A stretch of DNA of 32,000 nt from Synechococcus sp. A15-24 (GTDB lineage: Bacteria > Cyanobacteriota > Cyanobacteriia > PCC-6307 > Cyanobiaceae): the NCBI RefSeq assembly GCF_014280195.1, contig NZ_CP047960.1, positions 1,470,001 through 1,502,000 of the forward strand, written 5' to 3'. The notes beneath the pieces are model-generated. The model did not search any database, had not been told where the DNA came from, and saw nothing but the letters and a program-made list of their open reading frames with translations. The translations under genes and the position numbers were made by a program. Positions 1 to 32,000 of this stretch are shown here, piece after piece (positions within the stretch are counted from its first letter, which is position 1; each line of letters opens with the position of its first letter).

Positions 1-25
1 ATAATTTGACACTGATAGATTGGTT

Positions 26-283
26 TTAATTGTTTATTGATGATTGTGGTTGAACACCTTTACGGTCCTCCTCATACTCATCGTGCCAAACCCAGGCCAT
101 CATTCCCATGCGTCTAGCTTCCTCCATGCGATACCTACGGCCAGTTCGTAGCCATGGCATCGGTCCATAAACTCCAGGATTCTTATCAAGACCAAACTCC
201 AGCCACCAACCTTGATTACTTGGAAGGTTCTGAGGTGGGCTACATACCTTGCAGGTGCGTTCCATGGCAGCCTTGGCTGTCAT
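26..283 (-). CDS. Hypothetical small protein (85 aa), no family recognised
   Basis: ATG-started ORF in the island with no better competing ORF. No motif recognised. Confidence 0.3.
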   Translation of the reverse strand: MTAKAAMERTCKVCSPPQNLPSNQGWWLEFGLDKNPGVYGPMPWLRTGRRYRMEEARRMGMMAWVWHDEYEEDRKGVQPQSSINN

Positions 284-514
284 GGTGTCTATTCCTGCGT
301 TGACGTACGTTGTGGCTCCACAGGACTGGCACTCAATGACTGTCCTGACACGGTTATTGAATTTAATTTCTCAGACATCAAGACTACAATTGTTAATACC
401 TTGCTGATCGAGTGCTTTATCGGTGCTACCTATGCATTCCCGATCACAAGGCAGCTTACTGCAGAGACAGCTGCTTCTTGATACTTGCTGTAACAAATGT
501 CGTCCTATAGATGA

Positions 515-1042
515 TCACTCCGGGATCAATACAGTATCAATCACGTGGATTGTGCCATTCGTAGCTTTGATATCTGCCTTTGTGACTGTGGAGTGGTCAA
601 TAAAAACCATTCCATCTTTTGTCTTGATTGTAATTGACTTACCATTGAGTGTTTCAGCACTAGACAACTTGACGACATCTGCAGCTTTTACATTTCCAGC
701 AACAACGTGATACGTAAGGATATCAGTTAATTTCTCTTTGTTTGAAGGCTTTAACAACAATGCAACTGTCCCATCAGGAAGCTTTGCGAAGGCCTCATCT
801 GTTGGTGCAAAAACGGTGAAAGGACCTTCACCCTTGAGTGCTCCTACTAATCCAGCCTCACCAAGCGCTGCCGCTAGGGTTTCAAAGCTGCCCGCAGTAA
901 CAGCCGTGTCAACTATGTCCATGGAGGGCATGGTGTGATCCTTATCACCCATATGACCTCCTGCGAAAGCGCTCGTAGAGGTCAACAGGCTTAGGGACAA
1001 TGCGGCAGCCCCTAAACGAAGCGTGTGATGGAGAACTGACAT
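515..1042 (-). CDS. Secreted fasciclin (FAS1) domain protein
   Basis: 175-aa ORF. N-terminal signal peptide ends ...[12 protein letters not shown]1 hallmark blocks [11 protein letters not shown] and [13 protein letters not shown] are present. Confidence 0.85.
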
Positions 1043-1149
1043 TTGCGTGAATCAAAGTCCATATATCTTAACAAGGCACCGGTCTCTTCGGTGAGACATC
1101 CTGGCTTGGCTCTGGTTTCAGTGAGCCATAGAAAGAGAAGGCGGGGCAC

Positions 1150-1198
1150 GAAAAGATAAAACCTACAGAATTGACAGGATGCAGTTGCTACCTGTCAA
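1150..1198 (-). terminator. Candidate intrinsic terminator (hairpin TTGACAGG-N12-CCTGTCAA, then a T-rich tail on the minus strand)
   Basis: Perfect 8-bp stem at 1171-1178 / 1191-1198. The minus strand continues TTCTGTAGGTTTTATCTTTT. It lies 48 nt downstream of the micro-ORF at 1247-1348. Confidence 0.35.
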
Positions 1199-1246
1199 CC
1201 CTGCAGATCTGATCGAAGACTCTTGGCGTAATTTCTCTTGCGTGCT

Positions 1247-1348
1247 TCACTTTCTTAGTACCTTTGTCTGGTGTAGAAGGGGATGCTTATAACCTTGACT
1301 TCTGATGTAGTCAGCCAATTGTTCAAGCTCGTTTTTCTGATAAGTCAT
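1247..1348 (-). CDS. Micro-ORF, 33 aa (MTYQKNELEQLADYIRSQGYKHPLLHQTKVLRK)
   Basis: ATG preceded by AGGAG 9 nt upstream and followed by the hairpin at 1171-1198. It is below the ORF-track length cutoff. No homology evidence. Confidence 0.25.
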   Translation of the reverse strand: MTYQKNELEQLADYIRSQGYKHPLLHQTKVLRK

Positions 1349-1455
1349 GTTTGACAACTCCTGTTCTCTGCTTTTCTGGATGTGATCACTATTGATTTGA
1401 TTGTACATTGATAAATGACTATTGTGATTTTGATTAATCAGATGTTAGATTAAAG

Positions 1456-1552
1456 ATTGGGTATTAGTTCACCTACATCACGAAGGACGTAGGAGACTAA
1501 TACCAATACGAACCATTGGAATTGAACCAATGCAAGGTCACCAGACGTTCGT
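1456..1552. other. Structured element: a 52-nt imperfect hairpin followed immediately by a tRNA-like acceptor/T-arm minihelix
   Basis: In 1456-1507, ATTGGGTATTAGT pairs with ACTAATACCAAT, with an inner CCTAC/GTAGG stem. In 1508-1552, ACGAAC pairs with GTTCGT and encloses ATTGG-AATTGAA-CCAAT. On the minus strand that reads as a T-arm with loop TTCAATT (T54 T55 C56 R57 A58 pattern, G53:C61 pair). No D arm or anticodon arm could be folded. Confidence 0.4.
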
Positions 1553-1590
1553 TGAGCTAAACATACCCATCCATAAGGACGGCTTTTTTT

Positions 1591-1674
1591 ATGACATGTG
1601 ATTTAGATGAACCAGTGCACCCAATGGTTGCTAACGGCCAATCACCTCCGTTAGCTAAGACAACCAACAGGTAA
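1591..1674 (+). CDS. Micro-ORF, 27 aa (MTCDLDEPVHPMVANGQSPPLAKTTNR)
   Basis: ATG with AAGGA about 11 nt upstream. The stop codon lies in the loop of the terminator at 1666-1690. Speculative. Confidence 0.2.
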   Translation: MTCDLDEPVHPMVANGQSPPLAKTTNR

Positions 1675-1690
1675 TGCTCCTGTTTTTTAT
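1666..1690 (+). terminator. Intrinsic terminator
   Basis: AACAGG-TAATGCT-CCTGTT followed by a T run (TTTTTTAT). Confidence 0.45.
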
Positions 1691-1977
1691 TCGCTTGAAG
1701 GTTGTTGTATCCATACAGTATGAATAGTAATATCAAGATGTCCCTTCAATGGACATAGTGATATTCAGATTCAAGCTTGGCAAAAAGATCAAGCAAACCT
1801 ATTTATTAAACATGTTGTTTATTTTGTCCATCGAGTAAACAAAGAGTTGATAAGTAGTAACACAAAGCGTTTCCAAAATCAACCAGGAGTTAGTACAAGT
1901 TAAATCAATGTGTCTTTTGGTTTACTTGTCTTTGGGCGGTACTTACAGAATGTCCGTCTCGCTGCGCTCGACCTGGA

Positions 1978-2007
1978 CATTAATAAAGGGGATGGTTTGT
2001 CATCCCC
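1978..2007 (-). terminator. Intrinsic terminator (minus strand)
   Basis: GGGGATG-N6-CATCCCC, a 7-bp stem at 1988-2007. The minus strand continues TTTATTAATG. It lies about 60 nt downstream of the micro-ORF at 2067-2207. Confidence 0.45.
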
Positions 2008-2066
2008 AAAGGTACAGAAAGAAGAGTACACCCACTCTCTTCCCCCTGTATACGTGTCGGACCGCT

Positions 2067-2207
2067 TTAAACCCAGGTGGGGACTGAGGTCATAGGATTA
2101 CCTCTTGCTTGTCTTCTTTGGTCAATATTCATACCAAAGACCATGTGATTTGCAGCAGCTTGAGGGTCGTCTTGCCATTCAGCAAGCATTTCATTCCACT
2201 CTTCCAT
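2067..2207 (-). CDS. Micro-ORF, 46 aa (MEEWNEMLAEWQDDPQAAANHMVFGMNIDQRRQARGNPMTSVPTWV)
   Basis: ATG ORF with its own downstream hairpin terminator. It is below the ORF-track cutoff. No family recognised. Confidence 0.3.
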   Translation of the reverse strand: MEEWNEMLAEWQDDPQAAANHMVFGMNIDQRRQARGNPMTSVPTWV

Positions 2208-2368
2208 TTTGCGTGATTTGACTGCTTCAACTTGACGTGCTCACAATGCCGCCTGAACCCGATTACAAGTAATTGCTAGTGAGTGTGAAATTGATTGAAC
2301 TTTTGTAGTATTTGAGTAGGCTTACGAATGATGCTGGACAGCCTTGTCCATTTTGTTTCTTCAAAGTC

Positions 2369-3562
2369 TTAGAGAAGATTCACAGCTCGCTTCAATTCAC
2401 TCCAAGGAGTAGCGCCATATGCCATAGAAATAGAATTAGGTGTGTGGCCAAGCAAAGTAACGACAACAGCCTCATTCATGTTATGTGCTCTCAATATGGT
2501 TGCCGCTCTGTCTCTAAAACCTTTGGGAGTTATTCCAACTATTTTCCTACACGGCTTTGAAAGATTGACTCCCCAACGCTTATTCGCCCCTTGGTACTGA
2601 CCCGGCCACAAAAGATCTTTCCTTTCGCGCATCTCAATAGACAAAGACTTCAATCTTGGATGAATTGGAATTGACCTCGCAGAGGAATCGCTCTTCAAGG
2701 GTCTTAACGCATTGGGTCGGATCAGTATCCGGTCATCAAGCAGGTCTTCTGCTTGCAAGCCAGCAATCTCAGCAAGTCGAGCACCAGTGAAATAAAGGAA
2801 CTTGAAAATCTCTATCTGTTCACCCGACCCATTCCACTGTGATGGATCAGTGATTGTGACATCAAGTTTTCTGACTTTAACGACCTTGATCCGCGTATTT
2901 AAGCCCTTGAATATATGGGTGCAATCCGGTCGTAGTTCACAAAGCACTGACCAGAGTCCACAAAGAAATGCGAGACGCGTTTTGACAGTTGAAGGACTTA
3001 GACGTGACAGCAACGAGGAGCGATAAGCAACGGCGTGTTGGCGTGAAGCAGACGTTGGGTACGTGACTGCAGAGTGTGTCAAGAAATCGTCCAAGGCAGC
3101 CTTCCAAGCGATCTCCGTCCGTGCTGCAGGTGACTTCAGTGCCTTGGCCTGCTGGATCAGCTCTTCTTTGGACAGGTGGTCTGGTGGCTGCTTCTCACCC
3201 TTCAAAATCGCTCTGTATCTGGCCGCTTGATCGAGAGTTATCGACCCTTCCTCAACCTCAACATCACAGCCAGTAAGCAGCGTTTCGACAATTTCTGGAT
3301 CAGACAGATCAAACCGTTGAGGAACAAAATCAATTAGCTCGTCGCCAGTCAGTGAAACCTCATTGCGAGCCTCAGCAATCAGTCGATCTGTCTTTGCTGC
3401 AAATGCAGCTGAGAGCCTCTGTGCGACGCGGTAGGTCGATCCAGCAGCCTCAACCCAAATCGTTTTGCCTATGACTGGCTGAACGTCCTTGGGAACGCCA
3501 CGCTGCAACTGGTAGCCATTGCGGGCCTGACGCACGTATGTCGGATGCTTCCGAAAAGGCAC
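2369..3562 (-). CDS. int: Tyrosine site-specific recombinase (phage-type integrase)
   Basis: 397-aa ORF with a GTG start. C-terminal catalytic blocks are FTGARLAEIAGL (Arg), GFRDRAAT, LLGHTPNS (His) and SMAYG (Tyr nucleophile). Confidence 0.9.
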   Translation of the reverse strand: MPFRKHPTYVRQARNGYQLQRGVPKDVQPVIGKTIWVEAAGSTYRVAQRLSAAFAAKTDRLIAEARNEVSLTGDELIDFVPQRFDLSDPEIVETLLTGCDVEVEEGSITLDQAARYRAILKGEKQPPDHLSKEELIQQAKALKSPAARTEIAWKAALDDFLTHSAVTYPTSASRQHAVAYRSSLLSRLSPSTVKTRLAFLCGLWSVLCELRPDCTHIFKGLNTRIKVVKVRKLDVTITDPSQWNGSGEQIEIFKFLYFTGARLAEIAGLQAEDLLDDRILIRPNALRPLKSDSSARSIPIHPRLKSLSIEMRERKDLLWPGQYQGANKRWGVNLSKPCRKIVGITPKGFRDRAATILRAHNMNEAVVVTLLGHTPNSISMAYGATPWSELKRAVNLL

Positions 3563-3563
3563 C

Positions 3564-3585
3564 TTTAGTCACAGCTTTAGTCACA
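3564..3585. repeat. Tandem 11-bp direct repeat (TTTAGTCACAG / CTTTAGTCACA), plus a third half-copy TAGTCA at 3589-3594
   Basis: Read directly. It lies immediately upstream of the int GTG, on the minus strand as TGTGACTAAAG x2 then GTG, exactly at the island/core junction. Confidence 0.7.
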
Positions 3586-3606
3586 CCCTAGTCAGGAAAA
3601 AGCAAG

Positions 3607-4788
3607 ATGGACACAAACGAGTTGCGATCACAATGTCCAGCCCTGCTCAACAAGACCTACTTCAATTATGGCGGCCAGGGGCCCCTGCCAACACCATCGC
3701 TGGAGGCCATCCAGGCCAGCTGGCGACGCATTCAGGAACTCGGTCCGTTCACCACCGATGTGTGGCCGTTCATCGGCGCCGAAGTCTCCAGCACCCGAAG
3801 ACGCCTTGCCCAGCTCTGTGGGGTGGCGCCCCATCGCCTGGCCCTCAGTGAAAACGTCACCAGCGGCTGTGTCCTGCCGCTGTGGGGTTTGCCCTTTATC
3901 GCAGGCGATCGCCTGTTGATCAGCGACTGCGAGCACCCAGGCGTTGTCGCAGCCTGCGTGGAGCTGGCCCGGCGTGAGGGCCTGTTGATCGACACGCTGC
4001 CGGTGAAGCAGCTGCGAGGCGATCAACCCAGCAGCGATGCGGGCGTGATGGATGCTCTTGAGCAGAGCCTCACCCCCCGCACGCGGCTGGTGGTGCTGAG
4101 CCATCTGCTCTGGAACACCGGTCAGATCATGCCCATCACCGCCGTTGCGGAACGGCTTGCTCTGCACCCTCAGTCGCCCTACCTGCTGGTGGATGCGGCC
4201 CAGAGCTTCGGACAGATTCCTGTGCAGCAGGCCGCTGCTGCCGCAGACATCTATGCCTTCACCGGCCACAAGTGGGCCTGCGGCCCGGAGGGTCTGGGGG
4301 GCATGGCCCTGTCCGAACGGGTGCTGGAACAGGGCCAACCCACCGTGATCGGTTGGCGCAGCCTGCGGGATGAAAGCAAGGCAGACCTGAGCAGCTCAGA
4401 TCCGTTTCATCACGACAGCCGCCGTTTTGAGGTGGCCACCAGTTGCGTGCCCCTGATGGCCGGTCTGCGTTGTTCGCTTGATCTACTGGATCAGGAGGGG
4501 ACGAGTTACGAACGCTGGGTTCGGATCCAGTCGCGCAGTGAAGCGCTTTGGCAGGCCTTGAACAACTTGGACGGGTTGACGCCGCTGCTGCAGGTGCCCC
4601 CCGCCAGCGGCCTGGTGAGTTTTCAACTGCGCCATGACGCAGCCCCTGCAGAGGTGGTGCAGCAGCTCGGACAACAGGGCCTGTGGATCCGCGGCCTGGC
4701 GGATCCCAGCTGCCTGCGCGCCTGCACCCACGTGACCACAACAGAGGCTGAGACCAAGGCACTGACCACAGCGATTGCACAATATTGA
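3607..4788 (+). CDS. Class V (NifS/SufS/isopenicillin-N-epimerase-like) PLP-dependent aminotransferase
   Basis: 393 aa. The PLP-lysine block FTGHKWACGPEGLG is present. Codon usage is GC-rich and core-like. Confidence 0.8.
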   Translation: MDTNELRSQCPALLNKTYFNYGGQGPLPTPSLEAIQASWRRIQELGPFTTDVWPFIGAEVSSTRRRLAQLCGVAPHRLALSENVTSGCVLPLWGLPFIAGDRLLISDCEHPGVVAACVELARREGLLIDTLPVKQLRGDQPSSDAGVMDALEQSLTPRTRLVVLSHLLWNTGQIMPITAVAERLALHPQSPYLLVDAAQSFGQIPVQQAAAAADIYAFTGHKWACGPEGLGGMALSERVLEQGQPTVIGWRSLRDESKADLSSSDPFHHDSRRFEVATSCVPLMAGLRCSLDLLDQEGTSYERWVRIQSRSEALWQALNNLDGLTPLLQVPPASGLVSFQLRHDAAPAEVVQQLGQQGLWIRGLADPSCLRACTHVTTTEAETKALTTAIAQY

Positions 4789-4826
4789 AAACATATTTTA
4801 CTGATATTTCACCTATTTCGTGCCAC

Positions 4827-6329
4827 TTACGGTCGTCCTCTCAGGGCCTGCTCCGCCTCTTCCCGATCATCGAAGTGCACTTTCTCGGTACCGAGAATTT
4901 GATAGTCCTCATGTCCTTTGCCGGCGATCAACACCAGGTCCGCCGCTGACGCATCAGCAATGGCCTCCGCGATCGCCGTGGCCCTATCGCGCTTCACGCT
5001 CAGGTCGGTACCGGAGGGGATCCCCGCCACCACATCGGCAAGGATTTGATCGGGATCTTCCGTGCGCGGGTTGTCGGAGGTGACCACCACCCGGTCCGCC
5101 AGGCGAGCAGCAATGGCTGCCATCTGAGGCCGCTTGCCCCGATCCCTGTCGCCACCACAGCCAAACACGCAGACCAGCCGACCATCGGTGAAAGGCCGAG
5201 ACGCTGCCAGGGCATTCTCAAGACCATCAGGAGTATGGGCGTAATCCACAAGAACAGTGGGCAAGGCGGGAGCTTCAGCACCGTTCACGACCACCCGCTC
5301 CATCCGACCAGGCACGCCCCGAAAGCTGCCGACAGCCTCCAGCAGCGGCTCCAGGGGCAGACCCCGTTGCAGCAGTACGCCCACCGCCTGTAACAGGTTC
5401 ATCAGGTTGAAGCGCCCCAGCAGCGGAGAACAGAAAGCGCCGGATCCGGCGGGACTGAGCAAGCGTCCATGGACGCCCTGTCCGGTCATCTCGAGGTCGA
5501 CCATCTGCAGCTCCGCTTGCGGGTCTCCAAAGGAGCTGCGCCAGCAACGACCCCCCAGCTGCTCGGCGAGACGGCTCCCCCAGGGGTCATCGCTGTTCAC
5601 CACCGCCGAAGGTCCGTCCCCGTCCAGCAGGGGAGGCGTGAACAGACGCGCCTTGGCCTTGTAATAGGCCTCCATCGTGCGGTGGTAATCAAGGTGGTCC
5701 TGGGTGAGGTTGGTGAACACAGCCCCCGCGAAGCGACACCCCGCCACCCGCTCCTGAACAAGGGCGTGGGAACTCACCTCCATCGCCGCCAGCTGGCTGC
5801 CGGCACTTGCTGCTTCTGCCAGCTGGGCTTGCAGGCGATCAGCCACCGATGTGGTGTGGGTGGCCGTGATGCTGTGGCCAGGCCAACGGTTCACCAAGGT
5901 GCCGAACAGGGCGGTGGGCTGACCAACTCGAGCCGCCAGATGCTCGATCAGGTGTGTTGTGGTGGTTTTGCCATTGGTACCGGTGACACCGATCAGTGCC
6001 ATCCGGCGGCAGGGATGCCCCCAATAGGAAGCCGCTAATTCACCGATGCTGCGCGCCACTGGCTCGCGCAGCACTAACACCGGCTGATCGGCGGCGGGAG
6101 GCAGCTCCTGCGCGGCGGAAGGTCCGATCACAGCAGCGGCAGCACCTGCCTGCAATGCCTGCCTCCAGAAACGACCGCCATCAACGCGCTCCCCCGGCAG
6201 GCCCAGAAACAACGATCCCTCACCCACCAGGCGCGAATCGCTGGTGATGGACATGAGCTGGGGATCGACCAGACCGGCAGGCACATCCAGGCCGACATCC
6301 CGCAGCAGGTCATGCAACGACTGACCCAT
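4827..6329 (-). CDS. murE: UDP-N-acetylmuramoyl-L-alanyl-D-glutamate--2,6-diaminopimelate ligase
   Basis: P-loop [11 protein letters not shown], the Mur ligase middle domain and the C-terminal DNPRTEDP block. The start is placed at the internal ATG (MGQSLHDLL) rather than the track start at 6413, which would overlap the upstream gene. Confidence 0.9.
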
Positions 6330-6354
6330 CCGATCGGCCACAACTCGGCTCGTT

Positions 6355-6636
6355 CTAAGCCGATCCAGCAGGGTTGGACAGGGTCCGTTGCAACCAGTTG
6401 AACAGGCCCTCACCGGCCAACCGCGGTGACACCCGTGGCAGCTCCCGGCCCTGGGCCACCAGCACCGGCACCTCCAGGTCGTATCGGCCCTTCAGCTCGG
6501 TGGGTAAGTCGTGGCCGTCGATGTCAATCACCTGCAGCGTGATCCCAAGCCCAGCCAGGTTGAGGGCCATTAATCGTTGTTCGAGCCCCTCACAGAGACA
6601 GCAGCCCTGGCGGCTGTACAGCACCAACACCTGCAT
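6355..6636 (-). CDS. Glutaredoxin-like thioredoxin-fold protein (DUF836 type)
   Basis: 93 aa. N-terminal [14 protein letters not shown] carries a CxxC. The start overlaps the yidD stop (TGATG). Confidence 0.7.
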
Positions 6637-6950
6637 CAGTCCGGCACCGGATCACATCCGCAGGGGGTGAAGGGGTGGCAGCGCAGCAGCCGTTTCACGG
6701 TGAGCCAACCACCCCTCCAAGGGCCGTGCCGCTGAATCGCCTCCAGGCCGTAGGCGCTGCAGGTGGGGGTGAAGCGACAGCGGGGACCGATCAGCGGCGA
6801 AATGAAACGCCTGTAGAAATTGATTCCAGCCAGCATCAGCCAGGCCAGCGCGGCGTTGATCGCAGCGAGTACGGAACCCAATGGGCTGACCGATACAGTG
6901 GCTGGTTCGTGCACTTGCGGCGTCACCTGGGACTGATCCGGTTCCAGCAT
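6636..6950 (-). CDS. yidD: Membrane protein insertion efficiency factor YidD
   Basis: Conserved core [31 protein letters not shown]...[15 protein letters not shown]. The start is uncertain: ATG at 6950, TTG at 6881 or ATG at 6836. Confidence 0.8.
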
Positions 6951-6990
6951 GGCCAAGCCCGGCACGAATCCAACCTCTACCTTCCCATCC

Positions 6991-7599
6991 ATGGCTCGAT
7001 ACCGCGGCCCTCGTCTGAGGATCACGCGGCGCTTGGGAGACCTCCCCGGTCTCACCCGGAAGGCCGCAAAGCGGTCCTATCCCCCCGGTCAGCACGGCCA
7101 AGCCCGTCGCAAGCGCTCTGAATACGCGATCCGTCTCGAAGAGAAGCAGAAGCTTCGCTTCAATTACGGCGTCTCCGAGCGTCAGCTCGTGCGTTACGTG
7201 AAGAAAGCGCGCGCCCAGGAGGGTTCCACCGGAACCAACCTGCTCAAGCTGCTCGAGAACCGTCTCGACAATGTCTGTTTCCGCCTCGGCTTCGGTCCAA
7301 CCGTGCCCGGCGCCCGTCAGCTGGTGAACCACGGCCACGTGACCGTGAATGGCCGTGTCACCGACATCGCCAGCTACCAGTGCAAACCCGGCGATGTGGT
7401 CGCCATCCGCGAGCGCAAGTGCAGTAAACAGCTGGCTGAAGGCAACCTGGAGTTCCCCGGTCTGGCCAACGTGCCGACCCACCTGGAACTGGACAAGGCC
7501 AAGCTCAGTGCCAAGGTCACCGGTCGCTGTGAACGCGAGTGGGTTGCCCTGGAAATCAACGAACTGCTGGTGGTGGAGTACTACTCCAGAAAGGTTTAA
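6991..7599 (+). CDS. rpsD: 30S ribosomal protein S4
   Basis: [22 protein letters not shown] is the canonical S4 N-terminus. An S4 RNA-binding domain follows. The start is moved to 6991 from the track start at 6949. Confidence 0.95.
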
Positions 7600-7659
7600 G
7601 TTCGGTTCATAACGAGAGCTCTCAGCTTTTTACGAGTACCCATTCAAACTTTATTCAAT

Positions 7660-7703
7660 CTCCTGATACCGTTTTTATTGAACGGTATCAGGAGATTTTT
7701 TTT
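7660..7703 (+). terminator. Strong intrinsic terminator of rpsD, possibly bidirectional
   Basis: CTCCTGATACCGTT-N7-AACGGTATCAGGAG (14-bp stem) followed by ATTTTTTTT. Confidence 0.85.
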
Positions 7704-7735
7704 GATTTTTTCCTTTTAGTTAAACACCATTTTGT

Positions 7736-9088
7736 CTAATTAATTAGTGCCTGATACATTACCCTTGAAAGCAATCTAATGCCATCGTCATCTTTCAAAG
7801 TTTTAAAATCAGGCATATTATTGTAAAAAATTGACAAATCATCTAGCAATTCAGGATGAAATTGGAAAGTAAACGATTTTCGTATTTTTTGAGTTTGATA
7901 ATCTAAATAATTTATGCAAGTAGCTGCTACTTCTGTGCAGACTTCTCCATTTATACGAGTTGAGCAAACAATTTCAACAGATGTTGGTAGATTCAAAATC
8001 CAAGATAGATCTGATATCAATATCTTCTTTCTTATAGGATAAACTGCCTTGTGCAATTCTCCAAATGCCCAATTAGCAAAAAGAATTGCTTCCTGGTTAA
8101 CTACATCGCTATGAAACATTTCTATATGGAGGTTTTTTTCATAAGTAATAAATTTTTCGACAACACCCAGTTCATGCTCGTGAGATAGCTCATGACACAT
8201 AAGTAAATTTGAAAATTCATCACTAGGATGCAGTCCAGAATGCGAATATTTCTTTAGGTCTACTTTGCCGACCTCAGGCTTAAGGTTAAGCGCAACTGCA
8301 AAACAACTATCATTCCAGCCTTTTGCAACTATCTTTTCATTTCTATAAACACATAAACTTTCTCCAACCAAGATAATTTCCGTACACTTCTTCCTGAGAT
8401 TGTCTAGATAGTAATTACTATCTTCACAATTAATCAAAAATGATAAACAGTCATCAGTCGCTCTTTTAATTATCTCTATATGAGCCTGAGCAGCAAGTTG
8501 ATGACCTAGGCAAATAAATATAGCAGGAGATGAGTTTGAATCCCTTGAAAGTATAATTTCCTCAGCAACTTCTTGCAAATCTTCTAGCTTAATACTTGTA
8601 TCATCAAAGCTTTTGCAATCTTTTAAAGTTGGATAACCCCCCTCTACGAAACACATAATACAGTTTTTAATCAATTCTATTAAAAGTTCATTATTTAAAG
8701 GACCAGCCTCCCAGAGTGGTATCAATATTGAATCGCAGTCGGCTATATATTGAGACAAGTACGCAATATTTATAGATGCTTTAACCTCATTCCCATATGG
8801 ATTTACTCCGACATGCTTAGCGGGCTCTATTATACAAATAGAATTTCTATAAATTCCAGGATATTTTAGAATTTCTTTTAAATCATTATTCGATCTTACA
8901 ACTCTTTCCAAAGGACCTTCTTCTCCCCATTGACTATTGGCAAGTAAATCCAATTTCTTATCATAAAAAGGTTCAAGCAAACTATTTGAATCTCTATCAT
9001 TTATGAAATCGGCCAAAAGAAATTCAATACTTGTTCGATTCGATTTTCCAGGCCTGAAAAAGCCAGCCATAGCTTTAAATACTGACAT
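7736..9088 (-). CDS. Atypical long class I glutamine amidotransferase / peptidase C26-like protein
   Basis: Very AT-rich 450-aa ORF, with the start taken at MSVFKAMAG. The nucleophile elbow is AIFICLGHQLAAQ and the His-Glu dyad block is TFQFHPELL. About 218 residues separate them. Confidence 0.6.
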   Translation of the reverse strand: MSVFKAMAGFFRPGKSNRTSIEFLLADFINDRDSNSLLEPFYDKKLDLLANSQWGEEGPLERVVRSNNDLKEILKYPGIYRNSICIIEPAKHVGVNPYGNEVKASINIAYLSQYIADCDSILIPLWEAGPLNNELLIELIKNCIMCFVEGGYPTLKDCKSFDDTSIKLEDLQEVAEEIILSRDSNSSPAIFICLGHQLAAQAHIEIIKRATDDCLSFLINCEDSNYYLDNLRKKCTEIILVGESLCVYRNEKIVAKGWNDSCFAVALNLKPEVGKVDLKKYSHSGLHPSDEFSNLLMCHELSHEHELGVVEKFITYEKNLHIEMFHSDVVNQEAILFANWAFGELHKAVYPIRKKILISDLSWILNLPTSVEIVCSTRINGEVCTEVAATCINYLDYQTQKIRKSFTFQFHPELLDDLSIFYNNMPDFKTLKDDDGIRLLSRVMYQALIN

Positions 9089-9195
9089 TTTCAATATTAG
9101 CCTCTTTGTCAACCGTATTTTAGTATCTAGTACGACAGAGTGGCATGGCATTAGCGCTTTAATGATAATTAAAACGTAATCGATAGTGAAATAGA

Positions 9196-9375
9196 ATGTC
9201 TATTTATTGCTTATCTAGTGTGTCAAGCGTCCACTCACAAGGGCGAGCAATCAAGATCTCGTTGACCACTGTATTGGGAGCTGCTGAGGCATTTATTGCC
9301 AAGTACGCAGAGTGGATCAATAGTCACGGCGTTGATCTCACCTCGGCTCAACCAAGCGAATGGGCGGCTAGCTAA
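9196..9375 (+). CDS. Possible small ORF, 59 aa
   Basis: ATG ORF just under the track cutoff (MSIYCLSS...AFIAKYAEWINSHGVDLTSAQPSEWAAS). It precedes repeat copy R1. No other support. Confidence 0.2.
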   Translation: MSIYCLSSVSSVHSQGRAIKISLTTVLGAAEAFIAKYAEWINSHGVDLTSAQPSEWAAS

Positions 9376-9445
9376 AAATCAGTGTTGGCAGCGGTTCAGA
9401 TCCTTGGAGCGTTCTGTGTCAGAAGGTCAGCGGCATAACCAACGC

Positions 9446-9505
9446 TTAGCCAGCTCCAGGAGCCCAACCAGCCTCAGTACGCCAAGTTGGTGCTAGAGCT
9501 TGCAC
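9446..9505 (+). repeat. About 60-bp imperfect direct repeat, copy R1
   Basis: TTAGCCAGCTCCAGGAGCCCAACCAGCCTCAGTACGCCAAGTTGGTGCTAGAGCTTGCAC. It is about 90 percent identical to 9808-9869. It contains a CCAAC...GTTGG hairpin. Its 3-prime end (GGTGC-N8-GCACC then GGTTTTT) looks like a terminator. Confidence 0.8.
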
Positions 9506-9604
9506 CGGTTTTTATGCGTGCTGAAGTTTTCCAGATGGTTCGATCCAATACAGTTCACACCCCTAAAGGAGCTTTACAACGGACTTACAACTGAAGGAGG
9601 TGCC

Positions 9605-9799
9605 ATGAGTCGATCAAGGTCGTACAACCGCTTTCATCGTTATCTGGCTCGGCAGAAACGCCGTGGACTGCGCTCCGTCCTGCCGCAGTACCAGATGGAG
9701 TATGAGTACTACGGAACGCCCATTGATCACAGCCAAGACATGCTCAACAGGCTGAAAGGACGTGAAATCGAGCTTGAGCTGCTGGAAGCTCAGGCCTGA
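9605..9799 (+). CDS. Hypothetical small protein, 64 aa, with a basic N-terminus and acidic C-terminus
   Basis: ATG preceded by a strong SD (GAAGGAGG) 4 nt upstream. The product is MSRSRSYNRFHRYLARQKRRGLRS... The track ORF start at 9500 is judged too long. Confidence 0.5.
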   Translation: MSRSRSYNRFHRYLARQKRRGLRSVLPQYQMEYEYYGTPIDHSQDMLNRLKGREIELELLEAQA

Positions 9800-9807
9800 C
9801 TAACTAA

Positions 9808-9869
9808 TTAGCCAGCTTCAGGAGCCCAACCAGTTTCAGCACGCCACGTTGGTGCCCAGAGCTTGCAAC
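9808..9869 (+). repeat. About 60-bp imperfect direct repeat, copy R2
   Basis: TTAGCCAGCTTCAGGAGCCCAACCAGTTTCAGCACGCCACGTTGGTGCCCAGAGCTTGCAAC. It starts 9 nt after the stop of the 64-aa ORF. Confidence 0.8.
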
Positions 9870-9973
9870 TCTTCTGAGAAGGGCGCCTGGGCCAGCTGGC
9901 CTCAGAGCCTTCGGTGGAACGCACAACGTGATCGACATTAATTGAACGGGCAGAACGTTGAGCTCAGCTCGCT

Positions 9974-10357
9974 TTGACTGACTTCTCAGAGCTAGAGGCG
10001 CATCCCGGCAATCGTGACTTCGAGAGAGTCAATGCACTGGTCTGCATGGGCTGGGAAGGCATCGAGTCAGCAGCAGTCCAAGAAGAGCCAACAGCAGAAC
10101 TCTTCATCGCAGAAGACAAGAGCTTCGTGGAATGCACATGGACCGCAGGCTTCAGCCTGAGTTCAGGCTCCTACGAGTTTTACGGCGAGGGCGAGACCTA
10201 CACCGGTGAAGAGGATGCTGTCGAGAAGTACGACACCAGTTCACTGGAGGGCGGCCTTCAGGTTGCAGTGAGAGTTCTTGAGGAATTGCTTGGCGATGAC
10301 CAAGTCGAATCAGCAAGAAAGATCGTTGAGCAACTTCAGGAGACCAATCCAGAGTGA
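9974..10357 (+). CDS. Hypothetical acidic protein, 127 aa
   Basis: ORF with a TTG start (alternative ATG at 10046). Strongly acidic and Glu-rich. No motif recognised. Confidence 0.5.
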   Translation: MTDFSELEAHPGNRDFERVNALVCMGWEGIESAAVQEEPTAELFIAEDKSFVECTWTAGFSLSSGSYEFYGEGETYTGEEDAVEKYDTSSLEGGLQVAVRVLEELLGDDQVESARKIVEQLQETNPE

Positions 10358-10434
10358 TTCCGGCTTAGTTCCTGAACAGCGCCGCCTCCGTATTCACTGC
10401 GCATTCCTAATCAACTCGTCAAACTAGTCCAACC

Positions 10435-10462
10435 AAAAAGAAACCCCCGCTTGAGGCAGGGG
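10435..10462 (-). terminator. Intrinsic terminator for the DUF4278 gene
   Basis: On the minus strand: CCCCTGC-CTCAA-GCGGGGG followed by TTTCTTTTTGG. Confidence 0.6.
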
Positions 10463-10485
10463 CTTGGGATCTGATTCAGCCTTGA

Positions 10486-10653
10486 TCACTTGGTGTACGA
10501 AGCACCTCGGTAGGTCAGGCGTGGATGAGCGTTGCGAGCGACTTCTTCGCGGCAGGTGTTGTAGTGCTCGCGGCGGTAGGTCAGCTCGACACAAGCTTTG
10601 AGCGAAGGTGCTTGGGCTTCGTAGGAGTGACCTCTGTAGAGAAGAGCAGTCAT
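10486..10653 (-). CDS. DUF4278 family small protein
   Basis: MTALLYRGHSYEA...LTYRREHY...LTYRGASY. The repeated (L)xYRG-x-x-Y signature is typical of cyanobacterial DUF4278. The start is moved to the internal ATG. Confidence 0.75.
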   Translation of the reverse strand: MTALLYRGHSYEAQAPSLKACVELTYRREHYNTCREEVARNAHPRLTYRGASYTK

Positions 10654-10732
10654 GGTTTGTCCCTCAGAAAATTCCAAGTCCCCGTTCCGTGGCTTGGAGT
10701 GTCTGCGCCCCTGCGTACAGAGGTGAACGTTT

Positions 10733-10748
10733 TGTAGCAGTTGCTACA
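10733..10748. promoter_or_regulatory. NtcA-type palindrome TGTA-N8-TACA (TGTAGCAGTTGCTACA)
   Basis: Exact match to the GTA-N8-TAC consensus, extended to a 7-2-7 inverted repeat, in an intergenic region. No canonical -10 box lies at the expected spacing on either strand. Confidence 0.3.
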
Positions 10749-10994
10749 GACAGATCATACGCCCGTGTCAAGCCTATGAACGTGCGTAACAACCTCGCTT
10801 CATCATTCGCGCAGGCTTGTCGCTATCTGTCTTTGTTGAGCCAAGTGCCTGACGGAATGAGGCATTTGCTCAAACCCTACTCAAACTCTCCAAAATTTCT
10901 CAAAAAGCAGTACAGTACTAAAAAGGTGGACTACTCAAAAAGGTCTGATTTTCAATTCTGGCCACAGCCTTGGTTGTGCCGAAAGCTCTTTCAA

Positions 10995-11033
10995 CTCCTG
11001 CCACCTTCACCAGGGGTTGGCAGGAGTTTTTTT
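10995..11033 (+). terminator. Strong intrinsic terminator with no obvious upstream gene
   Basis: CTCCTGCCA-N14-TGGCAGGAG (9-bp stem) followed by TTTTTTT. Confidence 0.7.
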
Positions 11034-11066
11034 ATGCCAAAAAAACCTGATCCCAAGAAGTCACAG

Positions 11067-11258
11067 TCACTCGGCGATTTTCAAAGACTGCTCTAAATGA
11101 TTGACGTGTCTTTCCAGGATAATTTCACGACGGTGCATCTCAAGCTCACGCTTATGGGTTTTCTCATCGATCCGGGAGCGACCACCATTCATCATCTCCG
11201 AGTAAGTAAGAGCTCTTGGTTTTTTTTGAGGAAGGCCCTGGTCGTCCATCCAAATCAT
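11067..11258 (-). CDS. Hypothetical small protein, 63 aa
   Basis: ATG ORF, charged and helical-looking (…EKTHKRELEMHRREIILERHVNHLEQSLK). No family recognised. Confidence 0.4.
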   Translation of the reverse strand: MIWMDDQGLPQKKPRALTYSEMMNGGRSRIDEKTHKRELEMHRREIILERHVNHLEQSLKIAE

Positions 11259-11419
11259 GGATTAATCGATTAACATATTGAACAATCTAGCGTCATTCGA
11301 GAGAATGACGTCCCAATGCATCAATACAGATCAAATCCTTAAGAATTCAGCTCAAACAATTCAGACAAGCGTTCCGAACGAACTATTTCAAGATCAACAA
11401 TCCAACTGAGCTCATTCCC

Positions 11420-12541
11420 TTGACACATGACGCCACCACAAACCTGTCATCAAGAGCCCTTAGGCGCATTGATTTAAACATCAAGCCTTACATGCAAAGC
11501 GACGACGGAATTGCGACCTGGCAAATTATCAACACGATAATCCCGTTGATCATATGCTGCATTGCCATTGGCAATCTCACCAACGAACTAACATCAGTCT
11601 CGCTCGTTTTAGTCCCAGCACTTTTTATATTAATCATTCTATTTTTGAGCAGAAGCTTTTCACTGATGCACGACTGTGGTCACCACAGCTTATTTGGATC
11701 GAAAACTGCTAATCGAATTGCCGCCTTTCTGTTGAGCATTGTCCACGCAATGCCTCATCACCCCTGGTCAAGAGGCCATGCATTTCACCACAAACACAAC
11801 GGTAATTGGAATCGATACAGAGGCCCGTCCGCTCTCACAACACGTCGCGAATACAACGCAAGAAACAAAAGCTCTCAATTCATGTACCAATTTTTACGTC
11901 ATCCAGCAATACTTCTCCCAGGGGGATTCTACTATCTTGTTCTCAAACCAAGAGCAGCACTAATGCTTGGCCTTATTGAGCTCACCGCCAACGCATTCTC
12001 GGATGCATTTTGCAAACTTTCAAGCGGGCAAACATTCAACATAAGCTCATTTATCAACAGTCATAAGTCAAGCTTCTTTTACACTAAAGGAGAAGTTTAT
12101 GACACAACTGCCAATAGCATCTGTGTTTTACTGGCCTGGTATTGGATTGGAAATACGATTGGTCACTGGCATTTTTGGATTTTATATTCAGCCATCATGA
12201 GCGTCAGCGCCGCAATTATGATCGCTGTCTTTTTTGTTCAGCACAATTTCCCAGAATCATATGCTAGCGGCGACAAAGATTGGAGTTACCTCAAGGGAGC
12301 AATTGACGGATCATCTTTTTTAATTATGCCTCGTATACTCAACTGGTTTACAGCAGACATTGCCTACCATCACGTTCACCACTTGTCCGAAAGAATCCCT
12401 AATTACCGCCTTCGTATGTGCCATGAATATAATGAGAACAAATTCAGCAGCGTTAAGCGACTGCAACTTCATCAACTCTGGAACTGCTTTTCATTGATCC
12501 TTTGGGACGACGAAACCTATCAACTCACCTCAATCGATTGA
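11420..12541 (+). CDS. Membrane fatty-acid desaturase family protein
   Basis: Three His boxes in canonical order: HDCGHH, HAFHHKHNG, HHVHHL. Hydrophobic spans lie between them. AT-rich. The start is uncertain (TTG at 11420 or ATG at 11492). Confidence 0.85.
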   Translation: MTHDATTNLSSRALRRIDLNIKPYMQSDDGIATWQIINTIIPLIICCIAIGNLTNELTSVSLVLVPALFILIILFLSRSFSLMHDCGHHSLFGSKTANRIAAFLLSIVHAMPHHPWSRGHAFHHKHNGNWNRYRGPSALTTRREYNARNKSSQFMYQFLRHPAILLPGGFYYLVLKPRAALMLGLIELTANAFSDAFCKLSSGQTFNISSFINSHKSSFFYTKGEVYDTTANSICVLLAWYWIGNTIGHWHFWILYSAIMSVSAAIMIAVFFVQHNFPESYASGDKDWSYLKGAIDGSSFLIMPRILNWFTADIAYHHVHHLSERIPNYRLRMCHEYNENKFSSVKRLQLHQLWNCFSLILWDDETYQLTSID

Positions 12542-12764
12542 CAATGATTTATTTTTACATAAAGCAATGAGAACCTCATTAAACTTCCTTTCGCATTATC
12601 GAAAGAATTCACGTTAAAGATACGTGCTTAGTGCAATAACATCGGTCGTTGTGAGCGCTGGCGGAAAATCAAGATCAACGAATATGGATCGTGAGGCAAG
12701 TCCACCGCAAGGTCCGATGCGCTTTGCCCCCCTGTGCCCCCGATGAGCGACCCTGGTCTAAGGA

Positions 12765-13424
12765 TTGCAATTGTTTTTGGCTGAATCTGAGGCTCTGCAG
12801 AACCTCAGCTCCCATCAATGGTGGGGGCTGATCCATCCGGTGGTGATGATGTTAATCGTCTACCCCGTGACGGGAGCGACGATCCGATTGGGAATCCTGG
12901 CGCGGGAACGGCGATTGGAGATCAACCCGATTGCGGACACGGTGCCCCTTGAGCATGCCCAGCACGGCGCCTGGGTGACCGGCGGAGTTCTGGTGGCGGT
13001 GCTGATCGGCCTCAGCCACAGCCTGACAGGAGCAGAGATCGGCCTCGTGCTGCTGTCGGGTTTTGTGGTGCTGATCGGGTACATCTCCTTACTGCGCAGC
13101 CGCCTGATCTGGCAGCGGCTGCTGGCGGCTGCCATCTCCTGGGGAGGGATGTTGACCCTGGGGCTTCAACCGGCCGTGGAACGGCTGAGTGATCAGCCCT
13201 GGACAGGATTGTTCTGGCAATCCCACTTCTGGATGGGCTGGATCCTCACCGGTCTGCTGCTCAGCTCAACGGTGATCCAACCCCTGATCGGTCGCAGCAC
13301 ACGGCTGCGGCATTGGCATGTCGCCACCAACGTGCTGGTGGCTTTGCTGCTGGCCATGCAGGCGATTTCCGGAAGCCGCGATCTGGTAATCAGCGGCCTG
13401 TTGCGGCTGCATGGAGCAAGCTGA
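12765..13424 (+). CDS. Conserved integral membrane protein (DUF4079-like)
   Basis: 219 aa with 5-6 hydrophobic helices carrying conserved-looking His residues (LIHPVVMM, HFWMGW, HWHVATN). GC-rich core codon usage. The TTG start is uncertain. Confidence 0.6.
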   Translation: MQLFLAESEALQNLSSHQWWGLIHPVVMMLIVYPVTGATIRLGILARERRLEINPIADTVPLEHAQHGAWVTGGVLVAVLIGLSHSLTGAEIGLVLLSGFVVLIGYISLLRSRLIWQRLLAAAISWGGMLTLGLQPAVERLSDQPWTGLFWQSHFWMGWILTGLLLSSTVIQPLIGRSTRLRHWHVATNVLVALLLAMQAISGSRDLVISGLLRLHGAS

Positions 13425-13442
13425 GCTCAAAGCAAGAAACTG

Positions 13443-13667
13443 ATGTCCAAAGCCAGGGATCTGATCAACGCCCATCTGTATCCGGTGCTGGCCACGTTCA
13501 CCGTGATTTACGGCTCGATTCAGATCGCACCCATGGCACAACAGGCCCGCTACCTCAACCGTTGCGTCGAAGCAGCGCCCAAAGGGATTAATACCGCTCG
13601 AGCGGTGATGTTCTGCCACGGCCGACCAGCGATGCCTAACAAGGCAAGTCGAGAATTAAAACTCTGA
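13443..13667 (+). CDS. Hypothetical small protein, 74 aa
   Basis: ATG ORF 19 nt after the preceding gene, on the same strand. Confidence 0.4.
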   Translation: MSKARDLINAHLYPVLATFTVIYGSIQIAPMAQQARYLNRCVEAAPKGINTARAVMFCHGRPAMPNKASRELKL

Positions 13668-13807
13668 ACATTCCCGAGAGCGAATGAATGAATAACGCTC
13701 CGAGTCACATTTTCTTCATTATTCAGATTGTTTTAAGCGGCTTTTGTTGAGATGACCACGCATATCGCCTACTGCTTCGCTTGACTTAGCAGAACGGCAC
13801 CCAGCGA

Positions 13808-14002
13808 ATGACGACGTCGCCAAGAGCACGGCTGAACAGCCTCTTGGCGCATCGCTGGAAGGAGATGGGCGAGCCATCCTTGATGCGTCAGCACAAGTAT
13901 TCATTACTACTGAGGAGCATTCGAGCCGAGAAACGCCTTGTCGCCCTGGAGCTGCTTGATCTCATGCTCGAAGACACTTGCCAACAACTCGACAGGATCT
14001 AA
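13808..14002 (+). CDS. Hypothetical small protein, 64 aa
   Basis: ATG ORF with a helical-looking sequence. The competing minus-strand ORF at 13719-13904 looks less protein-like. Confidence 0.3.
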   Translation: MTTSPRARLNSLLAHRWKEMGEPSLMRQHKYSLLLRSIRAEKRLVALELLDLMLEDTCQQLDRI

Positions 14003-14034
14003 ATCCGTCAAACAGTTTGATCTGATCAAACAGA

Positions 14035-14322
14035 ATGATGACAATCTTGACCCTGCTCCTTCTCTCCTCAGCAGCACATCTCCTCGCTGCCGAAACATCT
14101 CAGTCCCCGAAGCAATGGATCGGTCGCTGTGAGCCGGTCAATGCCGTTGTGATCATGAATCAAGCGCTCAGCGAAGGCAGAACCGACGCAGAAGCCTTCG
14201 CTGCTGTCGTGGAAGCACGGTCATTTGACGGATCAAAAGCTTGCATCGACTTCATGCGAGAAGCCTCCATGAACATGCGGGAGGGATACCCAAAAACGTT
14301 CAAGTCGCTGTGGATGGACTGA
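14035..14322 (+). CDS. Small secreted protein, 95 aa
   Basis: Clear N-terminal signal peptide MMTILTLLLLSSAAHLLAAE. The mature part contains 2 Cys. Confidence 0.55.
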   Translation: MMTILTLLLLSSAAHLLAAETSQSPKQWIGRCEPVNAVVIMNQALSEGRTDAEAFAAVVEARSFDGSKACIDFMREASMNMREGYPKTFKSLWMD

Positions 14323-14385
14323 ACGCGGCCTGGGAGCCACACCAGATCTGGTGTCCCGTACGGCTGAAGCCCTCGGCAATCCAAC

Positions 14386-14409
14386 AAAAAAGCCGCCTCT
14401 GCGGGCGGC
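14386..14409 (-). terminator. Intrinsic terminator (minus strand)
   Basis: On the minus strand: GCCGCC-CGCAGA-GGCGGC followed by TTTTTTGTTG. Confidence 0.7.
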
Positions 14410-14640
14410 CAGGTGATGGGGATATCCACAAGCTAGCTCAGAAACCAAGTGGTGCCAGCCCTTTCCAAATTCAACGTGACGAAGAACACAAAACGGCTGT
14501 CCACAGCCTGTGGAGTGTCAAGGCAGCTCAACAAAGTCTTTACAGAAAACCCACTAGATCTAGTGCATTTTTCAAATTGACCGACCCACAGACCCTATCT
14601 TTGGTGCGTTGGTCGGGTGATGGGGATCGCCTGCGCTCGA

Positions 14641-14665
14641 GCCCCCTGGATGAAGGGGGCTTTTT
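14641..14665 (+). terminator. Intrinsic terminator (plus strand)
   Basis: GCCCCCT-GGATGA-AGGGGGC followed by TTTTT. Confidence 0.7.
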
Positions 14666-14797
14666 GATGGCTGCCAGTCTTCTTGCTTTGAACGCGCCAG
14701 CAACTGAACCATCACAATCACTCAACCCCATCACCATCGGCGAAGGACAGTCCTGGAAACTGGCCCGATCTGACTGGACAGGATTCGAGGACAATCC

Positions 14798-14896
14798 ATG
14801 ACGCTCATCCTCGTGACAACAGGCTTTCTCAGCTTGCTCTGGCTGACGCAAACCCTGGTGAGACGAAACCTGGACAACCGCAAGGACCCGTCATGA
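14798..14896 (+). CDS. Micro-ORF, 32 aa single-TM peptide (MTLILVTTGFLSLLWLTQTLVRRNLDNRKDPS)
   Basis: ATG with GAGGA 6 nt upstream. One hydrophobic helix is followed by a basic tail. Its start overlaps (ATGA) the stop of a 44-aa ORF at 14667-14801. Confidence 0.3.
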   Translation: MTLILVTTGFLSLLWLTQTLVRRNLDNRKDPS

Positions 14897-14901
14897 GGCA
14901 T

Positions 14902-15168
14902 TCACCGTGACGCCGAGCCGTCATGGTGGCGCTCCAGCCTGATCCGTTCATAGTCCGCATCCGACAGCTCCTGCATGCACAACATGGCGCTGAGACGACG
15001 GTGGTATCGGCAGTAGCCGAGAAAGGCATGCACACCGATCAGCAGGCCCCCGAACAGCAGCAACAGCGACTGGTCGGCTGTAGCCCCCACCAGCGCAGAA
15101 AAGCCCCAGGTGAGCAACAACGCCACAAGGGCGCTGCGCATCAACCGTCGTAGGGGCAAGACGACCAT
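14902..15168 (-). CDS. Small 2-TM membrane protein, 88 aa
   Basis: ATG 14 nt downstream of the stop of the 750-aa gene. Two hydrophobic helices and a charged C-terminal tail. Confidence 0.6.
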   Translation of the reverse strand: MVVLPLRRLMRSALVALLLTWGFSALVGATADQSLLLLFGGLLIGVHAFLGYCRYHRRLSAMLCMQELSDADYERIRLERHHDGSASR

Positions 15169-15182
15169 CGGAAAGCCTGACG

Positions 15183-17435
15183 TCAGTCTTCGGTGAACTG
15201 ACCGCTGCGCGCCAGGATCTCTTCCGCAGCACTGAAGTGAGGCTCGTCCAGCACCATATCAGGGTTGTAGCGGTAGTTCTCATGCAGAAACCTGGACTGG
15301 GTGACAGCGTCTTCAACGCCGTTGATGGCACCGACTGCCCGTGAACGAACGCTCTTCTGCTGCTCCAGGTCGTCGGAATGCAGAGAGACCTGCAATTCAT
15401 CACGCAGCACCGAAAGATGGGCTGCGCTTTTCACCACGCCGTAGATGCGTTGCACCCGATCCCGTTCGATCGACTCAACCCCCAGGGTGTGTGCCCGCTC
15501 CAGCTCCGAATCCAGGCTCGGCCAGTACCGGGAGGTGTAATACGCACCGGAGTCCTGGTGGTACCAGGATTCACTACGGGCGATGGAGGAGGACACGGTG
15601 TTGTGCAGCTTCCAGAGGAACAACCGCAGCGAATCACCATCGCTCACGCGCTCCAGCTTGTCCTGCAGGGAGACCTCCAGAGTGCTGCTGGCCTCATCCG
15701 ATCCCAGCAGCAGGTACTCAATCGGATACATCGACACCTCGCGATTACGCACCACGTAGCGATTGAGATGAAAGCGGCAGTAGGGGCAGGGATACATCGT
15801 GGCCAGTGCAGCAAAGAAGGCCTTGAACGTCTCCACCGATTGCTGCTGCTGCCCACCCGGTTGGGCGGCGATCAGTTCAGCACTGGTGTGCATGAAACGC
15901 CAGGTCGCCGGTCCGATGTAGTAAGGGAAACTCACCCGCATCTGGCTGGCCTCCACGTCATGCCGGCCGACGTGCAGATCCAGAAAGGCGACGTACTGGC
16001 AGAGGAAACCGGATTCACGCCCGAACTCCTCCCGCTCCCGGCGTTTCTGGACACCGTTGAGGTAATGGCGGGTCAGCTCCCAGGCCCGTTTTAGCTCCTT
16101 CTTGACCTCCAGAGGACGGGAGTTGAAGGCCTCCTCAGTGGCATGGCCGTAGAGATCAAACTCGCCGGCGGCATGGCGTTCAGCGAACCAGGCATTGAGA
16201 TCGGTGTCGTCGGCGTTATCCCAAGCGAAGATGTCGTCTTTGCTCAGAACCGAACTCGCCCGCAGCAGCAGTGGCATGAACTCGTCGTACCAGTAGGCCG
16301 TTGGCATGATCGAGCCGGCGAAGCGCTCATCACCGGGGTCGACGATCACCCGCTGCCAACTGTCGTGATAGGGACGTGTTGAAGCGGGTTTCTGATGATC
16401 CAGCTCAGCGGTGACCTCACGATGGTCATCAAGCTGCCGAAGGCGATTCAGCTCGTGGCTCTGAAGATCCTCATGGGTGACCTGATCCGGGCTGTGGCCA
16501 TGCAGTGCCGCCGTCAGCAACACCTCCAGCACCACGGACACGATCTGATGATGGTGGTCCAGCTCCGCCAGTTCCTGCTCCAGCCGGCCCTCCGCCTCCA
16601 GCATCGCTTCAGTGGGAGAGATCGACTCCCAGTTCGCCATGCGCTCGCGCAGGGCCTCTTCGGCACCATTCACAGAAGTCTTCAGGCTCTCGAACGGCTC
16701 TTCAGCGCCAGGCTCAACGATGCCGAGGGACAGGTAGAGATCAACGGCCGCATTCACGAACCGAACAAAGTCCGGAATCGTGTACGGCAGGTCGTAGGCC
16801 CGTAGGTGGGTCTCGGAATTGGCGGAGTAGCTCTCACGAAAACTGCGGTAAGCCGCCCCTTGGATCAGACGGAACCAACCGATCTGCATCTGCAACGGTG
16901 ACGTCCCCTTGTGATTGTTCAGACCACCCTGATTGCCTCGCCCTGCTGAAGAAGTACCGCGGGAGACCCCATGGGGATCCACCGCCCGGTGCCCGCCGCT
17001 GTAGGCGCGCGGATGCGCTTCAAATCCCTCTGGCAGGTAGTCCAGCAGTCGCTGGAGGTCGATCCGGTCAGAACCGTCCCGAGCGATTTCGATCGCAATG
17101 GCATCGGCCGTTTGCTCAGACACCTCAAACAGATGGATCAACCGCTTGAGATCCGCCAGCTCGATCCAGCCATCACCGTCCTGATCGAGCAAACGGAAGG
17201 CCTCACGTGCCTTGAGGCCGGCGTCACCCACCTGCAGTGCCAGCAGAAGGCGCCACTCCTGAAGACTGATGGCTCCATCCTTGAGCCGATACGCGTCAAT
17301 GGCACCGTTCAGGTCGTCCATGGTGAGATCCGCGCCGCTGGATTGCAGGCGGCCTGCCATCTGCCCCGCCGTCAACCCAGTGGGCGACAACCCTGAAAAG
17401 ACAGTTTCAAAGGCACTGGAGGAGAGAGAAGCCAC
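15183..17435 (-). CDS. EF-hand calcium-binding / Erv1-ALR-type FAD sulfhydryl-oxidase-like fusion protein
   Basis: 750 aa. EF-hand loop DQDGDGWIELADL plus flanking EF-like loops. The C-terminal blocks are TWRFMHTSAE, MYPCPYCRFH and LWKLHNTVS, in the order and spacing of the Erv/ALR fold. GTG start 33 nt after the mscS stop. Confidence 0.8.
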   Translation of the reverse strand: MASLSSSAFETVFSGLSPTGLTAGQMAGRLQSSGADLTMDDLNGAIDAYRLKDGAISLQEWRLLLALQVGDAGLKAREAFRLLDQDGDGWIELADLKRLIHLFEVSEQTADAIAIEIARDGSDRIDLQRLLDYLPEGFEAHPRAYSGGHRAVDPHGVSRGTSSAGRGNQGGLNNHKGTSPLQMQIGWFRLIQGAAYRSFRESYSANSETHLRAYDLPYTIPDFVRFVNAAVDLYLSLGIVEPGAEEPFESLKTSVNGAEEALRERMANWESISPTEAMLEAEGRLEQELAELDHHHQIVSVVLEVLLTAALHGHSPDQVTHEDLQSHELNRLRQLDDHREVTAELDHQKPASTRPYHDSWQRVIVDPGDERFAGSIMPTAYWYDEFMPLLLRASSVLSKDDIFAWDNADDTDLNAWFAERHAAGEFDLYGHATEEAFNSRPLEVKKELKRAWELTRHYLNGVQKRREREEFGRESGFLCQYVAFLDLHVGRHDVEASQMRVSFPYYIGPATWRFMHTSAELIAAQPGGQQQQSVETFKAFFAALATMYPCPYCRFHLNRYVVRNREVSMYPIEYLLLGSDEASSTLEVSLQDKLERVSDGDSLRLFLWKLHNTVSSSIARSESWYHQDSGAYYTSRYWPSLDSELERAHTLGVESIERDRVQRIYGVVKSAAHLSVLRDELQVSLHSDDLEQQKSVRSRAVGAINGVEDAVTQSRFLHENYRYNPDMVLDEPHFSAAEEILARSGQFTED

Positions 17436-17468
17436 AAGGATTGGTCCGATGTCGGAACGGTAATGAGA

Positions 17469-19216
17469 TCAACGGCCTCCGGCCGTTAGCGGCAGCACGC
17501 TGCCCAGATCCAATCCGTCTGCCAGCTGATCCCCTCGGCGATGCAACGCCCGCAGAGCACGGCGTTGAAACTCCCGCTCCGTCGTCCATTGCTCGCCGGC
17601 GCGGGTCACCAGCAACACCTGCATCTGAACCCCAAGAGCCGTGGTGCGCTTGACGCCCCGCAGGATCGGATCCCCCAGCAGCCGGCTGCCCCACACAGGG
17701 TCGAGAGAGAAGTCCTCGATCTCGAGCGCCAGGGTTCTGTAGACAATCTCCAGATCCGTTTGTCGATGTGAAATCACAAACGTGACCAGACTTCCCGAGC
17801 GCAGCTTCGTGTGGTTCCGCATCTGCAGGATCGAGGAGTTGTCGAGGATGTTCATCCGTTGGTCCAGGCAGCGGATCTGGGTGCTGAACAGGCCCATCTC
17901 AATCACTTCTCCCTCGATGCCCTCCACCTCGATCCAGTCGCCGATGGCGTAGCGGTCCTCCAGCAGCATCACCAACCCTGCAGAAAAATCCCTCAGCAAT
18001 CCCTGGAACACAAACGCCAGCGCTCCCAGCAAGGCACCACCGGCCAGCAACAGCGACACCGACGCGGAACGAACGCCAGGGATATCCAGCAGCACCCAGA
18101 GCAGCACCACCCCGATCCCGACCACGTTGATCAACCGATGCGTTGTGCTCAGCAAACTGCAATAGCGCTGCTGACGCCGGGCCTGAAGCCGCTGAGGAAC
18201 ATCCACATCCGCCGCCCACTGGCTGAGCAGGAAAGTGCTCAAGCTGCGCAGCAGGAACGCTGCCAGCGTTACCGCCAGAAACTTGATCACAGCAAGCGAT
18301 GGCTGCAACACCAGCTCAATCCCCAGGGGAACCTGACTGGGGATCGCCACCACCACCACACCGAACATCAGCACCAGCAGGTAGAGCATCAGCAACAGCA
18401 CGCCGATGCTCAGGGCCTGTTCTGCGTGCAACCGAGTTTCGCTCCTGCGATCAGAACGCCCCCGGGTCCGCAGCTCACCATGCAGGCGTGAAGTGCGTTG
18501 CCGTAGTCGCCGCCAGAGCAGCAACATCGCCGCAAACAACAGCAGCAGCAGCAGTTCCAACACCAAGGCCAGACGGAAGCGTCGGGCCAACTGCGGCGGT
18601 GCATAGATCCGGCGGGCATGGTTCAGCCGCTCCTCCAGGTGTTCCCGCCAGGCCTGGGCCAGGGCCAACTCCCGTGCCCCATTGATCTCCGCATCGGCAC
18701 GGGTCACGGTCAACAGCGGGAAGGGTTGCTTGCGTCCCGGCAGCCGTGCCGCCAGCTCATAGGGACCACTGCCGTTCCGCAGCACCTCCAGGGTCAACGG
18801 CGTGCCGGACCGATCCAGGCCGTAGCGCTGACCAGCCGTGCAGACGTGCGCATCGGACTGAAGAAGGCTGTCCAGCATCCACTCGCTGAGCCGCTCGCTG
18901 AAACTGCAGAGCTGGTTTGGGTCGTAAAGAGCGCGCAGATTGCCTTCAATCACCCTGGCTCTCACCGAGGCCTCAATCCCGCGCTGGTCCCCCAGCTGCA
19001 CCGGGCTGGCGACGGTGATGGCGGGCACCCCGAGAATCCGGACCTTGGCCAGCTTGAATTTCCTTCGAACTGCGCCTGCTTGTCCTGCTGTTGAGCAGGA
19101 GATCCCGCCGGACCGGTCGGGATGAAATCCAGTATCGACGCCTGAGCCACAAGCGGCATCAGGGCCAACAGCACTGCCGTTGACCAGAGCCCCAGGCGTC
19201 GTCTGAGACGGAACAC
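17469..19216 (-). CDS. MscS-family mechanosensitive channel; the N-terminus appears frameshifted
   Basis: MscS beta-domain block AIGDWIEVEGIEGEVIEMGLFSTQIR, with multiple TM helices upstream. A good signal peptide (MFRLRRRLGLWSTAVLLALMPLVAQA, GTG at 19216) is in a different frame from the channel body. The body frame is open from 19307 and overlaps maf. Confidence 0.75.
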
Positions 19217-19219
19217 GGC

Positions 19220-19864
19220 TCAACCTGGCGTTAATGAATTCATTGTGCTGTCCCTGAGAATGGATCGCAGCCAAGGCAGGCTCAGGCCGATCACGTTGGA
19301 ATAACAACCTTCCAAACCGGCAATCAAAGGAGCCCCGCGGCCCTCGAGGGCGAAACCGCCGGCACAGTGAAGCGGCTCTCCGGTGGCGACATAGGCCTGG
19401 ATCTCTTTTTCAGTTATTGCAGCGAAATGGACGCGGGTGCTGACGCAGGCCAGGCGGTTCTCGCCGCTGCGAACCAGCAGGGCGTGCCCGGTGAGCAACT
19501 CGCCGCTGCCTCCGGCCATGCGCCGCCAGCGCGCAGCAGCTTCCTCCGCATCCTGCGGTTTGCCAAACACCTCCCCCTCGAACAGCAGAAGCGAATCGCA
19601 CCCCAACACCAAGGAGATCTCAGCGTCGCTTCCGTCCGAAACAGCTTTGGCCTTCGCCAAGGCCAACTGCTGCACCAGCTGGGCGGGGTCGTCGTTCTTG
19701 ATGGTGCTTTCATCCACTCCGCTGACGCGCACGCGATGGGGAATCTGCGCCAGTTCAAGCAGCCGGCGGCGAGCCGGCGAGGCAGAGGCCAGAAGCAGCA
19801 CAGAATCACTCCGCTGGGAACACTCCGTAGGCTGCCAACACTGGGGGATTCCGCCATCGAACAT
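19220..19864 (-). CDS. maf: Maf-like nucleoside-triphosphate pyrophosphatase / septum formation protein
   Basis: N-terminal [14 protein letters not shown] block and the C-terminal Maf fold sequence. The start is at an internal ATG (19864 or 19894). The upstream part of the 343-aa track ORF is not Maf-like. Confidence 0.85.
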
Positions 19865-19912
19865 CCCACTGAGCTTCTTGATCAACGCAGCCATGCGCGT
19901 GCCCTGCGCTCG

Positions 19913-20236
19913 ATGCGCTGCCTGCCCTTCGCGGCGGAGCTCTACCGGGAGCTTCAGCAGCAGGGGCTGGATGCCCACACCATCTGGCAAAACAGGTCTC
20001 GCTTTGGCCGTGGCCCGTCCTGGCCAGGCGATGGGGAACGACTGGAAGACGACCTGCGCTGGCTGATCACCGTTGGTGTGCTGCGACGGGAAGTGGACGG
20101 CCAGGGGCTCACCAGTCGCTTTCGGCTCACCCCCCTCGGACGTGACCTGCTGGATAGCCATCAGGCTGAGCTGCTGAAGCCAGCGGACTGGAACGATCGC
20201 TTGCGGCATGCGCTGCGGCGCCGCTGGCCCTTTTGA
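19913..20236 (+). CDS. Conserved hypothetical protein, 107 aa
   Basis: ATG at 19913, divergent from maf. The stop overlaps the cobQ start. The sequence is protein-like (…[33 protein letters not shown]). The upstream 180 codons of the track ORF are antisense to maf and are rejected. Confidence 0.5.
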
Positions 20237-21708
20237 CCGGCAAGCGGCCACTGATGGTGCTGGGGACCTCCAGTGGGGCCGGCAAATCCCTGATGACAGC
20301 AGCCCTCTGCAGGGTGCTGCACCGCCGCGGTGAACAACCGCTGCCCTTCAAGGGGCAGAACATGAGCAACAACGCCTGGGTGGATGCCGACGGCGGCGAG
20401 ATGGCGTACTCCCAGGCGATGCAGGCCTGGGCCGCCCGTCTGGAGCCTTGCTGTGCCATGAATCCCGTGCTGCTCAAGCCACGGGGCGACAGCACCAGTG
20501 AGGTGATCCACGGCGGCAACAGCGTTGGCCTGGCCCGAGCGGAGCACTACTACCGCGACTGGTTCCGTCCTGGCTGGCAGGCGATCCGTGAAGGGCTGCA
20601 GACCTTGCAACAGCGATGGCCCAACGGTCGGCTGGTGCTGGAGGGGGCCGGCAGTCCGGTGGAGGTGAATCTGCAACGACGGGACCTCACCAACCTGCGG
20701 CTGGCCCAATACCTGCGAGCCAACTGCCTGCTGGTGGCGGACATTGAACGTGGCGGCGTGTTCGCACAGATCGTCGGAACGCTGGAACTACTACGCCCGG
20801 TGGAACGGCCGTTGATCAAAGGGATCCTGATCAACCGCTTCCGCGGCCGGCGGGAGTTGTTCGATGAAGGACGCACCTGGCTGGAGGAGCACACCGGTGT
20901 GCCGGTGCTGGGGGTGATGCCCTGGCTCAACTATCTGTTTCCGCCGGAGGATTCCCTCGATCTGCTGGAGCGCAAACCCAACCGAGGACCCACCGATCTG
21001 GAGATCGCAGTCCTGAAACTGCCGTCGATCAGCAACTTCTCCGATCTGGACCCCCTGGAGGCGGAACCCAGCCTGCGGCTGCGCTGGGTGCACCCTGGCG
21101 ACACCCTCGGAAGCCCTGATGCCGTGCTGCTGCCTGGCAGCAAGCAGACGCTGAACGACCTCACTGTTTTGAAAACATCTGGCCTGGCCGACCAGATCAG
21201 ACGCTATGCCGATCACGGGGGGAACGTCTTCGGTATCTGCGGAGGTATGCAGTTGATGGGAGAGCAGCTCGAGGATCCAGATCAACTGGAAGGAGGTGCG
21301 TTGCAAGCAAGTGGTCTGGGTTTGTTGCCACTGATCACGCAATTCACGACGTCCAAGGTCTTGCGTCAACGTGAGGTTGAATTGAGCTGGCCGATTAGAA
21401 CAACGGTGCAGGGATATGAACTGCATCAGGGTCTGACGCATCCAACGGAACGATCACTGGCGGCGTCAATCAGTGAGGAAGAAGGCCTGGGTTGGCACGT
21501 TCAGGGGAACAATGCCGGCACCTACCTGCACGGAATTTTCGATAACGGAAGCTGGAGACGCAGCTGGATTAACCGCCTAAGAACTGCAAAACAATTGCCA
21601 TCACTTCCACTTGATCAACCGCATCACGCATTACAGCGAGAACAACTGCTTAACCGATTAGCAACATCATTCGACGAGCACGTGCAATGGCACAAGCTAC
21701 TGCAATAA
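20233..21708 (+). CDS. cobQ: Cobyric acid synthase
   Basis: N-terminal GTSSGAGKS nucleotide loop. C-terminal CobB/CobQ-type GATase with [11 protein letters not shown] and YLHGIF. TTG start at 20233, alternative ATG at 20254. Confidence 0.9.
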
Positions 21709-21762
21709 TTTAACAATATCAAAACTCTAAGTACACTCGCGCAAAGTAGAGCTTACAAAACA

Positions 21763-22937
21763 GTGACTCTCATGGCTCATTCTGTTACCGCCGAACAATC
21801 TCTCCCTACAGAACAGTCCATCGATCACATCTTGAATTGGTGTGGAGTTTTACTCGACTGCGAGACCCATCGGGAAAATTTTTTCAGTCGCCCCACGGGC
21901 CAGCAGATTTTCTACTGGATGTACGCGGGGCCTACGCAACTTGTCAATATTAATCGGAGAGGAACATCTGGTTCGGTAGAAATCGAAGCAATCCAAGTAC
22001 GAGACGAGGATTACCAATGGGCCGTTGATGTCTTTGATACACTTGATTACTATTTAGAACCTGAATTTGTATTAATCAACGATATCAATCAAGCCGATTT
22101 AAGGCTTTGGGGAACCAGTGGTCACAATTTAATAAGTGAAACCAGCACATTATTTGGCTTTGCCACACCATTCAACGCCGACGAAAAGGGATATGTTGAC
22201 GTTGTTGTCAATGTAGAAGCGGGGAACTTATCCGGCGTCACTGCTGACTTCGCCCCTGAGAACACAAACACAGCTCTTCATGAGATTGGCCACGCACTTG
22301 GACTGAGTCACCCAGGGGTTTACGGCAAAGACCTTCCGAACTGGGAATTATATGACTCCGAAGACACGATTATGAGTTACAACAAGCCTGAAGATGGCAT
22401 TCATGCAGGCTTTTACAGCGAAGGTGACATCCTGGCATTACAAGAGATCTGGGGAGCTGAAGGCAGCTACAAAGCTCCGCCTCAATCTGAGTCAAAAGGC
22501 TCCGGGGGAAGTACTCCAGAAAATAACGACATTGAGTTTATTTACGCCATAGCAGGCAAGGGAAAATTAAAAGGCAATACCAAACATTCGACTAATTACA
22601 TTTTCGATGGCCTTGATGTATTTGGGAAAAAGGTGCTGACAAAATCACTAAGTTCATCCCCAGCTCAGGCGACTCCCTAATCTTCACAACCAATGCATTG
22701 CCTGAGCTCGCCAATCGAGAGCAATTCTTTTTCAATACCGCTAAAAACAAAAAACAGCTCAAAAAATTCTCTAAAGAGTGCTACGACTTTGTTTATTATC
22801 AGAAAAAGGGGATGCTTTACTTTGACGGCAACTGCGAAGCCGAGGGCTGGGGCTCAACCGCCGAGGGAGGATTAATCGCTATATTGAAAAACAAACCTGA
22901 GCTCACAATTGACAATCTGACAGTTGAAATTATTTAG
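21763..22937 (+). pseudogene. Serralysin-like (M10 metzincin) metalloprotease with an RTX-style C-terminal domain, interrupted by a 1-nt frameshift
   Basis: HEIGHALGLSHP zinc site, Met-turn TIMSYN and DILALQEIWG lie in frame 1. The C-terminal continuation ADKITKFIPSSGDSLIF...VYYQKKGMLYFDGN...LTIDNL lies in the -1 frame. The two frames can only join at the A5 run at 22627-22631. Confidence 0.7.
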
Positions 22938-22943
22938 GATCAT

Positions 22944-23246
22944 TTGAAGATTGTTTTCAACTATTCACAACGCACCTTTAAAAACAACCCTCCTTTGTCA
23001 ACCACTACAAGAAAAGTTCATGTTCTTTGGCCCAACGGCCACCAGACCATCGAGTCAATCGGCACCGACTGGCTGCAGGCCGCAGCAGACGCGGGGATTG
23101 CCATTCCCACCGGTTGCCTCGGCGGCAGTTGCGGCGCCTGTGAAATCGAGGTGAACGGCAAGGTGGTGCGGGCCTGTATCAGCACGGTGCCACCATCAAA
23201 ATCCAGGCAGTTAACCGTGGAATTCGCCACGGACCCCTACTGGTGA
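22944..23246 (+). CDS. Plant-type 2Fe-2S ferredoxin-like protein
   Basis: Cys pattern C-x4-C-x2-C...C in PTGCLGGSCGACEIEVNGKVVRAC. The start is uncertain (TTG at 22944 or a downstream TTG). The stop overlaps the next gene's start (GTGA). Confidence 0.7.
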   Translation: MKIVFNYSQRTFKNNPPLSTTTRKVHVLWPNGHQTIESIGTDWLQAAADAGIAIPTGCLGGSCGACEIEVNGKVVRACISTVPPSKSRQLTVEFATDPYW

Positions 23247-24493
23247 CTCAACTTCGTCTCAGTGTGCTGGCTTTGCTCACTGGAGCCATCAGTGGAGCAG
23301 GCGTCGCTCTGTTCATGGCACTGATCGGACTGATCACCCGACAGCTCTGGGGAGATCCGGTGGTGGAAGGACTGGAACGGCAGATTCCATTGGTTTGGTC
23401 GATCACGATCTGCGGAGGCATCGGCCTGGTGCTCAGCCAACTCCATCGCGCCGGTGACCACACACTGCTGCCGGAACTGCCGGAGACGATCGCCGATCTA
23501 CGGGAGCCAGACCATGCTCCGCCACGGGACAACAGACGAGCCATCCTCGGCGCCGCTCTGGCCCAGATTGGCGGCGGCAGCATCGGCCCGGAAGCCCTGA
23601 TGACCCGTCTGGCTGCCTTGATCAGCCAAAGGATCTTGCGGGGCCGAGACCATGAGCTAAAATTCGTCGCCGCCGCTGGCAGTCTCGGCCTGTTCGGCTT
23701 TCCGCTCCTGGGGGGAGCCGTCGTTCAGACCCGTCAGCGCCGAGATCTGATCGCTCGCTGGATCCCTGGCGCCCTGGGGGGCTTGGCCGGCTTTGCTGCC
23801 TTCCATGGCATCAACGAGGCCAGTGGCGGCAGCCTGCAACGCATGGCCTACAGCTGGCCCAGCAACCTGGGGGAAGATCTGGGCACCCTCAGCTCAGGTG
23901 CCCTGGCAGGCGTGGTGGGGTGGGGGCTCGGCTGGCTGCTGCTGCGCTGGCGAACGTTGCTTGAGCGGCGGCAACTCCTGGCCCACTGGTGCTGGTGGCC
24001 TGCGCTGACGGGACTGTTGCTGGGCATCACAATGCACTGGCTGCCGCTGGTGCCCTTCGCCGGAGAGGAGCAACTGCGTCCCCTGCTGGAGGGTGCAGGC
24101 GGCACAAGTGCCTTTCTTCTCATCATTTCGGCGCTCGTCAAACTGGTGCTGGTGGGCCTCTGCCTGGAGACCGGCTGGCGCGGAGGCATCTTCTTTCCGC
24201 TGTTCCTGATCGCCTGCGCTGTGGGTGTGGGTCTGCACGACCTCTGGCCAGGCCTGGGCAGCCTGGGGAGTTGGTGCGGCGGCATCACTGGCGCGATCTA
24301 TCTCACGGTGCTGCGCTCACCCCTCGTCGCTCTCATTCTTGGGCTGGGTTTGCTGCAGGGCCATGGCGCCACTGGCGTGGTGGTGGGTGTGGCCATGGCC
24401 TGGCTGATCACGCACCGCTCGCCACCGGGTGATGGCCCTCCACGTGCCCAGCAAACACCCGACTCGCCCGGATGTCCGGAGCCTCAATGGTGA
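23243..24493 (+). CDS. Divergent ClC (chloride channel) family membrane protein
   Basis: 416 aa, polytopic. ClC-like blocks are GGGSIGPE (compare GSGIPE), [16 protein letters not shown] (compare GAAAGLAAAFNAPLAG) and [15 protein letters not shown] (compare GGIFAP). No GREGP gating-glutamate block was seen. Confidence 0.7.
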
Positions 24494-25328
24494 TCAGATC
24501 GTCCTTGGTGAGTGCTTCCGCCATGCGGGCAAACAATCGATTGGCCTGGCGCAGCCGGGCCCGGTCGATGGCATTGCGGATGGAGCGGGCATTGGCAAAA
24601 AACGGCAGCTGGCGTCGCAGCATGATGTATTCCGCAAACGCCTGCTCAGCCTCCGCACTGAAGCGGTACTGCTGCGCGTCCAACAGCAAGCCGGCAATCG
24701 CCATCAAGTCCGCATTGCTGTAATCAGGAAAATCCAGGTGATGGGCCACCCGGGAGGACAGCCCGGGATTGGAGCTGTAAAAGCTGTCCATCCGATCCTT
24801 GTATCCCGCGAAAATCACCACCAACTCCGTGCGGCGGTTTTCCATCTCCTGCAGCAGGATCTCAATCGCCTCAGCGCCGTAATCGCGTTCGTTGTCGGGC
24901 TTGTAGAGGTAATAAGCCTCATCAACAAACAGCACACCGCCCTGGGCCCGCTTGAGCATTTCTTTGGTCTTGGGCGCCGTATGACCCACGTACTGCCCCA
25001 CCAGATCATCCCGAGTGGCCGTCACCACATGGCCTTTGCGGAGGTAACCAAGGCGATGCAGGATCTGCGACATTCTTTGCGCCACAGTCGTCTTGCCCGT
25101 CCCGGGATTGCCGGTGAACGACATGTGGAGGCTTGGCGCAGTACTGGCCAGTTCCAGTTGCTGCCGCGCCTGATCCACCAGCAGCAGCGCTGCAATTTCA
25201 CGGATCCTGGTCTTCACCGGGGTAAGGCCGATCAGCTCACGGTCGAGTTGGTCCAGCACCTCTGCCACGCCGGATTCGGCGTAATTAGCCGCCAGATCAA
25301 CCGAGGAGGGCATCAATCTGAGCGGCAA
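24408..25328 (-). CDS. cbbX: CbbX-type AAA+ ATPase (Rubisco activase-like)
   Basis: Walker [10 protein letters not shown], Walker [11 protein letters not shown] and CbbX-typical flanking sequence. The start is at 25328 or 25313; both overlap the acRAF stop. Confidence 0.9.
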
Positions 25329-25548
25329 AGGCGCGATCGGCTTCGTTCAACTGGGCATCAGGATCGTCATTCTCCGGGCGGATCGTGATGTTCACGTAGG
25401 TGCTCCCGAAGCTGATGTCCGGAAAGCGCTGGGTGGCTTCGCTGTGCTCGCCCAACTTGTCGAGGAAATCCCGGGTGGTGCTGTAGCCGTCGAACTCGAA
25501 ACGTCGCTCCAGGCAGACCGGACGCTTGCGTTCCTGCCACTGATCCAT
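25297..25548 (-). CDS. acRAF: Pterin-4a-carbinolamine dehydratase-like alpha-carboxysome Rubisco assembly factor
   Basis: 83-aa PCD/DCoH-like sequence ([21 protein letters not shown]...[12 protein letters not shown]). Its position between chpX and cbbX is typical of alpha-cyanobacterial loci. Confidence 0.7.
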
Positions 25549-25573
25549 CGTCGTCCGAGAGCCTGATGAAAAC

Positions 25574-26716
25574 CTAGAGGAGCGCCACCCGCTGGCAGCC
25601 CATCAAGCGCCCGGACCAGGCCTCGGCATAGGCCCGATTAGCCGCCTGCTGTTCCGAATCGTCGGTATCCATGGGATGGGGCATGGTGCCGGCGATGGCG
25701 GCATTGGTGACGCAGAACATCGACTTCTGGAAACTGACGCAGATCTGAACGTGCGCATCGGTCTGCCCCCGTCCGTTGACGTCGTACCAGCGGCTCAGCT
25801 CCTCCGGCAGATGGCGGAACATGTCCTGCATGCACAGGCTCGGCGGGATGCCGGCCCCCATGCTGGGAATCGGATCGGCGTACAGCGCTCCGTACTTGAA
25901 ATCACTGATGTCCGGTGAGATCTGACGGGCCTGGGCGTTGTAGGACACCGTTCCCAGGAACGGCATGCCGCGGAAGAACACTGCTTCCACATAGGGCACG
26001 GCCACATCCACCAGAAAGGTGAGACCAGCCTCAGGAGGCAGCACCCAGATGTCTTCACCACCCACCGTCACCTGGTAGGTGATCGGATTGCCAGCCGCTG
26101 CCACCAGACCATCGCGGATGTGATGCACAACATCGTTAACGCAGGTGACCTCATTGATTGCATAGCGACGGGCCAGGTCGACAAAAATGTCGCTCATCAC
26201 GCGCCAGAACAGACCAAGGCAATAAATGGTGGTGAGTGAACGGATCGATTCCGGGGCAAAGCCGGGATAAAGCCGATTGGTGAGCGCCAGCAATGGATCC
26301 CGCGCCGCCTTGCGTTGGATGATCCGTTGGCAGGCGTCAGCAAACTCCGGGGTGTCGAGATAGGCATCCAGGCCACCGGTGCCGTGCCAGAACATCGCCT
26401 TCTGGCAGTACTCGGCGTACTCGAAGTTGATCCGGTCCCCCAGCAGGTGCTGCCAAAGGCGCTTCAGGTTGAAGCCCTCATGAAAGAAACGGAACACGGG
26501 GAAGGGATTCAGCAGCTGCTTCTCCCCCTGATCCACCAGGTTTTTGCTGTAAGCATCGAGCACGATGCCGTAACTCTCGAGAACATTCACCACCTGCAGC
26601 AGATGGTCCGGTGTGTCCTTGAGCAATGGCGTATCGCTGAGCAGGCGCCGGATCAGCTCCTCCTGATCCGGCAACTGGGGAGGAGCCACTGGTGTGGGCT
26701 TCAAGGTGGTGGTCAT
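25574..26716 (-). CDS. chpX: CO2 hydration protein ChpX (CupB) of NDH-1(4)
   Basis: 380 aa. Sequence is characteristic of ChpX/ChpY. It lies immediately downstream of ndhD, with a 4-nt overlap. Confidence 0.85.
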   Translation of the reverse strand: MTTTLKPTPVAPPQLPDQEELIRRLLSDTPLLKDTPDHLLQVVNVLESYGIVLDAYSKNLVDQGEKQLLNPFPVFRFFHEGFNLKRLWQHLLGDRINFEYAEYCQKAMFWHGTGGLDAYLDTPEFADACQRIIQRKAARDPLLALTNRLYPGFAPESIRSLTTIYCLGLFWRVMSDIFVDLARRYAINEVTCVNDVVHHIRDGLVAAAGNPITYQVTVGGEDIWVLPPEAGLTFLVDVAVPYVEAVFFRGMPFLGTVSYNAQARQISPDISDFKYGALYADPIPSMGAGIPPSLCMQDMFRHLPEELSRWYDVNGRGQTDAHVQICVSFQKSMFCVTNAAIAGTMPHPMDTDDSEQQAANRAYAEAWSGRLMGCQRVALL

Positions 26717-28203
26717 GAGAGTCCTCCGCTGATCTGACTCAGGCCCGTGGTGGCTGCTTCACTGAGGTTGGACAGCAGTTCCGGCGCCAGGCCAAGAACC
26801 AGAACACCAAGGCTGAGGGCAATGGCCGGCACCTGTTCCCGCAAGGCAACCCGATCGAGAATACGGGGATTCACCACTTCGCCGGGGGCAATGGCAAGGC
26901 GCCCGAAGAAGGCCCGGTTCACCAGCAGAAGGAAATACACCGCCGTGAGGCCGGAGCCCACCATCGACAGCAATGTGGCGATGGGGAACGGCTGCAGGCT
27001 GCCGCGGAAGATCAGAAATTCAGAGATGAAGCCAGCCATGCCTGGAATCCCGGCACTGGCCATCACACCGATGATCATCAGGGAACCGGTCAGCGGCAGG
27101 CCCCGCTGAGGGTTGAGCAGACCGCGCAGCACATTGAGATCTCGAGTGCCGGTTCGGGCGTAGACCACGCCCACCAGCAGGAAGAGCACCCCGGAGATCA
27201 GCCCATGACTGATCATCTGGAACAGGGCACCCATCAACCCAAGCGGCGTGGCAGCAGCAGCCGCCAGAAGCACGTAGCCCATGTGACCAACGGAGCTGTA
27301 GGCCACCATCCGTTTCATGTCGGTTTGAGCGATGGCGGCCAAAGAGCCATAAAGCACCGAAATCGCCGCCCAGGCCGCCAACCAGGGGGAGGCCAGTTGC
27401 CAGGCCTCGGGGAAGAGACCAAGGCAGAACCGCAGCAAGCCATAGGTGCCCAGCTTGAGCAACACACCGGCCAGCAGCACCGACACCGGTGTGGAGGCCT
27501 CGGTGTGGGCATCCGGCAACCAGGTGTGGAACGGAAACAGGGGGATTTTGATGCCGAAGCCGATCAGCAGAGCGCCCATCAACACCAACTGAGCCGTCAT
27601 CCCCAGCTCACCGGCCATGATCGGCTGAAAGCTGAAATCCATCGTGCCACTGACGAAGGCCAGCCCGAGGAAGGCCGCCAGAATCAGCACGCCGGATACC
27701 GCCGTGACGATCAGAAATTTTGTGGCGGCATAGGCCCGGTTGGCACCACCCCACACAGCAATCAACAGCCACAGGGGAATCAGTTCCAGCTCGTAGAACA
27801 GGAAAAACAGCAGCAGGTTCTGAGCCAGGAAGGCACCGTTCACAGCGCCGCTGATCACCAGCAGCAAGGCGAAATAGATCCGAGGCCGGTTATCGATCGA
27901 TCGCGACGCAATGGCGGCGACCAGGCAGAGCACCCCATTCATCAACACCAGCGGCAGGGACAATCCATCTACCGCCAGGGCGTAATCCAGGCCGATGGCA
28001 TGGACCCAGCGGGCCTGCTCGACCAGCTGCAGACCAGCGTCTGCAGGGTCGAACGGCAGCAACAATGCAAAGCTGGCCACGCATTGAACGGCCAGCAGCA
28101 CGATCGTGACCTCGCGCAGCCGAGCACTGGTGGGTGCCCCAGGCCAGAGGATCAGGACCAGAGCCCCCATCAGGGGAATCAACAGCAGCAGGGAAAGCAG
28201 CAT
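26713..28203 (-). CDS. ndhD4: NAD(P)H-quinone oxidoreductase subunit D (CO2-uptake paralogue)
   Basis: 496-aa polytopic antiporter-like subunit (NuoM/NdhD type). The paralogue assignment comes from its position between ndhF and chpX. Confidence 0.85.
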   Translation of the reverse strand: MLLSLLLLIPLMGALVLILWPGAPTSARLREVTIVLLAVQCVASFALLLPFDPADAGLQLVEQARWVHAIGLDYALAVDGLSLPLVLMNGVLCLVAAIASRSIDNRPRIYFALLLVISGAVNGAFLAQNLLLFFLFYELELIPLWLLIAVWGGANRAYAATKFLIVTAVSGVLILAAFLGLAFVSGTMDFSFQPIMAGELGMTAQLVLMGALLIGFGIKIPLFPFHTWLPDAHTEASTPVSVLLAGVLLKLGTYGLLRFCLGLFPEAWQLASPWLAAWAAISVLYGSLAAIAQTDMKRMVAYSSVGHMGYVLLAAAAATPLGLMGALFQMISHGLISGVLFLLVGVVYARTGTRDLNVLRGLLNPQRGLPLTGSLMIIGVMASAGIPGMAGFISEFLIFRGSLQPFPIATLLSMVGSGLTAVYFLLLVNRAFFGRLAIAPGEVVNPRILDRVALREQVPAIALSLGVLVLGLAPELLSNLSEAATTGLSQISGGLS

Positions 28204-28213
28204 CTCAGGGCGA

Positions 28214-30058
28214 TCAGGTGAGGAACCAGCTCACCGAGGTGAGAAAGAGAACAATGGCCACCAGCACCGTGAGCACATACGACTGGGTCTGGCCGCTGAC
28301 GCTGAGCTTCAGGCCTTCGGCGCTCTGCAACGACAGGCGGGCCACACCGTTGAGCACACCGTCAACAACGGTGCGATCAAACCAGAAGGCCAGACGCGAC
28401 ACGCGGGCCACCACATTCACGATGGTGAGGCGGTAAAAGTTCTCGGTATAGAAGTCGTAGGCCAGCAGGTCCTGGAACCAGCGCAGCCAGGGGTTGAGTG
28501 AACGGGACCAGGCCTTGCTCAACGGCAGCAGAGCACCCGCAACCAGCCCGATCAGTCCGCTTCCCACCACCAAGCCCGCTGCCCAGAGCGGGAACGCGAG
28601 CAGGCCATCGAGGGATTCCAGCCGCACCAGCAGCAGAGGGGTGAGCAAAACCACCACCGACAAGGCCACCATCGGCAAGGCCATCTGCCAGTTCACTTCA
28701 GCTGAACGTCGCGACTTGATCAGGGGGTTGCCGAGGAACACGTGACGGAACACCCGCACCAAACCAAGAGCCGTCAGGGCGTTGGTGAGCAGGAAAACAC
28801 CCATGAAAGGGATCGAACGCACGCTGAGAAGCTCAATCGACTGGGCCAGGGCCAGGAATCCACCCAAGGGCAGGAAACCCACCAACCCGGCACCACCCAC
28901 GACAAAAGCTGTCGTGGTCGCCGGCATCCGAGTTCCCAGGCCACCCAGCTCGGTGATGTCCTGGCAATTGGTCGACGCAATCACGCCACCAATGCTCATC
29001 GACAACAACGCCTTGGATACAGCATGGGAGAACAACAGCAGCAGAGCCAGAACAGGAATCTGCAGCGCGATGGCAATGAACACCAGACCCAGATGGGCGG
29101 TTGTTGTGTACGACTGGGTGCGCTTGATGTCCACCTGGGCGATGGCCACCAGCGAGCCGCCGATGGCGCTGATGCTGCCGATCACCAGCAGCACCCCTAC
29201 AGCAATGGGGGAAAGCTGCAGGATTGGCATCACCTTGAGCAGGACGATCGCCCCGCAGGTGACCACTACGGAATTGCGCAGGATGGAAGCCGGGTTTGGC
29301 CCCTCCATCGCTTCATCCAGCCACAGGTGCATCGGGAACTGGGCGCACTTGCCTGTGGGGCCGGCGATCAGGCCAAGCCCCAGCAACGTTGCGGCCAAGG
29401 GGGACAGGGCATCCTGCGCGGCCCAGGCGTAGAGGTCGTTGAACCCCATGGCACCGGAATAACTGCAGAGGGCCACCACACCCATCAGCAGGAGCACATC
29501 GCCAACACGCTTTGTGAGGAAGGCGTCCCGCGCGGCCGTCACCACCAGCGGCTGGGCATACCAGAAACCCACCAATAAATAGGTGGAGAGGGTAAGCATC
29601 TCCAGCAGGAAATAGCTCTGGAACAACGAATCGCTCAGCACAACGCCGCTCATCGCCCCCTCAAAGAAGCCAAGCAGGGCAAAGAAACGGGCCAGCGCCC
29701 ACTCCTTGTCCATGTAGCCGAGGGAATAAACCTGGGAGAACAGGCTCAAACCGGTGATCAATTCCAGGGCCACCAGGTTGGTGAGCGAAAGGCTGAAGCT
29801 GATGTCCAGCTCCAGATCGGCAACGGTGAGCCAGGGGAAAGCCAGGTCCACCGGGCCTGACTGGAACACCTGCTGAAGGATGAGGCTGCCGTGGCCGAAA
29901 GCCAGCAGGGTCAGAAGAATATTGAGATAAGCCGCCGGACGATGGGCGTCACGACGAAACAGGCCTGAAGCCCAGGGCAGTGACACCAGCATCCCGGCGA
30001 ATCCATAGAGAGGAATCAGCCAGGCGGTCTGGATAGGAAGCGAGAGCTCCTGAGTCAA
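28214..30058 (-). CDS. ndhF4: NAD(P)H-quinone oxidoreductase subunit F (CO2-uptake paralogue)
   Basis: 614-aa NuoL/NdhF-type protein with N-terminal ...TAWLIPLYGFAG. The paralogue assignment comes from the ndhF-ndhD-chpX arrangement. Confidence 0.85.
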   Translation of the reverse strand: MTQELSLPIQTAWLIPLYGFAGMLVSLPWASGLFRRDAHRPAAYLNILLTLLAFGHGSLILQQVFQSGPVDLAFPWLTVADLELDISFSLSLTNLVALELITGLSLFSQVYSLGYMDKEWALARFFALLGFFEGAMSGVVLSDSLFQSYFLLEMLTLSTYLLVGFWYAQPLVVTAARDAFLTKRVGDVLLLMGVVALCSYSGAMGFNDLYAWAAQDALSPLAATLLGLGLIAGPTGKCAQFPMHLWLDEAMEGPNPASILRNSVVVTCGAIVLLKVMPILQLSPIAVGVLLVIGSISAIGGSLVAIAQVDIKRTQSYTTTAHLGLVFIAIALQIPVLALLLLFSHAVSKALLSMSIGGVIASTNCQDITELGGLGTRMPATTTAFVVGGAGLVGFLPLGGFLALAQSIELLSVRSIPFMGVFLLTNALTALGLVRVFRHVFLGNPLIKSRRSAEVNWQMALPMVALSVVVLLTPLLLVRLESLDGLLAFPLWAAGLVVGSGLIGLVAGALLPLSKAWSRSLNPWLRWFQDLLAYDFYTENFYRLTIVNVVARVSRLAFWFDRTVVDGVLNGVARLSLQSAEGLKLSVSGQTQSYVLTVLVAIVLFLTSVSWFLT

Positions 30059-30169
30059 AACGGCAAGCGGGATCGGGATCGGGCTGGTCGTTGATTGGCC
30101 GGCGAATCTAGGTACGACACCGTGTTCTGGGCGCTCTTTGTGAACGGCTGTAGTAGTGGTGCTGTGGTA

Positions 30170-30727
30170 TCAGAGACGACGTGTGGCACCGCTGACGATC
30201 AGAGCGGGCTCTACTTCCTGATGGGGGCGAGCAATGATGTGAGCGGCGACAAGTCCGTCACCCACACGCTCACAGGCATCTGCCCCCGCGCGAACAGCAG
30301 CGTTGACTGCACCTGTTTCACCACGAACCATCACGGTGACGTAGCCACCACCGACGTACTCGCGGCAGATCAGGCTGACTTCAGCCGCCTTGGTCATGGC
30401 ATCAGCCGCTTCGATGGCAGGGACCATGCCACGGGTTTCGATCATGCCCAGGGCAATGCCCTGCACAGGGCTTGCAGCGGGAGCGGTGTTGCTCACAGGC
30501 TTTGCAACGCTGCCGCCACCTGCCGAGCCCGACGCTGCGCTTCTGCGGGTGGTGGTGGTGGTGTTGCTGCGACGGGTGGTTGAGGGTGCTGGGGTGGGAG
30601 CCGGCGTGGAAGCGGCCGAAGCAGCGGGCTTTGCGGGGGTGGCCACGGGCTTCACATCAACGGTCTTATTCGCTGCAGCACTGCTGCGGGTGGTGCGGCG
30701 ACGGGGTGTGGGGGACGGGGTGGCCAT
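30170..30727 (-). CDS. csoS1E: Carboxysome shell BMC-H protein with a long Pro/Thr/Ala/Arg-rich N-terminal extension
   Basis: The C-terminal approximately 95 aa form a canonical BMC domain (IALGMIETRGMVPAIEAADAMTKAAEV...VMVRGETGAVNAAV). The start is taken at MATPSPTPRRR. Confidence 0.85.
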   Translation of the reverse strand: MATPSPTPRRRTTRSSAAANKTVDVKPVATPAKPAASAASTPAPTPAPSTTRRSNTTTTTRRSAASGSAGGGSVAKPVSNTAPAASPVQGIALGMIETRGMVPAIEAADAMTKAAEVSLICREYVGGGYVTVMVRGETGAVNAAVRAGADACERVGDGLVAAHIIARPHQEVEPALIVSGATRRL

Positions 30728-30779
30728 GGGGAGAAGGGAGTGGAAGCGGAACGGAAACGGCGGAAGGAGGGAAAGCTCC

Positions 30780-31031
30780 CTATCCGTCCGGATTCCAGTG
30801 ATCAATGATCCCGCCGATGGTTAGATCGGTGAGAACCTTGTTGTCCGGGCAGGCATGCCGGGCAGCGGAGCCGCTGGCAGTGAACACCCAGTTGCCCTCA
30901 CAGGCACCCACGGGATCCACGGCCACCAGCTTCTTGCCTTTGGCATTGCGAAGGATGCGCAGGTGCATGTGATCCAGCCCCGCCACGCGGAAGCTGCACA
31001 CCAAGGTGCCCATCACCTGCATGATCTCCAT
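30780..31031 (-). CDS. csoS4B: Carboxysome vertex (pentamer) protein CsoS4B, EutN/CcmL family
   Basis: 83 aa: MEIMQVMGTLVCSFRVAGLDHMHLRIL...TIGGIIDHW. It is the second EutN-like gene after csoS3. Confidence 0.9.
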   Translation of the reverse strand: MEIMQVMGTLVCSFRVAGLDHMHLRILRNAKGKKLVAVDPVGACEGNWVFTASGSAARHACPDNKVLTDLTIGGIIDHWNPDG

Positions 31032-31351
31032 CAGACGCTCGCGCCTCCGGCAGGATTTGCTGTGGGTGCAGGGGTGGGAGCCGGCGCAGGAGCTGGGGTC
31101 TTCGGTGGGTCAGGTTCCCAGTGATCGATGATCCCCACGATGGTGAGGTCACTGGGATAAGACTTACTGCCAGCCGCTTCACGGGCGGCGGAGCTGCTGA
31201 CGCAGATCACCCAGTCTCCGGGTTTCGCACCGACCGCATCGACAGCCACCTTCTTGGCGCTGCCGTCCTGCACCACCTGAAGATGCTTGTGCTCGAAATC
31301 CGGAATGCGGTTGGTGGAGACGAGCGGCTTGATGACCTTGACGATGAGCAT
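31031..31351 (-). CDS. csoS4A: Carboxysome vertex (pentamer) protein CsoS4A with a Pro/Ala-rich C-terminal tail
   Basis: MLIVKVIKPLVSTNRIPDFEHKHLQVV...TIVGIIDHW is the EutN/CcmL fold. The tail DPPKTPAPAPAPTPAPTANPAGGASV follows. The start lies 2 nt after the csoS3 stop. Confidence 0.9.
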   Translation of the reverse strand: MLIVKVIKPLVSTNRIPDFEHKHLQVVQDGSAKKVAVDAVGAKPGDWVICVSSSAAREAAGSKSYPSDLTIVGIIDHWEPDPPKTPAPAPAPTPAPTANPAGGASV

Positions 31352-31353
31352 GA

Positions 31354-32000
31354 TCAGTGAGCCTCCTGAAGCGGGGGGGCGAGGGTGGAACCGACCACCT
31401 CGGCGGGGGCCGTCTGGTTGCGATCCCGAACGGTGAGGCAAGTGTGGAGCAGGCCCTGGTTCACAAACTCGCCGTAGCGATCTGAGATGGCCTGATTCAC
31501 CCGCTCACAATCGGCAATCGCCCGCTCCCGGGCACCGGGAACACGGCCTGAATAGTCGAAGCGAACGACCACCGGGATCGGCAGATCGCGGGACACATTC
31601 AGACCTTTGAAGATCTTGACCCCGACATCGAGATCAGGAGCACCTTCTTCAACGGTGTCCAAATGGGCGAAGTAGGTGAGATTGCGAAGGTGAACCTCCT
31701 TGAAGCCGATCCCGACACCGATGAAACGTTCAGCGTGGCCTGCATCGGGGTATGGCGCTCCGTGCAAATCCTGCACGTAATCAATCTGAGAAAAGTTGTT
31801 GGCGATCAAGCGGGTCAGAAACGCCACCGTGCCGGGCTCCATTGGTCCCGGTGCTTCAGCCTCGATCGCCTCGGCGATCTGAGCCATGGCTTGATCCGCC
31901 GTCATCGACGCCGTCGCGGCATGGAGTTCACGCGCACAGAGCCATTGATCAAGCACCATCTCGCTGTCCCGAGTCGGGGGATGGACCCGAATCGCGTCGG
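31354..32000 (-). CDS. csoS3: Carboxysome shell carbonic anhydrase CsoSCA, C-terminal part (5-prime end beyond the window)
   Basis: The reading frame is open to the window edge. It lies directly upstream of csoS4A. The C-terminal-domain sequence fits CsoS3-like proteins (recalled, not searched). Confidence 0.8.
   Translation of the reverse strand, partial: DAIRVHPPTRDSEMVLDQWLCARELHAATASMTADQAMAQIAEAIEAEAPGPMEPGTVAFLTRLIANNFSQIDYVQDLHGAPYPDAGHAERFIGVGIGFKEVHLRNLTYFAHLDTVEEGAPDLDVGVKIFKGLNVSRDLPIPVVVRFDYSGRVPGARERAIADCERVNQAISDRYGEFVNQGLLHTCLTVRDRNQTAPAEVVGSTLAPPLQEAH

What the first reader, a model, noticed from the sequence alone, without database searches (positions are those of the whole stretch)
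15183..17435. EF-hand / Erv1-ALR sulfhydryl-oxidase fusion protein in a cyanobacterium
The 750-aa ORF starts with an EF-hand region. It has a canonical loop DQDGDGWIELADL flanked by EF-like loops RLKDGAISLQEW and ARDGSDRIDLQRL. Its C-terminal third carries, in the correct order and spacing, the three signature blocks of FAD-linked Erv1/ALR thiol oxidases. These are TWRFMHTSAE (W-x-x-[LM]-H-T), MYPCPYCRFH (Y-P-C-x-x-C-x-x-H, the redox-active CxxC) and LWKLHNTVS (W-x-x-H-N-x-V). The Erv/ALR family is classically eukaryotic (mitochondrial intermembrane space, ER) or from large DNA viruses. To my knowledge bacterial members are rare, and no EF-hand fusion has been characterised. No signal peptide is visible. 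The roughly 350-aa His/Glu-rich middle region matches nothing I recognise. The architecture suggests a Ca2+-gated, probably cytoplasmic, disulfide-forming enzyme. That is unexpected in a reducing cytoplasm. The gene lies about 7 kb from the carboxysome superlocus, and carboxysome lumens are thought to be oxidising, but any functional link is pure speculation.
Basis: partly seen in the sequence, partly recalled or inferred. Interest (0 to 1): 0.75.

Follow-up and report, generated by a model that had tools for sequence, protein, structure and literature searches.

The report
Calmodulin-like domain fused to thiol oxidase
This marine Synechococcus gene encodes a probably cytoplasmic Erv/ALR-type disulfide-forming enzyme joined to a decayed calmodulin-like calcium sensor; the family is widespread in cyanobacteria, already labelled by databases, and apparently never studied.

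Summary
A 750-aa ORF (15183-17435, minus strand) passes Pfam's curated cut-offs for Erv1/ALR (42.2 bits against 27.6) and for an EF-hand model. Its CPYC aligns on the catalytic CxxC of solved Erv1/ALR enzymes.

The fusion is not rare. At least 266 species genomes encode it: Synechococcus, Cyanobium, some Prochlorococcus, Nostocales, Oscillatoriales and a Rhodobacterales/Rhizobiales clade (one copy on a plasmid). Databases already call it "ERV1/ALR-related", "EF-hand domain-containing" or "thiol oxidase". EF-less relatives occur in a protist (Hondaea) and a giant virus (Yasminevirus).

In filamentous cyanobacteria the N-terminus is a true four-EF-hand calmodulin-like domain, 53% identical to human calmodulin. 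In the marine clade it has decayed, and this protein keeps one canonical loop.

CxxC, W-x3-H and H-N-x-V are invariant in every complete orthologue examined. There is no signal peptide, membrane helix or second redox cysteine pair.

The best reading is a cytoplasmic thiol oxidase whose ancestral calcium control is weak or lost here. The fold test was inconclusive. The carboxysome link is not supported. No functional study was found. It is a new variant of a known kind, of moderate interest.

The parts
15183..17435 (-). Whole gene: 750-aa calmodulin-like / unknown helical / Erv1-ALR protein (stop codon 15183-15185)
   Evidence: ORF list; Pfam; a 98%-identical 750-aa protein in metagenomes confirms the gene model
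17016..17435 (-). N-terminal EF-hand (calmodulin-derived) domain, residues 1-140, four helix-loop-helix units
   Evidence: Pfam EF-hand_6 31.1 bits. PDB phmmer hits are all calmodulin, residues 33-130. AF2 block-mean pLDDT is about 80-88 over residues 11-100 and lower towards both ends, with paired helices. It aligns to the four-EF-hand domain of the Nostoc orthologue.
17148..17186 (-). The only canonical EF-hand loop, DQDGDGWIELADL (residues 84-96); equivalent to EF3; Asp at loop position 12
   Evidence: PS00018 regex match; alignment to EF3 of the Nostoc domain; coordinates verified
17253..17288 (-). Degenerate EF2-equivalent loop RLKDGAISLQEW (residues 50-61)
   Evidence: Fails PS00018; column comparison with orthologues
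17046..17084 (-). Degenerate EF4-equivalent loop ARDGSDRIDLQRL (residues 118-130); canonical in some freshwater relatives (DRDGSGEISRDD)
16905..17015 (-). Poorly conserved, probably disordered linker (residues 141-177)
   Evidence: pLDDT below 50 for residues 142-174; 41% identity within the marine clade
15924..16904 (-). Conserved helical middle region (residues 178-504), function unknown; always accompanies this Erv domain, including in the eukaryote and virus-like relatives
   Evidence: 85% identity in the marine clade; many invariant positions; no Pfam hit and no PDB profile hit; present in the distant tiers
15558..15923 (-). Divergent Erv1/ALR domain (residues 505-626) with an insertion of roughly 30 residues between helices 3 and 4
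   Evidence: Pfam PF04777 42.2 bits. Profile against PDB: Erv1 4e0h E=2.9e-7, AtErv1 2hj3, ALR 1oqc, Erv2 1jr8, mimivirus R596. hhalign against ALR: 94% probability.
15888..15902 (-). Helix-1 motif W512-x3-H516 (WRFMH)
   Evidence: Invariant in 74 sequences; aligned with W..LH of Erv1/ALR
15777..15788 (-). Redox-active C550-P-Y-C553
   Evidence: Invariant in all 78 complete orthologues and all 74 aligned sequences; aligned on the catalytic CxxC of Erv1/ALR
15591..15614 (-). Helix-4 motif W608-K-L-H611-N612-T-V614-S615
   Evidence: WK[LI]HN[TA]V in 78/78 loci; covered by Pfam profile positions up to 82
15186..15557 (-). Conserved helical C-terminal extension (residues 627-750), ending in ARSG-x-[FY]-x-E
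   Evidence: 79% identity in the marine clade; long predicted helices at 658-686 and 690-714
17469..19307 (-). Upstream MscS-family channel gene, same strand, 33-nt gap: a possible operon partner in this lineage only
   Evidence: Pfam MS_channel_2nd. The same arrangement occurs in KORDI-100, L010 and L015. MscS genes also adjoin the orthologue in three Nostocales loci. Absent from most other loci.
14902..15168 (-). Small 88-aa hydrophobic ORF 14 nt downstream on the same strand; weakly conserved
   Evidence: ORF list; 67%-identical ORF at the same position in L010; no Pfam hit

Best explanation
The gene encodes a soluble, probably cytoplasmic, FAD-linked sulfhydryl oxidase of the Erv1/ALR type. 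The conserved unit has three parts: an unknown helical region, a divergent Erv domain and a helical tail.

Inferred chemistry, from the known chemistry of the Erv family: a substrate dithiol reduces the C550-x-x-C553 disulfide, the electrons pass to bound FAD, and then to O2 (giving H2O2) or to another acceptor. No second 'shuttle' cysteine pair is conserved, so the CxxC must meet its substrate or a partner protein directly, as in the poxvirus enzyme E10R.

The N-terminus descends from a four-EF-hand calmodulin-like domain that is intact in filamentous cyanobacteria and some Cyanobium. There it most likely makes the oxidase respond to Ca2+, which is the same logic as the EF-hand-gated flavoenzymes NOX5, DUOX and RBOH. 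In marine picocyanobacteria this domain has decayed. This protein keeps one canonical loop (EF3, with Asp at position 12), so its calcium response is probably weak, altered or lost, and the domain may act mainly as an intramolecular or protein-binding module.

Shown here: domain identity, residue conservation, distribution and decay of the EF loops. Inferred: FAD binding, oxidase activity, location, Ca2+ control and substrate.
For: - Pfam Evr1_Alr above its gathering score, covering profile positions 2-82 of 93.
- The family profile hits solved Erv1, AtErv1, ALR, Erv2 and R596 with CPYC on the catalytic CxxC. hhalign against ALR gives 94% probability.
- Y[PA]CPYC and WK[LI]HN[TA]V are present in 78/78 complete orthologues. 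W512, H516, C550, C553, H556, H611, N612, V614, S615 and R620 are invariant in 74 sequences down to about 41% identity.
- The predicted helices 509-523, 527-546, 551-557 and 600-620 match the order of Erv helices, with block-mean pLDDT about 84-95 except for the short third helix, about 58.
- No membrane helix or signal peptide.
- The Nostoc orthologue's N-domain is 53% identical to human calmodulin, E=2e-50, and has four EF-hand_1 stretches. Nostocales, Oscillatoriales and Cyanobium orthologues have 2-4 PS00018 loops; most marine ones have none.
- The window protein's canonical loop aligns to EF3.
- N-domain identity is 58% against 85-86% for the middle and Erv regions in the marine clade. 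In filamentous forms it is 72% against 78-89%.
- The N-terminal module is replaceable. The eukaryote tier carries no EF-hand and mostly starts with MG.
- Precedent: calmodulin-like EF-hands fused to redox enzymes in cyanobacteria (PMC7016017).
Against: - The third helix is predicted short, and a roughly 30-residue insertion with an invariant YP-x-EY motif separates it from the fourth helix, so FAD geometry could differ.
- HNxVN is HNxVS here.
- No shuttle or structural disulfide is conserved.
- A few distant relatives have lost the CxxC (P0145, P0180), so the scaffold can persist without redox chemistry.
- No conserved partner gene points to a substrate.
- There are no experimental data at all.
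Confidence: 0.55

Rival explanations
1. One reading: the single canonical EF3 loop, perhaps paired with the degenerate EF4, is enough for a Ca2+ switch that turns the oxidase on in marine Synechococcus.
For: The loop at residues 84-96 fits PS00018 exactly and passes the EF-hand_6 cut-off. Pairs of one canonical and one degenerate EF-hand can work in other proteins (own knowledge). Some freshwater relatives keep a different single canonical loop, EF4, as if at least one site were worth keeping. An MscS-type channel gene lies immediately upstream.
Against: Only 10 of 117 close full-length relatives keep any strict PS00018 loop, and most marine Synechococcus and all Prochlorococcus loci examined have none, so selection is not holding a Ca2+ site in this clade. 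The N-domain evolves much faster than the catalytic part. Asp rather than Glu at loop position 12 usually lowers Ca2+ affinity (own knowledge).
Confidence: 0.2
2. The Erv-like domain is redox-active but is not an O2-consuming oxidase. It would be a thiol-disulfide relay or sensor that passes electrons to another acceptor (a quinone, cytochrome or partner protein), or reports the cellular thiol state.
For: Erv1/ALR use cytochrome c in vivo (own knowledge). The large conserved middle and C-terminal regions could dock a specific partner. No shuttle disulfide is conserved. Several filamentous orthologues sit next to a hybrid histidine kinase.
Against: The FAD-contact motifs of the oxidases are all conserved. 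No redox partner gene is conserved nearby. The histidine-kinase adjacency was seen only in a set of Nostoc loci and its clustering rests on a very common receiver domain.
Confidence: 0.15
3. It is a pseudoenzyme or scaffold. The Erv-like bundle no longer binds FAD and the protein has a structural or signalling role unrelated to disulfide formation.
For: Foldseek did not recognise an Erv fold. The domain has a large insertion and a short third helix. Some distant relatives lack the cysteines. The N-domain is already decaying.
Against: Both cysteines and the W/H/H-N residues are invariant across all 78 complete bacterial orthologues examined, which is hard to explain without chemistry at that site. 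Erv is the best-conserved region of the protein (86% in the marine clade, 89% in filamentous forms).
Confidence: 0.06
4. It oxidises carboxysome components, or it is exported to form disulfides in the periplasm or thylakoid lumen.
For: The CO2-uptake genes chpX, ndhD4 and ndhF4 and the CsoSCA gene lie 8-14 kb away in this window.
Against: The neighbourhood is not conserved outside close relatives. The family also occurs in Nostocales and Oscillatoriales, which build a different carboxysome type (own knowledge), and in alphaproteobacteria, a heterotrophic protist and a giant virus. There is no signal peptide, twin-arginine motif or membrane helix.
Confidence: 0.03

Closest known systems
Erv1 / ALR (GFER) / Erv2 FAD-linked sulfhydryl oxidases (Pfam PF04777)
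   Same: Homologous catalytic domain. The W-x3-H, YPC-x-x-C and H-N-x-V motifs appear in the same order, and the CxxC aligns with the catalytic one.
   Different: The known enzymes are 100-200 residues long, eukaryotic, live in the mitochondrial intermembrane space or ER, and carry a shuttle CxxC/CxC and usually a structural disulfide (own knowledge). This protein is 750 aa, bacterial and apparently cytoplasmic. It has only the one cysteine pair, a roughly 30-residue insertion between helices 3 and 4, and about 325 + 125 residues of unknown conserved helical sequence around the domain.
Cytoplasmic viral Erv oxidases (vaccinia E10R, ASFV pB119L, mimivirus R596, baculovirus P33)
   Same: Erv enzymes that work in a reducing cytoplasm; E10R also lacks a shuttle disulfide and hands oxidising equivalents to partner proteins (own knowledge). 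A whole-length structural match to a Yasminevirus protein shows that giant viruses also carry this long architecture.
   Different: The characterised viral enzymes are short or have unrelated extra domains, and none has EF-hands. R596 is only a weak sequence match (E=5e-3). The nudivirus P33-like match is not significant (E=1.1).
EF-hand-gated flavoenzyme oxidant generators: NOX5, DUOX, plant RBOH, including cyanobacterial NOX5
   Same: The same logic in the ancestral form: an N-terminal calmodulin-like EF-hand domain attached to a flavoenzyme that reduces O2. The paper on Ca2+ activation of NOX5 was listed (PMC7317449), and NADPH-oxidase fusions in cyanobacteria are noted in PMC7016017.
   Different: The catalytic domain is unrelated. 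There is no ferric-reductase membrane domain and no NADPH-binding domain. The electron donor would be protein or small-molecule thiols, so the product is a disulfide plus H2O2, not superoxide.
Cyanobacterial calmodulin-like EF-hand fusion proteins catalogued by Schaffer, Iyer, Burroughs and Aravind 2020 (PMC7016017)
   Same: The Nostoc orthologue's N-domain is 53% identical to calmodulin. This fits their finding that the bacterial versions closest to eukaryotic calmodulin occur in cyanobacteria, fused to redox and signalling domains.
   Different: [quoted passage not shown] Erv/ALR was not found in the main text. Their Figure 3E and supplement were not readable here.
QSOX (quiescin sulfhydryl oxidase)
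   Same: A long, multi-domain Erv oxidase in which extra helical sequence precedes the Erv domain (own knowledge).
   Different: QSOX has thioredoxin domains that supply the shuttle CxxC, and it is secreted (own knowledge). No thioredoxin domain, no second CxxC and no signal peptide are present here. No QSOX entry appeared among the 50 best Foldseek matches listed for either model.

Membership tests
Erv1/ALR sulfhydryl oxidase (PF04777) | Matches the family HMM above the curated gathering score | tested here: met
   42.2 bits against 27.6, E=1.1e-10, profile positions 2-82 of 93. Orthologues from Nostoc, Cyanobium, Prochlorococcus and Rhizobium score 39.5-42.3 bits.
Erv1/ALR sulfhydryl oxidase (PF04777) | Redox-active CxxC at the start of helix 3, equivalent to the catalytic pair of solved enzymes | tested here: met
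   CPYC aligns with CNWC of Erv1 4e0h, CREC of AtErv1 2hj3 and CEEC of ALR. It is invariant in 78/78 loci.
Erv1/ALR sulfhydryl oxidase (PF04777) | FAD-contact motifs: W-x3-H in helix 1 and H-N-x-V-N-x-x-L-G-K in helix 4 | tested here: met
   W512/H516 and H611/N612/V614 are invariant. Conservative differences: S615 replaces the second Asn and R620 the Lys, and both are invariant. The roles of these motifs in FAD contact come from own knowledge of the published structures.
Erv1/ALR sulfhydryl oxidase (PF04777) | Four-helix bundle that cradles FAD, plus a short fifth helix | tested here: inconclusive
Erv1/ALR sulfhydryl oxidase (PF04777) | Second 'shuttle' cysteine pair on a flexible arm (typical of cellular members; absent from vaccinia E10R) | tested here: not met
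   The protein has only three cysteines (479, 550, 553) and C479 is not conserved. This is typical of the family rather than strictly defining.
Erv1/ALR sulfhydryl oxidase (PF04777) | Bound FAD and thiol:O2 oxidoreductase activity | not testable with these tools
   Needs purified protein.
EF-hand / calmodulin-like domain | Matches an EF-hand HMM above its curated cut-off | tested here: met
   EF-hand_6 31.1 bits against 25. The EF-hand pair model scores 29.8 against 30, just below. The Nostoc orthologue scores 109.5 bits on EF-hand_7.
EF-hand / calmodulin-like domain | Canonical 12-residue loop with ligands at positions 1, 3, 5 and 12 and Gly at 6 (PROSITE PS00018) | tested here: met
   Met for one loop only (residues 84-96). 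The other three helix-loop-helix units fail. Orthologues in filamentous cyanobacteria have 2-3 matching loops and some Cyanobium have 4.
EF-hand / calmodulin-like domain | Descent from a four-EF-hand calmodulin-like domain | tested here: met
   The window N-terminus aligns to the Nostoc domain, E=2e-11, which is 53% identical to human calmodulin over 140 residues. The best PDB matches to the window's N-terminus are all calmodulins.
EF-hand / calmodulin-like domain | Ca2+ binding with a conformational change | not testable with these tools
   Needs ITC, NMR or Tb3+ luminescence.
NOX5/DUOX/RBOH EF-hand-gated NADPH oxidases | Ferric-reductase membrane domain and FAD/NADPH-binding dehydrogenase domain | tested here: not met
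   No such Pfam hit even at E up to 10, and no membrane helix. This is an analogy of logic only.
QSOX | Thioredoxin domain(s) with their own CxxC fused upstream of the Erv domain | tested here: not met
   No thioredoxin hit and no second CxxC.

The most novel reading that the evidence does not exclude
The family is a calcium-to-redox converter that has not been described. In it a calmodulin-type domain would switch on a cytoplasmic Erv oxidase, so that a Ca2+ transient (for example after osmotic or mechanical stress, given the recurrent MscS neighbours) is turned into protein disulfides and/or a pulse of H2O2. The same catalytic unit (middle region + Erv + tail) was re-used with other N-terminal modules: an N-terminal MG start typical of myristoylation in protists such as Hondaea, and long unrelated N-termini in giant-virus-like sequences. 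The marine Synechococcus protein in this window would be a version that is losing its calcium control. The family might also explain old reports of calmodulin-like immunoreactivity in cyanobacteria (own recollection, not checked).
Probability: 0.3. Interest if true: 0.8.

Novelty: new variant of a known kind. Interest (0 to 1): 0.55.

Why it matters
Deliberate disulfide formation in a bacterial cytoplasm is unusual, and no bacterial Erv/ALR enzyme appears to have been characterised in the literature searched here. Calcium signalling in cyanobacteria is also poorly understood: a 2026 paper states that only two Ca2+-binding proteins have been analysed in Nostoc (PMC13578307).

A conserved protein that joins a near-calmodulin domain to a thiol oxidase gives a concrete, testable link between Ca2+ and thiol redox or H2O2 signalling in major primary producers. 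It also offers natural comparisons: intact EF-hands in Nostoc, a decayed domain in marine Synechococcus and Prochlorococcus, and no EF-hands in protist relatives. Finally, it bears on how Erv oxidases and calmodulin-like domains moved between bacteria, eukaryotes and giant viruses.

For this particular window the finding is more modest. The protein is one ordinary member of a large family that databases already label.

Tried and rejected
- **Conserved operon partner.** MIT S1220, a freshwater Synechococcus and another clade all have different neighbours. All-against-all clustering of neighbours over 80 loci found only clade-level synteny, MscS channels in three separate settings, and a histidine kinase in Nostoc loci. 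Within marine Synechococcus the MscS gene is present in only a subset. I keep it as a lead, not as evidence.
- **Carboxysome link.** Rejected on distribution and synteny.
- **Middle region.** No Pfam hit, no NCBIfam hit above cut-off, and no PDB profile hit even at E up to 10. Its function stays unknown.
- **'Tic110-like' fusion of PMC7016017.** No Tic110 Pfam hit in the window protein or the Nostoc orthologue. That paper's supplement is not held, so this could not be settled.
- **Phage carriage.** No match in 50,697 phage records.
- **Search with P0168.** It returned only itself. Its contig (HSP70, actin, ABC1, TROVE) does not decide between a giant virus and a compact protist.
- **Nat Commun 2026 paper.** Its 'Erv1' and 'sulfhydryl oxidase' mentions refer to the alga's own erv1.
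- **tRNA next to the integrase-like gene.** None found in the window.
Full report
**1. The observation**

The window holds a 750-aa ORF at 15183..17435 on the minus strand, with a GTG start.

Pfam gives Evr1_Alr (PF04777) at E=1.1e-10. The score is 42.2 bits against a gathering score of 27.6, covering residues 510-622 and profile positions 2-82 of 93. EF-hand_6 scores 31.1 bits against 25. The EF-hand pair model falls just short, at 29.8 against 30. NCBIfam adds nothing above cut-off.

A direct search of PDB sequences with the whole protein finds only calmodulins, on residues 33-130. The PROSITE EF-hand pattern matches once, DQDGDGWIELADL at residues 84-96.

The protein has three cysteines (479, 550, 553). 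It has no hydrophobic stretch long enough for a membrane helix (maximum 19-residue hydropathy 1.36) and no signal-like N-terminus.

**2. Is the C-terminal third really an Erv domain?**

Evidence that it is:
- A profile built from the domain in twelve diverse relatives (A3) hits solved enzymes and essentially nothing else. The hits are yeast Erv1 4e0h (E=2.9e-7), Arabidopsis Erv1 2hj3 (6.8e-7), rat ALR 1oqc (1.5e-4), Erv2 1jr8 (1.2e-3) and mimivirus R596 3gwn (5e-3). In these alignments the family's CPYC sits on the catalytic CxxC, and 'GPATW..lHt' sits on 'GRSSWTLLHS'.
- AlphaFold2 on a 53-sequence alignment gives pLDDT 70.5 overall and predicts helices 509-523, 527-546, 551-557 and 600-620. 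That is the order of the Erv bundle. Block-mean confidence is about 84-95 for these helices, except the short third helix at about 58.

The fold itself is not confirmed:
- Foldseek against the PDB returned no Erv structure with the full-length model.
- It also returned none with a weaker C-terminal model (pLDDT 62).

The domain is divergent. The third helix is predicted short, and about 30 extra residues with an invariant YP-x-EY motif separate the CxxC from the H-N-x-V helix. Homology and the active-site register are shown. The three-dimensional FAD cradle is inferred.

**3. Conservation of the catalytic residues**

- In 53 full-length relatives (51-91% identical), W512, H516, Y548, P549, C550, P551, Y552, C553, R554, H556, W608, H611, N612, V614, S615 and R620 are invariant.
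- In 78 complete orthologues from species-level genomes, all carry Y[PA]CPYC and WK[LI]HN[TA]V.
- In a 74-sequence alignment reaching about 41% identity, the same residues stay invariant, and C550/C553 are the only universally conserved cysteines.

The family therefore has no conserved shuttle or structural disulfide.

**4. Distribution**

The exhaustive search of 1.84 billion cluster representatives, run without the EF-hand region, found only 218 representatives, so the family is compact in sequence space. It is nevertheless widespread.

A scan of one genome per GTDB species found 266 genomes that encode a relative. They include:
- marine Synechococcus/Parasynechococcus;
- Cyanobium and freshwater Synechococcus;
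- several Prochlorococcus;
- Nostocales (Nostoc, Tolypothrix PCC 7101, Calothrix, Scytonema);
- Oscillatoriales (Microcoleus, Kamptonema, Tychonema, Microseira).

There is also a coherent alphaproteobacterial clade. Its members are 62-85% identical to one another and their gene GC is close to that of the flanks. It includes the isolates Pararhizobium antarcticum and Rhizobium sp. FKL33. It also includes a copy on a 284-kb plasmid of Gemmobacter aquarius that RefSeq annotates as 'ERV1/ALR-related protein'.

Source names in the protein collection show that pipelines already label the family: 'ERV1/ALR-related protein', 'Erv1/Alr family FAD-linked sulfhydryl oxidase', 'EF-hand domain-containing protein', 'Ca2+-binding EF-hand superfamily protein', UniRef 'thiol oxidase', and in some records 'histidine kinase', which finds no support in the Pfam domains on record for these proteins. 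One paper notes in passing that PF04777 occurs in Nostocales, Oscillatoriophycideae, Rhizobiales and Rhodobacterales (PMC10598087).

**5. The EF-hand domain**

In the filamentous cyanobacteria the N-terminus is a full calmodulin-like domain.
- The Nostoc orthologue (L069) is 53% identical to human calmodulin over 140 residues, E=2e-50.
- It scores 109.5 bits on EF-hand_7 and has four EF-hand_1 stretches.
- Orthologues in Nostocales and Oscillatoriales carry two or three loops that fit PS00018, such as DVDGNGAISTEEL, DEDGSGQITAVEL and DHDGDGSIDFEEF. Some Cyanobium carry four.

In the marine clade the domain is decayed.
- Most marine Synechococcus and all four Prochlorococcus loci have no canonical loop.
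- Of 117 close full-length relatives, only 10 have a strict match.
- The window protein's canonical loop aligns to EF3 of the Nostoc domain. Its 'RLKDGAISLQEW' and 'ARDGSDRIDLQR' are the degenerate EF2 and EF4.

Rates of change agree with this.
- Within the marine clade the N-domain is 58% identical to the window protein, against 85% for the middle region and 86% for Erv.
- Among filamentous forms the calmodulin-like domain (72%) is conserved about as well as the rest (67-89%).

The fusion is therefore ancestral and probably calcium-responsive. In this lineage the sensor is eroding. Asp instead of Glu at loop position 12 of the surviving loop usually means weaker Ca2+ binding (own knowledge).

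**6. Relatives outside bacteria**

The representative search showed two further tiers.
- Proteins of 570-680 aa at 36-40% identity cover the middle region, Erv domain and tail. They have short N-termini, mostly starting MG(N/S/G), which is typical of N-myristoylation. They have no EF-hand. One comes from EukProt, and a close relative is from the thraustochytrid Hondaea fermentalgiana (UniRef 'Sulfhydryl oxidase').
- Proteins of 770-1480 aa at about 27-32% identity are Asn-rich. One lies among densely packed HSP70, actin, ABC1 and TROVE genes.

The full-length model has one strong match among viral protein structures. It is a 1140-aa Yasminevirus protein (E=7.6e-15, 752 aligned columns) labelled 'Histidine kinase'.

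These distant tiers are closest to the slowly evolving Nostocales and four-EF-hand Cyanobium sequences. Two of them (P0145, P0180) have lost the CxxC.

The conserved unit is middle region + Erv + tail, and the N-terminal module varies. The middle region has no Pfam match and no PDB match by profile.

**7. Genomic context**

In the window the gene follows an MscS-family channel gene (17469-19307, same strand, 33-nt gap) and Maf. CobQ, a ClC channel, chpX, ndhD4, ndhF4 and the CsoSCA gene lie further on. KORDI-100, L010 and L015 share the MscS-then-Erv order. Most marine loci have Maf directly upstream without the channel, and other clades have unrelated neighbours.

Clustering the neighbours of 80 loci showed MscS-family genes immediately next to the orthologue, on the same strand, in three Nostocales loci as well: upstream in HT-58-2, and downstream in Nostoc MG11 and Nostoc B(2019). 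This recurrence in unrelated arrangements is suggestive of a link to membrane tension or ion flux. It is not conserved and was not tested statistically.

The carboxysome idea fails on distribution and synteny.

**8. Mechanism**

The best-supported reading is a cytoplasmic Erv-type thiol oxidase. A substrate dithiol would reduce the C550-C553 disulfide, the electrons would pass to FAD, and then to O2 or another acceptor. This chemistry is inferred from the family, not shown here.

With no shuttle pair, the active site must meet its substrate or a partner protein directly, as in vaccinia E10R (own knowledge). That an Erv oxidase can act in a bacterial cytoplasm is shown by its use to make disulfide-bonded proteins in E. 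coli (own knowledge).

The calmodulin-like domain probably gated the enzyme by Ca2+ in the ancestor. This parallels NOX5, DUOX and RBOH, and it fits the published observation that cyanobacterial calmodulin-like EF-hands are fused to redox enzymes (PMC7016017). In this marine protein the calcium response is probably weak or lost. The substrate and the physiological role are unknown.

**9. Novelty**

Searches found no paper that combines EF-hand, sulfhydryl oxidase and cyanobacteria. None uses the database name. No relevant paper combines EF-hand and Erv1.

The catalogue of cyanobacterial calmodulin-like fusions does not name Erv in its text. Its figure and supplement could not be read. A 2026 paper says only two Ca2+-binding proteins have been analysed in Nostoc.

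The architecture is visible in databases but appears uncharacterised. It is a new variant of known kinds (Erv oxidases, and EF-hand-gated redox enzymes), not a new category. The window's copy is an ordinary, partly decayed member.

**10. Verdict**

- Observation: confirmed.
- Interest: 0.55. The family merits experiments, best started with a Nostoc or Oscillatoria orthologue beside the marine one.
- Claims of rarity, of calcium gating in this organism and of a carboxysome link should be dropped or softened.

Noticed in passing
window 17469-19307 (-); L007, L010, L015, L054, L063, L088: An MscS-family mechanosensitive channel gene lies immediately next to the Erv gene on the same strand in part of the marine clade and, in different arrangements, in three Nostocales genomes. 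Most other loci lack it. This may hint at a link between membrane tension or ion flux and the protein.
   Followed up: partly
window 14902-15168 (-): An 88-aa hydrophobic ORF starts 14 nt after the Erv gene's stop codon. A 67%-identical ORF sits at the same place in L010. It has no Pfam match.
   Followed up: partly
window 1-3000, 7700-9200, 21700-22700: There are three low-GC patches (0.34-0.46) in a window that is mostly about 0.6 GC. The first holds a fasciclin-domain gene and a sub-threshold integrase-like gene (2369-3562). The second holds a 471-aa ORF with only a sub-threshold GATase hit. The third holds a 305-aa ORF with no Pfam hit. These look like small acquired islands. No tRNA gene was found anywhere in the window.
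   Followed up: partly
window 19220-20251 (-): The mechanical ORF for Maf is 343 aa, but the Maf domain covers only residues 152-334, and the ORF's 3' end (stop at 19220) overlaps the listed 5' end of the MscS ORF by 88 nt. Orthologues are about 197 aa, so the real Maf start is probably internal; the listed TTG start of the MscS ORF may also be too far upstream.
   Followed up: no
L020, L026, L031, L032, L039, L040, L044; L089 (Gemmobacter aquarius plasmid NZ_CP028919.1): A coherent Rhodobacterales/Rhizobiales clade of the same protein exists, with degenerate EF-hands. It includes two isolates and a copy on a 284-kb plasmid, next to glgX, an AGE epimerase and a DJ-1/PfpI gene. Transfer between picocyanobacteria-like donors and alphaproteobacteria is likely.
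   Followed up: partly
BFVD A0A5K0UAY3 (Yasminevirus); P0286, P0125, P0363: The giant-virus relative and several Nostocales orthologues are labelled 'histidine kinase'. The Pfam families on record for the three Nostocales proteins are only EF-hand models and PF04777, so the label looks like a propagated annotation error. The extra residues of the 1140-aa viral protein were not examined.
   Followed up: partly
P0134, P0135, P0137, P0139, P0142, P0276 (Hondaea fermentalgiana); P0145, P0180: The eukaryote-type relatives lack EF-hands and mostly begin MG(N/S/G), which suggests N-myristoylation and membrane tethering. Two distant relatives have lost the CxxC (YPCLYRR, YPGPYSQ), so they would be redox-dead copies.
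   Followed up: partly
L008 (contig of P0168): An AT-rich contig carries a long relative among tightly packed, apparently intron-free genes for HSP70, actin, an ABC1 kinase and a TROVE protein. It is either a giant virus or a compact protist genome; this was not resolved.
   Followed up: partly
L061, L066, L068-L073, L078, L082, L084, L086, L087: In many Nostoc genomes a large ORF follows the orthologue on the same strand. In the one scanned (L069) it is a hybrid sensor kinase with GAF, HisKA, HATPase, receiver and PAS domains; the others were grouped with it by sequence similarity. This could be a clade-specific signalling link or simply inherited synteny.
   Followed up: partly
L022, L034, L035: Contigs carrying picocyanobacterium-like copies at about 0.63-0.68 GC are filed under MAGs named Klebsiella, Pseudanabaena and Pimelobacter simplex. 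These are probably binning or naming errors in the public records.
   Followed up: no
74-sequence family alignment, column of window residue R440: A cysteine occupies this column of the middle region in 82% of orthologues, but it is Arg in the window protein. It could be an accessory redox residue that this sequence has lost.
   Followed up: no
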